From a virus (lineage: Duplodnaviria; Caudoviricetes), in the IMG/VR virus record IMGVR_UViG_3300011577_000001: a stretch of DNA of 64,000 nt; one strand, written 5' to 3'. The stretch's first letter is position 1; each line of letters starts with the position of its first letter. The notes beneath the pieces were generated by a model. That model had not been told where the DNA came from and searched no databases. It was given only the letters and a program-made list of their open reading frames with translations. The position numbers and the translations under genes are program-made. This document shows, piece by piece, positions 1 through 64,000 of this stretch.

Positions 1-1
1 A

Positions 2-307
2 GACCTCGATGACGGGGTAGTGGGAATCAACTTCGTACACCTGATCAAACACGAACTGTTCCCGGTGTTGCTGGAGAACATTCAACCGTCGTTGATTACG
101 TGGAACAAAACGTTCTTCAACGACTACGTGTTCGCCGGTAACAACCTGTTCACCTACTTCGCAGTGAAAGAGAACCCGCTGTTCTTGGGTCTGTTGTGCG
201 GTCTGGACGGTCAACGAAGCGAACTATCCATCATCCCGTCGATGGAGACGGTCGAACAAGCCTGCGTAACACGCATCAAGGAGATCGCTCATGTTTCATC
301 TGTTTAA
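2..307 (+). CDS. Hypothetical protein of the radical SAM operon, 5'-truncated by the window edge
   Basis: Frame is open from base 2; stop overlaps the start of the next gene (291); same codon style as the operon. Confidence 0.7.
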   Translation, partial: DLDDGVVGINFVHLIKHELFPVLLENIQPSLITWNKTFFNDYVFAGNNLFTYFAVKENPLFLGLLCGLDGQRSELSIIPSMETVEQACVTRIKEIAHVSSV

Positions 308-1346
308 CTCAGTCTACGTTGATACCGAACGTCGACTGGATCGCCGGTACGATCACATCACGATCTCCCCTACGATCGGTTACGAGTACGTCCACTTCGA
401 CAAGTATGACAAGATCGGTCAGCAACTGTGGTACTCCACCACGCTCGACCACCTGGACCCGACCACGTTTGAGTACGTGTTCAACCAAGCGTTGCTGTCG
501 GACAAGAAAACCTTCGTCTACTGCGACAACGAAACCTACCTGCGTCTGTACGGCATGTTGGTTAAAGCGGTGTTCCCAAGCGTCGATCTGGAAACCTTCC
601 GCTGGATTCTGCTCTGTAAGAAAGCCACGTTTAACACCACGCTGACCAAGTACGGTGTGACAGACAACAACGCTTTCACCGGGGTGGACATCAACACAGC
701 GGTCATCGACAAACTGTTTGCGTACAAAGACGCTAACCAGAAAGCGATGGAGAAAGTGGTTCGTGCTAATCCAGAAGCGCTGTCGCTGGAATGGCGTGTG
801 GCTCGTCTGGTAGCGACTGGCGAAGTCGGTTCACTGCCGAAGACCCTACTGAACATCCTGCGTCGCATTGCGTTGGCCAACACTCACGATGTACTCGACG
901 TTTGGGGTCGGATGATCACTGACCCGGCTAACTGGGACTACGCAGGCTGCGACATGCAAACCCTACTCGACGCCCCAACCGTGTTCCAAGGAGCGGTAGG
1001 TTTCAACTTCACCAACAACCCGGTGTTCTTGAAGCCTGGTCTGTTTGAACTCAAACCGTCGGAGTCGTGGATCTTCGGTCTGCTGGAAGAGATGATCCCA
1101 TTACTCGAACACTGCGATGAAGGCCCAACTGCTGGGCGTAGTCGTCTGGTGTTGGAACTGCTGCGTAACGGTGGTGACTGGGAAGATCCAGAGAACTGCC
1201 TGAAGAACGTCCACACGATGTTCCGGGGTCCGAAGCGTCTGGCACTACCAAACCGCGACACCGGTAAGTACGACGAAAACCTGCTCCGCTATCTGCTGGG
1301 TCGTGACCCCAGCGAACTGCACGAGTGTTTCCAAGAGAAAGATTAA
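291..1346 (+). CDS. Hypothetical protein, accessory to the radical SAM cluster (351 aa)
   Basis: AAGGAG RBS upstream; stop abuts the next ATG (TAAATG); no recognisable catalytic motif. Confidence 0.8.
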   Translation: MFHLFNSVYVDTERRLDRRYDHITISPTIGYEYVHFDKYDKIGQQLWYSTTLDHLDPTTFEYVFNQALLSDKKTFVYCDNETYLRLYGMLVKAVFPSVDLETFRWILLCKKATFNTTLTKYGVTDNNAFTGVDINTAVIDKLFAYKDANQKAMEKVVRANPEALSLEWRVARLVATGEVGSLPKTLLNILRRIALANTHDVLDVWGRMITDPANWDYAGCDMQTLLDAPTVFQGAVGFNFTNNPVFLKPGLFELKPSESWIFGLLEEMIPLLEHCDEGPTAGRSRLVLELLRNGGDWEDPENCLKNVHTMFRGPKRLALPNRDTGKYDENLLRYLLGRDPSELHECFQEKD

Positions 1347-2354
1347 ATGAACCTGATACCGCTAGTTGACATCCTCGAAGAGAAGAAAGGGAACACCAAA
1401 GAGGCACACTTGATTTTCTTTGAGAAGTGTAACTTGCGGTGTTCGTTCTGTCACCAAGACCACGATTCCGAAGTGGGACTGTCTGCGGACGAGATCCTTG
1501 AAAAGGTCAATACCCTGATCGAGGTGAGCGACCCTGAAGTCCCAATCGTGATCAACCTCACCGGTGGGGAGTTGTTCTCGGACAATATCCCTGACTGGAT
1601 GTTCGGCTACTACTTGATGGCGGGACAGTTGTTGCTCCGTCATTTTAAGCGAGCGAAGTTGGTCTGGGGGACGAACTTGGTTTACAGCGATCTCTTCCGC
1701 GTGATGCGGTTGATGACGATGCTCAAGGCTGAGGCATCCAAAGACCAGAACGTGTGTCTGGCAACGTCCTACGATCCAGCAGGGCGTTTCACTGCGGGTA
1801 ACCGGGATCTGTTTCTGCGCAGTCTCATGGTGGTTAAGCCCTACGTAGAAACAGTGAACGTGGTGATCACTCGCCAGAACATCCAACTGTTCCTGACAGG
1901 TAATGAAGGCAAAGAGTTTGAGTGGTTGTGTAGCAACTTCGACGTGTACTTTGACCACTACATTCCCTCGGAGCGGTACGAAGAGCACCAGCCTACAGAG
2001 TCGGCTATCAGTCAGCTCTATCTGACGCTCGACAAGAAGTATCCCAACTCCTACCCCATCAAAGCATGGAAGGAGAATCGGTTCAATGACACGACCTGTC
2101 GCTCCACGAAGATCATCAACAAGGATGGTGTCGTGACGACGTGTTGGTCAGAAGCCGGTAAAGATGCCATCCTCGATGAAGGGGCTGGTCTGAAGGCTAA
2201 GCACGAGGCGGAAGAACGCTTCTTAAACCACTATGGTTGTTTGGCCTGTGAGTACTATCAACGGTGTGGCTTGCGGTGTTTCTTGCACCACAGCTTCGTT
2301 GAGACGGACTCTAAGGAATGCCAAATCAAAGTGATGTTTGACCAAATCCTGTAG
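1347..2354 (+). CDS. Radical SAM enzyme with C-terminal SPASM-like Cys cluster (rSAM-1)
   Basis: CNLRCSFC (CxxxCxxC), LTGGEL motif, C-terminal CLACEYYQRCGLRC. Confidence 0.9.
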   Translation: MNLIPLVDILEEKKGNTKEAHLIFFEKCNLRCSFCHQDHDSEVGLSADEILEKVNTLIEVSDPEVPIVINLTGGELFSDNIPDWMFGYYLMAGQLLLRHFKRAKLVWGTNLVYSDLFRVMRLMTMLKAEASKDQNVCLATSYDPAGRFTAGNRDLFLRSLMVVKPYVETVNVVITRQNIQLFLTGNEGKEFEWLCSNFDVYFDHYIPSERYEEHQPTESAISQLYLTLDKKYPNSYPIKAWKENRFNDTTCRSTKIINKDGVVTTCWSEAGKDAILDEGAGLKAKHEAEERFLNHYGCLACEYYQRCGLRCFLHHSFVETDSKECQIKVMFDQIL

Positions 2355-2375
2355 CCTCGTATTAAGGACACTCCC

Positions 2376-3464
2376 GTGGATCTGATTATCAAACCAACCG
2401 TGAAGTGTAACTTCAAGTGCACCTTCTGCTCCAGTACCCACCTTTCGGAAGACCCGAAGGAGATTGTGGAACTGGAAGCGATCGAGCGGTTCATCAAACG
2501 TTTTCCAGAAACCCGTACGCTGATCATCAACGGTGGCGATCCACTGATGATGCCTCCTAGCTACTACTGGAAGATCATCGAGATCTTGGACCGACTGGGG
2601 TCTGAGGCGTGCATCTCGTTTACCACTAACCTCTGGGCGTTCTACAAGAAGCCTGAGATGTGGGTGGAGTTGTTCCGACATCCTCGTGTGGGTGTGGGGA
2701 CGTCTTTCCAGTACGGCAATGCTCGCTTGAAAGGCGACGGTACACCATTCACAGAAGAAGAGTTCTTGAAGATCTCGGACATGATGTTGGAGATGGTCGG
2801 TCATCGTCCAGACTTCATCAGCGTGATCGACGAAGAGAACGTTCACACCGTGCTCGATACCGTGCGACTGGCTAAGCGTCTGGGACTGGTGGCTAAGATC
2901 AACTATGTCAGTGCCTCTGGACCTGAAGTGGTGAACCGTGGTGTGACTATGGGTAGCTGGAACCGCATGTACACCCAAGCGGACATCTACGAGAAATACA
3001 TCGAGATCTACGATGCAGGTTTGGGTGAGTGGGAATATAACACGCAGCAAATGACCAAGCGTCTGCGCAACGGTCAGACTACGTGTCCGCTGTCCCGGAC
3101 GTGCGACAGTGGTATCCGTGCGTTGCAGCCGGGTGAGAACTACTACTCCTGTGGTAGCTTCGGGGACGACGGGGAATACCCGATCGACTTCGACCGTGAA
3201 ATGAAAGGTGAATTCTTCACACCTTTGCAGAACCAGATCGAACTGCACTCGATGAAAGAGAGTTGCAATATCTGCCCGATGTTTATCATCTGTAATGGCT
3301 GCAAGAAAACCATTGCGGACACCAAACGTCTGGGTCAGGTTGAACGTCACTGTAAGAAGATGAAGTCACTGGCACCACGCATCATTGAAATCAATGGCAT
3401 GACGGGCGTTCTCGAACCTACACCGTACGAAGACGAATCGTTGCCCCTGATCGCTAAGGGATAA
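2376..3464 (+). CDS. Radical SAM/SPASM enzyme, anSME-like architecture (rSAM-2)
   Basis: IIKPTVKCNFKCTFC, INGGDP, CPLSRTC..YSCG..CNICPMFIICNGC..HC. Confidence 0.92.
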   Translation: MDLIIKPTVKCNFKCTFCSSTHLSEDPKEIVELEAIERFIKRFPETRTLIINGGDPLMMPPSYYWKIIEILDRLGSEACISFTTNLWAFYKKPEMWVELFRHPRVGVGTSFQYGNARLKGDGTPFTEEEFLKISDMMLEMVGHRPDFISVIDEENVHTVLDTVRLAKRLGLVAKINYVSASGPEVVNRGVTMGSWNRMYTQADIYEKYIEIYDAGLGEWEYNTQQMTKRLRNGQTTCPLSRTCDSGIRALQPGENYYSCGSFGDDGEYPIDFDREMKGEFFTPLQNQIELHSMKESCNICPMFIICNGCKKTIADTKRLGQVERHCKKMKSLAPRIIEINGMTGVLEPTPYEDESLPLIAKG

Positions 3465-3469
3465 CTTGT

Positions 3470-4417
3470 ATGAAACCCCCTCTTAATCTTTCGATCAACT
3501 GCTGGTACTATTGTAACTTCAGTTGTTCGTTCTGTTACCTCACCCCGGAGCAGTTGAATGATCGACAACTCTTGCCTCTGGAGGTGTTGGAGCAGCGTGT
3601 GGACGAGGTGATGACGCAGTATCGCATCAACCACGTTGACATCTATGGAGGGGAAGTTCTACTCTTGCCACCTGAGTACCTACAAGCGGTGAAGGGGATC
3701 TTCCATGCTCGTGGGGTGGACGACATCGTGTTGGTGACAAACCTCTCGGTGGTGAATGAAGCAGCACTGGATGAAGACTTCGAACTGTCGGTGTCATATG
3801 ACGGCTTGGCACGTGAGAAGTCAGAACTGGTGTTCACCAACATGTTGATGCTTACGCGACAGTTCACAATCCTCTCGCTCTGTGGGCGGGAGTTTCTGGA
3901 CAAGGTCTCAGTCGATGACTACGTACAAACGTTGAACCTGCTGGGTCACCTGAAATGCGTGGAGATCAAACCGTACAGCTCCAACCAAGCCAACAACCAT
4001 CCCGTGACCAATCGGGAGTTCGAGGAGTTTGTGTGGGCGGTGCTGTCTCACCCGGAACGTAACTTCTACATGGAGAACGAAACCCTGATCAAACAAGCGG
4101 TCGCAGGGATTCGTAATTCATTCAGCGATGACCACATCTACATCACCCCGAGTGGGGAATTTGCGGTGCTGGAGTTCGACCAAGCTGAGCGGGAGTACTT
4201 CCTGCCGGTGGACGGATTGGCTGGCTACCAAGCATGGTGTGAAGCTGAGAAGCAACGGGTGACTACCAACCCATTCTGTGCCAGTTGTGAATTTCTAGGC
4301 ACGTGTCTATCAGAACACTTACGCGACGTGAAATCCATGGACAACTCGTGTAACGGGTTTAAGGGATTGTTGTTGCGGTGGGAGGAAGAATGTTCGTCCG
4401 GCATCGGCAACGACTAG
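3470..4417 (+). CDS. Radical SAM enzyme with C-terminal Cys cluster (rSAM-3)
   Basis: CNFSCSFCY, IYGGEV, C-terminal CASCEFLGTC..SC. Confidence 0.9.
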   Translation: MKPPLNLSINCWYYCNFSCSFCYLTPEQLNDRQLLPLEVLEQRVDEVMTQYRINHVDIYGGEVLLLPPEYLQAVKGIFHARGVDDIVLVTNLSVVNEAALDEDFELSVSYDGLAREKSELVFTNMLMLTRQFTILSLCGREFLDKVSVDDYVQTLNLLGHLKCVEIKPYSSNQANNHPVTNREFEEFVWAVLSHPERNFYMENETLIKQAVAGIRNSFSDDHIYITPSGEFAVLEFDQAEREYFLPVDGLAGYQAWCEAEKQRVTTNPFCASCEFLGTCLSEHLRDVKSMDNSCNGFKGLLLRWEEECSSGIGND

Positions 4418-5418
4418 AGATCACACTCGATCTGTTTCGAGGTTGTGGTCATCATTGTGCAGGGTGTATGATCGACAAGTCGCTGGGTGGGGACATCTCT
4501 GACATCCCTGACCTGTTGGCGTTGATTAGAGAAATGACTGCGGCAGGGTACGTGGCGTTCGACTTAGGTGTTGGACCTACGGACTACATGACATCAACCA
4601 ACACGCAAGAGGTGATGACGAACACCACTTTCCGTGAGATGGCGCAGTTGTTTCATCAGGTGACGTTTAACGCTGCGTTCTTAGACACTCGCATGGAGAA
4701 CTACGGTGCCATGTGTGTGGACATTGATGTAGCGTGTCCTGATAAACCCATTCGTTTTCTAATTCCGGCTGTACCGTCTCATTTCAAGAATGAGAAGTTC
4801 GGCTTAATGATAAAAGAGAAACTGGAGTACATCCAAGAACACTTGGTGGTGGCCCGTTTGAATGAGGCAGGGTTTGTTGTGACCTGTACTCGAGAAACTG
4901 TAGATGAACGTTTTGAAGAATACTTGGCCAACGGGTTTGAGATTGAATTCCCTGTGGACAAAGATGACATCCTCAACATCCCGTATGGTCGAGCGCCTAA
5001 CCGAGATCTCATGGTCGCGCAGAACGTGCGACGGGTGTCCCACCGGATCAGTTCCTTTTATGCGGGGCTCAGCGGTGAAGACGAAAGAAGACGTAATCCT
5101 GACTTGCATTACGACACTGGTACGATGGTCAATCTGCTATATACTGGTGGCAAGCTTTATTGGGTACCGTTCTTAAAGGACGACTGTCCGTTCCTTGACG
5201 ACGACTTCGTGATCCAGCGCCCCTGGACTATGGAGAACTTACTAACGGTCCGTAACGAGGCTCGTGAGCGCTCTATGGACTACTTAGCCGACACTGGGTG
5301 CATGGCGTGTCCACACTTGAGCAGTTGCATGGAAAAGGGCATCACCAACATCATGCAAAAGCTCTCCATCAAAGATTGTTTAGTAGGACTTGAGCATGAT
5401 TCCGACGCGCATTGCTAA
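4390..5418 (+). CDS. Divergent radical SAM-like protein (rSAM-4)
   Basis: GCGHHCAGC, GPTD in place of GGE, C-terminal CMACPHLSSC..DC; ATG at 4390 after GGAGGA. Confidence 0.8.
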   Translation: MFVRHRQRLEITLDLFRGCGHHCAGCMIDKSLGGDISDIPDLLALIREMTAAGYVAFDLGVGPTDYMTSTNTQEVMTNTTFREMAQLFHQVTFNAAFLDTRMENYGAMCVDIDVACPDKPIRFLIPAVPSHFKNEKFGLMIKEKLEYIQEHLVVARLNEAGFVVTCTRETVDERFEEYLANGFEIEFPVDKDDILNIPYGRAPNRDLMVAQNVRRVSHRISSFYAGLSGEDERRRNPDLHYDTGTMVNLLYTGGKLYWVPFLKDDCPFLDDDFVIQRPWTMENLLTVRNEARERSMDYLADTGCMACPHLSSCMEKGITNIMQKLSIKDCLVGLEHDSDAHC

Positions 5419-6436
5419 ATCACTGAACCTCACCCTGGAAGTTCTCAAAGGGTGTGGTTACAGTTGTCCCGGCTGTACGGTGGAGAAAGACTCAGCCCCG
5501 GTGAACATCTCTGACGCTGACGCGACAGCACTGGTGACGATGGCTGAAGACTTGATCGAGAATGACTTCCGCTTGCTGGAGTTTCGATTGGGTCCGACAG
5601 ACATCACCAGCTCGTCCAATTGGCGAGACGTGTTAGCCCATCCATTGATTCACGGGTTGGCTCAGCACTACCGTGCACTCAACGTGTCATTGACCATGCT
5701 CAGTGATCGAGGACTGGAAGAGTTGGCAGCCGACATAGACCCCTTGATGGCGGGAAAGAAACTCAGTGTCTCAATCCCGATGGCGTTAAAGCAAACCTCG
5801 AATCAAAAATACCTCGGGGAGTTACGTAAGCGTATTCTGTACTTTAAGAGTCTGTTTAAGGAAACCGACTTTAACCGCGTTTATGCAAACTTCAACTTGA
5901 TTGATGACAACATCACTCATTTAAACGAAGGGACGTACCAAGCAGCCCACACATTAGACTTGGGCGTCCCTGTCTTCTCGGAGTTCCCGTTTCCACACAC
6001 CCGTAAAGGGATGGGGAACCTGTTGGTACTCAACCAACTGAACCGCGACTTGTACACCTTCTCAGAGTTTCTCAAGGCCCAAGTGAACACGAAGATCTAC
6101 CGCCCGTTGATCCCGAACGTGGTGGATGGCTTTGAGTTTGTCTACCGCAGCGGTGTGTTGTATCACGCCCCAGTGGTGTCAGAGAACCTCCCGATCTTTG
6201 AGTCAGGCTTTGAACTCGCCCGACCATGGAATGCAGAGTCAGTGTTAGGGTTTCGGGAGCAGGGTTACTACGAAGACTTAGTGGCGCTAGCTGAGCATCC
6301 TGAGTGTGGTAGTTGCTGTTTCTTGGACTACTGTTCTCGTGGGTCAGTGAAGCCTTTGATGGACTTGCTAGGGCGTGCAGATTGCCTAACGGGTTTGCGT
6401 AACCGTTGGGACCTCCAACTACACCGACAGGATTAA
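5396..6436 (+). CDS. Divergent radical SAM-like protein (rSAM-5), paralog of rSAM-4
   Basis: GCGYSCPGC, GPTD, RPW motif shared with rSAM-4, C-terminal CGSCCFLDYC..DC; overlaps the upstream stop. Confidence 0.8.
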   Translation: MIPTRIAKSLNLTLEVLKGCGYSCPGCTVEKDSAPVNISDADATALVTMAEDLIENDFRLLEFRLGPTDITSSSNWRDVLAHPLIHGLAQHYRALNVSLTMLSDRGLEELAADIDPLMAGKKLSVSIPMALKQTSNQKYLGELRKRILYFKSLFKETDFNRVYANFNLIDDNITHLNEGTYQAAHTLDLGVPVFSEFPFPHTRKGMGNLLVLNQLNRDLYTFSEFLKAQVNTKIYRPLIPNVVDGFEFVYRSGVLYHAPVVSENLPIFESGFELARPWNAESVLGFREQGYYEDLVALAEHPECGSCCFLDYCSRGSVKPLMDLLGRADCLTGLRNRWDLQLHRQD

Positions 6437-6440
6437 CAAC

Positions 6441-6914
6441 GTGGATATAGTGATCATAGACGACGTCGAGTTCAGCGACGAGTTGATGGCGATCTGCATG
6501 TGTCAACAGAACAAAGCGTACGTGGATGAACCGGAGATCAGTGCTTTCATTGATGCGGTGATTCTACCCCACGTTAAGCGTCACGCCAATGCACACCCGG
6601 ACATCTATGCACAGGCGTCTCACGTACACATCAGTGACCTCGGGCTGGAACCACACACCCACGAACCGTACTCATTGGTGGCGGTGTTGTACTTCTTCGA
6701 CTCACAAGGCGAACTGGTCATTACCGATGGCTCACATCCGAACATACAGCCCCGTAGAGGCCGTTTGGTGTTGATGGGCGGGACTACATCGCATTACGTC
6801 ATTCCGTCAACTGGGCGTGAACTCAGGATGTCGCTGGTGACGAACTTCCACCACGAACAAGTGCAACCGTTTCCTGAAACCAAAGAGGTCTCGGGGAAAA
6901 TCGCGTACACCTAA
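6441..6914 (+). CDS. 2OG-Fe(II) oxygenase-like (DSBH) protein, HxH type
   Basis: PHTH..VAVLYF..G.LVL..HYV..RMS pattern. Confidence 0.7.
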   Translation: MDIVIIDDVEFSDELMAICMCQQNKAYVDEPEISAFIDAVILPHVKRHANAHPDIYAQASHVHISDLGLEPHTHEPYSLVAVLYFFDSQGELVITDGSHPNIQPRRGRLVLMGGTTSHYVIPSTGRELRMSLVTNFHHEQVQPFPETKEVSGKIAYT

Positions 6915-6924
6915 GGATACCCGT

Positions 6925-7482
6925 ATGGATTACTTGGCACCGTGGCCAACCGTGATTGGTGTCACGAACATTGCTGGTCAGATTGACTTGGACTGTTTGT
7001 CCGATGAAGTCTTTAACCTGAACCTGTTGACCAAAGGTGAAGACGCCAGTCAACAGTGGGTAACCCACGAAGCGGTTCCGTTGATCATGCAGTTGCGTGA
7101 CGAGATCATCAACCCGCTGGTGGAACAGTACTCGCTGGAGCAATGGGAATACCCGTTGTCAGGCTACCGGGTGGAAACCAACGCAAAGTGGATTCCAGAA
7201 GGTGAAGGACTGTATCCCCATCTACATCCGGGCAGTAACCTTTCGGCGATCATCTACCCGAAAGACTCACCGTCGGGTATCACGTTGTTTGACCCTCGGA
7301 TGAACGCCTCCCGTGGCTACCCCAAACCGATTCGTCGGGGCTACATGAAACCGGTCACGATCTCACCCAAAGCCGGTGACGTTCTGATCATCCCAAGCTA
7401 CATCCAACACAGTGTCTCTTATGTGAAAGAGGAAGTGCGGTTGTCACTGCTCTTTGAGTATTACTTCGCAGGAGAGGTCTGA
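6925..7482 (+). CDS. 2OG-Fe(II) oxygenase-like protein (TIGR02466/2OG-FeII_Oxy_5-like)
   Basis: PHLHPGSNLSAIIYP..FDPR..PKAGDVLIIPSYIQHSV..RLS. Confidence 0.82.
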   Translation: MDYLAPWPTVIGVTNIAGQIDLDCLSDEVFNLNLLTKGEDASQQWVTHEAVPLIMQLRDEIINPLVEQYSLEQWEYPLSGYRVETNAKWIPEGEGLYPHLHPGSNLSAIIYPKDSPSGITLFDPRMNASRGYPKPIRRGYMKPVTISPKAGDVLIIPSYIQHSVSYVKEEVRLSLLFEYYFAGEV

Positions 7483-7919
7483 TGGCAGAACCCGAATACA
7501 AACAGTACCAACGACTGTACAACCAGTTGGTCACTGAACACACGGACGACTTCAGTTTAATGGAGTACGTCGAATCTCCTGAGATTGTGCAGAACGCTTT
7601 ACACTACTTCAAAGGGCAGTTCTTCCCGTTGATCTATCCGGCGAAGTCCTACGCTGTGGCAGTGATCTACGCGTACCTTATCTTCAAAGAGTATGGGATT
7701 CCAATCCGCGACACCTTGATGGACGACGACCTGTTCTTGGGTCAGGACGAGTACTTCGTTCCTTACTACAAAGACTCGGCGTCTTACGAACAGATCTTGG
7801 CTGCGCTGGATTACATGCCGAACTGGATCACGCTTGGTTGGGCTCCGAAAACGGCAGAGTACTTCCGACTGGAGTGCACGGCGGCGGGGATCGAAGAAGT
7901 CATGAACAACCTTACCTGA
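7482..7919 (+). CDS. Hypothetical Tyr-rich protein within the radical SAM/oxygenase operon
   Basis: TGATG coupling with the upstream gene; GGAGAGG RBS. Confidence 0.8.
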   Translation: MAEPEYKQYQRLYNQLVTEHTDDFSLMEYVESPEIVQNALHYFKGQFFPLIYPAKSYAVAVIYAYLIFKEYGIPIRDTLMDDDLFLGQDEYFVPYYKDSASYEQILAALDYMPNWITLGWAPKTAEYFRLECTAAGIEEVMNNLT

Positions 7920-7929
7920 GTACCTACCC

Positions 7930-8484
7930 ATGGAACTGATTCAACCTTGGAACACGTCGATCCTCAAAGCGAACGTGACCCACTTGGTCAACGTCGAAGC
8001 CATTGCGGCTGAGATCCTGACCCTTCACAGCTTGTCTCCTCAAGAGTCTCGGACAGCGTACAAAGTGACGCCGGAAGAGTTCCCCAAACTGTGCGACTTC
8101 CGTGACCGCGTGGTAACTGGTCTGGTGAAAGAGTACCTCAAGCAAACCATGAACTTCACCCTGACCGAGTTCACCGTCGATACGTTCGGTAAGTGGTTTG
8201 TCAAAGGTTCTGACCTTGCACCCCACACCCACGGCAACAGTGGCATCACCAGTATCTTCTATCCAGAAGACTACGAGTCAGGGATGAGCATCTTTGACCC
8301 GCGCGGTAATGCTTCGCGTGGCTACCCTCGAGCGATTCGTGACGAGCACTTTGCTCCGTACCACGTCTTCCCAAAGGCGGGTGACCTATACATCTTCCCG
8401 GCGTTCTTACAACACTACGTTCCAACCGTCAAAGATGACCTGCGTCTGTCGTTGATCAACGACTTCATGTTCGTTGGGATCTAA
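7930..8484 (+). CDS. 2OG-Fe(II) oxygenase-like protein (TIGR02466-like), paralog of 6925..7482
   Basis: PHTHGNSGITSIFYP..FDPRGNASRGYP..PKAGDLYIFPAFLQHYV..RLS. Confidence 0.82.
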   Translation: MELIQPWNTSILKANVTHLVNVEAIAAEILTLHSLSPQESRTAYKVTPEEFPKLCDFRDRVVTGLVKEYLKQTMNFTLTEFTVDTFGKWFVKGSDLAPHTHGNSGITSIFYPEDYESGMSIFDPRGNASRGYPRAIRDEHFAPYHVFPKAGDLYIFPAFLQHYVPTVKDDLRLSLINDFMFVGI

Positions 8485-8486
8485 AG

Positions 8487-8513
8487 AGGAGGGCTTCGGC
8501 CCTCCTTTATGCC
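8487..8513 (+). terminator. Intrinsic terminator closing the radical SAM operon
   Basis: AGGAGGGC-TTCG-GCCCTCCT stem followed by TTATGCC. Confidence 0.8.
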
Positions 8514-8540
8514 GCCATCTTATGTAGACTTTCAACCGGT

Positions 8541-9230
8541 ATGGGGACTATTATGTACCAGGTAACCGATCGTAGTGCGATCAAGAAGACGCAACAGAAG
8601 CTTAAGGACCTCGGCTTCTATGAAGGTAAAGTAGACGGGATTTGGGGTCCCCTGTCACAAGCGGCTTTAGAAGCCTCGCGAGGTGAGAAAGTGGTTAGCC
8701 CTACCTTCGACACTACCCGGATTATCTGGGGTAAGAAAGTGTCCAAAGAGTTCATCCTGAAAGTACGTATGATCGCCCAGAAGCTGTTGATGCCTTCCGA
8801 AGGCTCCAACTGGCTGATGGCGTGCATGGCTTTCGAAACGGGTGAGACGTTCTCCCCGACCATCAAGAATGGTGCTGGTGCTCCGTACTACGGTTTGATC
8901 CAGTTCGGTGACGCTGCTGCCAAAGACGCCGGTACTACCGTTCCTGCGTTGCTCAAGATGACCGCCGAGGAACAGCTTGACTACGTGTACAACTTCTTCA
9001 AGCCGTACGCGGGCAAACTGAATACCCTGAGCGATTGCTACATGAGAATACTCTGGCCTGCCGCTGTCGGCAAACCAGAAGACTTTGTAGTGTTCGATCA
9101 GAAAGTGCGTCCAACGGCGTACGTTCAGAACAAAGGTCTGGACATCAACAAAGACGGTAAAGTCACCAAGGCTGAATGTGCAGCCAAGGTCCAACAGAAA
9201 TACGAACGTGGGCAGCAGTTCATCCTTTAA
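8541..9230 (+). CDS. Modular endolysin: N-terminal peptidoglycan-binding domain plus lysozyme/lytic transglycosylase-like domain
   Basis: QQKLKDLGFYEGKVDGIWGPLSQAAL (PG_binding_1 pattern); AFETG..YGLIQF catalytic-type motif; position matches the phiKZ gp144 region. Confidence 0.85.
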   Translation: MGTIMYQVTDRSAIKKTQQKLKDLGFYEGKVDGIWGPLSQAALEASRGEKVVSPTFDTTRIIWGKKVSKEFILKVRMIAQKLLMPSEGSNWLMACMAFETGETFSPTIKNGAGAPYYGLIQFGDAAAKDAGTTVPALLKMTAEEQLDYVYNFFKPYAGKLNTLSDCYMRILWPAAVGKPEDFVVFDQKVRPTAYVQNKGLDINKDGKVTKAECAAKVQQKYERGQQFIL

Positions 9231-9239
9231 GGAAATGTC

Positions 9240-10796
9240 ATGGGTGCATTAGCGAGTTACTTCCCTTCTATGGAAGCGGAATTGCAAGACCCCGAGGACT
9301 TCCTGGGTGCTGGTGCGTTGGTCGAAGATCGTGTAGCTTCGGAGCGTGCTGACAATGACGTTCAAGAACTGACTGAAATTCACGCGTCCTTAGAAGCTTT
9401 GTCGGCCTCGATGGAAGCTGACCTTAAAGCAGATCCTTTCACTCCAGTGTTCATTAACCATGCGCTGGATGCAGTGGGTCGTCGTACTGGCCTGCGCCTA
9501 CCTACCGCTTCATTGGAAGACGCTACAGTCTCCATGGAAGGTTTGGGTGGAGCAATCAAGGCCATCTGGGACGCAATCGTTAAAGCCGTTAAGGCTGCGG
9601 TTGCTGCGGTTGCCAACTTCTTCCGACGGATCTTTGAACTGGTCGCTGGTAAGAAGAAGCGCATCGAAGTCAACTTCGAGAAAGCTAAGAAGGCAGGCGA
9701 TGTCACTCCTTCAAAGCTGGCCGACACCAACAACTTGAGCAAGTTGGCTGATGCTGATGTCCAAGCCATCGCCAAGAAGCTCAAGAAGCCAGAGCTGGCT
9801 AAGTGTCGTAAAGACCAACTCGTTGCGTTAACTGCGGCTGCCGCTACTGTTGTCGATCGCGCCAACATCTTGGACGGTCACGACACTATCGTCAAAGAAG
9901 AAGTCGTTTACAAGAACGAAAGCTTCACCGTAGTGCGTCGTGAGGATGTCAAGCGAGCCAAGTACGTTAAGCTGTGTCAAGCGGGGAATGACTTCATCTC
10001 GCATGCAAGCTTGGCTAAAGTGTCTCTGCGTAAGCTCCAAGACAACCGTTGCGAGATCAACATCACCGACCTGACTGAGCTGGTATGGGAAACTCTCTAC
10101 CGTGGGAAGATGTCGCGTGAAGCGGGCGCTGAGATCGCTAAGTTGGTGGTTAGCGTTTCCAAGTGGGCGGTCGAAGGTCTCAAGCCGTACTTCGAGAATG
10201 GAGGTAAACGACTGGAGGAGTGGGAGGGTAACGCCGAACATGACTTCAATAACCAACTGTTCTTACAGATGGAAGCCTTCCATACCCAGTTCCGTAAATT
10301 CCGTAGCGAAGATGGTCGCATTCCTGCTGGTCGTCGTGTTCGTACTTTCGGTCCTGGTAAAGATATCTCGATGGTCTACGCTGGACGTGATGACCGACCT
10401 TCGTTGAGCGAGTTCACTGAACACGATGTGGTCATGGAACTGCCGACATTCAGTAGCGCTAAGAAAGCCTCTGACGGTGTGACTTCCTTGTTGGTGCTGA
10501 ACACGCAGAAGAACCTGCTGGTCGATATCAACAATGGTTTCAACCAGGCCATCGATATCTGGGATAAAGCGCTTGAGTGGCTGTCAACCCAGAAGTTGGG
10601 CAATCAGTACACGTTCGTGTCTCAGTACTTCACGTTCTACACCAATGTGATCGTGACCCACACCCAAAACTACTTCAACGCTTTCATGCGCTCGCAGTTG
10701 GCAATGGAAGGGACTGTGGTTGGTTGGGGCGACATGCTCTCTGGTGCGATGGCCCGCTTGGCTGATGCTAAGAACCTCGTAGAAGAGTTCGCCTAA
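9240..10796 (+). CDS. Virion head (inner-body-type) protein with propeptide
   Basis: Acidic N-terminus with several S-[LM]-E prohead-protease-type sites, then EGLGGAIKAIWDAIVKAVKAAVAAVANFF helix typical of phiKZ head paralog families. Confidence 0.7.
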   Translation: MGALASYFPSMEAELQDPEDFLGAGALVEDRVASERADNDVQELTEIHASLEALSASMEADLKADPFTPVFINHALDAVGRRTGLRLPTASLEDATVSMEGLGGAIKAIWDAIVKAVKAAVAAVANFFRRIFELVAGKKKRIEVNFEKAKKAGDVTPSKLADTNNLSKLADADVQAIAKKLKKPELAKCRKDQLVALTAAAATVVDRANILDGHDTIVKEEVVYKNESFTVVRREDVKRAKYVKLCQAGNDFISHASLAKVSLRKLQDNRCEINITDLTELVWETLYRGKMSREAGAEIAKLVVSVSKWAVEGLKPYFENGGKRLEEWEGNAEHDFNNQLFLQMEAFHTQFRKFRSEDGRIPAGRRVRTFGPGKDISMVYAGRDDRPSLSEFTEHDVVMELPTFSSAKKASDGVTSLLVLNTQKNLLVDINNGFNQAIDIWDKALEWLSTQKLGNQYTFVSQYFTFYTNVIVTHTQNYFNAFMRSQLAMEGTVVGWGDMLSGAMARLADAKNLVEEFA

Positions 10797-10801
10797 CAGG
10801 C

Positions 10802-10838
10802 GGCATAAGGGGAGGGCCGAAGCCCTCCCGTTTATGCC
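10802..10838. terminator. Bidirectional terminator between convergent genes
   Basis: GGCATAA-GGGGAGGGC-CGAA-GCCCTCCC-GTTTATGCC. Confidence 0.8.
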
Positions 10839-11242
10839 CCGTTCATACCGAGCAACAGCTTGACAAATTCCCAGCCAGTCTGTAACACGCTATCTAAGGT
10901 CTCCTTGTCCCAAGTCCCAAGTTCGGTATCCCAGCTTGCGAGCACACCAATCACCACCATAGCCAACCCACCCACGACACCAACGGTCTTGAGCACGTTC
11001 ACCCCACGGGATGAGCTTGATTCGACGCCTTCTAAGTTACCGATGTCCATCGTGAGAATAGCGATCTGGACAGAGTCTTCCATCGCTACAATCTTTTCCA
11101 TGACCCCGGAACCGGTGTCAGTCAAAGCAACTTTCTTGTCAGCGGGGAGATGGAAGTTGCAGATCTGCGCAACCATACTACCCCACGAATAGGTACCAAG
11201 AGTTTGGTTACCGATGGTACCCAGAGCACCTCCGATGTTCAT
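10832..11242 (-). CDS. Membrane protein downstream of the spanins (holin/antiholin candidate)
   Basis: One hydrophobic segment VGVVGGLAMVVIGVLASW; ATGA overlap with the o-spanin stop; function inferred from context only. Confidence 0.45.
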   Translation of the reverse strand: MNIGGALGTIGNQTLGTYSWGSMVAQICNFHLPADKKVALTDTGSGVMEKIVAMEDSVQIAILTMDIGNLEGVESSSSRGVNVLKTVGVVGGLAMVVIGVLASWDTELGTWDKETLDSVLQTGWEFVKLLLGMNGA

Positions 11243-11598
11243 TTCGCTTTCCCCTTCTTAGCGATGCGTGCTTTCGTGTCGGCGATCCACTGATTCAGGT
11301 CTCTGGTACGGATGTTACATGAATTGACATTAGCTGTCTGAACCATGTACAGTAGCCCTAATACTTTCAACCGTTCTTCAACCGATAGCTTCAAGAAAGC
11401 TTCCTTGGAAGGAGGAGGCGCGACTGAACTTAAAACCAACAGCTCACTTGGTGGATTTGGGAACGTTTCCCGTACCTCGTACACCGTTACGGTACGAGTC
11501 CCACATGCCGTCAATGACGACATTAGAAACGCTATCCACAACACCCGGCAAGCCAAGGGTTCCAACAGGCGCTTCTTGAAGCAGAGTGGTAACTTCAT
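11239..11598 (-). CDS. o-spanin (Rz1-like outer-membrane lipoprotein)
   Basis: Lipobox SSLTAC, Pro-rich PNPPSELL..APPP; overlaps the i-spanin 3' end in another frame; exact start uncertain. Confidence 0.7.
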   Translation of the reverse strand: MKLPLCFKKRLLEPLACRVLWIAFLMSSLTACGTRTVTVYEVRETFPNPPSELLVLSSVAPPPSKEAFLKLSVEERLKVLGLLYMVQTANVNSCNIRTRDLNQWIADTKARIAKKGKAK

Positions 11599-11881
11599 GT
11601 TGCACCTTTTCTCTTGCGACCGCCTGCGCCACGTCTTGCTCTCCCTGAGCTTTACCGTGATCACTTGCGGCCTTGGTATCGATCTGAGTTTGCTCCTTCA
11701 AACCCTCGACCTCACCTTCCAGCCGCTCCCGAGTCTGCTTAAGTTCTTTGACCTCTTTACGGGCCTCGGAAAGGTTTTTCTCCGTATTGGAATGTTTCCA
11801 ATACAGTCCACCTAAAACTATAGCAACCAGAAGCGTTTGGAGGATGTACTTCTTAAACACTTCACCGATAATCGTCAGCAT
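11444..11881 (-). CDS. i-spanin (Rz-like inner-membrane coiled-coil protein)
   Basis: N-terminal TM (ILQTLLVAIVLGGLYW) then coiled coil; ATG at 11881 coupled to the RuvC stop. Confidence 0.7.
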   Translation of the reverse strand: MLTIIGEVFKKYILQTLLVAIVLGGLYWKHSNTEKNLSEARKEVKELKQTRERLEGEVEGLKEQTQIDTKAASDHGKAQGEQDVAQAVAREKVQHEVTTLLQEAPVGTLGLPGVVDSVSNVVIDGMWDSYRNGVRGTGNVPKSTK

Positions 11882-12471
11882 AGCACTCCACCCCCACGTA
11901 ACCAATTGATCAACGCAAGGATCTTGTAGTACCCAACCGCGATAGCGTCAGTGGAGTGTTCATCCAGATCTTCGATTCTCTTCCCTGATTCATTACGGTA
12001 GTTGGGCAATCGCAAGATCCCTTGCTGCACCTCTACTTTGTTCTTACTTTTACCAGGTACCCCGACCGCAATCTTGGCAGAGGGAGGGTCAACTGTATCG
12101 AGGGGCATGTTGATGTCGTAGTTCAAGAGTGCTCGGCGTATGAACACCTTGCACTCCACCAACGCCTCGAAGGCCTGAGGGAACCGTCCCAAGAAAGGAG
12201 ATTCGCAAATCACGCCGTGTGGACACCAAAAACGGAACCAGTTAATCAGTTCCATTTCGTGGGAATGTAGCTTAGCCCAGCGGGGACCGTGAGTGTCGAT
12301 GACATCAGGGTACATCCGACTGTTCTTTTCACCACGAAGGGTGTTTGCATCGCGCAGGATGACCTCCCCGGTGAAGAGGTCCAGATCCTGCACAGCAGTA
12401 CCCAGGGTATCGGTCCCTGGGTCAATCGAGTTTACCCGATAGTATCGGCTCTGCTCTGGGATAAACAACAT
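11875..12471 (-). CDS. ruvC: RuvC-like Holliday junction resolvase
   Basis: SIDPGT, ICESPF, K..V.., DEHSTDAIAVG catalytic motifs. Confidence 0.85.
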   Translation of the reverse strand: MLFIPEQSRYYRVNSIDPGTDTLGTAVQDLDLFTGEVILRDANTLRGEKNSRMYPDVIDTHGPRWAKLHSHEMELINWFRFWCPHGVICESPFLGRFPQAFEALVECKVFIRRALLNYDINMPLDTVDPPSAKIAVGVPGKSKNKVEVQQGILRLPNYRNESGKRIEDLDEHSTDAIAVGYYKILALINWLRGGGVLC

Positions 12472-12476
12472 AACCG

Positions 12477-13343
12477 TTAACCGTTATTGGCACTCACGTA
12501 GTTGGAGTCCGACAGCAGAGGCTCGGTAGCACCCAGTTCGATGTCCTGAGTGAAGCCTTTGTTGGTGAACGCCACGGAGTGGTGGGTGGTGATGAAGCTG
12601 GCGATCTGGGCACAGATCACTTCCTTCATGTTGAAGGTGGTGTTACCCGGACCTTGTACCTGTGCGTTTCTATCTACACCAGATACCATACCGATTTCAG
12701 AAATTACGGCGTAGGCTTCGTTGTCGTAGAGGATGCGGCAGGCGTTGATCAGTTCCAGCACGTCCTCGGCAGTAAACACGAGGGTGAGGATCTGGGAGGT
12801 CGACAGGTAGTCGCCGGAGGTGGTGATCACACCGGTGTTCGACATGGCTGGCGGCTGTGGGTTCAGGTTCGCCAGAGTCGGTACGTAGTCTTCGGTTTCC
12901 TTCTGGGAACCGTTGACGATGGTGTGGGTAATCGCTGGCGCAGTGTTCGCCATCGAAATACGCTTGAGGTAGTACGCGAAGTAGTTCACGCCACCGATGT
13001 TGACCAGCTTACGCAGACCGTAACGCTGACGGGCTACTGGGTCGAGGTCGTTGTCTACACGACGCAGAACGAACGGCAGTTGGCGATACAGAGCCGCGTC
13101 CCACGCACGGTGAGGGATCGGACTGGTGTACTGCGCACCATCGGCACCCACCATGTTCTTGTGGCCACCGTTACCAATGCAGTAATACTGCATCGCAGGA
13201 CGCTCAGCATCACCGAGCTTTTCATCAACGAGAATACCATGCTTCTCGTTCAGGGTGCTGTGTTCCAGAATGGTTGGTTTCTGGCCCAGCAGCAAAGAGG
13301 TTTGCAGCGATGAACCCCAGATGCTCCGGGTGATAGTCTTCAT
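12477..13343 (-). CDS. Virion structural protein (phiKZ-like tail/baseplate region)
   Basis: Start moved to MKTITRS because a terminator lies in the longer ORF's 5' part; YYCIGNGGH motif; synteny; strong codon bias. Confidence 0.65.
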   Translation of the reverse strand: MKTITRSIWGSSLQTSLLLGQKPTILEHSTLNEKHGILVDEKLGDAERPAMQYYCIGNGGHKNMVGADGAQYTSPIPHRAWDAALYRQLPFVLRRVDNDLDPVARQRYGLRKLVNIGGVNYFAYYLKRISMANTAPAITHTIVNGSQKETEDYVPTLANLNPQPPAMSNTGVITTSGDYLSTSQILTLVFTAEDVLELINACRILYDNEAYAVISEIGMVSGVDRNAQVQGPGNTTFNMKEVICAQIASFITTHHSVAFTNKGFTQDIELGATEPLLSDSNYVSANNG

Positions 13344-13403
13344 AGATGTGTTCCTGTGGATAGTTGCTAGACCAAGCGTACGTAAGCCAATACACAATAT
13401 ACG

Positions 13404-13432
13404 GCGGCATAGAGGGAGCCGAAGCCCCCTCG
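13404..13432 (-). terminator. Intrinsic terminator
   Basis: On - strand: GAGGGGGC-TTCG-GCTCCCTC followed by TATGCCG. Confidence 0.7.
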
Positions 13433-13437
13433 ACACT

Positions 13438-14010
13438 TTAAGCATCCATCAGGGTGACGTTACCCACGTTGCGAGTCGCAGCGAGGTAATCCAACTGACC
13501 ACCATTCGGGTCTACGATCTTGATGAAGAAGCTACCACCACTGGACGACTTCGGCAGGAACCGAGGTGAGTTGTTGGCAATCTTCAACTCCAACACACCG
13601 GCTACAGTCATCGCTTCGTTAAACGCAGTGGCGTCAGTTACAGCACCACCGGTAGTTGGGTGCAGGACGTCCTGTGCTTCGACTACAAGGCCGTACTGGT
13701 TCTTCATGTACGTCGCCATGGTAGCGAACGTGAACGGGTAAGCAGTGGTGAATGGGAACTCCACATAGCCTGCCAACAGGGTCGTCACGTTAGCCCGTTT
13801 CCACGTCACAGGAACCGTTCCTTTATAGCGTCCTGGAACGCCAGAGGTCGCAGTCACACGAGCAGTCATCGTACACGTCACTGACTGTCCGTTACCGGTG
13901 TAAGCCAAGTCCAGATGCGCAACGTCCAGATAGTGGTCGTTGTAATCCTGGAACAGTTTCACCAGCACGTCACTGCCAGTGCTCTTCAAAACTTCACTGA
14001 GTTCTAACAC
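13438..14010 (-). CDS. Putative tail tip/baseplate-associated protein
   Basis: N-terminal domain resembles that of 14022..15284 (Y.G...V.W.R vs F.G...F.Y.R); synteny. Confidence 0.55.
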   Translation of the reverse strand: MLELSEVLKSTGSDVLVKLFQDYNDHYLDVAHLDLAYTGNGQSVTCTMTARVTATSGVPGRYKGTVPVTWKRANVTTLLAGYVEFPFTTAYPFTFATMATYMKNQYGLVVEAQDVLHPTTGGAVTDATAFNEAMTVAGVLELKIANNSPRFLPKSSSGGSFFIKIVDPNGGQLDYLAATRNVGNVTLMDA

Positions 14011-14021
14011 CGCAGTGCTCC

Positions 14022-15284
14022 TTAAGTCAGTTTGCTCAGGTTGTAGTGAATCATCAGACTACCCCTGAGGTTGGTGCAATATTGGTCGTTGAGTTCAATC
14101 ACGGCGATGTAACCCATGAACATGTTGTACGCCTGATTGTACTTACGGTTGAACCCGTTGAAGATCACTTTCGCCCCATACAGGTTATTCTTCGACGCAC
14201 GGTTCACACACTTCCAGCGGTTCTCACCAGTTGCATCCTCGTTGTTGAGGATGAAGTTGATGAAGTCCACGTCGGTGTTGTTGGCAGTGAATTCGTAGTC
14301 AGTTGGGAACGCGGTGATCTGCGTTGGGTAATTGTGACCGTGGTACTGGCCTCCGTTAAGGAGTTCAGGCGGCGACTTAAACGTGATTGGGAACTCAGGC
14401 AGAATCTTACCCAAGCGAGAACTGTAGTAGATGACCAAATCACCCGCCACATCCGTACAGTAGTGAGACGACAGCTCAATGATCAGAGCTTTCGTAGCAG
14501 CACTGTTGTATGGTACCAACCCGATGTTCTCTACCCGACCGTTGTACTTGATAGTGGCACCAAACAGGTTACGAGGACCTGGAGTGTTCTGGTACTTCCA
14601 CGTGGTTTGTACGCCAATTGGAAGATCACCGTAGATCACATCCAGATACTTGGCCAACGTCACCGCATCAGACACGGGTCCTTTGCGAATGTCGTTCAGG
14701 TAAACGCCGTAGGAGAGCCCATCAGTGAACGGTTTGCGATGGGTAACAAACGGACGTCCTTGGTTTTCCACAACGTCGATCCCACCCAAGTCGGTGGTCT
14801 TGGCCAGTGATTCCAGAGAGTCGCGCGGTAACAGGTTAACTGTCAGTTCCCCAACCCAACGTTTGGATCGTGGAGTAGCACGTAGGACGTAACCGTGGGC
14901 ATTGGCAACCGTGATAACCTCTTCGTAGAAGTCGTCACTGTCAAACACGTAACCGTATTCAGCGGTCAGAATGTCCACCAAATATGAAGTGGTGGTCGGT
15001 AAGTCCAACGTCAGGTTGATCTTCACACCCTCGAAGAAAGTGCCTAAGTCCAACCGGTTATAGATGAAGATACTTTGACCCTCGAACGGTACCGGAGCAA
15101 ATGGATCAAAGCTCTTGCGTACCTTAAGCGTTACCTGAGTCTGTCGCCCCGTCAGCGCTACAATGTCGGTGATCTGAATGATGTCCTCACGAAGAGTCAC
15201 ATTGTTGCGAGCACCAGCAATCTCAAGTAAAGCCTTCGTAGGAGTCAGTTTAAGAAGACCGATCGTGTCTAGCACTGTCCTCAC
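14022..15284 (-). CDS. Putative tail tip/fibre-associated virion protein with duplicated C-terminal domain
   Basis: Two copies of WK..N...NL[FY]GA..[YF]NG..IEL...YCT...G.L.I.Y; synteny with phiKZ gp130-like region. Confidence 0.6.
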   Translation of the reverse strand: MRTVLDTIGLLKLTPTKALLEIAGARNNVTLREDIIQITDIVALTGRQTQVTLKVRKSFDPFAPVPFEGQSIFIYNRLDLGTFFEGVKINLTLDLPTTTSYLVDILTAEYGYVFDSDDFYEEVITVANAHGYVLRATPRSKRWVGELTVNLLPRDSLESLAKTTDLGGIDVVENQGRPFVTHRKPFTDGLSYGVYLNDIRKGPVSDAVTLAKYLDVIYGDLPIGVQTTWKYQNTPGPRNLFGATIKYNGRVENIGLVPYNSAATKALIIELSSHYCTDVAGDLVIYYSSRLGKILPEFPITFKSPPELLNGGQYHGHNYPTQITAFPTDYEFTANNTDVDFINFILNNEDATGENRWKCVNRASKNNLYGAKVIFNGFNRKYNQAYNMFMGYIAVIELNDQYCTNLRGSLMIHYNLSKLT

Positions 15285-15295
15285 TCCTTACAAGC

Positions 15296-15338
15296 AAAAA
15301 AAGAAAGACTCACACCCCCCCGAAAGAATGTGTGAGTC
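15296..15338 (-). terminator. Intrinsic terminator
   Basis: GACTCACAC..GTGTGAGTC stem; A-run on the + strand gives the U-tract on the - strand. Confidence 0.7.
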
Positions 15339-15344
15339 CATGGG

Positions 15345-18224
15345 TTACTCAGGCGGATTCAACTTTAAGCCATCAAGGCGGATGAAGGGGCGAGGATTCA
15401 ACGTCAACCCAGGCAAACGAGTAATTACTACCATGTCTGCCAGAGCATTCGAATATTCAAAGCCTTCCATCTCACTCGAGAGCGTCAGATTAGGTAGGGG
15501 TTCACCATACTCCAGTCCTTCCATCAACGGGTTCAACTTCAACGCTGTTTCTTCAAACGGCGCGTAGTCAAAGCCATCACAGGACAAGTTTGGAAGAGGC
15601 TCAGCCTCACCATACTCGAATCCTTCCATAACTGGATTGAGGTTCAACGGTTTCTTAGGAGCTGGGTAATCAAACCCTGCAAGCTCTTCAACCAGTTGCA
15701 GGTCTTCGGACTGCTCAGCGTAATCCAAACCGGTCAGGTCAGTTTCCAACTCCTCTACCACCAGCGGTGCTGGGTAGTCAAAGCCAGTTTGGTCTTTGGT
15801 CAGAGCCAACTCAGTACCCAAGTCCTCGTATTGGAACCCGTCCATTTCTGGACGCAGGTCTACTGGAGGAGGCGCCGATGGATAGTCGAAACCATCCAAG
15901 TCTCGTAGCTCGATCTTCGCTTCAAGGAATGGTGAATAGTCAAACCCATTCATCGTCAAGGTGACGATAGGGGACACAGTGCTTGGACGGTAATCGAAGC
16001 CATCCAGATTGACTTTCGCCAACACCTTGTCAATGTGTTTGTATTCTCCGATATTGTGCGGCGGAGTATCTGGGTACAGGTATTCTGGCACCGGCGTCTT
16101 GTTGATGACGTCGTCCAGATCCAAGACCTTAGGCTCTGCGATCGAGAAGTAAACCGTTGGAATAACGTGGCGGACGTAGTAGGCAGTGTAGGCGTCTGCG
16201 CCGAAGTTCACTGTTGGGTCGTAACTCCCAGCATTGTGTTCTTCTGCACCTGTAGACATCTCGAACGTGATGGAATCCAAGTCCGTGATATCAACGTGTT
16301 TACCTGTACCATCCATACCTTGAACGTACACGTTGGCGCTGTGTACTTTCATTCCACCTGCACCGTCACCGGTTTGATCGCCAACACGAATGGCTGACCA
16401 GTTGAGCGCAATCATATTCGTACCGCGCAGCTCTTTGAGGAACTGTACGGTGTAACTGCTCAGTTGAGAGAGCAGACGAATCATGGCGTTCTGGAGTTCT
16501 TCCAGCGACACGGTGACGTGTAAACTGGTGCCCGTGCAAAGTGCTAACAGGTTGTTGTACAACATTTCGAACTCAGCTTGGCCGAAGTTCGTCACATCCA
16601 GTTGATGATCCTTCAACCATTGGTCGTAGGTCACCTTGTCAGCTAAGTTGCACTCCTTGATCATGTACAGGTGGTTGGCCGCTGCTTCTGCTTGGCCACG
16701 CGCGACATGGTGCTCTTGCGTGGTGTACAGCCAGTTATGCTCTCGCCAAGCAGCGTGGATTTCCACACACTTGTTATAGAAAGCATCAACAGACATCATC
16801 TTGTCGATCACTGGTTGATCTCGAAGCATCGCGTTAAGCAATGCGTCGGGAACGTACTGTTGCTCGGTGATCTTGCGCAAGTCTGCGAAGGTAGGCAACA
16901 CTCGCTTACGAACAAAGAACGCGTCAATGTTCGGAACGTATGGCATCTCCTGTCCTAGCGCCCGGTTCAGGGAATAAAGGAACAGGATAAACGCATCTTT
17001 GGCATTCATCCACACCTGGTCACCCGTCAACGGATTGTCGAAGGAGATGATGGTGGTGTAGAGACCCTCGGTTGAGAAGTACAACCAGTGGTTCAACAGA
17101 ACGTCAGAGAACGTGACAGCGTGGTCGTTACTGCGGTCGACCACGGAGGACTCGAGGACTTTCGTCTTGAGTCTGTTCTTCGGACTGTTCTTCATCTTGT
17201 CCGTAACGCTGCGGACTTCCCGATCAGTTTCGTTGTAGTTACCTGGTGCAATACCAGATTCCCGTTCAACGATCCCTTGGACAGTCCACGTGTTTACCGG
17301 GTTACCGCTCGACAGGCGAGACAGCTCTTTTCGCTTGACCTCAATAGTGGGGTATAAGTTGTCCGGTTGATCACTTACGTTATGATGTAGGTTGTATTCC
17401 GATACCGGAAGCATCCTTAAAGTCATCACCTTCTCGACCAACCAGTCGAACGTATCCTGCTTACCAGCGTTGCGTTGGATGTACAGAATGTTCCGGTAGA
17501 AGAAGAGCATCTGCTCTTTGGTCATATGGGTGATGAACTGATCCAGACGCCCATGCGACGCCAAGTACTCTCGGATATGGAAGCTGTGTACTCGCTCCGT
17601 CCGACAGTTCTCAAGTCGTGCGTTCTCGATAATCAGTGGGAGTTCCATGTAGAGCAAAGCCAAGAAGGCGGCCGGGTAAAGGTCGTCAACAATGGCGTAC
17701 TCAGGAATGTCCCAACGAGTGTATCGGGCATCAATCTTTTCTTGAATCTGGTCGATCAGACTGGTTTCGTTCTCCTCTATTAAGGAGCGGTCAATCCAGA
17801 GGATCTTTCCATCAGGGGCATCAATCGCCGTTTGAAGGTCAACTGGGTTGAGGATACCCAAGATCAGGTCTTCCTGGTCAGGGTAACGCTTCACCAATTC
17901 GTTGTAATAGCGAGTCCCGTAAGCGTAAGCTCTCAGGGTATCGCGGTGGATCGCAAGCGTCTCGATGTCGAAGGAAATCTCTTGACGAGTCTCCAATGAC
18001 ACCACAGTCATCTTTGTGTCGGTTGAGTGATAACGCCCAGCTAAATTCAGATAGTATTTCCATGTGGTAGGATCGTCTACGTTGACGTATACCTTCTTCT
18101 CGGACAGACCTGTATTTATAGCGTTAGCACTCGCTTCACTCTTGATGACAATCGTTTTCGCCATCGTGAGGATGGAGTCCACGTAGAGTCTGTAGTAAGC
18201 GTTGGACACGTCACGGTCCTCCAA
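15345..18224 (-). CDS. Large virion/baseplate protein (phiKZ gp128-like) with C-terminal repeat tail
   Basis: TWKYYLNLAGRYH..D motif; divergent from the portal gene as in phiKZ-like phages; likely start is GTG at 18209 after GGAGG. Confidence 0.7.
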   Translation of the reverse strand: MEDRDVSNAYYRLYVDSILTMAKTIVIKSEASANAINTGLSEKKVYVNVDDPTTWKYYLNLAGRYHSTDTKMTVVSLETRQEISFDIETLAIHRDTLRAYAYGTRYYNELVKRYPDQEDLILGILNPVDLQTAIDAPDGKILWIDRSLIEENETSLIDQIQEKIDARYTRWDIPEYAIVDDLYPAAFLALLYMELPLIIENARLENCRTERVHSFHIREYLASHGRLDQFITHMTKEQMLFFYRNILYIQRNAGKQDTFDWLVEKVMTLRMLPVSEYNLHHNVSDQPDNLYPTIEVKRKELSRLSSGNPVNTWTVQGIVERESGIAPGNYNETDREVRSVTDKMKNSPKNRLKTKVLESSVVDRSNDHAVTFSDVLLNHWLYFSTEGLYTTIISFDNPLTGDQVWMNAKDAFILFLYSLNRALGQEMPYVPNIDAFFVRKRVLPTFADLRKITEQQYVPDALLNAMLRDQPVIDKMMSVDAFYNKCVEIHAAWREHNWLYTTQEHHVARGQAEAAANHLYMIKECNLADKVTYDQWLKDHQLDVTNFGQAEFEMLYNNLLALCTGTSLHVTVSLEELQNAMIRLLSQLSSYTVQFLKELRGTNMIALNWSAIRVGDQTGDGAGGMKVHSANVYVQGMDGTGKHVDITDLDSITFEMSTGAEEHNAGSYDPTVNFGADAYTAYYVRHVIPTVYFSIAEPKVLDLDDVINKTPVPEYLYPDTPPHNIGEYKHIDKVLAKVNLDGFDYRPSTVSPIVTLTMNGFDYSPFLEAKIELRDLDGFDYPSAPPPVDLRPEMDGFQYEDLGTELALTKDQTGFDYPAPLVVEELETDLTGLDYAEQSEDLQLVEELAGFDYPAPKKPLNLNPVMEGFEYGEAEPLPNLSCDGFDYAPFEETALKLNPLMEGLEYGEPLPNLTLSSEMEGFEYSNALADMVVITRLPGLTLNPRPFIRLDGLKLNPPE
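15360..16010 (-). repeat. Eleven tandem ~16-20 aa xxG[FL][DEQ]Y peptide repeats plus two degenerate GLxL copies
   Basis: LDGFDY, MNGFDY, LDGFDY, MDGFQY, QTGFDY, LTGLDY, LAGFDY, MEGFEY, CDGFDY, MEGLEY, MEGFEY, then LPGLTLNP and LDGLKLNP. Confidence 0.85.
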
Positions 18225-18258
18225 TCAACTTTCTTAAATTGTCACTGGGAGCGGTAAT

Positions 18259-21144
18259 ATGGGCCCTAACTATGACGCCAACCAGATGCAAATGCTGGGG
18301 CTGGACAGTCAGAAACGGCGTTTCGAAAAACTCGGGCTGTTCAAGAAACGACCCTTGGCGACCGCTGTCGTAAGTAAGCTGGTGCGGGCCGGTACCGATG
18401 TACTGGACATCAACACTGGCCAGAACAACCGTGGCGGTGCAGACATGCCCACCTCGGGCTACCTGAACAAAGTCTCGGACACCACTGCGTCGAACGTCAC
18501 TGACGCAGCCAACTTGTACCAGATGTTGCCTGATACCGAACTGGCAGAACAGATCCTGGTCAGTAGTATTCTGTCCCCGAAGGACATGGTTACTACCGAG
18601 CTGAATTACCTCTGTAATGAGACCTCCTTGAAGGGAGACATCACAGGGGTTCTGTTGGCTGTAGTCGAGGAGTTTTTCACCAAAGTCTATAAAATAGATC
18701 CCCAACTGAAGACGATTCTTTCGGACGTTCTGTTCAAGAAAGGTTCGTACCCAGTCCTGATCATTCCTGAGTCGTCGGTTGATGAAATCATCAACGGTGA
18801 CAAGCCGGGTACAGGTCTGGAATCCCTGAGCGGGAAAGGTTCGGATCTGTTCAACTACAGCATCGGGATCTTGGGTGACTCCAAGTTCGAGGACGGGAAG
18901 AAAGTCCCACGTGGGCGTCAAACGCTCTCGATGGAAGACATGAACCAGTACCTCACGCAAAACTTCCGCATGCTGCGTCCACGTCTGGTGAAGAAAGGTT
19001 TCGATACCAAGATCACCGTCTCGGACAACCCGGACATCCTCAAAGCACCGTTTGCTTACGAGTTACAGCGTCGTACGCATTTGGCCAACACGTTCAAGTC
19101 TCGTGGCTTTGGTATGGAGTCGCAGAACGAAGTAACGCGTGACGATATCCAGATGTCGTTCTACCGCCCACGGACCAACCCAATGCGTCCTGTGGTAGCG
19201 ATGAAGACCAAGGACCAGATCAAGCGTGCTACAGTGGGTCACCCACTGGTCATGCGTCTGCCCTCGGAGTCGATCATTCCGGTACACGTTCCTGGCTCGC
19301 CAGAAGAACACATCGGCTACTTCGTAATCCTCGACCAGACTGGTAACCCAGTCGTGAAGGCCAACCGTTCAGAGTACTACAACGACCTGAACATGAACAT
19401 GACGATCAACAAAGACATGGCATCCCAGTTGATCTCGCAAGGCCAACGTACGGTTGAAGGTTACCAACAACGTTCTGACGTGGACACCGAGGAAGCTACT
19501 CGGATCTACGCACAGCTCGTAGAAGAAGACCTGATCGCTCGTCTGCGCAACGGTATCTACGCCGACAACATCGAGATTGCACGTCCTCTGGAAGTGTACC
19601 GGATCATGCTGGCGCGCACCTTTGCCAACATGTCTACTCAGTTGCTGTTCGTACCGGCTGAACTGGTAACCTACTTCGCCTTTGACTACAACCGTTGGGG
19701 TGTGGGTAAGTCGCTGCTGGAAGACAACAAAATCCTGGCTTCTCTGCGAGTCATGATGATGCTGTCCAACACCATGGCGGCTGTGAAGAACTCGGTACCA
19801 CACACTGGCCTGAACATTACCCTGGACCCGGCTGACCCTGATCCGTCTGGTACAGTGGAGAAACTGGTTCACAACTACACCCAAACTCGTCAAGCCTCGT
19901 ACCCACTGGGTGCGTCGAGTCCGGTGGACATCGTGAACTTCCTCCAGAACGCAGGTGTTGACCTTCATGTTTCTGGTTCTCCGGCCTACCCGGAAACCCG
20001 CATGGAAGTTGAAGACCGTCAGCGTTCGGTAGCCAAGCCTGACACGGATCTGGAAGACAACCTCAAGAAGCAATTCTTGATGTCGCTGGGTCTGTCGCCT
20101 GAAACGGTGGACAACGGTTACAACGTGGAGTTCGCAGCCAGTATCGTGACCTCCAACCTGTTGCTGACCAAACGAGTGATGCTCTACCAAGACCTCTTCA
20201 CTGAGCTGTTGGGCGAGTTCATTCGTAAGTACGTGTTCAACTCGGGTAACCTGCTCGATAAACTGCGCAAGGCTATTGAAGCCAACCGCAAGCTGATCGA
20301 AGTAGAGGACGGTCAAGAAGCACCAGATACCGAATCGATCCTTCACGAATTCGTGAACTCGATTGCAGTGTCCCTGCCGCGTCCTGACTCGATCACCATC
20401 GAACGCCAGATGGAAGCCTACGACAAGTATGTGGAAGCACTCGAGAAGTGCTTGGAAGCCTACTTCTCCTCCGACTTCCTTGACGGTACGGCGATGGGCG
20501 AGCAGCAGGAATCGGTAGATGTTGTGAAAGCAGCCATCCTTGCGCACTTCAAGCGTAAGTGGATGCGTGAGAACAACATGCTTCCTGAACTGGCTGATCT
20601 CGTGACGTTCACCGAAGACGAATCTCCAATGATTGACTTGCTCACTGAGCATACTCAACACATCGACGCTATCGGGGCCAGTATCCAAGGGTACATGATC
20701 AAAGTAGCGGAAGCCCAAGACGCTCGTAACAAACTCACCGAAGCAGTAGAAGCCGACAAACACATCGAAGTAGGTGGTGGCGGTGGTGGTGACTATGGTA
20801 GCTCGGACGACGACTCCGGTGGAGATGACGACATGGGTGACGATGATGGAATGGGTGGGGATGACGAGTTCGGAGGCGACGACTTCGACATGGACTCTGA
20901 CACTGGCGGAGATGACTCCGGCGATGACGCAGACTCCGGTGACGATGAAAGCCTTGAAGTAGACGATGCCGATGCTGCTGGCGCCGCTAGTGCAGGCGGA
21001 GACGGCGGTAACGACAACGGTGGGGATACCGATGAAGATATCGGTGAAGAGGGTTCTCCAGACACTGGTGGTAGCACCGGTTCGCTGAGCGAGTTCTTGG
21101 AATCCACCAAGCAGAAACGTCGCGACAACGAAAACCCGGCATAA
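18259..21144 (+). CDS. Putative portal protein (phiKZ gp129-like) with acidic Gly/Asp tail
   Basis: LPDTELAEQILVSSILSPKD, HPLVMRLPSESIIPVHVPG, GVGKSLLE motifs recalled for this family; synteny. Confidence 0.7.
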   Translation: MGPNYDANQMQMLGLDSQKRRFEKLGLFKKRPLATAVVSKLVRAGTDVLDINTGQNNRGGADMPTSGYLNKVSDTTASNVTDAANLYQMLPDTELAEQILVSSILSPKDMVTTELNYLCNETSLKGDITGVLLAVVEEFFTKVYKIDPQLKTILSDVLFKKGSYPVLIIPESSVDEIINGDKPGTGLESLSGKGSDLFNYSIGILGDSKFEDGKKVPRGRQTLSMEDMNQYLTQNFRMLRPRLVKKGFDTKITVSDNPDILKAPFAYELQRRTHLANTFKSRGFGMESQNEVTRDDIQMSFYRPRTNPMRPVVAMKTKDQIKRATVGHPLVMRLPSESIIPVHVPGSPEEHIGYFVILDQTGNPVVKANRSEYYNDLNMNMTINKDMASQLISQGQRTVEGYQQRSDVDTEEATRIYAQLVEEDLIARLRNGIYADNIEIARPLEVYRIMLARTFANMSTQLLFVPAELVTYFAFDYNRWGVGKSLLEDNKILASLRVMMMLSNTMAAVKNSVPHTGLNITLDPADPDPSGTVEKLVHNYTQTRQASYPLGASSPVDIVNFLQNAGVDLHVSGSPAYPETRMEVEDRQRSVAKPDTDLEDNLKKQFLMSLGLSPETVDNGYNVEFAASIVTSNLLLTKRVMLYQDLFTELLGEFIRKYVFNSGNLLDKLRKAIEANRKLIEVEDGQEAPDTESILHEFVNSIAVSLPRPDSITIERQMEAYDKYVEALEKCLEAYFSSDFLDGTAMGEQQESVDVVKAAILAHFKRKWMRENNMLPELADLVTFTEDESPMIDLLTEHTQHIDAIGASIQGYMIKVAEAQDARNKLTEAVEADKHIEVGGGGGGDYGSSDDDSGGDDDMGDDDGMGGDDEFGGDDFDMDSDTGGDDSGDDADSGDDESLEVDDADAAGAASAGGDGGNDNGGDTDEDIGEEGSPDTGGSTGSLSEFLESTKQKRRDNENPA

Positions 21145-21190
21145 AAGCCAAAAAAAAAGAGCCTGGGGAAACCCGGGCTCTTTATGCCGT
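21138..21190. terminator. Bidirectional terminator
   Basis: GGCATAAAAG..A-run..AGAGCCTGGG-GAAA-CCCGGGCTCT-TTATGCCGT. Confidence 0.8.
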
Positions 21191-21618
21191 CAAACGGCAG
21201 ATAGTAAGTGTTTGCGGTGATCACTGAGAATTCGATGGCGAACAATAGGCGCGATACCTTTGAACACCATAGAAACGTCTCCGTTCTCAGCGTAGTAAAC
21301 ATCAGAATGGCCCACTTCAAATGCTCTTTCAATGGCTTCGACGCAAGTGTTGATTTCATGATCGTGTGCTGCTTTCTGGAAGTAGAAGCTACCGCCAGGC
21401 AACGAGAACAGCACTTGTAGATCATCCGAATGGTGATTGTTGTCATTGATGAAAATGACTGCGCACCCGACAGGGAAACCAATCACGTTAGTCCAGCGTG
21501 ATTCACCCGTAAAGGTTTTACCACGACAGAATGGAATATAGTGGAGAACTTCTTGTCCGAACGATTCATTAATGTCCGTCAAGGCTTCCGGGGTGAAGTG
21601 CATCACAGTTACAGACAT
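21190..21618 (-). CDS. Hypothetical protein
   Basis: 142 aa ORF with AAGG RBS, ending at a terminator. Confidence 0.6.
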   Translation of the reverse strand: MSVTVMHFTPEALTDINESFGQEVLHYIPFCRGKTFTGESRWTNVIGFPVGCAVIFINDNNHHSDDLQVLFSLPGGSFYFQKAAHDHEINTCVEAIERAFEVGHSDVYYAENGDVSMVFKGIAPIVRHRILSDHRKHLLSAV

Positions 21619-21684
21619 AACAAACCTTCTTAGGTTAAATAGTTGAGGGACATAGCGGGAGCCCGAAGGCCCCCGCGTCAGTCA

Positions 21685-23943
21685 TTACAGCTTAACGCTG
21701 CGAACCAGTACAGCTTTCATACCGAGGTAGCCCGGCAGCACTTCCGTCACGCGCCCGTAGACGTCTACGATGTAGTGGCGGCTGAACTTCACGGCCTGAC
21801 CTTTGCAACGATCCAGCAGGGCTACACAGGCAGCGTGCAGTTCTGGTTGGGTCGAGGCTTTTACCGACTGCGCTTGCTCACCGTAGATCTCCACAGACCA
21901 CGGTACGTGAGTCACCGAGAACTTCTCGAAGCGAGCCAGGATGGAGTTCACCTTGGCTTTATTCTCACGAGTCATCTGATCACCCAACTTGCTCAGGTAA
22001 TCCCAGTACTCGTCACCCTTGAGGATGTTGGAGACTGCTTTGATGATGTCTTCCGCACGCTCTTGGTTCAGCAGGGTCCACAACAGACCCATTTGATCTT
22101 CGAGCAGTGCTTCGCCCAGGGATTCGATGTCGGCCACGAAGTTTTCAATTTCGAGGGCGTTACCGTAACCCAGGTTGATGGACAGCGCTTCGTTTACACG
22201 CTCGGTGAGAGCTTCGTTCAGAACGTTGTACAGACGAGCAGTGATCTGCTCACGTTCCATATGGTCAGCCAGGAAGCGTGCTGCGCCCACGAGGGTCGTC
22301 TTCTTGGCCAGTTCCAGCATCACGCCAATCATAGCGCCATCCACAGAGATCGGCTTCATCTCACGGAAGTAGTACTCGCGTACTTTCCCTTCGAAGTTGT
22401 CCGAGCCCAGTTTCAGGACTTCGTTCAGGCACTTGATCTCGGCTTCCTGGAAGGAGTGGGCCTCGATCTCTGTCGGAATGATCTTCACCTCAGGATTCTC
22501 CACAGGTGTCTCGCTGTGGTCCTCAGGATCGACAACCACTTGCGGTTTGTCCAGATCAGCTACTTCACGCCAGTTGGTCGGCACCACCCGCTTGGTTTCA
22601 TCAAGCTGGTACGGCTTACGCTGGCGGATTTCGTGTTGCAGGTATTCCATCTGTTCCATTTCGGCCTCACTGATTTCCTTCACGACTTCTTTCACGATGA
22701 AGGAACCATCGGCTTGCGGTGCACGAATGTGGAACTTCATGTGGGTGAGAGGGTTGAACGCTTCAGGCCATGGATTATCCACGGTCCAGGTGCGATCCCA
22801 GCCGCTGGAATGAGCCGGACGGATCTCGCTGCCGTTTTGCAAGCGCACGTAGTCGAATGGACGTTCCTCGTTGATCGAGTTCTTGTCCACCATACTGTTG
22901 AGGCTTACTTCGCCGCCGGTGGTGGCCTGGGTAGGCTCCACCAAAGGCTCTGGAGTGAGCGCCGCTTGTGCCCGTTGTTTTTCTACTCGCGCAGCGAATT
23001 CTTGCTGCTGCTTGTTCACGGGTTGTTGTGGTTGCACGTTGGTAGTCCCGAAGTCATTGAACATTTCCTCCACGACACCATTGGGCTGACCCGTAGGCTG
23101 CACTGGCCCTTGCGAACTACGGCCACGGGACGACACAAAGGCGTTGGAGGTAGAAGCCGGGGTTTCCTGTTGCACCTGTTGGGGAGCAGGTTCTGCTCCT
23201 TGTGGGCGCAGGGCCGTCCGTCCTTTATACCCCGAGTTAGGGTTATCGTAGACAGCGTTGGCTTGTGCAATGGTACTTTGAGTACCTGCGAAGCGACCCC
23301 AGTTGATGTTGGGGTTACCTGCTGGTTGGCTACCGCCGCCGGAATAAGGCCAGCCAGTACCTTGACGCGCCGCTTGGAACGAGGATTGCTGCTGGTTTCC
23401 AGGCCAGTTGTTGTTGAATTGTTGGTTGGTATTCGGCCACGGGCTCTGTTGGAACTGAGCCTGTTGATTGACCTGTGCTACTGCTTGTTCCAATTGCCCT
23501 TGCCGCTGCAACAGACGCTGGATCTCGGCTTCGATACCGACACCCATCATGTTTTTCACCATCGGGTTTTGCTGCGCGATAGTCGCCGTGTAGCAAGTGA
23601 CGATCTCATTCGCAGCGTTGGCCACGATTTGTTCTTGCGACTGACCTTGGCTAGCGGGCAGTTTCGCCATAGCTTCGGCCAGTTGCGTGGTGCTGTTGAG
23701 CAGCGTGTAGTACGTGTCGTTCTGCCAGGCGTTGTCCGACGCCATGTTGAACATGTAGCAACGCAGAGGGTTTTTCTGCGCATTGTCTTGCAGAAGTTTG
23801 ATCACGTACCCGTTTACGATAGCAGGGAAGTTGTTCTGGAACGGCACCTGGTAGGGTGCTCCCTGTACGTAGTACGTAGGGTTTGGCTCATTAGCAGAGT
23901 ACTGCCGATTACCCATGTTGTTGGATTGGTTGAAGAACGACAT
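21685..23943 (-). CDS. Hypothetical protein with a long Gln/Asn-rich low-complexity region
   Basis: 752 aa, strong codon bias, follows the RNAP subunit gene; hairpin at 21656-21677 downstream. Confidence 0.8.
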   Translation of the reverse strand: MSFFNQSNNMGNRQYSANEPNPTYYVQGAPYQVPFQNNFPAIVNGYVIKLLQDNAQKNPLRCYMFNMASDNAWQNDTYYTLLNSTTQLAEAMAKLPASQGQSQEQIVANAANEIVTCYTATIAQQNPMVKNMMGVGIEAEIQRLLQRQGQLEQAVAQVNQQAQFQQSPWPNTNQQFNNNWPGNQQQSSFQAARQGTGWPYSGGGSQPAGNPNINWGRFAGTQSTIAQANAVYDNPNSGYKGRTALRPQGAEPAPQQVQQETPASTSNAFVSSRGRSSQGPVQPTGQPNGVVEEMFNDFGTTNVQPQQPVNKQQQEFAARVEKQRAQAALTPEPLVEPTQATTGGEVSLNSMVDKNSINEERPFDYVRLQNGSEIRPAHSSGWDRTWTVDNPWPEAFNPLTHMKFHIRAPQADGSFIVKEVVKEISEAEMEQMEYLQHEIRQRKPYQLDETKRVVPTNWREVADLDKPQVVVDPEDHSETPVENPEVKIIPTEIEAHSFQEAEIKCLNEVLKLGSDNFEGKVREYYFREMKPISVDGAMIGVMLELAKKTTLVGAARFLADHMEREQITARLYNVLNEALTERVNEALSINLGYGNALEIENFVADIESLGEALLEDQMGLLWTLLNQERAEDIIKAVSNILKGDEYWDYLSKLGDQMTRENKAKVNSILARFEKFSVTHVPWSVEIYGEQAQSVKASTQPELHAACVALLDRCKGQAVKFSRHYIVDVYGRVTEVLPGYLGMKAVLVRSVKL

Positions 23944-23959
23944 GCTGGGTTAACTCCAC

Positions 23960-25621
23960 CTAAGCGTATTTTGTAAATTGGATTCGTCGTTGTACGTTGT
24001 CGATCAGCTCACGGAACTTCTCGTTCCTGACAACACGATAAGAATCATCGTATTGAACGTAAGGCGAAATGCGCGTACGCCCACTCGGGCTCGCCTTAGG
24101 TAGGTTGTTGTAACTACCCACCTCTACAATCGACGAGTGCAACAATTTGGACGCATCTCCAGCAGAAGACTTCCCGCTGTTGCGACCGTTACCAGTAGCG
24201 CTGGTCTGTGGGACCAGGTTCGACGTGATCTTGAAGTAGAGGTTATCCCCCGGGCTGGAGACCCCCGCAACCTCGCCGTGCTGCCGGTTGATTTTCATGA
24301 TCGCATCTACAGTCAGGTTCCGCCGTAGTGCATTGTTGATTTCCTCTTTGACTTTTGGTTTCCGTACCGCCTTCTGCAAGGCGAATTTGAAGTGAGAAAT
24401 TGCCTTGTTGATATCGAACAAAGCGTAACGCAATACCATCAACTCCTTGTCGTACATCGTGGACTCGACGTTGTCCGACTGGATGACCATCTCTGAGAGC
24501 GCTCCAATGATGAACGCGAACAGTTGGTATATGTCATTTGCGTGGATATTCTCACTGAGAAGGTCAAGCCGCGATCGTTCGTCCAAGGATTCATCCAAGG
24601 ACTCGATGTGGTTGTCAATCTCGTCTGCCAGCTTACCTTCACTTTGCCCTGGGCCGAAGATCAGGTGCCCCAGCAGAATACGCCAGAATCGGGTGCTCTC
24701 AATGAACTCGGGTTCCACACGTTGCGGGAAATGATCCGTAATGTAGAAGAACCCGGCCACCAAACCGATGTTCTGGGTAGTCCATGCCGTACGGCGAATT
24801 GCTAAGCGGATATTCGTTGGAATGTACCCGCTACGTCTTACGCCCCGAAGGCTGCGTGGACAGATCTGCTTGGAGCCACAGATCAGCCACTCTTCCTTCG
24901 GGTAGATGTCGTAATTGATCTCGTCGGGATACCCAACGAAAACGTCCGTGTTCGACATCATTTTAAACGCCTGGCTAACCCCATACTTGCTAAAGAGGTA
25001 GTGCGCCATCGTGTGTTTCGCTGTGATGCGATTTCTGTTTCCTGTTCCCTGCGCAGGGTTTCGATTATAGACCGTCGCCCATGCGACGTTCGCCGTTTCG
25101 TTCCAACTGGTCTCCAGGTTACCCTCGTCGAGATCATAAATACGGAACGTGTGATCCAACCGCTCGAAGGTAAGTTTCGTTACCTGGAGTGGAATAAAGA
25201 TCGTGTTAACGCCATAACTGATAGCACGGTCGGCCAACACGGGGCTGATCGAGAACGTACTACCGCGGATCGTGATCAAACCTGCCTGGGTCATGTAAGG
25301 CAAGTACATATGCGGTTCGTACATAGGTTCCCCATTGTACGTGAACCGATACTTCATCAAGAACAGATTGTTCCGCGCGATGTCAAACACCGGCTTCCCA
25401 CTCCGCTTTGGCGTGACCACGTTGTACTCTTCCTGAGGAGTGCAGCGTGTGCATCCTTCATACCGCAACCCTGGGGGGAAGCTCTTAGAGATACTTCTGA
25501 ACAACCCATCCACGTGACGCTCAACTACCCGCATTTGCTCTACGGCAAGGCCTCTCATGACCTTTTCATTCATACGGGGTATGGCCTTTTCATGAATCCG
25601 GCCAAATAGGAGGTTATCCAT
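23960..25621 (-). CDS. Non-virion RNA polymerase beta-like subunit (phiKZ gp123-like)
   Basis: LPYM..G...IRGS.F.ISPVL resembling the RNAP beta N-terminal region; LHSS..EVGS..LPK..PSG..RISPY; position near the major capsid gene. Confidence 0.75.
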   Translation of the reverse strand: MDNLLFGRIHEKAIPRMNEKVMRGLAVEQMRVVERHVDGLFRSISKSFPPGLRYEGCTRCTPQEEYNVVTPKRSGKPVFDIARNNLFLMKYRFTYNGEPMYEPHMYLPYMTQAGLITIRGSTFSISPVLADRAISYGVNTIFIPLQVTKLTFERLDHTFRIYDLDEGNLETSWNETANVAWATVYNRNPAQGTGNRNRITAKHTMAHYLFSKYGVSQAFKMMSNTDVFVGYPDEINYDIYPKEEWLICGSKQICPRSLRGVRRSGYIPTNIRLAIRRTAWTTQNIGLVAGFFYITDHFPQRVEPEFIESTRFWRILLGHLIFGPGQSEGKLADEIDNHIESLDESLDERSRLDLLSENIHANDIYQLFAFIIGALSEMVIQSDNVESTMYDKELMVLRYALFDINKAISHFKFALQKAVRKPKVKEEINNALRRNLTVDAIMKINRQHGEVAGVSSPGDNLYFKITSNLVPQTSATGNGRNSGKSSAGDASKLLHSSIVEVGSYNNLPKASPSGRTRISPYVQYDDSYRVVRNEKFRELIDNVQRRIQFTKYA

Positions 25622-25651
25622 TGGTTGTTACGCCCCTGTCTATCTATCAAA

Positions 25652-26824
25652 CTACTTAAATGCTAGAAAGATAGCCGCTAGTCCAGTAGCAATGGCGGGA
25701 ACCCACTTGAGAAACTCCGAAGAATCTTTCCTCGCATAACTGCGTTCTTCGTAGTGATCTTTACGTTCAAGCGATGCGATTGCTCGCAGATGCTCTACGC
25801 GTGTTTGTTCCTCTTTTAGCCTGGCCGAAGCTTCGTTGATACGAGCCTCTTCCAGCTTCCACCGGTGCTCCTGCGCTCTTCGGTCACTTTCCTCCGCGAC
25901 GCGCCTTTCATCTATGCTGCGTTTCCACTCCTCGTGTTCCTGGTCCCGCTGTAGACGCTCAAGTCGAAGGCGATGCTCCGTCTCCTTCAAGTCATGAGCA
26001 AACTGGTCCAGTTCACGTTTCCTTTCCGCTGCAAGGTCTCCCAATACCATTGCATCTTCATAGGACTTAAACATCCCCAGGAATTCCTCAGCTTCCGGGA
26101 AGGCGAAGTAATCTGACCTAGGTGCACCGACTCCCCCATGTTCGGAAACAGGCGCGGTGGATGCTCGATAGACACCAGACTTTCGTCCAGGGTCTTTCGT
26201 GGGCTGCACTAGGAAGATTTCTTTGTTGATGTTAATGAAACGAGGTCCAAAGATGTCTTCGTTATCGACAATCTGTAGGAAGTACCCCACCGCTCCCACG
26301 GTGTTGATCGTTTCGTTCTCTGCTACTAGGCGGTTGCGAATTCCTTCCATACTGAAAGGATGATGCGGGACATAACCCCCTTGCATCGTGGAAACCACGA
26401 CGTCAAGGTTTACTAGGTATAATGATCCTCCAGATGCGGCTACGTCAGCCTCATCAACTCCGTAGTCCACTTGGGCATGACACTGCCCCATTCGCTGTCG
26501 CACACTTCCCTGAAGGACTGCATCACGCAAAGCGCGCATTCCATCAGAGGTAGCATTTGATAGGCGGTCTACGTCAATCTTTACACCGTGTCGATACTTG
26601 ATCGTGTATCGCACGATGAATTTGTTTAGAGCCTTGACATTCATTGGCTGAATGGTAAGGGGCATTCCAGAACGGTCAACTAATGTAACGGGAACACGAA
26701 ACCCGTTATAAAACTCCTTCTCTATGGAAAGTTGTGCACCGGGACCTAATTCAAGTGCACCAGGCACTTCGGTCAGGGATGCTTCTCGATTTATCAGTTG
26801 GTTGTTGTGGATATATTGGCTCAT
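25652..26824 (-). CDS. Hypothetical protein with coiled coil and C-terminal membrane anchor
   Basis: E/R-rich helical region; hydrophobic tail WVPAIATGLAAIFLAFK; downstream of an early promoter. Confidence 0.75.
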   Translation of the reverse strand: MSQYIHNNQLINREASLTEVPGALELGPGAQLSIEKEFYNGFRVPVTLVDRSGMPLTIQPMNVKALNKFIVRYTIKYRHGVKIDVDRLSNATSDGMRALRDAVLQGSVRQRMGQCHAQVDYGVDEADVAASGGSLYLVNLDVVVSTMQGGYVPHHPFSMEGIRNRLVAENETINTVGAVGYFLQIVDNEDIFGPRFININKEIFLVQPTKDPGRKSGVYRASTAPVSEHGGVGAPRSDYFAFPEAEEFLGMFKSYEDAMVLGDLAAERKRELDQFAHDLKETEHRLRLERLQRDQEHEEWKRSIDERRVAEESDRRAQEHRWKLEEARINEASARLKEEQTRVEHLRAIASLERKDHYEERSYARKDSSEFLKWVPAIATGLAAIFLAFK

Positions 26825-26904
26825 GCTTGTTCACACTGTGAATAGGTAAGATCTATTGATTCACTTTTGATAGAGCATGCGATTCCTCTGTGGTTGGTCA
26901 CTTT

Positions 26905-26930
26905 GATAATATACACTTGAGTTTGCTTTG
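26905..26930 (-). promoter_or_regulatory. phiKZ-type early promoter (TATATTAT variant)
   Basis: - strand CAAAGCAAACTCAAGTGTATATTATC; matches four other copies in the window. Confidence 0.7.
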
Positions 26931-26939
26931 AATAGAGAC

Positions 26940-27040
26940 GGCATAAAAGAAGGAATTCCTCCTGAGCCCGAAAGCTCAGGAGGGTTCCTTTGAGTCCCCA
27001 CTTAAAGGACACTCCAAAGGAGCCGAAGCTCCTAAGGAGG
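26940..27040 (-). terminator. Tandem hairpin terminators downstream of the major capsid gene
   Basis: AAGGAATTCCTCCTGAGC..GCTCAGGAGGGTTCCTT and CTCC..GGAGC-CGAA-GCTCC..GGAG stems; TTTTATGCC tail on - strand. Confidence 0.75.
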
Positions 27041-27098
27041 TGTAACCAACCGTAGACCATCAAGTCTAGTGGTTGTGACCAGTTCAGCCAACGGTCGC

Positions 27099-29282
27099 TT
27101 ACGGTTGCTCTTGAGTAGCAACCACGATTTTGTTGGTGAGAACTTTGTCCAACCCCTTCACTTTGATGATGGCCAGGGCAGGGAGGTGGTTGATGTGCAG
27201 GTTACGCGGCTGCACCATGGCTTCCGGGTAAGTACCGCCATCACGCTGCACCATCATGCTGGAAGCCAGCTCAGGAATCCACGCGTGCACACCGAAGGTG
27301 AGCGGGTCGATGCCTTCGGATTGGCCCATGCGGGTCAGACCGATGATGATGGTGTCCTTCATACGGAAGTCGAAGGAGGACTCGATCTGGTACTCGGGGA
27401 ACGCGATACCGAAGGTACGGCTGTCGCCCACGACCATCAGGTGACGTTGCAGAACCACGTCAGTACCGATCAGCAGCTTCGGCTGTTGCGAGCCAGTTAC
27501 GGCAGCGTTCAGCGCAGGCTGGTAGCCGGTGTCGCGGTACATGCGGTAGGACACGTCACGAATGGCGTTGACCAGGATGGCGTTGATGTCCTGGGCACGG
27601 TCCATGTCACGGATGGAGTTGATCTCTTGCTCCAGATCGATTTCCTTCTCTTCGAAGAAGGGCTTGATCAGGAAGCGACCAACACCTTCCACTTCAGGGA
27701 TGGTGTCCTGGCGCTTGACGGCCTTGGCGTAGGCCTTCAGGGTTTCGGCGTAGTTCAACAGGCGGGTGACCGCGTTGTTGGTGTTACGCACGCGCACGGC
27801 GTTGATCAGCATTTCCAGGTCGCGAGCGTCGCGGTTAGAACCGGCCGGGGAAGGCGCGGAGATCGGAGCACCCAGCGGGATGTGGAAACGGAAGGTACGG
27901 TCGTTGGTGTCCAGCAGCAGACCACGGGTACGACGGTTGCTGTTGGTACGAGCAGCCTTCAGATCGTAAGCCACGACCTTGGCGTCTTTCAGCGAAGCGA
28001 CGATCGGAGCACCAGCGCCGGAGACCAGGCTGATTTCCTTGCCGTCAGCATCGATGATGCTGTCGACGGTTACAGGCGAGCTGTAAACGCGGCCGTTGCC
28101 GAGCTGAGTGTCGAAGTCGCCGTTCAGGTTCACAGCCAGGCGTACGGTGACGTTGGCGGTGGTGATGGCGGCCAGCAGGGTCGGAGCAACACCGGCGGTG
28201 GTGAGAGTGTCTTTGTCCAGGACCAGGTCAGCGGTCTTGAAGTTCAGGTTCATCTCACGGTTGGCGCCTTCAACCGACTTCACGAAGTGGCTGCGAGCCA
28301 GACGGGAGGTCACGTACTTCACAGCTTCGCCGTCGGCGAGCTGGATGTAGATGTTCTCCAGACCGATCGAGTTGTCGATCGCGTCGGTGTGGTCGATGAT
28401 GCCAGCGCCGATCAGGCCTGGGTGTTGGGACAGGCCCAGCAGGTTCAGCTCAACGTTGATCGCCAGCGGAGCGGTCGGAACGTCGATGTTGGAGATGCGA
28501 CGAACGGTCGGAGCAACCAGAGTAGCGTCGATGAACTTGTCGGCGTTGCCGCCGTTGGCCAGAACGACCGGGATCAGGCTGGTGGATTCGTCGGCCAGGA
28601 TTTTGTGGTCCATGGCAGCGTCGACCAGGTTCTTACGGTTCCAGTCAGTCACCTTACCGGTGTTGCTGTGCTGGATGGCGTTGTGCACCAGGGTACGACG
28701 GACGGTGATGTCCAGGCCGCCTTGCTCCGGCGGAACGACGGTGGTCGGGTACCACATCTCGGAGAAGCTGTCCTGGACAGCGGCCTTGACGTTGAACACG
28801 ATGGAGTACGGCAGGAACTTGGCCAGCTCACGCTCGTCGAAGCTTTCCAGGGACGGGGTGTCACGGGTGTCAACGACACCAGCAGCGCCGCTCGAACCGA
28901 TGTCGACGACGTTGTCGCCGGAAGCGGTGGAACGCATGGCGACTTCGGCGTACTCGGCCGGGTTACCAGCAGCCATGGCGGCGATCGCACCGGCTTGCAG
29001 TTGGGTTTCGGTCAGATCTTCTTCGCCGTCTTCGCCAGTCTCACCGTCTTCCAGGGACGGACGCAGGGCAGCGAAGGCTTCTTTGATCTCACGACCCATG
29101 TCCTTGGCGCGGCGATCCAGTTCAGCGAACTGGCCTTCGTCCAGGGATTCCATGGAGATCAGTTGACCGGTGATTTCACGCGAAGCAACGTCGGTGCCTT
29201 GAGCAGCGATGGTTTGGCGCAGGGCCGAGACGACGTTGTTCAGAGGCGAACCAGCAGAGCCTTTGAATTTCAGGAATGACAT
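27099..29282 (-). CDS. Major capsid protein (phiKZ gp120-like)
   Basis: 727 aa; acidic propeptide with SME/SLE sites (PSLESFDE); QDSFSEMWYPT, RTNSNRRTRG, VQPRNLHINHLP motifs; extreme codon bias; synteny with DnaB. Confidence 0.85.
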   Translation of the reverse strand: MSFLKFKGSAGSPLNNVVSALRQTIAAQGTDVASREITGQLISMESLDEGQFAELDRRAKDMGREIKEAFAALRPSLEDGETGEDGEEDLTETQLQAGAIAAMAAGNPAEYAEVAMRSTASGDNVVDIGSSGAAGVVDTRDTPSLESFDERELAKFLPYSIVFNVKAAVQDSFSEMWYPTTVVPPEQGGLDITVRRTLVHNAIQHSNTGKVTDWNRKNLVDAAMDHKILADESTSLIPVVLANGGNADKFIDATLVAPTVRRISNIDVPTAPLAINVELNLLGLSQHPGLIGAGIIDHTDAIDNSIGLENIYIQLADGEAVKYVTSRLARSHFVKSVEGANREMNLNFKTADLVLDKDTLTTAGVAPTLLAAITTANVTVRLAVNLNGDFDTQLGNGRVYSSPVTVDSIIDADGKEISLVSGAGAPIVASLKDAKVVAYDLKAARTNSNRRTRGLLLDTNDRTFRFHIPLGAPISAPSPAGSNRDARDLEMLINAVRVRNTNNAVTRLLNYAETLKAYAKAVKRQDTIPEVEGVGRFLIKPFFEEKEIDLEQEINSIRDMDRAQDINAILVNAIRDVSYRMYRDTGYQPALNAAVTGSQQPKLLIGTDVVLQRHLMVVGDSRTFGIAFPEYQIESSFDFRMKDTIIIGLTRMGQSEGIDPLTFGVHAWIPELASSMMVQRDGGTYPEAMVQPRNLHINHLPALAIIKVKGLDKVLTNKIVVATQEQP

Positions 29283-29451
29283 ATCGATGTGTCCTTTTTA
29301 CTTTCACGAAAGTACAAGTGGGGTGGAATCGGCACGCTGCCTTACCAGTTGCGACTAAACAACGGTATCGGTTATAGCTGCTATATAATTAAACATTTAC
29401 AGCAAACCGAGTTGCAGAGTCATTGAAACATAAAATACGTATTTACGTACT

Positions 29452-29994
29452 TCAAGGTTTACCGAGAGAAGCAAGCCACTCACGGAAGAAGTCGGAACGA
29501 GCGACGTTCACCAATCCACTAGCGATAACCCAGCGGGTCATCAGCTCGTCCAGGAAGGTCTCTCCGTTGACATAGGGAGATTCGCCCATCTGTCCTAAGA
29601 TAGGTGTAACAATTAACGTATCGGATTCCACGGACTGTACAGTGAGAGTGTACTCGTCATTGGAAGCATCGTCGCGTCCAAGCCATGCCTCATCAGCATT
29701 GAAGCTGGAAACACCCTTGGCTCGCATGTAGTCAACAATCTGACTGATCTTGCGATACCTATCTTCTGAACCCTTCGGTGGGTCACACAGAAGTAAGGTG
29801 CAAGTCGACGGGAAGGTCTCCGCGAAGGCGCGGGAGAACAGTGCTTCACGCTTCTCGTTGAGCAGCACATATTTGGCTACATCCTCAGGGGATAGTATAG
29901 CCGTCAACTGGTGGAAGTCGTTCACCGTTGCTAAATCGACTTTAGCGTATTCCAGGGCTTTCTTAAGCCACAGGGGTACCAAGACTACTCTCAT
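29452..29994 (-). CDS. Hypothetical/virion protein between capsid and helicase genes (gp119-like position)
   Basis: 180 aa ORF; synteny. Confidence 0.6.
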   Translation of the reverse strand: MRVVLVPLWLKKALEYAKVDLATVNDFHQLTAILSPEDVAKYVLLNEKREALFSRAFAETFPSTCTLLLCDPPKGSEDRYRKISQIVDYMRAKGVSSFNADEAWLGRDDASNDEYTLTVQSVESDTLIVTPILGQMGESPYVNGETFLDELMTRWVIASGLVNVARSDFFREWLASLGKP

Positions 29995-30021
29995 TTATAC
30001 AGACTCCGCGTTAGGAAAACC

Positions 30022-31575
30022 GTGATGGATGAAAAACTGCTATTGATACAGGTGATCACACTCCTGTATCGAGAAAGCCAACTGGAGACTCGTAACTCAA
30101 ACTCGAGCGAGCTGGCTGCCTCAGTTGTGGCCACTGTCCGTATCCCAGAAACGGCAATGGAGGCCGACCGCGGACGTGAATCGCTCAAGGCTCTGAGAAA
30201 CACCGCATTGTGGATGATCTCTAATCCTCCGAGCCAGGATTATGACAGGACTATCCTGCTTCAAAAGATACGTGTAAACGTAGGCGACGAGGACGAGCTG
30301 TATCAAGCCTTCGAAGCTGCAACCCACCCGATCGAAAACGAGATCTGGTTGAAGAAGGCGATCCTTGAGTATCGTGCTGAACTGAACTCGTATATGAACC
30401 GGGCTCAGATCACTGAGATCTTGAAGCAGGCGTATTCGGCTTCGACCTTCAATCCGCACACCGTCGATTGGAAGAACTTCGTCCATGACATCATGGGGAA
30501 TCTGGAACCGCTGGCTCAGATGCAGACAGTGGAGCAGAACCCTGCCATTGTAGGCTCTGTAGACCTCGATGACGACGAAGCTGTGATGGCCCTGATGAAC
30601 CAGGCGCAGGAAGAGCTTTCGACCAATGGCGTGCTTCGTACGGGCTGGCAGGGCGTCAACCGCATGTGTGGTGACCAAGACGGTTTCCGTCGTGGTGAGT
30701 TCATTCTGGTTGGTGCACTGCAACACAACTTTAAAACAGGCTTTACCTTGAACCTGTTTAAACAGTTTGCGCTGTACAACCGTCCGTACATGCGTGATCC
30801 GTCGAAGAAACCACTGCTCCTGCACATCTCGGCAGAGAACAACCTCATCGACAACGTTATGCAGCTCTACGTCTCTATTAAGGAGAACGAAACGGGCGAG
30901 GCAGTATCTATCCGTGGGGTAGATCAGAAAGAAGCTGCTGCGTACGTTAAGAGCCGCCTGATGGGCAACGGTTACAACATCCGCATGCTGCGGGTGGACC
31001 CATCGATGTTCAGCTACCGCGACCTGTTCGACTTGATCACCAAGTACGAGTCGGAAGGTTTCGAAGTACACTGCTGTGTGTTCGACTACCTGAACATGAT
31101 CTCGAAGAAGGGCTGCCAACAAGGTCCTCACGGCTTCGAGACACGCGACCTCGTGCGTCGTGTGCGTAACTTCACTGCACCCCGTGGTATCACCTTCATT
31201 ACCCCACACCAGCTCTCCACGCAAGCCAAAGAGTTGGTACGGCAACAGATCGAGAACTTCGTTCAAGAGATTGCCAACAAAGGCTACTACGACTCCTGCC
31301 GAACGGTCGACCAAGAGGTTGACATGGAGATCACGATTCACATCGAGAAATTCAACGGCGAGAGTTACCTCACTATTCAACGCGGTAAACACCGTAAGGT
31401 TACGATCACTCCAGAGAAAGACCTGTACTGCGTTCTCAAGTTCGAGAAGATTGGTAACATCCCTGACGACTACGGTAAAGAAGACCGCACCCTTAAGAAA
31501 GTGGGCGGACGACCGGCAGCGGAAGGTGGCAACGCAAACGTCTGGTGGGATTCGCAAGAACCAATAGCTGCATAA
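30022..31575 (+). CDS. dnaB: DnaB-like SF4 replicative helicase (phiKZ gp118-like)
   Basis: LRTGWQGVN, variant Walker A GALQHNFKTG, Walker B VFDYLN, PHQLS, QRGKHR. Confidence 0.85.
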   Translation: MMDEKLLLIQVITLLYRESQLETRNSNSSELAASVVATVRIPETAMEADRGRESLKALRNTALWMISNPPSQDYDRTILLQKIRVNVGDEDELYQAFEAATHPIENEIWLKKAILEYRAELNSYMNRAQITEILKQAYSASTFNPHTVDWKNFVHDIMGNLEPLAQMQTVEQNPAIVGSVDLDDDEAVMALMNQAQEELSTNGVLRTGWQGVNRMCGDQDGFRRGEFILVGALQHNFKTGFTLNLFKQFALYNRPYMRDPSKKPLLLHISAENNLIDNVMQLYVSIKENETGEAVSIRGVDQKEAAAYVKSRLMGNGYNIRMLRVDPSMFSYRDLFDLITKYESEGFEVHCCVFDYLNMISKKGCQQGPHGFETRDLVRRVRNFTAPRGITFITPHQLSTQAKELVRQQIENFVQEIANKGYYDSCRTVDQEVDMEITIHIEKFNGESYLTIQRGKHRKVTITPEKDLYCVLKFEKIGNIPDDYGKEDRTLKKVGGRPAAEGGNANVWWDSQEPIAA

Positions 31576-31617
31576 AGTCGAAAACAAGCAAAAAAAAAGA
31601 GTCTAACGCGGACTCCA

Positions 31618-31647
31618 GAGTGTAGAGACCCGAAGGTCTCTACACTC
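31618..31647. terminator. Terminator hairpin between convergent genes
   Basis: GAGTGTAGAGACC-CGAA-GGTCTCTACACTC perfect 13-bp stem. Confidence 0.8.
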
Positions 31648-31654
31648 GCCCTGA

Positions 31655-31993
31655 TTATGCCTCTTCTTTTCCGAGCGCCATGTGGAGTGCGAAGTAAGCT
31701 TGGCGAACAGCGTCTTCGAACGTGTGCGACCAGACGGTAACTTCTTCCTCGTCATCGTCCAGCGGCAAGCTGGTGATCTGTACGATGCGATCCACTTCGA
31801 GCATGGCGTGCACTACGTCGTCGGAGAGCCCGGCAATGGTTTGCAGATGTTCGACAGCGTCTTCGATGGAGCCCTTGCCATCCTTGTACTCATTGATGAG
31901 GATAGTCAAGCTACCCCCGGTGAGTTCTTGGATGCCAATCAACATTACTTCCAGAGTCAGTTCTGGCGCCTCTGGAGCGCTGTTGTCCATCAT
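31655..31993 (-). CDS. Hypothetical acidic early protein
   Basis: ATGA coupling with the upstream gene. Confidence 0.65.
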   Translation of the reverse strand: MMDNSAPEAPELTLEVMLIGIQELTGGSLTILINEYKDGKGSIEDAVEHLQTIAGLSDDVVHAMLEVDRIVQITSLPLDDDEEEVTVWSHTFEDAVRQAYFALHMALGKEEA

Positions 31994-32364
31994 TCTTCGG
32001 CGCTCGCTTCACGGACTACGGTAGGACGCATTACAATGTCCTCGAGGTAGTCGTTGGTTTCTTCGAAGTCAAACAGCGTGGCAGAACGAGTGAGGTACTC
32101 GAGCACACGGAAGGTGACTTGGAAGACTTCGCCGGTGTCTTCGCCGCGGACGTGATAGCCCATGTGACGAAGCTTCTTAAGCATCGCCGCGATGCTGACG
32201 TCTTTGATGCGATCGGTCTTGGTGACGAACTTACGCATCTCGGTACGAGTGAACTCGATGGTGATGTCGCTGGTGACGCCCAGCTTGATCAGGAGTTCGA
32301 AACGATCGCAGATCAGTTTGTTGATGTGGTCGGCCAGGTCTTTGGTTTTAACAGCTACAGTCAT
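31990..32364 (-). CDS. Hypothetical early protein
   Basis: AAGG RBS; strong codon bias. Confidence 0.7.
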   Translation of the reverse strand: MTVAVKTKDLADHINKLICDRFELLIKLGVTSDITIEFTRTEMRKFVTKTDRIKDVSIAAMLKKLRHMGYHVRGEDTGEVFQVTFRVLEYLTRSATLFDFEETNDYLEDIVMRPTVVREASAEE

Positions 32365-32428
32365 TCTTACATTTCCTTCTAAGGATTATTCAATTTGGTC
32401 CAAGGGTTACTTTCGTAACCCAAGGTTA

Positions 32429-32701
32429 TTACTGCTTGCCTGGGAAGTAGGGATCGAGAATCCAGATTTCTTTCTCGTGCTCGGTACCGATCTGACCGTC
32501 TTTCACTTGACGGATTTTGACGTTCGGAACGTAGACCATGCTTTCGCTGACAGTCGGCATATTCCCCTCGACGCCGTAGATAGCGTAAGTGGTGTTCTTG
32601 ACGATGGCACCGTAGCCTGCCTCGATCGCTTCGACTTTACTTTGTCCGTTGTTGGAAAGGACTTTCCAGTGATGATCTGGGTTTCTATTTGTATTGCTCA
32701 T
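32429..32701 (-). CDS. Hypothetical early protein
   Basis: AGGAGG RBS; first gene after a TATATTAC promoter. Confidence 0.7.
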   Translation of the reverse strand: MSNTNRNPDHHWKVLSNNGQSKVEAIEAGYGAIVKNTTYAIYGVEGNMPTVSESMVYVPNVKIRQVKDGQIGTEHEKEIWILDPYFPGKQ

Positions 32702-32767
32702 TATTACCTCCTAAGGTACTTAAGTTATCAAAGGAACAATTTAGATTAGTCTAATCTGTTCACCTAG

Positions 32768-32792
32768 GTAATATACACTTGAGATTTCTTTG
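32768..32792 (-). promoter_or_regulatory. phiKZ-type early promoter (TATATTAC)
   Basis: - strand AAAGAAATCTCAAGTGTATATTAC. Confidence 0.8.
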
Positions 32793-32990
32793 GATCAGTA
32801 TGTTTCTACTTTTCCCCTGTATGTCTCGAGTTTTGTAAATTCGTACATACCTGACCTAGTTAATGAGAGCGATATGATATCGCCTCATGGGGAAATTAAT
32901 AACAACACGCAACTAGGATAACGTACCAATGGAAGCGCTAATACGCGATTGCCAAGGAGCACGTCACCAGGGAGCTAAAGGGTGGCGTAA

Positions 32991-33359
32991 ATGGGCAATC
33001 GCATCGGTACAGTAGCTGTAGATACACCTGCAACAAAATCTCTCTTTGCTGTAAAACCCCTAACGGGATGGCAAACTGATAGTTTGGCTTTGGCGGTTGC
33101 AAGCTCTCTAATGCTTCGACACCCCCTTCGCTACGTGGATTTGAAACACCGCGTCTGTGAACCAGCAACAGAAGCTTTTCGCTTTGTCGAGTCGCCCCTT
33201 GGGCACCACGAAGGAATCGTTCTGTCTATCTTGTCGGGTCCGCATCATCCGTTGCTAAGGCAAGTTTATGCACACACCCGTAATTATGTGAGAGAGTTCC
33301 TCGAACTTTCACAACCGGTGTTCCCGTGGCCAATGGGCATAAAAGCCCAAATGTCCTAG
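32991..33359 (+). CDS. Hypothetical protein
   Basis: 122 aa ORF ending at a bidirectional hairpin. Confidence 0.45.
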   Translation: MGNRIGTVAVDTPATKSLFAVKPLTGWQTDSLALAVASSLMLRHPLRYVDLKHRVCEPATEAFRFVESPLGHHEGIVLSILSGPHHPLLRQVYAHTRNYVREFLELSQPVFPWPMGIKAQMS

Positions 33360-33408
33360 CAACCTTCTTCGGAGGGTTGCTAGGACAGTCACGGTTCTTT
33401 ATGCCGTC
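33336..33408. terminator. Bidirectional terminator
   Basis: GGCATAAAAG..TGTCCTAGCAACCTTC-TTCG-GAGGGTTGCTAGGACA..TTTATGCCGTC. Confidence 0.75.
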
Positions 33409-33824
33409 AGCTTCTTTTTAGGGATGCCCGCATGTGGGAACAGTCGCAGGGTAGTTGCGTACCCATAGGTGTTTCCACTGTAACCGTGAGTTTTTGGTAG
33501 ATGTACTTCAAACACAGTAACACCGCATTCCTTGAACTTACGCTCCAGATAGGAGCCCAAGGAGACGATGAGGTCAATCTCTTTGTGTTCTGCGACCGAG
33601 TGTAGGGCGCCGTTCACCTCCATTTGAAAGTATTGCTTCCTGGTTGCAAAACCATCGGCCTTCTTGTTGTAGGAGAAGAATCCTACTGCATCCATTCCCT
33701 GGTGATTGGGAGCTTCGGCTAACAAGATGATTTTGGTATTGTCGGTTAAAGCTAGGCCATCTCTACGCTCCACCGCTGCTTCAATGGTTGCCATCTCTCG
33801 TACTCCATATCCCATTGATGACAA
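33399..33824 (-). CDS. Hypothetical protein
   Basis: 141 aa ORF; start uncertain. Confidence 0.55.
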   Translation of the reverse strand: MSSMGYGVREMATIEAAVERRDGLALTDNTKIILLAEAPNHQGMDAVGFFSYNKKADGFATRKQYFQMEVNGALHSVAEHKEIDLIVSLGSYLERKFKECGVTVFEVHLPKTHGYSGNTYGYATTLRLFPHAGIPKKKLTA

Positions 33825-33935
33825 GAGAAACTCGGGGAGTTTATCTGTTGTGTTAAGTGTTGGCAGTTACACCTCGGTTTTGTTATTGGATGCTTCCTGC
33901 CTAGCGACGCTGAGCACGTCACATGATACGGGGCT

Positions 33936-34442
33936 TTATGCCGTCAGTTGACGTTGAGCCCACAGCGCTTCCTGTTCGCGCTTTGCCGGATCATTGCTAG
34001 GTTCAGTCACATTGAAGGTGATCTGATACAACTTAACAGCGTTGTAGATGGTCGCAGCGGTGACTTCTGGAACTTCGAGTACCTTCATAGCCTCCAACAG
34101 AACCAGATCGGCCTGTGGCCTTGTGATGCGTTTTGGAACGCCGTCTACGGTGATGGACAGGTATTCACAGAGGATGTCGTGAACCACTGCTGCCTGACCG
34201 TAAGCGCCCCATGGTGGAATGATCGACCAGAACGCTCGAGGTACCGAAGCACCATCCGTCAGATAGCCCGCAGGAACGTCGACCCACTGATTGCTACCCT
34301 TAGCCCCAAGGTAGTAGCGAAACCCTTTCATAACGCGCCAGTAGTCCTTACCGAGGCGTTTACTGGCTTCATGGTCGTAGGTAACCATCAGCTCAGCATC
34401 GAACTTTGTAAACCCTAGCAGTTGTGTCATGTTTAGCCCCAT
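33936..34442 (-). CDS. DUF1353 family protein
   Basis: VPAGYLTDGASVPR..W..IPPWG.Y..AAVVHD.L..R..AD.V. Confidence 0.85.
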   Translation of the reverse strand: MGLNMTQLLGFTKFDAELMVTYDHEASKRLGKDYWRVMKGFRYYLGAKGSNQWVDVPAGYLTDGASVPRAFWSIIPPWGAYGQAAVVHDILCEYLSITVDGVPKRITRPQADLVLLEAMKVLEVPEVTAATIYNAVKLYQITFNVTEPSNDPAKREQEALWAQRQLTA

Positions 34443-34600
34443 GCTTTATATAGCTCGTAGCAGCTCCAGCTTACTACGGCCGTGATAAACAAACCATGTC
34501 CCCAATAGAAGCACAAGTCCCGCTTTGTCATTGGAACTTACCTCAGTAAATAAAGACATAAGAATGGGGCAAAAAAAAGAGGGCCCGAAGGCCCCCTTGA

Positions 34601-34990
34601 TTAATGAACAGTAGTCGGCGCGTAGAATACACGCTCACCCTGGCGATATTCCTGCAAATGCAGGCGCTTCCAAGGAATCACATTGCCCGCTTCCATTCGC
34701 TCGAGCAGGTCAGGGTTGGTGTTGTGCAGCGAGATCGGATTGCCGTAAGGCTTCAGTGCCTCTACGAGTGCAGGGTCGGTCATGACTTCCAACGACACCT
34801 TACGGCGGTTCTTGACTTCACGGGAAGTCGTGATGCGGTCGATGAGTCCGAGCTGTTGGAACTTGATGTTGAAATACACGTATCCGCCGGACGCCTTCTT
34901 GACAGCCACGTATGGCTGGTTCGGATCGAATGTACCGGTTTCAATACCCACGGGAACTGCCACTTCACGGCGCAGACTAAGCAGGCTCAT
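34601..34990 (-). CDS. Hypothetical protein
   Basis: Overlaps the DHFR stop; hairpin terminator at 34579-34598 downstream. Confidence 0.65.
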   Translation of the reverse strand: MSLLSLRREVAVPVGIETGTFDPNQPYVAVKKASGGYVYFNIKFQQLGLIDRITTSREVKNRRKVSLEVMTDPALVEALKPYGNPISLHNTNPDLLERMEAGNVIPWKRLHLQEYRQGERVFYAPTTVH

Positions 34991-35561
34991 CTTTTATCAC
35001 CTTTCGTTTCAATACGTTAATGTCGAATTTAGATTCCTGGGCGTGGAAGATACTCTGCCAGTCCAGGGGATTCCATTCGGGAAAATACGTATCGCACTGG
35101 TAAGTCTCAGGGAACTGGGTGATCACCATCTCATCAACCAGATCCTTCTCCAAGACCTCAGCGTAAAGCTGTGCCCCTCCAATGACCACAGGGTTCAGTA
35201 AAGCAACCCCTTGTGCGCGACTCCAATTTTCCCTTACGGCATCGCAAAGCTGGAACGCATGTTCCAGATCACGAGCCACATACAGCCCGAAGCGCAGGTA
35301 GTCCCTGACGTAGTCTTTCCTCGACAGTACGATCAGGGCGCGACCTGGTAGCAACGGTTGTTCTTCACTACTCCACGATTGATCTGTGGGCAGCTTCTTA
35401 CGCTCGATCAGGGAGTCGACGGTTTTACTCCCAGCGATCAAGATCCGACCGTTGGTATACGCAAAGAACCGTTGCAGGTCCTCTGGGCAATGCCACGGTA
35501 ATTCATTGTTGAGTCCGATGCCCCGTTCAGCATCCATCGCCGCAATCAGATTCACTCGCAT
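34977..35561 (-). CDS. folA: Dihydrofolate reductase
   Basis: LIAAMDAERGIGLNNELPWHCPEDLQRF, LPGR.LIVLSR, VIGGAQLY, CDTYFP. Confidence 0.92.
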   Translation of the reverse strand: MRVNLIAAMDAERGIGLNNELPWHCPEDLQRFFAYTNGRILIAGSKTVDSLIERKKLPTDQSWSSEEQPLLPGRALIVLSRKDYVRDYLRFGLYVARDLEHAFQLCDAVRENWSRAQGVALLNPVVIGGAQLYAEVLEKDLVDEMVITQFPETYQCDTYFPEWNPLDWQSIFHAQESKFDINVLKRKVIKDEPA

Positions 35562-36219
35562 TCTTCAAAGCCTCGACCTGTTTCTCAGGCGCGTAATAGA
35601 ACGTCGGAGTCTCTTGGTCTTCGGAGACCAGCTCAGTCAGGTACAGTGGTTCGTCCTTCTTGAGTTCAAGACCCCAGTGTTTAGGGCTGCCGCTGTAACC
35701 GTACTTGGCGAACATCAGAATGTCGGCAGTCAGGACTACAGGTTCATGGCGCACCTTGATGTAGTGCTTGCTAGGATCTTCAGCACAGACCTCTATTTCA
35801 TACGGCGTACGAATTTCTTTATACGCATCCCACAGCAGATCCTTACAAATAGCAGTCCAGATTTCCTCTTCATTCTCACGAGCCCAGTGGAAATCTTCGT
35901 GAGTTTCGTAGCGAACGACAACCGGGATTGCTTCTTCTTCATTAATGACAGCCATCCCGCAGAACGCATCACGTTTACCAATCTCGGCAGCAGGCAACGC
36001 GTAGTACAGGTACTCATCAATGAAGAGCATCAGTTCTTTCACGGAATCGGCATGGGTTTTCCGGTCCATGATGGGTTTGAGGATGGCTCGAGCAACGATG
36101 CCCTGAGTTTGTTTACGCTTGGTCATCTTCAAGGCTTTCTTTTGAACTTCCTTGAAACCGTGAAACTTGTTGGTCAGGGCCAGTACCAGCAGGGAATACA
36201 GATCGTCGAACTTTTCCAC
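35527..36219 (-). CDS. Hypothetical protein
   Basis: 230 aa ORF overlapping the folA start. Confidence 0.65.
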   Translation of the reverse strand: MEKFDDLYSLLVLALTNKFHGFKEVQKKALKMTKRKQTQGIVARAILKPIMDRKTHADSVKELMLFIDEYLYYALPAAEIGKRDAFCGMAVINEEEAIPVVVRYETHEDFHWARENEEEIWTAICKDLLWDAYKEIRTPYEIEVCAEDPSKHYIKVRHEPVVLTADILMFAKYGYSGSPKHWGLELKKDEPLYLTELVSEDQETPTFYYAPEKQVEALKNASESDCGDGC

Positions 36220-36289
36220 GTTTACTACCTTAATGTCTTAGCTCTTCTTAGAGCAGGGATTAGAAGGGGTTCCGAAGAACCCCGAGGAT

Positions 36290-37302
36290 TTAGATCTTTG
36301 CCAACCAGTGATCACGAGGAACACGAACCGAAGCCGAGTGTTGGTGTCCACCACCACCCAGGCGTTCAGCCAGAATTGCACAATCTACTGCATCCGGGTT
36401 GTCCCGACTAGAATTGAAACGGAACACCCGCGAATCGACCGTGTCAAAGTAGCTGACCACCAAAGGATGATCTTTGGTGTAGCGATCGTTGAGGGCCGAG
36501 TACAACGGCTTTGGAGCGTTGAACATTGGAGCACGGTTGATGTTGATCGCCCGTACGCCTTGTTCCTCATCCCCATCCAGGCAGATGCTGAACTCACGTT
36601 GGGTTTCGCGAGCATACCAATCCAGCAGGTTGTTGTCGCTACGTTCCAACACTTCGCCTGCATCGATCAGGTTCTGTGGAGGTAGCAGCGCCAAAGCTTC
36701 CCACTGGACCAGGTCAGCCTCGGTGTTACCGGTCAGGAACGCCCCACAGGCACGACTGTACTGACGACTACCCGGCACCTTGAAACGCCACAGATCAGCA
36801 TCAGCCGACATCGTGACGATGGTGGGTTCAGGTGCTTCCATACCGTTGAAGAACTTCCAGGCCAGTTGTGCACCCGATTCGTAGATGTCTACGTACAGCT
36901 TGAGGTTTGGCGGACACACCTCGTAAGGCATAGGACCTTCGTACGGTTTGCCCATGTCCTCGGCGATATTGAACGCTTGCTGGGCTGAGCTGGTTTCGCT
37001 GCGCAGATCCGTGTACATCTTCTCGGTGGTCTTGTGGTGGTCGATGACGATCACCAGTTCAGCTACTTTACACAGATCCCTCAACACCGAGATCGGGTAG
37101 GAGAAGTCCAGGATGTACAGGATTTCGCCAGCTTCGATCTTCGGTGGCGCTTCCCCGTACTCTGCCGATACGAAGGTCGCATGAGGGAGGCGTTGACGCG
37201 CTACAAAGGCAGCCGTGATACCATCGACACAATTCCTGTGATAGACGACTGTGGTCTTTTTCGGTTCAGTCATATCCCCTCCTAGGGATTTAAAGATTGA
37301 TG

Positions 37303-37306
<4 letters not shown>
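36290..37306 (-). CDS. DHH/DHHA1 family phosphoesterase
   Basis: YHRNCVDG, ILDFS, IDHHKT, D.DLW, GGGGH..AS motifs. Confidence 0.88.
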
Positions 37307-41061
<3,755 letters not shown>

Positions 41062-41064
41062 TCC

Positions 41065-41316
41065 TTACTGGTGTGGGTAGTTGTACATGTTGCGGACAGT
41101 GGAGACCTGATGATTCAGTTCCATGCCCAGGTATTGTTGGTGAATCGTTTGGTCAGCTTGGGAAAGCAGACTCAGAGCTTGACAGGCTTCTGTTGCGGTG
41201 TTCGGTGGGAAGAGCATGATAGCTTTCCCAGCTTTGGTGGTGAAACGGGTTTGCGGATAGAGCCTTACCAACAAGTCTACCGCATCTCGTACTTGGTTGG
41301 CGTCAAGCATTGGCAT
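41065..41316 (-). CDS. Hypothetical protein
   Basis: AGGAG RBS; 3 bp from the next gene. Confidence 0.6.
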   Translation of the reverse strand: MPMLDANQVRDAVDLLVRLYPQTRFTTKAGKAIMLFPPNTATEACQALSLLSQADQTIHQQYLGMELNHQVSTVRNMYNYPHQ

Positions 41317-41428
41317 GGATTACTCTCCTTAGAGCAGATGCCATAAGGATGGGAATAAAAGCCCCCATCCTTATTCTTTTTATAGAACAGGTTTATTTAG
41401 GCAATTGATAGCCCAAGGATGTTAGGTT

Positions 41429-42646
41429 TTACTTGCGCAGCTTGGGGTCCCACTGAGTACCCTCGAGAAGGTAGTCCAGTTTCCCTTCGGCTGCTTCTTG
41501 TATTGCTTGTTCTCGATCAGCGACCTCTTCGGGGGTTAGCTCTTCTTCCTGTGCTTTAAGGACAGATTGCTCGTACTCAAGCTGTTCTTCCTTAGAGACT
41601 GGGAGTCCGCGGTCATCCAACAATGTTAGAAAGCCTGGAGAAGAGTGGTCGATTGGTTTGGGTCCAGGTCTCATGCGTTGTTTGATTCTTGCCATCAGTG
41701 CAGAGTCAGAACCCGCTTCAAGGATTTCCTTGATAACCTCAGGGTCTACCGACTCTCCGTTTTCGATTGCTTGGGACAGCTCTTCTTTACCAGCTTGCCA
41801 AGCACCGTCTTCTGGACCCAGCACAGTGATGAGAACGCCTTTATCCACGATCTGACCCTCCAACGGTTTCTCTTTGGGTTCACCCAGATGGTACTCGACA
41901 TTACCCTCACTATCCAGAGACTCACGGATCAGAATCCCGTAGTTCCGACGGTTTAGGTTCTCGTCCAGATCCATGACAGGCGAAACGACTTCACCCTCGA
42001 TTGGAACGTTGCGCTTGGAAAGAGCAGCGACCTTGAAAAGATCGAGCATTCCGTTATCACCCAGCAACCCGGACTTCTGCATGATACGATCTACTTCGCC
42101 GTCAAGGTGCTCGCCTTCAATCGGAGCTGGTTCAGAAGTACCCAGCGCAATACCAAGGAAGTCGATGTCCCGCAGATCGCGCTTAACGCCGTCTGTACCC
42201 ACAGCAAAAGCTGTGACCTTGGGGAGGAACTCGCCACCCTTGATGGTGTGATCGAGAGCGCCTTCTTCGTAATGTCGCAGGCGGTTCAGGGAACCAGGAG
42301 CTGTCATCGGCACCATGCGATCAGGCGGAACCACAGGGATATTCCCGATTGGCTTCGCGAAGATGTCGCTATCGATGTCCACAAAGCGACCGCGCAGCAA
42401 CGCCACTTGGTCGTATTGGCTTTCGCTGATGAGTCCTTGATCCAACCAACCTTTCAGCAGAGGGTCGGGGGTATGGGCTGCACGCTGTTTCTTGATGTAG
42501 GCATCCAGCATCTGGAACTCGCAACGCATGGCGTAGTCGTTGTACCAGAAGTAGAAGTCGTCGATGATCTGCGGAAGGATGTGATCCGGCAGACCAGTCA
42601 TGTTGAAAGGATCGAACTTTGGAATTGCTTGAGCACCGCTTTTCAT
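41429..42646 (-). CDS. Hypothetical acidic protein
   Basis: AAGGAG RBS; 405 aa. Confidence 0.75.
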   Translation of the reverse strand: MKSGAQAIPKFDPFNMTGLPDHILPQIIDDFYFWYNDYAMRCEFQMLDAYIKKQRAAHTPDPLLKGWLDQGLISESQYDQVALLRGRFVDIDSDIFAKPIGNIPVVPPDRMVPMTAPGSLNRLRHYEEGALDHTIKGGEFLPKVTAFAVGTDGVKRDLRDIDFLGIALGTSEPAPIEGEHLDGEVDRIMQKSGLLGDNGMLDLFKVAALSKRNVPIEGEVVSPVMDLDENLNRRNYGILIRESLDSEGNVEYHLGEPKEKPLEGQIVDKGVLITVLGPEDGAWQAGKEELSQAIENGESVDPEVIKEILEAGSDSALMARIKQRMRPGPKPIDHSSPGFLTLLDDRGLPVSKEEQLEYEQSVLKAQEEELTPEEVADREQAIQEAAEGKLDYLLEGTQWDPKLRK

Positions 42647-42674
42647 TTTGAGTCTCCTTAGACTTTTAGTTTAG

Positions 42675-43010
42675 TTAGCCGATGATAGCGCCGAAGCGAA
42701 TCTCACCGTCAGTTGCTTGGTTGACCCACGCCTGAACGAACGCTCGCTCTTCAGCCATGAGGTAGTCGTGTACTACTTGTTTCTCGATGTGTTCAGGCAA
42801 ACCCGATTGGTTGAACGGGTCAAAGCCAACCATCACCACACGAGACACAGTGTTGCGCAGAACCTTAGGTTTCTGACGTTTGAAGCGAACACCCTTGATT
42901 TGTGGGAATTCGACACCCTTAGCTTTCAAGGCATCCAACTGTGCCTTGACTACCTTACGGCAAAAGATGGTGGCCTTGTGGTTGAATTCGTCAATGGAAC
43001 GCTGAGACAT
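42675..43010 (-). CDS. Hypothetical protein sharing an FDPFN motif with the downstream gene
   Basis: AGGAG RBS; GFDPFNQSGLPEHI. Confidence 0.7.
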   Translation of the reverse strand: MSQRSIDEFNHKATIFCRKVVKAQLDALKAKGVEFPQIKGVRFKRQKPKVLRNTVSRVVMVGFDPFNQSGLPEHIEKQVVHDYLMAEERAFVQAWVNQATDGEIRFGAIIG

Positions 43011-43052
43011 GATGTTCTCCTGGAGTGGGAGGGTTTCCCCTCCCTTAGCGGG

Positions 43053-43499
43053 TTAAAGGTAACGTGGATAAGTTTTACCGATGAACTGATCCAGGAGCAA
43101 GATATCCTTTTGATCTTTCTCGCGATTCAAGGCCATCTTCTGGAACAGCACGCAATCCGGCATGTAAGTACCCACACCATCCCAGTGCCAGCTACGAACA
43201 CCGATAGGCATTGGGTGAACATCCACAAACTCGTTCAACACCACCAGTTCACTACAAGGTTCCCACGGCAACACGTCACGCATACGCTGCGTAACAGTCA
43301 ACTGCTTGACTTCATACTTCCCCGAATGTTTCAGGTGATGATACAGTGCTGGAGGAATATCCAGATCAATATCACCTGTCTCCTCACGAAGACCAAACAA
43401 CAACAGAGAACCACCAGCACTTACCAATGCTTGATCGGCTTTCAGATTGAATTGTTCGAGTACATTGAAATACTCTTCACGGAATTTAGCAAGGTTCAT
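43053..43499 (-). CDS. Nucleotidyltransferase-fold (pol beta superfamily) protein
   Basis: AGGSL..GLRE.TGDIDL and K...NREKD..DI motifs. Confidence 0.65.
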   Translation of the reverse strand: MNLAKFREEYFNVLEQFNLKADQALVSAGGSLLLFGLREETGDIDLDIPPALYHHLKHSGKYEVKQLTVTQRMRDVLPWEPCSELVVLNEFVDVHPMPIGVRSWHWDGVGTYMPDCVLFQKMALNREKDQKDILLLDQFIGKTYPRYL

Positions 43500-43540
43500 T
43501 ATTGATCTCCTTAGATCGAAAGGTTAGGTAGCTCACTGGG

Positions 43541-43564
43541 GTAATATATACTTGAAATTCAGTT
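43541..43564 (-). promoter_or_regulatory. phiKZ-type early promoter (TATATTAC)
   Basis: - strand AACTGAATTTCAAGTATATATTAC. Confidence 0.8.
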
Positions 43565-43708
43565 AATTGCGGTCAGTCTAAAACTACATAACCCCTACCT
43601 CCTATGTCAGTTCCGCGTAGTGTTTTCAAACGTCGTTTTGAGAACCTAATGTTATAGTCACGGACAACTTTAAGTCCTTCGTACAGCCCAAAGTTCAAGG
43701 TTAGAACC

Positions 43709-46216
43709 ATGATTCGAGAGATGATCAAATTCGACGGCACTCGTGAGCCGTTCATTGCAGAAAAGCCTGCGCGCTGGACGCAATGGGGTGCCCGTAAGCT
43801 CGGTAAGCGCGTGGACTGGCCCAGCATTCTCGCCGAAGCAGTAAATGAGTGTCCTCCTGTTCTCTCGACCCTCGAGTTCCAGGAGAAGCTGGTAGACGTG
43901 ACCCTACGCGGTGAGTCGTGGGCACACTACCTGATGGCCGGTCGCCTTTATGCCCCGCTCATCATGAAACAGACCTTTGGTAACGAGGTCCCCACCATCC
44001 GTGAGCTGCACGAAAAGCTGGCGCTGATGGGTTACATGTACCGCCTGGACTACTCGGAAGCTGAATACGCCGAGTGCCAGAAGCTGATCGACCACAAGAA
44101 AGATCAGACCTACCCGCACTTCCGCAGCGAGTACATCTACAAGAAGTACGCCCTGCAAAACCGCATCGGTACTTCGAAGCAAGTCTTCGAAACGCCCCAG
44201 TTCGTTTACATGCGTATGGCGATGGCTCTCTCCGAAGATCAGCCGCGTGACCGCCGCATGCGTGATGTAGCCAAGTTCTACGAGCACCTTTCTGACGCCC
44301 GCATTAACGCCCCGACTCCGAACTACGTGAACCTGGGTACCCCACTGCGCGGCTTCGCTTCTTGCTGCATCTACAGCAACGAAGACACCGCTGCCTCGAT
44401 CGGCATCGGTCTGCACATCGCTTACACCATGACCTACATGTCCGCAGGTTGTGGTACTCACCTGAACACTCGTTCGCTGGGTGAGCCTGTCCGTGGTGGC
44501 ATGATCCGTCACCAGGGCAAACTGCCGTACATCCGTGCTACCAAGGCCATGGTTGAAGCCAACCTGCAAAACGGCCGTGGTGGGGCTGACACGCTGACCT
44601 ACAGCATGTTCGACCCTGAGAACGAAACCCTGCTGCAACTCCAGAACCCGATGTCGACTGCGGACAAGCAGATTCGTGGTATCGACTACTCGGTCACGGT
44701 CAGCAAGTTCATCGCTCGCTTCGCTGGCGCCAAAGGAAAGCTGTTCAAGTTCAACAGCTTCACTGCCCCGGATCTGTACGACGCCTTCTACTCGGCAGAC
44801 TTTGCCAAGTTCGAAGAACTGTACGCCAAGTACGAAGCCGATCCGCTGTTCGTCAAGGACTACTTCAACGCTCGTGAGCTGGTGCTGGTCGCTCTGACCG
44901 AAGCCCTGGAAACTGGTCGCTACTACCTGACCTGGGCTGACGAGATGAATCGTCACACCCCGTTCTACGACGAGATCTTCGCTTCCAACCTGTGCCAAGA
45001 GATCATGCTGCCTCAGCGTGGTTACGCTCACATGCTGGACCTGTACTCGGAAAGTTCGGTCGGCTACATCCGTCTGACCACTACCGATGGCAATCGCATG
45101 GAACTCGAGGCACCGCAGAAGGTCTGGGTGGATCGAGAGATCCCGATGGACTACCCGGTCGGTCGTATCGCACGCCCTGCCATCGCAGCTATCGAGCTGC
45201 AACCAGGTGAATCGTTCCGTACCGTGAAGGACGGTCTGACCTACACCGTTGCTACGGTTGACGAGATCAAGCGCGAACCAGAAGTTGCCATGTGCAACAT
45301 CGGCGGTATCGTACCTGCGAACATCGAGAGCGACGAGCAGTGGGCAGAAGTGGCCTACTACACCCTGCTGATGATCGACATCTGCATTCACAAGGCTGAG
45401 TACGAGTTGCCGCACATCGGCTACACGTCCAAGTCGCGCATGAATGCTGGCGTGGGTCTGATGGGTGTCGCGACCTGGATGGCGAAGAACAACCTCCGGT
45501 ACTCGACCCAGGAAGGCAAGAACGCGCTGTTCCACCTCGACGAAACCCACATGTACCACCTGATCACTCAGTCGATCCAGTTGGGCAAAGAACGTGGTAA
45601 CGCTCCGTGGATGCACCGTACCAAGTGGCCAGAAGGTTACCTGCCGCAAGACAGCGCCAACCAGAACGTCCTGGAACTGGTAACTGTCAAGCCTGCTCGT
45701 GACTGGGCTCCGGTTCGTGCTGCCCTGATCGAAAACGAGGGCATGCGCTTCTCCTGCGTCAACTCCCACATGCCAGGCGAATCCAGCTCGAAAGCTGCTG
45801 GTCAACCAAACGGTCGTTACCCGGTTCGTGACGTGGTCATGACCAAGACCGACAACGGCATCGTATCGCGTTGGGCTGCACCGGAAGGTGACATCTGGGC
45901 TGATCGTTACGAGATCGCCTGGGACCTCGATTACACCCACCAGATCGACAGCTACGCCGTCGGCCAGTACTGGTGTGACCAAGGGATGTCCGCTGACCAA
46001 TGGCGCCGCCTGCCACCAGGTGAAACCGTAGGTTCGGCTGAACTGCTGCAAGGGTTCTTCCGCATGACCAAGTACGGCTTCAAATCCCGTTACTACTACA
46101 ACACGCTGACCACCGCTCCGAAGCGGATGGAAAACGGCGAGATCGTGATGGTCGAAGTGCGCAACACCGACAAGGCCCCAGAAGCCGATTGCGGTGCTGG
46201 TGGTTGCAAGATGTAA
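43709..46216 (+). CDS. nrdA: Ribonucleotide reductase class Ia alpha subunit, with an insert in the catalytic loop
   Basis: ETPQF.YMRMA, PTP, FASCC, RGG, SNLCQEI, MCNIG, SRYYYN, C-terminal CGAGGC. Confidence 0.95.
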   Translation: MIREMIKFDGTREPFIAEKPARWTQWGARKLGKRVDWPSILAEAVNECPPVLSTLEFQEKLVDVTLRGESWAHYLMAGRLYAPLIMKQTFGNEVPTIRELHEKLALMGYMYRLDYSEAEYAECQKLIDHKKDQTYPHFRSEYIYKKYALQNRIGTSKQVFETPQFVYMRMAMALSEDQPRDRRMRDVAKFYEHLSDARINAPTPNYVNLGTPLRGFASCCIYSNEDTAASIGIGLHIAYTMTYMSAGCGTHLNTRSLGEPVRGGMIRHQGKLPYIRATKAMVEANLQNGRGGADTLTYSMFDPENETLLQLQNPMSTADKQIRGIDYSVTVSKFIARFAGAKGKLFKFNSFTAPDLYDAFYSADFAKFEELYAKYEADPLFVKDYFNARELVLVALTEALETGRYYLTWADEMNRHTPFYDEIFASNLCQEIMLPQRGYAHMLDLYSESSVGYIRLTTTDGNRMELEAPQKVWVDREIPMDYPVGRIARPAIAAIELQPGESFRTVKDGLTYTVATVDEIKREPEVAMCNIGGIVPANIESDEQWAEVAYYTLLMIDICIHKAEYELPHIGYTSKSRMNAGVGLMGVATWMAKNNLRYSTQEGKNALFHLDETHMYHLITQSIQLGKERGNAPWMHRTKWPEGYLPQDSANQNVLELVTVKPARDWAPVRAALIENEGMRFSCVNSHMPGESSSKAAGQPNGRYPVRDVVMTKTDNGIVSRWAAPEGDIWADRYEIAWDLDYTHQIDSYAVGQYWCDQGMSADQWRRLPPGETVGSAELLQGFFRMTKYGFKSRYYYNTLTTAPKRMENGEIVMVEVRNTDKAPEADCGAGGCKM

Positions 46217-46221
46217 TTGAA

Positions 46222-46243
46222 AGGGGCTCCTTCGGGAGCCCCG
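46222..46243 (+). terminator. Hairpin between nrdA and nrdB (attenuator or terminator)
   Basis: GGGGCTCC-TTCG-GGAGCCCC; weak U-tract. Confidence 0.55.
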
Positions 46244-46272
46244 ACACTTAACGAACATTAGGGTAAAAGGTA

Positions 46273-47442
46273 GTGTCTAAACCAATCATGTTGGAGATGG
46301 GCTTTCCCGCCACTCCACCGGTAATCGATCAGGCGATTTTCAACCTGTACAAAAACGACTACCAGAACACCAGCCTGTTGCTTGGGGAGCCCGGCGGGTT
46401 GTTCGATACGGTCAACAAAAAGTTCCCAGATGTCTGGAAGCTTTACAAGACCATGAAATCGCTGGACTGGGATGAGAACGAAATTCCGTTCACTTCCTGC
46501 AACGCTGAGTTCAAGAACCCACTACTGCGCACCAAAGCGCAGAAGATGATCAAGTCCTTGGCTTGGCAATGGGAAGCTGACTCGGTAGCGTCTCGCAGCA
46601 TCTCGCACATCGTCAGCCTGTTCAACCCAGCTCCTGAGCTGTGGGCAGCCTGGCAGCGTATTTCGGACAACGAAGTGGTTCACGCCGCTACCTACTCCGA
46701 GATCGTTCGTGCTTCGTTCGATAACCCACGTGATGTCCTCGACAAGATCCTCGAGATCACTGAAGCCATGCAGCGCTTGGAATCGGTCTCTCGTGAGATG
46801 GCGTGGATTCGAGAGCGGGGCCTCAAGTTCCAACTAGGCTTGGTTCCAAACGACCAAGAAACCTACAACGCAATCTTCATGTTTGCGTTCGTGATGTTGG
46901 TACTGGAACGTCTTCAATTCATGGCCTCGTTCGCCGTGACCTTCGCGTTGGCGGCAGAAGACCTGTTTATCCCAATCGGGAAGATGGTCCAGAAGATCGC
47001 CCAAGACGAATTCGAAGTGCACACTGCACTCGACTTCACCGTCCTTTATATGGAGATGCAGACCGAGCGTGGGCAGATCGCTTACGAACAACTGCGTCCT
47101 CGTATGAACGCGCTGCTCAACGAAGTCATCCACACCGAAATGAACTGGTCCGATTTCGTCTTTGTTGACGACGAGACTGGCGAGTACGTGGAAGACCTCA
47201 AGTACTGCAACCGCAAGCAGCTCAAGGACTTCGTTCTGTTCAACGCCACGTTCATTGCACGCTCCATGCGTCTGGACATGGAATACCCACAAGTGGAAAA
47301 CCTGCCGCTCCACTACATGAAGACCTGGATGAACATGGGCGATACCCAGCCTTCTCCACAAGAGCAGGCTAACGCTCAGTACAAGGTCAACGTAGTGGTG
47401 CGGGACGACGCAGACGTAGAGTTTGATCTCTCCGGCATCTGA
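46273..47442 (+). CDS. nrdB: Ribonucleotide reductase class Ia beta subunit
   Basis: W..E, ADS, NEVVHAATY, LERLQF.ASF, DEFEVH, SPQE...QY. Confidence 0.93.
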   Translation: MSKPIMLEMGFPATPPVIDQAIFNLYKNDYQNTSLLLGEPGGLFDTVNKKFPDVWKLYKTMKSLDWDENEIPFTSCNAEFKNPLLRTKAQKMIKSLAWQWEADSVASRSISHIVSLFNPAPELWAAWQRISDNEVVHAATYSEIVRASFDNPRDVLDKILEITEAMQRLESVSREMAWIRERGLKFQLGLVPNDQETYNAIFMFAFVMLVLERLQFMASFAVTFALAAEDLFIPIGKMVQKIAQDEFEVHTALDFTVLYMEMQTERGQIAYEQLRPRMNALLNEVIHTEMNWSDFVFVDDETGEYVEDLKYCNRKQLKDFVLFNATFIARSMRLDMEYPQVENLPLHYMKTWMNMGDTQPSPQEQANAQYKVNVVVRDDADVEFDLSGI

Positions 47443-47664
47443 GGAATCAACATGGCTAGTTTCGGCTTAGTGTTGTTGGGCGCAGTTGGTGGTGTGGTAC
47501 TTTGCGGTGTTGTTTTGCTGTACATCGGTTACAAAATGTTCACACGCAGCTAAAAGGGTTTATATGGAACATCATGAGTTCGGGACAGCACACTACATCC
47601 TGGTTGTCATGATCGTGGGTATTGTGTTGCTCAAGATCTCTGACTTTTGGAAAGGACGTAAAGA

Positions 47665-47934
47665 ATGAAAATCGGTGAGAACTCATTCGATGTCATTCGT
47701 GGTCTGCGCATCATTCTGGAGTGCAGTCACTATCCCATCCGCCCTGAACACCGTGATGGCGAGATCGTTTTCAAAGACGGTAAGTCTCACTACTTCAGGA
47801 TCATCAACAGCTTGTGTATCCCTGGGGATGTAAAAGAGCTGTTCAACGTACACGGCATTGGTTTGGTGATTGCCAAACAGTTCAGTGCCGAGTCCTGCAA
47901 GTTCTACGGGGACCGTAATGGGTTCCTGACATAA
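47665..47934 (+). CDS. Hypothetical protein
   Basis: ATGA coupling with a small upstream membrane ORF; ends at a terminator. Confidence 0.55.
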   Translation: MKIGENSFDVIRGLRIILECSHYPIRPEHRDGEIVFKDGKSHYFRIINSLCIPGDVKELFNVHGIGLVIAKQFSAESCKFYGDRNGFLT

Positions 47935-47977
47935 AAAAAAAAAAGAAGGGGTGCGAGCCCCTTCTTTTTATGCCGTC
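47928..47977. terminator. Bidirectional terminator
   Basis: GACATA-A run-GAAGGGG..CCCCTTC-TTTTTATGCCGTC. Confidence 0.8.
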
Positions 47978-48616
47978 TTAAAACGGTTGTAGACGCAAAC
48001 AGTGATGGATATAGAGCAGGCGTTCTTCACGCAGCGGGTGGGTGTTCTTCACCGCGATGTTGAAAGCTACGCCTTCAGACAACTCGATTTTCGCGTTGGT
48101 ATGTCGCATGGCCTTCTGGAGGGTGAGGATCAGGTCGAAGCAATCGCGCCTATCGGAAGGTAGTCGCGAGAACCCGTTGTTGACGTCGAGGTACTTCGAA
48201 AGGTTGTTGGCTGCCCAGTGGCGGATAGTCGAATCGTAGTCTGGGTCAGCTACTTCCGGGCGGTCATTGTTCAGGTAGTCGTATGCGTGATTGACCGCAT
48301 CCCACGTAGCACGTTTTGGTAAGATCACGATGTGGTGATCGTGGTCATCGATGTTGTGAAGGAGAGCACCCCGGATGTGGATGCTACGAACCGACAGGAA
48401 CGTTTTATGGCGCCGGATATGGGCATCCAACTCCTTTTGCACTTCTTGTTGGAGGCGCTCAAACGAGTGACCGAACTCGACACCTTCGCCTCGTGGGCGA
48501 CGAGTGAGTTTATTGTAGTGACTGTGGATCTCAGCCAGACGAGCCAGATCCAGTTCATTCAGGACATCACCACCGTCTACAGCCAAGGTGATGTCCACGC
48601 GATTAAAACGAGCCAT
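47978..48616 (-). CDS. Hypothetical protein
   Basis: TAATG coupling; AGGAGG RBS. Confidence 0.7.
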   Translation of the reverse strand: MARFNRVDITLAVDGGDVLNELDLARLAEIHSHYNKLTRRPRGEGVEFGHSFERLQQEVQKELDAHIRRHKTFLSVRSIHIRGALLHNIDDHDHHIVILPKRATWDAVNHAYDYLNNDRPEVADPDYDSTIRHWAANNLSKYLDVNNGFSRLPSDRRDCFDLILTLQKAMRHTNAKIELSEGVAFNIAVKNTHPLREERLLYIHHCLRLQPF

Positions 48617-49134
48617 TAGTTACCCTCCTTAGGGCTAGACATGAATTGAACGTCAGAGTGACCACCAGCGGTCACGGTTGGAACGATGTAGTGTTGCGTG
48701 TGGTGCTTGATGATCGCGTAGCACTGACCTACGTTAGCGGTCATCCCGTGGTACAGCGAATCTGACAGCTTGATGCGATATTTGCGGGAACCGATCAATA
48801 ACAGAGAAGTGGCTGGCTGATGCAGCGGCACCTCTTCGATCTTGTCGTCTCGCAGATAGCCACCGTAGACCACAGTTGCCGGATACAGACCGACAGTCTT
48901 ACGGTTGGTCCGAGACATCACCATCGCTTGGAACTCACCTACGAACTTCTCGTTAGGGTGAGACTGGACGTCGATGACATCGTCCTGCGGTTCTGGTTTG
49001 GGCTTACGCTTTTCATCCAGAACCTTTTGAAGCATTGCGATCTGGGCTTCGAGTCGAGCCTCGGTCCAGTCTTTGTAGTCATGACCACAGGCGCACGGCG
49101 TTTCCCAGCATTTGATGCAGTCAGACATTGCCAT
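48616..49134 (-). CDS. Hypothetical protein with an N-terminal CxxC..CxC motif
   Basis: MSDCIKCWETPCACG; overlapped gene chain. Confidence 0.7.
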   Translation of the reverse strand: MAMSDCIKCWETPCACGHDYKDWTEARLEAQIAMLQKVLDEKRKPKPEPQDDVIDVQSHPNEKFVGEFQAMVMSRTNRKTVGLYPATVVYGGYLRDDKIEEVPLHQPATSLLLIGSRKYRIKLSDSLYHGMTANVGQCYAIIKHHTQHYIVPTVTAGGHSDVQFMSSPKEGN

Positions 49135-49864
49135 CGGAGGCTTCCTTTTTAATGGTCACCATAACGGTGAAAGATTTGATGTTCTGATCTTCAGACGAGA
49201 ACGAGAGACGCCACTGACCCAGCGTTTGCCGGAAGCGAGTAGCGCTATTGTTGACGGTACAGTAGTACTCCATACCGCAAGCCTTGTAAAGCTTGTGCTT
49301 GTTGAGATTCAACTTGATATTTTGGGGGTTGATATCTCTCGCGTAGGTATGGCGGTCGATACGTACAACTTCAACCTTGGTGACTTCGCAACCTGGGAAC
49401 ATCGTCGACAGGTTGACGCTATCATTGCGCATCACTACTACACGCTTCTTCTTCAGGTAAGGGGCTTTGGTAGTGTGCTTGACTTTCTTCTCGCGATGCG
49501 GTTGGAACCAGAGACCCAATACCTTTTCGCGTTGTTCTTTGTTCAGCTCAACCCGCTCAAGCAGTTTAGGCCAATCGAAGTAAGCGTTTTGGTAGTGGGG
49601 CTTGTTATACGTATCACGAATGTCATCGGGGAAGACGTCCACCTTTGGTGCACCCCAACGAGCCAACACCTGCGGACAGGAAGTAGGACGACGGAAGTAC
49701 ATGATGTGGACCGAGCTGTAGCGATCTGGCGTCAGTCGACACTTTACCAACACGATCACAAACAGGCTAACCCGATTGATGCGCCAGGCTACAATGTCAG
49801 CTTCGCCCATGATGACGCGAGGTTGGGAAGCAGCATGGTCATTATGAGCACGTACTGGAATCAT
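49121..49864 (-). CDS. Hypothetical basic protein
   Basis: Overlapped gene chain. Confidence 0.65.
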   Translation of the reverse strand: MIPVRAHNDHAASQPRVIMGEADIVAWRINRVSLFVIVLVKCRLTPDRYSSVHIMYFRRPTSCPQVLARWGAPKVDVFPDDIRDTYNKPHYQNAYFDWPKLLERVELNKEQREKVLGLWFQPHREKKVKHTTKAPYLKKKRVVVMRNDSVNLSTMFPGCEVTKVEVVRIDRHTYARDINPQNIKLNLNKHKLYKACGMEYYCTVNNSATRFRQTLGQWRLSFSSEDQNIKSFTVMVTIKKEASDGNV

Positions 49865-50223
49865 TTGGCACCTGAGTAACGGAAGTCTGATTTCTTGCCG
49901 CGTTCTTGCAGCAGTTGGATTTCGCGGGAGATGGAGCGACCGGATGGAATCACAGCCATGTAGTAAGTGCCCTCGAAGAGCGTAACCTTAACCACTGTAC
50001 CCGGCATCAGTTTCCACGCTTCGGCATGTTTACGGCTGATGTAGTACATCCGGCCATTCAGCATGACGATGGCAGTTTCCTGAAACTTACTGACTTTGAT
50101 ACCAGCAATCTCACCGCGATCAACTTCACGAGCACCGCGTTGGCGTACCAGATCGAACGGGATGTTCATGGTGGCTTCACGTGGATCGTTTACAGCAGTG
50201 TTACGAACGTGCTTCGAGGACAT
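49861..50223 (-). CDS. Hypothetical protein
   Basis: AAGGAG RBS; ATGA coupling. Confidence 0.65.
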   Translation of the reverse strand: MSSKHVRNTAVNDPREATMNIPFDLVRQRGAREVDRGEIAGIKVSKFQETAIVMLNGRMYYISRKHAEAWKLMPGTVVKVTLFEGTYYMAVIPSGRSISREIQLLQERGKKSDFRYSGAK

Positions 50224-50249
50224 CTAACAACTCCTTGTAGGGTCTCTTA

Positions 50250-50756
50250 TTATCCCTTCTGAGGGAAACGTTTATTCAGCTCTTCGACAATAGCTGGGAT
50301 GGACATGATGTGGATTGGTGCAGGTCCTTCACGCAATGTATCCGACGCAAGCATTAGTGCCTTGCGGATATCGTTCTCATGGAAATCCATTGAGGCGAAA
50401 AGGGTTTCTTCTGTTTCTACGTAGGCACCCCGAATGCCCACAATACCCTGACCCCAAGGGACCAGTCGCTTGAGCATGCTGCGTTTGCCGTTCTTGTCGC
50501 CGATCGACCATTCTTCAATACGACCGGAATGGGTAATCAGCCAACCACGCAAGGCGCCTTCAAGCAAACCTTCGGACGAATCATCGCCGTCCAGATACGC
50601 CAGCAAGTTAAACGCACAGGGACTCAGCGGGACCAGGAACCCGTGCTTCGAGTACAAGGCATCCGGGTTAATCTGAGTGCGCAGTCCATTGGGGCGGTAA
50701 ATGTCCGAGATGAATGCAATCTCGTTTCCGTTAGTGACAACGAAGTTCTCGTTCAT
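50250..50756 (-). CDS. Hypothetical protein, possibly a degenerate Ntn-hydrolase-like paralog
   Basis: ATGA coupling with the upstream Ntn-like gene. Confidence 0.6.
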   Translation of the reverse strand: MNENFVVTNGNEIAFISDIYRPNGLRTQINPDALYSKHGFLVPLSPCAFNLLAYLDGDDSSEGLLEGALRGWLITHSGRIEEWSIGDKNGKRSMLKRLVPWGQGIVGIRGAYVETEETLFASMDFHENDIRKALMLASDTLREGPAPIHIMSIPAIVEELNKRFPQKG

Positions 50757-51337
50757 TTGCGGGTCCTGGATTTCTTCTGAGCGGGTACGGTACGTGGGAA
50801 TTTCTTGAGAGTCGTGAGATCGTAGAAGTCACAGCCCAAGCCACACGTGGCGGTTGCTTTGCTGATGCGGTGGATGATCTCAATCGCACCCAAACCTGCC
50901 TTGTGGTAGGCATTGGCGAAATTGATTTCAGAACCGGTAGCATTGAACCGATGGATGTCCTCTGCCCGAACTTCCAGATCTTTCTCTTCGGTACGCCACG
51001 AGATGAACCAGCAGTGCTCTGCTGTTGCGACGTACAGTCGACGAGAGATCCCAGCGGCATAACCGGTCAGGATCATAGCTTCCTCGTCGGTGAACTCCAA
51101 CGGGTTGCCTTCGTCATAGCTCAGGTAAAACGCAGTGAGCCTGGTTGTCAACAAGGTCTTGATCAGACCCATGTCCGCACGGTGCGGATCAGCACCTACT
51201 ACACCGACGACGAAACGTTTCTCGTCCTCGATGAAAAGCTTGTTCCCCACTTCACGATACTCGATGCGAGTACCACAGTTGACCAACATCTGTTTATCGG
51301 CGGCGATTATGCCATCCTTTATTACAACCATCGACAT
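50753..51337 (-). CDS. HslV/proteasome-beta-like Ntn-hydrolase-fold protein
   Basis: MSMVVIKDGIIAADKQ N-terminus, ATGS...FA and TCG motifs. Confidence 0.55.
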   Translation of the reverse strand: MSMVVIKDGIIAADKQMLVNCGTRIEYREVGNKLFIEDEKRFVVGVVGADPHRADMGLIKTLLTTRLTAFYLSYDEGNPLEFTDEEAMILTGYAAGISRRLYVATAEHCWFISWRTEEKDLEVRAEDIHRFNATGSEINFANAYHKAGLGAIEIIHRISKATATCGLGCDFYDLTTLKKFPRTVPAQKKSRTRK

Positions 51338-51403
51338 TACTTGACTCCCTTGAGTGACGGCATAGAGAGTGAGGCTGTGTGGGCCTCACTCCTTGAGCCT
51401 AGC

Positions 51404-51664
51404 TTATGCCTGAACGCGCTGTTCCAGGCAGCCACGACGACCAGTTTCCTTGGCCGGGGCGTATTGCGGGTGCGCCGAATCTTTCAGGCTACCATCAGCC
51501 AGGAAGTTCAGCTTAGTGCCGACCACGGTATCTTTCGGCAGTTGACCGTCAGCGATCTCGAGTTCGATCAGATCGTTCTTGTCGTTCATGACGGTGAGCT
51601 TGGAACCAGCTACTTTCACGAAGGTCAGGGTGGTGTCTTTTTCCAGGGTTTGAACCAGTTTCAT
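51404..51664 (-). CDS. Hypothetical early protein
   Basis: First gene after a promoter; followed by a terminator at 51358-51392. Confidence 0.65.
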   Translation of the reverse strand: MKLVQTLEKDTTLTFVKVAGSKLTVMNDKNDLIELEIADGQLPKDTVVGTKLNFLADGSLKDSAHPQYAPAKETGRRGCLEQRVQA

Positions 51665-51714
51665 GAACAGCTTTCCTTTTCTAAAAGGTTTTAGGTTGAG
51701 GGCATTGCACCAAG

Positions 51715-51738
51715 GTAATATGTACCTCAGATTCTTTT
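51715..51738 (-). promoter_or_regulatory. phiKZ-type early promoter (CATATTAC variant)
   Basis: - strand AAAAGAATCTGAGGTACATATTAC. Confidence 0.65.
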
Positions 51739-52612
51739 AATTCGACGGGTAGTGTGGCTCACACAAGGTGATAGGATCTTCCTTCGCCAGATCAGGCCGG
51801 TAGTTCCGCTGGATCAACTTGAACTTGAGGATGCGACGGATACCTTTCACTTCCCCGTCGGGGTAGACCATCATTCCTGTGCGTTCAGGGTCGGTGTAAC
51901 GAATGAACACCACCGGGTGAGCGTTACCTTCTTGGATCAGATCTCCATTCTTGAAGTGATCTGCTTTCAAGTACTCGTTGTACTCCCGGATGAGCTTTTC
52001 TTCTTGCTCTTCACGGAAGGACTTGTAGTAAGGATCGGGTTCCCAACTGGCCGACATGTTTGGAACAATGCTAGCCGTCCCGTAAATGGCGTAATAAGTG
52101 AACGCGTAATAATGCGGGATATCCCGAGCCTGTTGATGCAGACCAATGATCTTGAACGGTAGCTCTGGCCAACCTTTATCTTCGGAGTGGCGCAGCTTGT
52201 GGAACACACCAGTCGTGGTCAGGTAGATCGGGTTGTTTGTGTGAGCGCAATTGCCCAAGAACAAACGCTTGCCCCGATACTCTTCCCGGTTTTTATCCAT
52301 CCGGTGGTAGTGCTCTGCCAACTTACGATTGAAGTCGTAGTTGTGAGCAAGCAGGCTATGGTCGCCAGCATCCAGAAACTCCACACGTGCCTTAGAAGGA
52401 ATCTCGGTAGCAAAGTTCCCCTCACGACCCGGCATGAAGTAGTGCATGCGGTTTTCTTTGAAATCGAACTGGGTGATGTAGTAGATCTGATCGCCACCCA
52501 ATTCGGTAATGTCTTGGTGTACTCGAATGCGAACAAAACTGCCACATTCTTTCAACTCACGTACTGCACGCTTTAAGTCGTTCTTAAAGAGCTGATCCCA
52601 CAAAGAGCGCAT
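51737..52612 (-). CDS. Hypothetical protein
   Basis: AAGGAAGG RBS; 291 aa. Confidence 0.7.
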   Translation of the reverse strand: MRSLWDQLFKNDLKRAVRELKECGSFVRIRVHQDITELGGDQIYYITQFDFKENRMHYFMPGREGNFATEIPSKARVEFLDAGDHSLLAHNYDFNRKLAEHYHRMDKNREEYRGKRLFLGNCAHTNNPIYLTTTGVFHKLRHSEDKGWPELPFKIIGLHQQARDIPHYYAFTYYAIYGTASIVPNMSASWEPDPYYKSFREEQEEKLIREYNEYLKADHFKNGDLIQEGNAHPVVFIRYTDPERTGMMVYPDGEVKGIRRILKFKLIQRNYRPDLAKEDPITLCEPHYPSN

Positions 52613-52658
52613 AAGTTTCCTTCCTTAAGGTGTGGCGGGGGAAAGCCCCCGCCGAAGT

Positions 52659-53249
52659 TTAGAAGAGATTGTAGCGAACACCGTCGATGTCCTTGTAGCA
52701 CGCGTCTACGAGATCATCGAGGATATTCCGAGCCTTCGACAGCGTCTCGCGCTGTTCGGCTTCTATAAGCACCGGGATGTAAGTGTACCGCAACTTGTTC
52801 CCAAAACGTCCAGTGACGTAATGTTCACAAATCCACTTAGGTGCGTACTTCTGCATGTCAAGATGCTGTCCAACCCCACTCCACCACGTGGGGTCTTCAA
52901 ACACTTTGGGGTCTACAGGTACAACCACGTCGATTTTAGGGATACCACGATCCATGTCAATCGGCGCTCGGGTGACTCGCTTACAACTCAAAGGGAGCAA
53001 TTTCTCTCCATTATAAGTGTAGTGAGGTCTGTAAAAGTAGACTCCATTTTGGTACTGGGTCAGAGGTAAGTCTCGTTCTTCGAAGATTGGTGGGTCTTCA
53101 CAATCGAACTCGAACTTGTAGATCGCCTCATTGACCTTAGGTTTGACGTGGTTGTGATAGCGGTACAACGTAAGCTGGGCGTAGTTCCCAAACTCGTAGT
53201 CATCGTCAATTACCGCCATCATGTTGATTGCACCGTAGAGAGTGAGCAT
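52659..53249 (-). CDS. Hypothetical protein, tandem paralog of 53258..53884
   Basis: Shared WW..Y.PK..C..Y..Y[IV]PV pattern. Confidence 0.7.
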   Translation of the reverse strand: MLTLYGAINMMAVIDDDYEFGNYAQLTLYRYHNHVKPKVNEAIYKFEFDCEDPPIFEERDLPLTQYQNGVYFYRPHYTYNGEKLLPLSCKRVTRAPIDMDRGIPKIDVVVPVDPKVFEDPTWWSGVGQHLDMQKYAPKWICEHYVTGRFGNKLRYTYIPVLIEAEQRETLSKARNILDDLVDACYKDIDGVRYNLF

Positions 53250-53257
53250 AAGTCACC

Positions 53258-53884
53258 TCAGATGTCGAGTAGGCTGACTTCCTGGTTGGTGCCATGGTCC
53301 ATGAAGACTTCTTCCAGTTGGTCGCCCACTTTGGCCAAGCCCTCAACCAGATCCTTAACCACTCGGGTCAGAACGCCTTCGTTGATCGAGACCGGTACGT
53401 AATCAATACGGACCTTGTCGTCACCGACGATGCTGTGCAGGTAGCCCTTACACATGAACTTCGGCTTGTAACGATCGACCAGCGTGGTGATCTCCGCAGA
53501 GTTCCACCAGTACTCAGACTTGAGCAAGTCCTTGTTGTCAACCACAGCCACCATGGTCAGGCGAGGAATGGTTGGGTCGTCGATGTTCGACTTGGCAACC
53601 GTGCGGATTTCCTTCACCAGAACCGGATCACCCCGGAAGGTGTAGAACCCACCGTGTTCGTGCTTGTAGAACCCAGGCTCGAGATCCTCGAAGCGCTTGT
53701 CCCGAGGGTACTCAAGGACTTGCTCTTTGGTCAGATCGAAAGACAGCTCAACCACTTTCTCATCGAGCTGCTGGTAGGTCCGACAAGCCTTGGCGGTATC
53801 ACGCAGGCGCAGGTGCAACTCAGGCTTGGTGAAGATGTGTGCCAGATCATTGAACTGATTGACACACAGGTAGGCCTTGATCAT
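53258..53884 (-). CDS. Hypothetical protein, tandem paralog of 52659..53249
   Basis: GGAGG RBS; ATGA coupling; shared motif. Confidence 0.7.
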   Translation of the reverse strand: MIKAYLCVNQFNDLAHIFTKPELHLRLRDTAKACRTYQQLDEKVVELSFDLTKEQVLEYPRDKRFEDLEPGFYKHEHGGFYTFRGDPVLVKEIRTVAKSNIDDPTIPRLTMVAVVDNKDLLKSEYWWNSAEITTLVDRYKPKFMCKGYLHSIVGDDKVRIDYVPVSINEGVLTRVVKDLVEGLAKVGDQLEEVFMDHGTNQEVSLLDI

Positions 53885-54417
53885 TTCAGCCTCCAGGCAT
53901 AACCGAATTTATGGGCCTTGGCATCGAGCAGGCGAAGCCAAGTGTCGCTGTTGCTCAGGCGCAGAGGAATCAATTCATCGCCGAACATACAGCAAGAGTT
54001 GGTGAAACCGAAGAGCGCTTCACGAGGAATCTTGCGTTCGCGCATCAACGTGGCTAAGGCGCTCTTGTTGTGAGCTTCACGCAATTCACTCAGCGTTCCC
54101 TGTTCTTTAGGGCGAGCAAACCAAGCCTCCAGAGCCGCCCGTTCTTCCTGAGTGATCACCAGCACCATCGCATCGTGGGTGGCGCTGCGAACACGCAGAC
54201 GGTCAGCGAGCTTGCCTGCACGCCAGATGCGCTCGTCTTCCATGCACTCGAAGCTTTCAGGCTCGTACGAGAAGATCAGACCGAAGTCGTAGGTTTGTTC
54301 CAGCGGCAACACACCGGACCACTGCTTGACCGTTTCCAGATCGTCAGTGATGATCCAGTTGATTTCTTTGTGCGCCGAGAAAGGCTTGGGTACTGTCTTG
54401 TTCATTACAGTGCTCAT
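53881..54417 (-). CDS. Hypothetical protein
   Basis: ATG at 54417 in ATGA overlap after GGAGG. Confidence 0.65.
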   Translation of the reverse strand: MSTVMNKTVPKPFSAHKEINWIITDDLETVKQWSGVLPLEQTYDFGLIFSYEPESFECMEDERIWRAGKLADRLRVRSATHDAMVLVITQEERAALEAWFARPKEQGTLSELREAHNKSALATLMRERKIPREALFGFTNSCCMFGDELIPLRLSNSDTWLRLLDAKAHKFGYAWRLK

Positions 54418-54980
54418 CGCAGAGCCTCCGGCATGAACAGGTTGTCTTGCGGCACCAGCAGAGGCATGTTCTGACCCCAAGCTTCTGGTTTCAGAGTGAA
54501 GCCGACGTGTTCGACTTGACGAATGACTTTGCCAACCATCGACTTGTCAACCGACAGGCGTTTGGTCTCTGGCGACGAACCGTCGCTACCGAAGCGATAG
54601 TCGATGATGTGTTGAGCCTTGAACACCCCGAGGAATTCAAAGCCAGCACGCGACACCACGATCATCATCGCCGCAGTGATTTCAGCGCTGTAGTTGCGCA
54701 GGTCCATCTGGTTCATGATGGCTGAACGAGACTCCGGGTAACCGAAGTAGCAGTTCATACCTTCCTTCTTGAAGACCACCAGGTTGGTTTCCAGATCCGG
54801 GTGTCGGATGGATTCCAAGAAGTGGCGATCGAAGCCACGGAAGAACACGTCGTCCGCTGCCCAATCGAGGATCACGTTGTTGATGAACTGGTTCGGGTCG
54901 AAAGGTTCCATGCCTTTATAGTCACGGATGTCACCGTGCATCTGGGCAAGTTCAACAACCTTCTGGCTGAGCTTCTGCAT
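54414..54980 (-). CDS. Hypothetical early protein
   Basis: GGAG RBS; downstream of a promoter-like motif. Confidence 0.7.
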   Translation of the reverse strand: MQKLSQKVVELAQMHGDIRDYKGMEPFDPNQFINNVILDWAADDVFFRGFDRHFLESIRHPDLETNLVVFKKEGMNCYFGYPESRSAIMNQMDLRNYSAEITAAMMIVVSRAGFEFLGVFKAQHIIDYRFGSDGSSPETKRLSVDKSMVGKVIRQVEHVGFTLKPEAWGQNMPLLVPQDNLFMPEALR

Positions 54981-55042
54981 TTACTTCTTCTCCATCTTAG
55001 GAAAGGGGGTTAATGGTACTAACCCTAATAAGTTGCCAGTAG

Positions 55043-55066
55043 ATGATATATCTCTGAGTTCCAGTT
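55043..55066 (-). promoter_or_regulatory. Degenerate early promoter (TATATCAT variant)
   Basis: - strand AACTGGAACTCAGAGATATATCATC; same spacing as the other four; sits just after a terminator. Confidence 0.5.
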
Positions 55067-55075
55067 GAATCGAGC

Positions 55076-55113
55076 AAAAAAAAGAGGGGTAGTTAACCCC
55101 TCCTCTTTATGCC
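55076..55113. terminator. Terminator
   Basis: A-run, GAGGGGT..ACCCCTC stem, CTTTATGCC. Confidence 0.7.
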
Positions 55114-55114
55114 C

Positions 55115-55654
55115 TCAATCGAGGATATCGCTTACCACATCCCCGATATCGTCCAGCACTGAACTACTGGAGGATTGGGTCGAGCTACTGCTGCGCTTCC
55201 GCCAACGGAAGAAGTTTTTGAACCGCTGCCACAATGAGGGCTTGCGGATTTCAGGTTCTGGTGGAGGCATTACGTCATCGATCCTTTTGATCAGTTCTTC
55301 CCCTTTGAGGAAAGTCGTTTCGAAATCCCTGACCAACAACATCGGAGTCAGAGCCATCCCACTGAAAGCCAGTGTCACCGTACAGCCACGCAGAGTTTCA
55401 TTCTCCACGCTAAAGAACATTCTCCAGCCCGTTACGTCACTGTACGCAATGGCTTGGAATTCGATGGGTTTATCAAAGTCCCAGTGCCAGTTCCCAGCTT
55501 TAAGGCCAGGAAAGAAATCTGGAAACCCGTCGTAGAACCCCGCGATCATGTTCACTAGACTCTGCATGTCAGTATGATTGAGTCGGTAAACCCCTACCCT
55601 TTCATACTGACGTGCTAACTCCCGGTTGCTACGTGACCCCTTTATTTTGATCAT
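55115..55654 (-). CDS. Hypothetical protein
   Basis: ATGA coupling; Ser-rich tail. Confidence 0.65.
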   Translation of the reverse strand: MIKIKGSRSNRELARQYERVGVYRLNHTDMQSLVNMIAGFYDGFPDFFPGLKAGNWHWDFDKPIEFQAIAYSDVTGWRMFFSVENETLRGCTVTLAFSGMALTPMLLVRDFETTFLKGEELIKRIDDVMPPPEPEIRKPSLWQRFKNFFRWRKRSSSSTQSSSSSVLDDIGDVVSDILD

Positions 55655-55857
55655 AGGTGTGTGCCCGGTCTAGGTACGAACCAAAGGTAGTAACCTACGG
55701 TGCCAAACAATTCCAATAGGCCCAATGCGACCCAGGTTCCCATGAACCGCTCAAAGCGTCGGAAGACGTACTGGAAGATCCCTTCCCCGACAGGGCGGAA
55801 TACTACCAAACCCAACGTGAGAACCAGATTGAAAGCGCCGAGGTAAAAGATTTCCAT
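55651..55857 (-). CDS. Small membrane protein (2 TM)
   Basis: Two hydrophobic segments; GGAGG RBS. Confidence 0.55.
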   Translation of the reverse strand: MEIFYLGAFNLVLTLGLVVFRPVGEGIFQYVFRRFERFMGTWVALGLLELFGTVGYYLWFVPRPGTHL

Positions 55858-55863
55858 GGATAG

Positions 55864-56403
55864 TTATTTCGTTGGAGGTTGCATGATTGCTCCACGCTCG
55901 AAACGACCGCTCTGGCGGCGACGAGAGTAGACCAGTGTTGGTTTGTGGCAGGTGAAACGACCCATGAACTCTCGAACACCCAACTCTTCCCAACGGTACA
56001 GGCGATACTCTGGGTTGAACGCGATCAACTTGTTAAAGCCTCGGTGGTAGATCGTGTCCTTGATGTCCAGTGTGGATTCCCCTTTCGGCGTTTCCAGTAG
56101 CACCAGTTCTGCCGATTGAGTCGGGTCCATCAACAGCTCGATGAAACGATACTCCCGATCCTCACGTACTTCTAAGTGTGGAACGTAGAAGTAGTAGAAG
56201 CAATTGCCATTAGTGGCAAAGCCAGGCGTGCAGTTAGACAACAGACTAGCCCGGAAGTTTTTGTGGCGTGGGGCTTCGACTTGAGTGAACTTCTTGGGGA
56301 AGAACTCATTCTCCACCTTATCGATGATGCGTTGTTCCACACCGTCGAGTTTCAGCACACGTGCTACGTTTTCAAACAGTTGACGTTTCGAGGTCATGCT
56401 CAA
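55864..56403 (-). CDS. Hypothetical protein
   Basis: AAGGAG RBS. Confidence 0.65.
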   Translation of the reverse strand: MSMTSKRQLFENVARVLKLDGVEQRIIDKVENEFFPKKFTQVEAPRHKNFRASLLSNCTPGFATNGNCFYYFYVPHLEVREDREYRFIELLMDPTQSAELVLLETPKGESTLDIKDTIYHRGFNKLIAFNPEYRLYRWEELGVREFMGRFTCHKPTLVYSRRRQSGRFERGAIMQPPTK

Positions 56404-56546
56404 GGCTCCTTAGCCAATTAGTTTAAGCGAAAGCCTGATGCAACGCATAGCTCACGCATGTAAGGATAAACAAAAGGTTGGCGGCGACAAAGGCCACATG
56501 ACGTTGACGATCACTACGGCGCGCGTGGATGCGGTCTACAAGAGGA

Positions 56547-56825
56547 TTAGTCAGCATCGTTCTTCCCCAGACCGCCTTCAACACACTCAAAGGTACGAAC
56601 TGTGGTGATCGTGATATCGCTACTGCCACCCTGTCCGGCAACGCGAGTTCTAGAGGTCTGGGACCAAACTCCTTCCTTACTGGTGGCCCCATAGCCAAAG
56701 AGACTTTTAGCCGTATACTCGCAAGGTATACCGATCCGACTTTCAACCGGGAAAGTCGTAGTTGATACAGCAACCCCCACTGGGCTAAAAACAGTAGTAG
56801 TGAGAAGTCCGACAAGAATAGACAT
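56547..56825 (-). CDS. Hypothetical protein, possibly secreted
   Basis: ATG at 56825 after AGGA; frame choice versus the 56423..56815 ORF is uncertain. Confidence 0.4.
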   Translation of the reverse strand: MSILVGLLTTTVFSPVGVAVSTTTFPVESRIGIPCEYTAKSLFGYGATSKEGVWSQTSRTRVAGQGGSSDITITTVRTFECVEGGLGKNDAD

Positions 56826-56881
56826 TGTTTCTTTCCTTTCTGAAGGATATAAAAGGCCGCCCCTAAGGGCGACCAAGAGAC

Positions 56882-58045
56882 TTAGTTATCGTGGATACGA
56901 ACACGTACGCCAACGCTGCCGCTTGGGGTCGGTTCAGGCGAGTCGTCAGATGGAGCTTGTGGGCGTTCTGCCGGTGGAAGCTTGCGGACCTCTTCGTAAT
57001 GTTCGATAAGATCATCAATGCGGTGGTTATCGCAAGACAGAGCCTCGCGGATATCCAGCGGACCTACCAAACCAGCGGAGACTGTCTCACTGTAGTAGCT
57101 ATTGGACGAACCGTGCCAACGTAGAGACACAAACCCTTTCGGCGTGGCGAAGCGGTAGTAGGTCCAAGTTTCTGATTTACAGCAGCCTTCTTCGGGATGG
57201 TGCGAGGCTTCTTCAGAAACTACCAGAGGTCGGTCAATCAGATCAAAGAGGTCTCCCTCGATATCGATCAACTTGATGGAGCAGTCACAACCGTAGTCGC
57301 CTTCGGACGCGTTGTGTAGCACAAAGGCATCGCCGGTATTCAGGATGAACACGATTCGCTCAAAGGTATCATCACCTAGATCAATGCGTTGACCGGGTGC
57401 CAGATTGTTGAGACGAACCGTGTTGAAGATGATCTGACCTTCAGTCTTACCAGAGTCCGGGATCAGGACGATTTCGGTGATGGTAGAACCTACCGGCATC
57501 TCGTCGATCATCTTGTACGCGACTTCCTTCGCCATAGCACGGCGCTGTTCGTCAGTGTACGTCGGCTCGTCGTCATCGTCCTCCGCATCCAACAACTCAC
57601 CTTCTTTAGGGGCGATTGCTGGTGCTACAGCGTGTAACGGAGTAGGTTCACCGCCATTATCAGCGATAGTGCGCACAGCGTGACGGAATACTGCCAATTT
57701 ACGACGTACTTCGTCTCTGATATTCAACAAGTCGTCGGGTGTGGTGATACGGTACTTACCGAGTACACCTTCGAGAGCCCGTTCCATCTCGACATCCCAA
57801 CGGCTAGCCATGACCAGTACTACTACCTCAAAAGGTGTAGCAAGACCGAAGGCTTCTGCGACAGAGGGCTCACAGCGACACTCAATGCGGTAGTCACCGT
57901 TCTCTTGGATGATCGCCATGCCTTCATGGCGCATCTCTTTGATACCTTTGTTTGCCAGCACCTGTAACAGTTCGGCGGCGATCTCCTGACCAATGGCCGT
58001 CATCAGCTCGTGGTCACGCATTTTGGCAATCAACTGCTGGTCCAT
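56882..58045 (-). CDS. Hypothetical two-domain protein
   Basis: AGGAG RBS; C-terminal TWTYYRFATPKG.V.LRWHGSSN.YYSE phage-type domain. Confidence 0.75.
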   Translation of the reverse strand: MDQQLIAKMRDHELMTAIGQEIAAELLQVLANKGIKEMRHEGMAIIQENGDYRIECRCEPSVAEAFGLATPFEVVVLVMASRWDVEMERALEGVLGKYRITTPDDLLNIRDEVRRKLAVFRHAVRTIADNGGEPTPLHAVAPAIAPKEGELLDAEDDDDEPTYTDEQRRAMAKEVAYKMIDEMPVGSTITEIVLIPDSGKTEGQIIFNTVRLNNLAPGQRIDLGDDTFERIVFILNTGDAFVLHNASEGDYGCDCSIKLIDIEGDLFDLIDRPLVVSEEASHHPEEGCCKSETWTYYRFATPKGFVSLRWHGSSNSYYSETVSAGLVGPLDIREALSCDNHRIDDLIEHYEEVRKLPPAERPQAPSDDSPEPTPSGSVGVRVRIHDN

Positions 58046-58098
58046 CTGAGGACTCCTAATAAAGGCATAGCCGGGCTCCCGAAGGAGCCCAAGCTACT

Positions 58099-59418
58099 TT
58101 AAACGATGATGTGCGGGATGAAGCGTTCGTTCTTCCACGACAGGGTCGGGGATTCGAACTCACGGATACACAGGGTGGCCGCAGTCGAGTCGAACATGTC
58201 ATCACGGTCTTCCACAGCGTCAGGCACCATGAACATACCGATGATGAAGTTGTTACGACCTTCTACCTGGCCCGGCGGACAGTACGCTTGATATACGCAG
58301 TCGTCGGTGTAAGGACCTTCGGACTCGTGAACCAGTTCGTTCTCGTCACCGAACACCTTGACGTTGGACGACATGCGACCAACCTTCGGCTTCTGCACGT
58401 AGGACATACCGGAAGCGATGAAGTGCTCAGGCGTGGTGTAGGTAGCCAGAGTTGCTACGTCATCCCACTGGCAACCGTAACCCGCTGGGTCAGATTCACG
58501 CAGGTAGGTGATGTAGGCCCAGATACCTTTGTTCGAAGCGAACCAGCGCCACGCAGGCTCGAGGAAGGTTACGTTGTTGGCCCAGTACTGCCACTCTTTG
58601 TAACCTTGCGGGAAGTTCTCGACCATCTCTTCCCACGGCGACAGTGCGAACACCACGTCCAGACGACGATCACCAATCACCCACGGCTTCTCACGGCAAG
58701 CGTGATCGTAGTCGATGTCGGTGAAGTCGGCGAACAGGGTGGTGTTGTTCTGATTCAGGATCTGAGCCAGCGTTTCGCACGTTGCCATGTCTTCGAAGCT
58801 GTCCTTCTCGAACAGCACACCGACGTAGCCAGGCACCTTGCCCATTTCTTCGAGTTCGTGGATCAGCGTGTGCCAGAACATGTTGAGCTGGTCTTCCTCG
58901 TCACCGGTGAACTGCTTGCACAGCTCGGTTTGGAGGTTGACCGATTCGAACAACATGGTCGGGGTATCGCCGTTGAACTCGTAGATGCCCTTGACAGTTT
59001 CAGTCACGGGATCGAACGCCGCATCGAAACGACCGTACAACGACTGGCGAGCCGAAGTGTGGGTACGGAAGGTGTGCTTCGCGTAGTCGATGAAGAACGG
59101 ATGTTTGCGCAGGAAATCGCAACCCATGAACTCCATGATGGTGCTATGGGATTCATTGAACAGACGACCTACCGCGTCAACCAGTTGAGCGTAAGCGCGC
59201 TCGAAGTGCGTTTCCAGACCCGCGCAGGATTCCTGCTTGATGGTGTAGAAAGGCATCGCCGACTGGTTCTTGAGGAAGTAATCGAAATAATCGGTTACAT
59301 CCTTTTTGAAGACGCCGTCAGAGATAGCACCTTCGCGGTAGAAACCTTGGGACCAAGGCAGCTCTTCAACCATGATTTTGTTCAGGTTGAAGTTAATGGG
59401 TTTCAGAATACATTGCAT
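58099..59418 (-). CDS. Glutathionylspermidine synthase family ATP-grasp protein (YgiC/YjfC-like)
   Basis: LYGRFD, YEFNGDTPT.L.ES, F.LSPWE, EPAW...SNKG..A, YVQKP..GR.S.NV, F.PH. Confidence 0.88.
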   Translation of the reverse strand: MQCILKPINFNLNKIMVEELPWSQGFYREGAISDGVFKKDVTDYFDYFLKNQSAMPFYTIKQESCAGLETHFERAYAQLVDAVGRLFNESHSTIMEFMGCDFLRKHPFFIDYAKHTFRTHTSARQSLYGRFDAAFDPVTETVKGIYEFNGDTPTMLFESVNLQTELCKQFTGDEEDQLNMFWHTLIHELEEMGKVPGYVGVLFEKDSFEDMATCETLAQILNQNNTTLFADFTDIDYDHACREKPWVIGDRRLDVVFALSPWEEMVENFPQGYKEWQYWANNVTFLEPAWRWFASNKGIWAYITYLRESDPAGYGCQWDDVATLATYTTPEHFIASGMSYVQKPKVGRMSSNVKVFGDENELVHESEGPYTDDCVYQAYCPPGQVEGRNNFIIGMFMVPDAVEDRDDMFDSTAATLCIREFESPTLSWKNERFIPHIIV

Positions 59419-59420
59419 AC

Positions 59421-60029
59421 TTAGCTGCTCGCCGATCCGTGAGAGGCTGCACGTGCACTGCTACCGGACATGACGCCGGTGGAGCGAGAGGACATGACAG
59501 TCGAAGACATCTTCGATTGGAAGTTAGGAGACGAACGGACACTGTTACGTGCCGAGTTCATCATCATGGTGGTGTTCGCCGAACTGACGGAGTTCATGCG
59601 ACGACGACGCTCGTCCTCAGCGTAAGTGCTGGAAGACAGCGGGCGGTGTTGTTGAGCGTAACCAGCCATGCCACCCGGAGACGAAGTCATTGCTTTGGCC
59701 AGCAGGTAGCCTGCCGCCATACCGCCGAGCAATGGCCACATGGTGTCGGAGTTTTGACCGTCTGCGGTCTCCTTCACGATGTGTACTTGCTTCTCGCCCT
59801 TCTCGTTGTAAGAGAAGTAGACGTCTTTGACACTCGGATCTTTCGACTGGAGTTCGGCGAGGGTTTTCTTGCGATCTTCCTCATCGGACGCCAAGGTCTG
59901 ACGGACCTGCTTTTGTGCCTCATCTTCGACGTAAGCACGCTCTTCGTCGGCAGATGGTTGAGCCGGTTCACAGCCAGTCAGCGCAGCGGAAGCCGCGAGG
60001 GCCAGCAGAGTGAGTTTGGATTTATCCAT
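59421..60029 (-). CDS. Lipoprotein, YgiB/DUF1190-like
   Basis: Lipobox ALTGC; WPLLGGMAAGYLLAKAM helix; Ser/Arg/Gly-rich tail; 2 bp upstream of the YgiC-like gene. Confidence 0.7.
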   Translation of the reverse strand: MDKSKLTLLALAASAALTGCEPAQPSADEERAYVEDEAQKQVRQTLASDEEDRKKTLAELQSKDPSVKDVYFSYNEKGEKQVHIVKETADGQNSDTMWPLLGGMAAGYLLAKAMTSSPGGMAGYAQQHRPLSSSTYAEDERRRRMNSVSSANTTMMMNSARNSVRSSPNFQSKMSSTVMSSRSTGVMSGSSARAASHGSASS

Positions 60030-60088
60030 GGAACAAAAGCCTTAATAAAAGAAAGAAGGGAAAGGGGACCGAAGTCCCCTCGCAAGGA

Positions 60089-60397
60089 TCAAGTAGCCAT
60101 CGGTGAGAACGAGTCAATGACGATTACTGCTTGTCCTGGCTCTTTCAGCTTCTGGCGAAACGCAGCAAGGAAACCTTGCGCGTCAAACGGCGGGTTGTTG
60201 GCAACCATACCCTTAGCCTGTTCCATTACCATGGCGGTAACTTGAGGCGTAGTGTCGTAGTAGCCAGCAGTGATATCCACCTGCACTTGATTCTTGTGCC
60301 CCGTATTTTCAAACAGATTGAAGACGTTATTGAATTGCTTGCTCAAACGACATTCCCCGAGAAAGTCTTTGATGAAGGTGTTTATAGGTCTTTCCAC
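60089..60397 (-). CDS. Hypothetical protein
   Basis: Ends at hairpin 60063-60080; 5' end overlaps the HNH gene. Confidence 0.45.
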   Translation of the reverse strand: MERPINTFIKDFLGECRLSKQFNNVFNLFENTGHKNQVQVDITAGYYDTTPQVTAMVMEQAKGMVANNPPFDAQGFLAAFRQKLKEPGQAVIVIDSFSPMAT

Positions 60398-61079
60398 AAC
60401 GATCTGCCCATTGAGCTAAAGTCATGGTTTCCCCGGCGTGAGTATACTTGATAGGTTCCCTGCTAGCGGACATAATCGGTACGCCTTTGTTAGCGTATAC
60501 ACGACTAGCCACTGTTGCCCTTGGCACTCCGGCTAACTCGGCGATCTCAGTAATGGAACGCATGATACCTGTCCCATCATCGTATCGTACGCTACTACTC
60601 TTATTGTTAGCCTGTTCCTTCATCGTGGCCCAGTGACAATTATCGGGACAGTAGTTCCCGTCATTATCCCTGCGTTCGATGGAGTGGTCAGACGTAGGTC
60701 TCGGCCCCATGTCTTTATAGAAGGTTTCAAACGAATCCAACCATTCAGGACATACCTTGATTCCCCTACCGCCATATCGAGAATAGTTCTTCACCTTCTC
60801 GTTATAGCAACGGTTTACCATGGACTTATAGATGCCATATTCCGACGATCTAGAGAGACCATGTTTCCTCGTCCTCTCCGCAGAAAGTTCTCTCCCTAGA
60901 CAACCGCAACTCTTAGTTCTACCGTCCCTAAGTTTGGCACCATCTACCGATCTCATTTCGCCACAGACACAACGACAGATCCAGTGCGGTGGGGTAGGGG
61001 AGATTTTTTGACAATCCCTCTTTATTACAGTCAGACGACCGTATAATCCGCCTGTTAAATCTACCAGTTTCACGAACAC
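60327..61079 (-). mobile_element. Free-standing HNH homing endonuclease gene
   Basis: DLTG..YGRLTV, WICRCVCG, KSCGC, YGGRGIKVCPEW, SIERRDNDGNYCPDNCHWAT..EQANN; more AT-rich codon usage than neighbours. Confidence 0.8.
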
Positions 61080-61127
61080 CCTCCTTTAGGGCATAAAAGG
61101 AGGGGTGTGTCCGCACCCCTCGTATAG

Positions 61128-62798
61128 TTAAACTGCGGCTTTAGGGAATTGAATCTTCGCAGCGTATTTATAATTTTCGACCTTCACGTCGTCCATCTTG
61201 AAATCGAAGATGTTGGTGATGTGAGGGTTCAAACGAATGATCGGATTGGAATCCTTGACGGGTTCCTGATCCAGCCACTTGAGCACCGCAGGCCACTGGT
61301 TCTCGTAGATATGGCAATCGCCGCCGGTCCAGGTGAAGGTATCGGTAGCGTGACCAGTTACTTGAGCGACCATGTGGGTCAGGATGGTGTACTGTACAAC
61401 GTTGAACGGATGACCCAGTGGAATGTCGTTACTACGCATGTACAAGTGCGACGACAGCTTACGGGTCGGGACTTTGGCATCGTCCAGGAACTTGAAGAAG
61501 TCGGGGTTGTGCTTGAACTCGGCTTCATGGCGACGATCGTCGTGCATGGTAGCCATTGCCAGCATTTCTTCCGACAGGTGCTCGAAACCAGCAGGCTTGT
61601 GCATACCCAGCCACACCAGGCGCTCCTTGACCGACATCGGCTTGGAGAAGAACTGGCAGAACGTGTGACAAGGACGCAGCGCCATCTCATCCAGCTCAGC
61701 CACGTTCCACGCCGACAGGATAATGCCCCGGTCGTCAGGATTGTTCTTGAGCTGATCAACGAGCTTCTCGATTTGATCGATTTCTCGACGCATCAAGATA
61801 CCACCACTACGAAGCTCGTCAACAGTTTCCCAACCTGCGTCGCGATGCTGCGGGAACTCGACACCATCGTCTTTGATGACTTTCATCTGTTCCCAGTGAC
61901 GCCATTGATGCTGGTAGATCTTCGGCAGTTCGCCAGCAGTCATGTACTGCGTCTCTACGTCAGCCGCATGAGCGTATTGGTAGAAGACGTCGACCAGTGG
62001 TGAGTCGTCAGGGATGGTGTCTACGATCGCACCCAGCAGCGGCAGCAGCCACTTACGGTTGGTAGCACGTTCGTCGTTCACCAGATCCAACAGCGCCGAG
62101 GACAGCTTCGGCTTGGAGGCACCAGCAGCCAGATGACGAATGAACGGAATCAGGCACCCAGCGTCCGCATAAGCGAACAGCATTTCCTGCGGAGTCAGGT
62201 GACGGTATTCGGCCGTACCAGCTTTGACCCAGGAATCCCAGATACCGATCTTGTGCTTCTTGAGGAAGCGCACGTTGGTATCGCCCGACAGCATCCACAG
62301 CAGTTCGCCGATGATGCCGAAGTTCCAGTTGAACTTGGTGGAGATCGATGGTACCTGACCCCCACTGATGTCCACGGCGTAAGACTGCGAGTTGATCGCA
62401 CGGGAACGCACCCCGGTACGAGTCTCACTGTCTACACCTTCTTCCATGATCTTGAGTACCAGATCGCGGACATGGTGGTCAACGGTTTTCGGAGAGCTGA
62501 GTCCGACGACCGCTTTGTGGATGCTGGACGGCGACATGTCGAACTTGTAGTGCTTCAAGCGCCACAGCTTGGCCGAGACCTCAGGACGGAACTCGAATGG
62601 GATACGAGCGTTGTCCAGAGCGCAGATAACGTCACCTACCTGCATCGGATCATTCAGGTCAGCCAACCCGGCCATGTAGTTGCCCGATTCGGACAGCAGT
62701 AACATGCGGTCGTGGAAGCTGTAGAAGTTCAGCGAGTTGTTGTCGTGTTCTTCGATCAGCTTACGGGCAGTGCGCATACGTTCATTCAGATCTTTCAT
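61128..62798 (-). CDS. thyA: Thymidylate synthase with N-terminal extension and internal insertions
   Basis: TRTG, ELLW.LSG.TN, IWDSW, YQHQWR, MALRPCH, YMRSND..LG.PFN, GDCHIYEN. Confidence 0.92.
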   Translation of the reverse strand: MKDLNERMRTARKLIEEHDNNSLNFYSFHDRMLLLSESGNYMAGLADLNDPMQVGDVICALDNARIPFEFRPEVSAKLWRLKHYKFDMSPSSIHKAVVGLSSPKTVDHHVRDLVLKIMEEGVDSETRTGVRSRAINSQSYAVDISGGQVPSISTKFNWNFGIIGELLWMLSGDTNVRFLKKHKIGIWDSWVKAGTAEYRHLTPQEMLFAYADAGCLIPFIRHLAAGASKPKLSSALLDLVNDERATNRKWLLPLLGAIVDTIPDDSPLVDVFYQYAHAADVETQYMTAGELPKIYQHQWRHWEQMKVIKDDGVEFPQHRDAGWETVDELRSGGILMRREIDQIEKLVDQLKNNPDDRGIILSAWNVAELDEMALRPCHTFCQFFSKPMSVKERLVWLGMHKPAGFEHLSEEMLAMATMHDDRRHEAEFKHNPDFFKFLDDAKVPTRKLSSHLYMRSNDIPLGHPFNVVQYTILTHMVAQVTGHATDTFTWTGGDCHIYENQWPAVLKWLDQEPVKDSNPIIRLNPHITNIFDFKMDDVKVENYKYAAKIQFPKAAV

Positions 62799-62807
62799 TT
62801 TCTGTCC

Positions 62808-63008
62808 TTACAGAACTTTGACCGCAGTGGTACCGCGAATCACGGTTTGACCATGGGTCGGAATGTTATTGTGGTCCATAGCCTTGACGAGTGCTTCCTC
62901 GTAGGTATAGCCATCGGTCTCGAACTTCTGGATTTCCGCCTTCCAGTTGGACTGCTGCTTGAACAGACCCAGGCGCTCTTGAAGAACGAGCTTACGCTTC
63001 TTCTGCAT
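62808..63008 (-). CDS. Hypothetical protein
   Basis: Overlaps the upstream stop; GGAG RBS. Confidence 0.55.
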   Translation of the reverse strand: MQKKRKLVLQERLGLFKQQSNWKAEIQKFETDGYTYEEALVKAMDHNNIPTHGQTVIRGTTAVKVL

Positions 63009-63816
63009 ACTTCTTCTCCACGTGTTCGTACAGGAAGTTCAGGGTTTCAAAGAACACTTGACCGAGGTCATTGTATTCAAAGGTAGAGCGTGGTATGTCG
63101 TCAGTGCAGCCAACGACCAGTTCCCATTCCCGGATGTCATGATTCCACGCCAAGCTCCAAGAACAGCCCAGTTCGATACACAGCTTGTAGACTTCCTTAT
63201 AGAAGGAATCAAATGCTGGGTGAGTTGGTCCGTCGAGCTTCGGTAGGCCGGTAGGCTTGGTCAGATTCCAACGGCGAGCATTCAGCCAGACTTCTGGTCG
63301 TGGAGGCAGAGTACCTTGCCAACCCATGGTGTACGGTTTGCTGGTCATGAAGCCCAACATATCGAACACCGGAGTCATCGGGTTGTTACGCTCTACCGCT
63401 TCAACACGGGTGAGGTGAGCGCGCAGTGCGTCCGCCTCAACCGCAGCAAAGCCTTCGTCGTCGTACACCAAGCAGTGTTGTACCGCCTCGATGAAGTCCG
63501 CCATGTAGGAGAAATAGTCCTCGGTACTGGACAACTTGACGATGCCAGTCAGCGTAGGCTTGATATCTTTACCGGAGGCGTAGTGACCCAGCTCGGAGTT
63601 GTTGACAGTCACCGTGAACATACCCAACTGCATGTTCTCTTTGGTGTTGTAGCTACCGGTCACGCGGATCGGGTACGGTGTACCTTTCTTGTCGCACAGG
63701 TCGATCTTGTCGAGATTGTTCGTTTGCCACTCGAACTTCTCCAGACGCTGATCTTTGGACAAGTTGCGCAGCATACCTGGAATGACGGTTCCGATCTGAT
63801 ACATGTTTGCATACAC
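62992..63816 (-). CDS. Hypothetical protein
   Basis: 274 aa with phage-like codon bias. Confidence 0.7.
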   Translation of the reverse strand: MYANMYQIGTVIPGMLRNLSKDQRLEKFEWQTNNLDKIDLCDKKGTPYPIRVTGSYNTKENMQLGMFTVTVNNSELGHYASGKDIKPTLTGIVKLSSTEDYFSYMADFIEAVQHCLVYDDEGFAAVEADALRAHLTRVEAVERNNPMTPVFDMLGFMTSKPYTMGWQGTLPPRPEVWLNARRWNLTKPTGLPKLDGPTHPAFDSFYKEVYKLCIELGCSWSLAWNHDIREWELVVGCTDDIPRSTFEYNDLGQVFFETLNFLYEHVEKKYAEEA

Positions 63817-64000
63817 CTTCTGAGGTTTTAGAGAACAACGTAAGCGACGGACGAATCGAGGATATGGTCCATCATTGCAGTTTTATGCGTGTGCATATCT
63901 TTCAAGCTTTCGTAGATGAAGCATTCCTGCAAAGCATCCAAGAAAGTTTCGAGCTTGCTGTATACGTCGCCTGGGTCACGGAAGTTACCCACATATACGG

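Follow-up and report, generated by a model that had tools for sequence, protein, structure and literature searches.

Radical-SAM peptide substrates are usually repeat-type cores found beside SPASM enzymes. The bacterial antiphage system HXS (HxsA/B/C/D) employs several radical-SAM maturases, one of them with a SPASM domain, and its substrate is a host periplasmic defense effector: a folded protein, not a short peptide, that bears tandem His-x-Ser-type repeats and acts at the cell envelope and phage entry interface (Li et al., Nat Commun 2026, PMC13128918). Other described enzymes share parts of this logic. anSME (TIGR03942; PDB 4K36) oxidizes Cys or Ser within a protein substrate. Triceptide (three-residue cyclophane) maturases of the SPASM type join an aromatic or imidazole ring to the C-beta two residues on, within tandem Omega-x-x motifs, and HaaB and HtkB act in this way on His motifs (PMC11499958); their substrates are short leader-core peptides that have no invariant Cys per unit and are usually served by one enzyme. 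The CXXX-repeat peptide maturase system (TIGR04115) places a period-4 Cys target beside a radical-SAM/SPASM enzyme, but is bacterial, lacks a virion context, and its own product is not known. By likeness, HXS appears to be the closest analogue of the phage-encoded cassette described here, although the family tests for HxsB, HxsC and HxsD fail. In the literature searched, no paper describes such a cassette or such phage protein maturation.

Layout of the cassette and its surroundings

The window is the whole 64,000-nt stretch of jumbo-phage DNA that was analyzed. Positions 1–8513 of its + strand hold 11 complete co-oriented genes and one gene truncated at the left edge, in a gap-free chain whose junctions overlap or are spaced by at most 21 nt. 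The gene classes are five radical-SAM-like genes, three 3-His oxygenases and three orphans, closed by a UUCG hairpin. These positions are the right-hand two-thirds of a longer, putative maturation cassette of ~13 kb that runs from a cupin to the oxygenase OG3. We fetched the upstream DNA and found, immediately left of the window, a JmjC-like cupin (168 aa; L003 15329-15835), a sixth radical-SAM/SPASM enzyme, rSAM_A (346 aa; L003 15836-16876), and a 227-aa protein, X (L003 16878-17561, genome C1 50576-51259). Here L003 positions equal window positions + 18000, and genome C1 positions equal L003 positions + 33698. Adding the upstream enzyme pair brings the cassette to a total of six radical-SAM-like genes and four oxygenases.

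The unit ends in a terminator-like UUCG-loop hairpin (8485..8508, +) with a GC-rich 10-bp stem followed by UUUAU (−18.6 kcal/mol computed over 34 nt). It is among the three most stable local hairpins across 19 kb and was overlooked by a generic terminator scan because its T-run is short. Between two genes 15.9 kb upstream, at L003 10603-10623, there is a hairpin that matches it.

At the other end, the cassette sits behind tail-fiber genes. The protein up418 (L003 14022-15278, left of the window) is a tail-fiber-like virion structural protein that matches phrog_2163 (E 1e-123) and tail-fiber PHROGs, and tail-fiber, tail or structural genes flank the cassette here and in at least eight other lineages. 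A preliminary description of the DNA had reported at least 11 co-oriented genes with overlapping or near-abutting junctions, a single closing terminator and five consecutive genes with CxxxCxxC plus a C-terminal Cys cluster, all of which hold. Its counts of five radical-SAM enzymes and three HxH oxygenases are correct for the window and become six and four when rSAM_A and the cupin are added, and its placement upstream of a lysis/tail block needs revision, since the cassette is not merely upstream of lysis genes but follows the tail-fiber genes.

Radical-SAM enzymes and oxygenases

CX3CX2C falls among the first 35 residues of all six radical-SAM-like proteins, and this motif and the C-terminal Cys clusters are 98–100% conserved among 28–73 homologues each. 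In rSAM_A, C14/C18/C21 and eight C-terminal Cys are invariant across 64 homologues (phrog_1802, E 7e-50). The radical-SAM/SPASM enzyme rSAM_B (335 aa; 1347..2354, +) has C28/C32/C35 and seven conserved C-terminal Cys, CX2CX5CX3C among them, and is linked both to phrog_1802 (E 3e-32) and to rSAM_A by hhalign (99.3%). rSAM_C (362 aa; 2376..3464, +) combines C11/C15/C18 with eight conserved C-terminal Cys in a full SPASM pattern and shows the strongest conservation of all cassette genes (52–76% identity across 80 IMG/VR loci). The remaining three each have four C-terminal Cys, sufficient for one auxiliary cluster: rSAM_D (315 aa; 3470..4417, +) with C15/C19/C22 and C270/C273/C279/C294 invariant, rSAM_E (346 aa; 4378..5418, +) with C23/C27/C30 and C308/C311/C317/C334 invariant in 29 homologues, and its paralogue rSAM_F (348 aa; 5390..6436, +) with C22/C26/C29 and C306/C309/C315/C332 invariant in 28.

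Profile searches place these proteins at varying distances from known families. Pfam Radical_SAM (PF04055, gathering threshold 29.5 bits) is passed by rSAM_C (48.8 bits) and rSAM_D (34.7 bits), while rSAM_A (23.9) and rSAM_B (22.3) score below threshold and rSAM_E and rSAM_F have no Pfam match. By hhalign, rSAM_A–D are linked to one another at 92–99% and rSAM_E to rSAM_F at 100%. We join these last two divergent proteins to the other radical-SAM proteins because of the invariant motif and weak profile matches (rSAM_E to rSAM_D 80%, to rSAM_A 71%). The SPASM assignment follows from the Cys motif and not from the score of model TIGR04085, which rSAM_A approaches at 23.6 bits, slightly below the 27-bit cut-off. 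A full SPASM domain was recognized by seven C-terminal Cys with CX2CX5CX3C among them, and a partial set was taken to bind one cluster. The top model matches of the radical-SAM enzymes, all weak, are anSME, AmcB, PapB, DynA and FxsB, which are protein or peptide maturases. In an NCBIfam scan the enzymes score far too low for any curated family with a cofactor or housekeeping role, and they co-occur as a conserved cassette; the preliminary description had named grouping with such families and the lack of a conserved cassette as evidence against its reading.

anSME is the best full-length model for rSAM_A (45 bits) and rSAM_C (48.5 bits), which share its size, its full SPASM Cys pattern and its lack of an N-terminal RRE. 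We reject anSME identity for both, as the scores are far under the 349-bit cut-off, no sulfatase is present, and X lacks the sulfatase motif C/S-x-P/A-x-R. Other assignments also fail for rSAM_A, both to the triceptide families (AmcB NF041718, 44.4 bits against a cut-off of 425; FxsB TIGR04269, 33.2 against 370) and to TIGR04115 (18.5 bits against 350). The best GrrM (TIGR04261) score of the cassette enzymes is 23.2 bits against a cut-off of 310. CX3CX2C begins at residues 11–28 in the six enzymes, too close to the N-terminus for a preceding PqqD-like RRE (leader-binding) domain, which suggests that their substrate is a protein, like those of anSME and HxsB/C.

The oxygenases fall into two types. 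The upstream cupin passes JmjC_2 (PF08007, 43.3 bits, cut-off 22) and Cupin_2 (PF07883, 44.6 bits, cut-off 27.2), and its invariant facial triad (H105-x-D107 and H145, with K120 98% conserved) identifies it as a predicted JmjC-like/cupin Fe(II) oxygenase. For the three others, which all keep H-x-H...H plus Arg, membership in PF13759 (2OG-FeII_Oxy_5)/TIGR02466 was judged by the Pfam cut-off of 27 bits together with conserved metal ligands. OG2 (185 aa; 6925..7482, +) passes at 41.5 bits with H99, H101, H162 and R172 invariant, and its closest solved proteins, 2rg4 and 3bvc, are both uncharacterized. Its paralogue OG3 (184 aa; 7930..8484, +; 37% identity to OG2) passes at 34.8 bits, with H99 invariant and H101, H162 and R172 present in 98% of 51 homologues. 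The small double-stranded beta-helix oxygenase OG1 (157 aa; 6441..6914, +) scores below threshold (2OG-FeII_Oxy_3 22.1 bits, PF13759 19.2 bits) and is linked to OG2 by hhalign (97.6%); its H72, H74, H118 and R129 are invariant in 8 homologues only.

Such a gene set could in principle make a modified nucleoside, base or other small metabolite, with X unconnected to it. Radical-SAM and 2OG enzymes are reported from phage DNA hypermodification pathways (PMC8989533). Against the viperin model, whose cut-off is 180 bits, the N-terminus of rSAM_D scores 40.7 bits, and Chiangmaivirus phages have two dihydrofolate-reductase-like genes inserted within the cassette. However, these DHFR genes are absent from the cassette here and in DT01, Atu_ph07 and Phosso, and the cassette contains no kinase, glycosyltransferase or nucleotide-binding gene. 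SPASM and auxiliary-cluster domains such as those found here typify enzymes that mature peptides and proteins, and the cassette lies in a tail-fiber module, not a replication module. The small-molecule and modified-base products that the preliminary description had kept as alternatives now appear highly improbable.

Protein X, its repeat tail and the orphan proteins

X is encoded outside the window, 440 nt beyond its left edge, and is the sole ORF with CH repeats within the 240-kb genome. Its C-terminal tail consists of 13 C-H-x-[S/N] tetrads followed by RGRR (ARGRR), and units of 33 and 42 nt are repeated in tandem in its DNA. Residues 1–165 are predicted with AF2 pLDDT above 90 and the tail is disordered; the N-domain (~165 aa) has no fold match in the PDB and no recognizable family. 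An alignment of 36 X proteins (19–44% identical) has no invariant residues other than Met1 and three Cys-His pairs, and the tail logo of 153 members reads [DN]-V-C-H-[AST]-S-C-H-S-S-C-H-[GS]-S-R-G-R-R. Position four of the tetrad is never Gly among 152 canonical tails. It is Ser in only 87–93% of cases, so the sequences do not demand strict His-to-Ser chemistry. Tails expand to 13–14 tetrads among X proteins, the 13-tetrad form being rare. An ORF ending in CHxxCHxxCHxx is present in 67/86 loci (80 from IMG/VR, five from isolate phages and the upstream locus of the present phage), and those without one are mostly truncated contigs. X comes immediately after rSAM_A in every lineage. In some phages, the X domain and tail are fused to a tail-fiber Gly_rich_2 domain, and the tail stays at the extreme C-terminus.

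These features both resemble and depart from HXS. As there, several radical-SAM enzymes accompany a protein with a predicted fold and tandem His-x-Ser-like repeats, basic residues stand beside the repeats, and the cell envelope or phage entry is the likely place of action. In an archaeal true Hxs locus (L104), whose HxsB scores 442.5 bits and served as positive control, the substrate even runs straight from (HSS)n into (CHSS)n. In contrast, the phage enzymes score 16–26 bits against HxsB and HxsC (best HxsB, TIGR03978, 20.1 bits, cut-off 370; best HxsC, TIGR03977, 25.8 bits, cut-off 267.9), and HxsD has no match among 18 region proteins scanned against NCBIfam. X does not match the HxsA models, though H-x-S occurs inside each tetrad with the Ser frequency given above, and also fits the Omega-x-x motif of triceptides, as does the absence of Gly at position four. 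In X every His is preceded by an invariant Cys, the repeat period is 4 (3 in HXS), the repeat is C-terminal and followed by RGRR, and the protein is probably virion-bound. The phage cassettes also differ in having four to six radical-SAM enzymes together with a JmjC-like cupin and 3-His oxygenases.

Both Cys and His commonly coordinate metals, so the tail might be functional without modification. Phage fiber and spike tips contain known His-rich metal sites, and the tail of X could be an unmodified metal or Fe-S module (a fiber metal site, or a cluster or electron donor) while the enzymes target other proteins, for example their tail-fiber neighbors. Consistent with this, Cys and His are the sole invariant residues while the x positions vary, the cassette is always beside fiber genes, and six radical-SAM enzymes need clusters and electrons. 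Yet the place of X directly behind rSAM_A is the usual one for a precursor, and expansion to 13–14 tetrads better suits a repeated substrate than a defined metal site. Furthermore, the same CHSS repeats occur in a true Hxs substrate, whereas the neighboring fiber proteins are non-homologous across lineages and show no other conserved repeat or motif. On balance we regard an unmodified tail serving as such a module as unlikely.

Three orphan proteins, Y, Z and W, show no recognizable fold or family. Y adjoins X in 65/85 related loci searched, and its 3′ end opens the window (1..307, CDS 2-307, +). Counted from a TTG at L003 17534 (genome C1 51232), Y is 257 aa long, but conservation from ~residue 19 suggests that the true start may be a GTG right after the stop codon of X. 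Y is predicted with AF2 pLDDT 90 and has no Pfam match among 36 members and no fold match. phmmer finds Z (351 aa; 291..1346, +) in 37 loci, and profiles match it weakly in a minimal variant (L082); it has no Pfam match among 28 members and is unrelated to the radical-SAM proteins by hhalign. W (145 aa; 7482..7919, +), present in 68 loci, matches phrog_20737, a family with no assigned function, has no Pfam match, and contains 13 invariant columns (including D22, K55, D89 and E131) with many invariant polar and aromatic residues. One of the three is possibly an unrecognized recognition protein, and Y, Z or W may assist the enzymes on X.

Recurrence, virion evidence and proposed maturation

The order cupin, rSAM_A, X, Y, (Z), rSAM_B, rSAM_C, rSAM_D, W is kept in 80 IMG/VR loci, and the same gene set and order are found in unrelated jumbo phages of five isolate lineages. 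Recurrence in fixed order suggests that the gene set is more than a chance assembly. rSAM_A and rSAM_C are present in every cassette variant.

Evidence from particles comes from one distant orthologue of X, gp170 of Atu_ph07. Its identity with the X orthologue follows from an exact mass match (31.89 kDa), and it was detected in virions (8 peptides, 35% coverage) on a gel for which no reducing agent is listed. In the same virions, neither the cupin nor Y nor any radical-SAM enzyme of Atu_ph07 was detected. A further X orthologue, RSF1 ORF071, has no virion-protein annotation. The preliminary description had suggested that the substrate, a virion protein or Cys/His-rich peptide, could lie upstream of the window; X, with its invariant Cys-His pairs and virion-borne orthologue, agrees on each count.

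Retention of the orthologue in virions also bears on whether X is instead a precursor with a large leader, whose cleaved tail would be released as a small product comparable to PQQ, mycofactocin or methanobactin (a redox cofactor, metallophore or bioactive peptide) instead of entering the particle. PQQ and mycofactocin arise from C-terminal cores processed by SPASM enzymes, weak MftC- and PqqE-type model matches occur here among many others, and several oxygenases suggest heavy oxidation. However, no peptidase is recognizable in the cassette, the X N-domain is conserved and confidently folded by prediction, and the fusions to fiber domains keep the tail in place. Release of the tail as a small product thus seems quite improbable.

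We consider it probable that the cassette enzymes modify the tail of X and that X becomes a fiber-associated virion protein. The RiPP-like modification pathway proposed in the preliminary description gains support from the 13 tetrads of X and the conserved cassette. X is most likely the substrate, and the most likely division of labor is as follows. With 5′-deoxyadenosyl radicals, rSAM_A and rSAM_C would act in each tetrad on the Cys, the His-x-Ser unit or both, probably yielding crosslinks or oxidations, as with anSME and with thioether- and His-cyclophane-forming SPASM enzymes. rSAM_B, rSAM_D, the JmjC-like cupin and W, which accompany RGRR-ending tails, would supply further steps, and rSAM_E, rSAM_F and OG1–3 would be tailoring enzymes specific to the phiKZ-like lineage. 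The known hosts of related phages are aerobes, which is awkward for six oxygen-sensitive enzymes and speaks against tail modification. If X is matured as we propose, it would most likely be incorporated into the virion, probably in the tail fibers or baseplate, where its tail, rich in Cys and His and with a basic end, could hold metal, form crosslinks or touch the cell envelope.

Gene chain and hairpins

The window corresponds to positions 51,699-115,698 of a single 240,392-bp contig of a phiKZ-like phage, with a phiKZ internal-head-protein domain at window 9240-10796. Its nearest isolate is Pseudomonas phage pPa_SNUABM_DT01 (DT01), followed by the Chiangmaivirus phages RSF1, RSL2, and FLC6. 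Because megablast against the phage collection gave just 3–4% coverage, protein-level searches were needed. The + strand of window 1-8513 is a gap-free chain of the 3′ end of Y, then Z, the radical-SAM-like proteins rSAM_B to rSAM_F, the oxygenases OG1 and OG2, W, and a further oxygenase, OG3 (Y, Z, and W are cassette proteins without a known family). The gene content proposed in the preliminary description holds throughout this interval: all five consecutive radical-SAM-like proteins have CX3CX2C close to the N-terminus and, at the C-terminal end, a cluster of CX2CX5C type, the three oxygenases are small double-stranded beta-helix proteins with H-x-H...H, and three proteins have no family. 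The hairpin placed there at 8487 was likewise found: at 8485-8508 a UUCG loop caps a stem of 10 bp, and UUUAU comes after it. More than 5% of the 240-kb genome is devoted to the cassette.

The gene chain continues leftward beyond the window edge. We added 18 kb of upstream DNA as locus L003, in which the coordinate is the window coordinate plus 18000. At the upstream end of this chain are tail-fibre-like structural proteins of 792, 983, and 418 aa, the genes for the first two being separated by an ORF of 130 aa. A JmjC-like cupin of 168 aa (H105-x-D107...H145 invariant) follows the 418-aa gene, then rSAM_A, a sixth radical-SAM/SPASM enzyme, and finally X, a 227-aa protein lying between rSAM_A and Y. 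The earlier interpretation of these genes as a modification pathway is supported, and X is the candidate found for the substrate that it predicted upstream.

A second UUCG hairpin is located after the 792-aa gene. Both UUCG hairpins are intergenic and have a U-rich stretch after them. A sliding ViennaRNA fold over 19 kb detected them and ranked both within its top three local hairpins by stability; a generic terminator scan and an inverted-repeat tool missed them. The two could bracket a single 15.9-kb unit, expressed as one transcript. The first gene past the closing hairpin (window 8541-9230) encodes a peptidoglycan-binding domain and matches C-terminal parts of baseplate-hub and cell-wall-hydrolase PHROGs (phrog_196 and phrog_4928); its product may be a virion-associated lysin rather than an endolysin.

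The substrate candidate X and the orphan proteins

X ends in a tail of 66 aa (...CHTSCHSSCHSNVPVCHSSCHSNVPV...CHDSCHSARGRR) that comprises 13 C-H-x-[S/N] tetrads and then RGRR, with no Lys or Arg ahead of the RGRR. It is the sole CH-repeat ORF of its kind in the whole genome. The orthologues in DT01, RSF1, Atu_ph07, and Phosso, all isolate phages, have very different N-terminal parts, and all terminate in C-H-x-S-C-H-x-S-C-H-x-x-R-[GS]-R-R. Across 36 aligned X sequences (19–44% identity) the only invariant columns are Met1 and three Cys-His pairs, and the logo of 153 distinct members reads [DN]-V-C-H-[AST]-S-C-H-S-S-C-H-[GS]-S-R-G-R-R. Exactly three tetrads occur in 150/153 members, against 13 in this phage and 14 in a related locus (L012); the 13-tetrad expansion arose by tandem duplication of the DNA, at periods of 33 and 42 nt. 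When 5.8 billion proteins were searched by profile, at least 1,351 sequence clusters were returned, and among the matches listed all are unnamed or "hypothetical protein" and none has a Pfam domain. Bacterial (CHxx)n ORFs on cyanobacterial, Beggiatoa, and Thiotrichaceae contigs were rejected as relatives: they lie antisense inside 750–900-aa ORFs and have no radical-SAM neighbours, and are therefore frame artefacts.

The N-domain of X (residues 1–165) is predicted by AlphaFold with pLDDT above 90, and the tail is disordered. This domain has no PDB match (none by Foldseek at E ≤ 0.001; best Z 3.9 by the exhaustive aligner VIA), and a search of BFVD with X matched its own family and nothing else. 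Three predicted BFVD structures of 504–660 aa, all from one uncultured myovirus (Myoviridae sp. ctijX18; A0A8S5USJ7, A0A8S5USJ8, and A0A8S5USV2), match the N-domain with E of 2e-5 to 2e-4, so the domain has apparently been multiplied within larger ctijX18 proteins.

The three orphans are similarly isolated. Y has an AlphaFold pLDDT of 90 and matches nothing in the PDB by Foldseek or VIA (best Z 4.7, from a terminal helical hairpin alone) or in the ESM Atlas (best TM 0.42). When all 28–36 members of each were scanned, Y, Z, and W gave scattered chance matches only and no Pfam family, and profile comparison revealed no relation among the three or to the cassette enzymes. The possibility that Z is a decayed radical-SAM protein was rejected, with hhalign probability at most 0.5% against all six enzymes. 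Atlas feature searches with W and Z (scores 0.83–0.85, no shared family) are uninformative, and a complex prediction for X and Y scored 0.00, which counts neither for nor against binding.

Spread of the cassette and likeness to known systems

A scan of IMG/VR with rSAM_C recovered 80 loci. When five isolate-phage loci and that of this phage are added, an ORF with the CH-tetrad ending is present in 67/86 loci, the misses being mostly contigs cut short, and in most of the 67 it lies 4–6 kb upstream of rSAM_C (on the opposite strand in a few, L038–L042). Assignment of every ORF in the loci by phmmer gives a recurring order of cupin, rSAM_A, X, Y, (Z), rSAM_B, rSAM_C, rSAM_D, W, and (oxygenase), which is the same in phiKZ-like phages and in unrelated phages of 470–490 kb. 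We consider it unlikely that the tail accompanying these enzymes, with its invariant Cys-His pairs, binds metal unmodified while the enzymes act on some other target.

Several branches depart from this layout. Extra oxygenases, rSAM_E, and rSAM_F are common in the phiKZ-like branch. Two dihydrofolate-reductase-like genes are inserted in the cassette of Chiangmaivirus phages, between rSAM_B and rSAM_C (L001:10745-11861 and L002:10674-11887; RSF1, FLC6); the RSF1 insert also contains an HNH gene, and the insert is absent here and in DT01, Atu_ph07, and Phosso. A minimal branch (L076–L085) retains only rSAM_A, X, Y, Z-like ORFs, and rSAM_C and gains a B12-binding radical-SAM gene, and its X terminates in ...CHGS[IL], without RGRR. 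This gene content suggests that rSAM_A and rSAM_C may go with the tetrads, and rSAM_B, rSAM_D, the cupin, and W with the RGRR end, although it is weak evidence because it probably reflects one evolutionary event. In one member the B12-binding gene (L082:10992-12896, 634 aa) directly follows rSAM_C and precedes Peptidase_S74 and Gly_rich_2 fibre proteins.

Cassettes in which X has the canonical form, with three CHxS tetrads and RGRR, also occur on MAG contigs binned as Bdellovibrio/Bacteriovoracia (L090, L094, L098, and L100) and in a Rhodobacteraceae bin (L105). They are near-complete in L094, L098, L100, and L105, and the 3.6-kb L090 holds X, Y, rSAM_C, and rSAM_D only; L105 has two X genes in tandem. 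These may be mis-binned phage contigs, prophages, or host genes. A 4.3-kb contig in an isolate assembly of Dysosmobacter segnis (L087:1-4268) carries X, Y, Z, rSAM_B, and rSAM_C, and its X segment has 95% protein identity to X of this phage and the same 13 tetrads; the assembly was probably contaminated with a close relative of this phage.

The six radical-SAM enzymes fall into two groups by their C-terminal clusters. The 7–8 C-terminal Cys of rSAM_A, rSAM_B, and rSAM_C form the full SPASM pattern, and the four of rSAM_D, rSAM_E, and rSAM_F are sufficient for one auxiliary cluster; every cluster Cys is 98–100% conserved (28–73 homologues per family). Profile comparison links rSAM_A, rSAM_B, rSAM_C, and rSAM_D to one another at 92–99% and identifies rSAM_E and rSAM_F as paralogues (100%) with weaker ties to rSAM_A (71%) and rSAM_D (80%). 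With Pfam models, rSAM_C and rSAM_D exceed the threshold, rSAM_B falls short of it, and rSAM_E and rSAM_F give no match; OG2 and OG3 exceed the PF13759 threshold. None of the six has space for an N-terminal leader-binding (RRE) domain, in which they resemble anSME, which likewise lacks it and acts on proteins. The cassette places genes for oxygen-sensitive radical-SAM enzymes next to those for Fe(II) oxygenases that require oxygen, and the known hosts of these phages (Pseudomonas, Ralstonia, Burkholderia, and Agrobacterium) are aerobes.

Radical-SAM/SPASM maturation of repeat-bearing peptides and proteins is known from bacteria, and the best curated-model matches of the phage enzymes are peptide or protein maturases throughout, all far below cut-off: anSME (45–48.5 bits vs. 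a cut-off of 349), AmcB (44.4 vs. 425), PapB (44.5 vs. 340), DynA (37.4 vs. 450), FxsB (33.2 vs. 370), HxsC (25.8 vs. 268), HxsB (20.1 vs. 370), and the CXXX-repeat maturase (18.5 vs. 350). The cassette therefore lies outside every one of these families. That the cassette would instead form a nucleoside or small-molecule pathway seems to us highly improbable.

Functionally, the closest analogue is the HXS antiphage system. Its protein HxsA has five HxS repeats and is matured by radical-SAM HxsB and HxsC together with HxsD; an SHRSS motif of HxsA is thereby shifted by +8 Da, and the protein then acts from the periplasm to block the entry of phage DNA (PMC13128918). We found an uncultured archaeon MAG contig (L104:1-17732) that encodes a true HxsB (442 bits), five HxsC/HxsC4-like radical-SAM genes, an ACGX-type SPASM enzyme, SufS, and an HxsA-like protein of 487 aa whose (HSS)n repeats pass straight into (CHSS)n repeats. 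Because this protein has both, the C-H-x-S tetrad occurs naturally, in a radical-SAM setting, as a variant of the His-Xaa-Ser repeat. HaaB and HtkB form His-to-C-beta cyclophanes (PMC11499958), and, judging from the tail sequences, such a crosslink would be chemically compatible with C-H-x-S units; in 152 canonical tails, Gly is never found two positions after His. Thioether formation or Cys oxidation on the tetrads is equally possible.

Location of the X product and meaning

The X product probably goes to the virion periphery, as four lines of evidence indicate. The cassette neighbours are tail-fibre, tail, or structural genes here and in L016, L024, L032, L038, L051, L064, and L065, and DUF4815, Peptidase_S74, and Gly_rich_2 proteins in L082. 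In Atu_ph07 and Phosso the cassette comes after a virion structural protein of ~4,400 aa. Fusions in some phages join an N-terminal Gly_rich_2 tail-fibre domain to the X domain and then ...VCHASCHSSCHSSRGRR, and another combines the X domain, seven tetrads, and a DUF285 surface-repeat domain. Virion proteomics of Atu_ph07 detected gp170 with 8 unique peptides and 35% coverage (PMC6102473, Supplementary Table S5), and the mass given for it, 31.89 kDa, is the same as that calculated for the Atu_ph07 X orthologue. Its neighbours gp176 and gp177 are likewise virion proteins, and the cupin (gp172), the radical-SAM enzymes (gp171, gp168, and gp165), and Y (gp169) are missing from the virion list (PMC6102473). 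With gp170 itself in the particle, we regard removal of the tail to make a cofactor or metallophore as very unlikely.

The gel behaviour of gp170 is also unusual: it peaks in band 1, where proteins of 87–127 kDa peak, and 29–34 kDa proteins normally peak in bands 7–8 (PMC6102473). It may therefore be a covalent high-mass species, but disulfides via the tail Cys could also explain the band, since no reducing agent is listed for the loading buffer (PMC6102473).

We read this cassette as a probable new form of radical-SAM protein maturation; it is widespread and costly to the phage. The searchable literature describes radical-SAM/SPASM repeat maturation for no phage and no virion protein, nor with this parts list; that on radical SAM in jumbo phages, on phage-encoded RiPPs, and the Iyer/Aravind jumbo-phage survey offers gene lists only, with functions unassigned. 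Where jumbo-phage papers name these genes, it is only in lists of accessory proteins without a known function (PMC11898562, PMC5468394), and a broad comparative jumbo-phage survey makes no mention of radical SAM (PMC7824862).

Tentatively, and still as a doubtful proposal, we suggest that jumbo phages of several unrelated lineages put a radical-SAM-crosslinked, Cys/His-rich, probably metal-binding appendage on a tail-fibre-associated virion protein, and that this modified tail would be needed for adsorption or DNA passage across the envelope as a phage-side counterpart of host HXS. This phage is a good test case, as 13 tetrads rather than 3 provide more sites per molecule for mass spectrometry. 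If the proposal is true, it would be the first radical-SAM post-translational chemistry on a virus particle, and Cys-His-x-Ser units would be the site of a new class of enzyme chemistry. Four orphan families (the X N-domain, Y, Z, and W) would gain a function, and a new principle would be established for virion or tail-fibre maturation, possibly linked in mechanism to HXS anti-entry defence.
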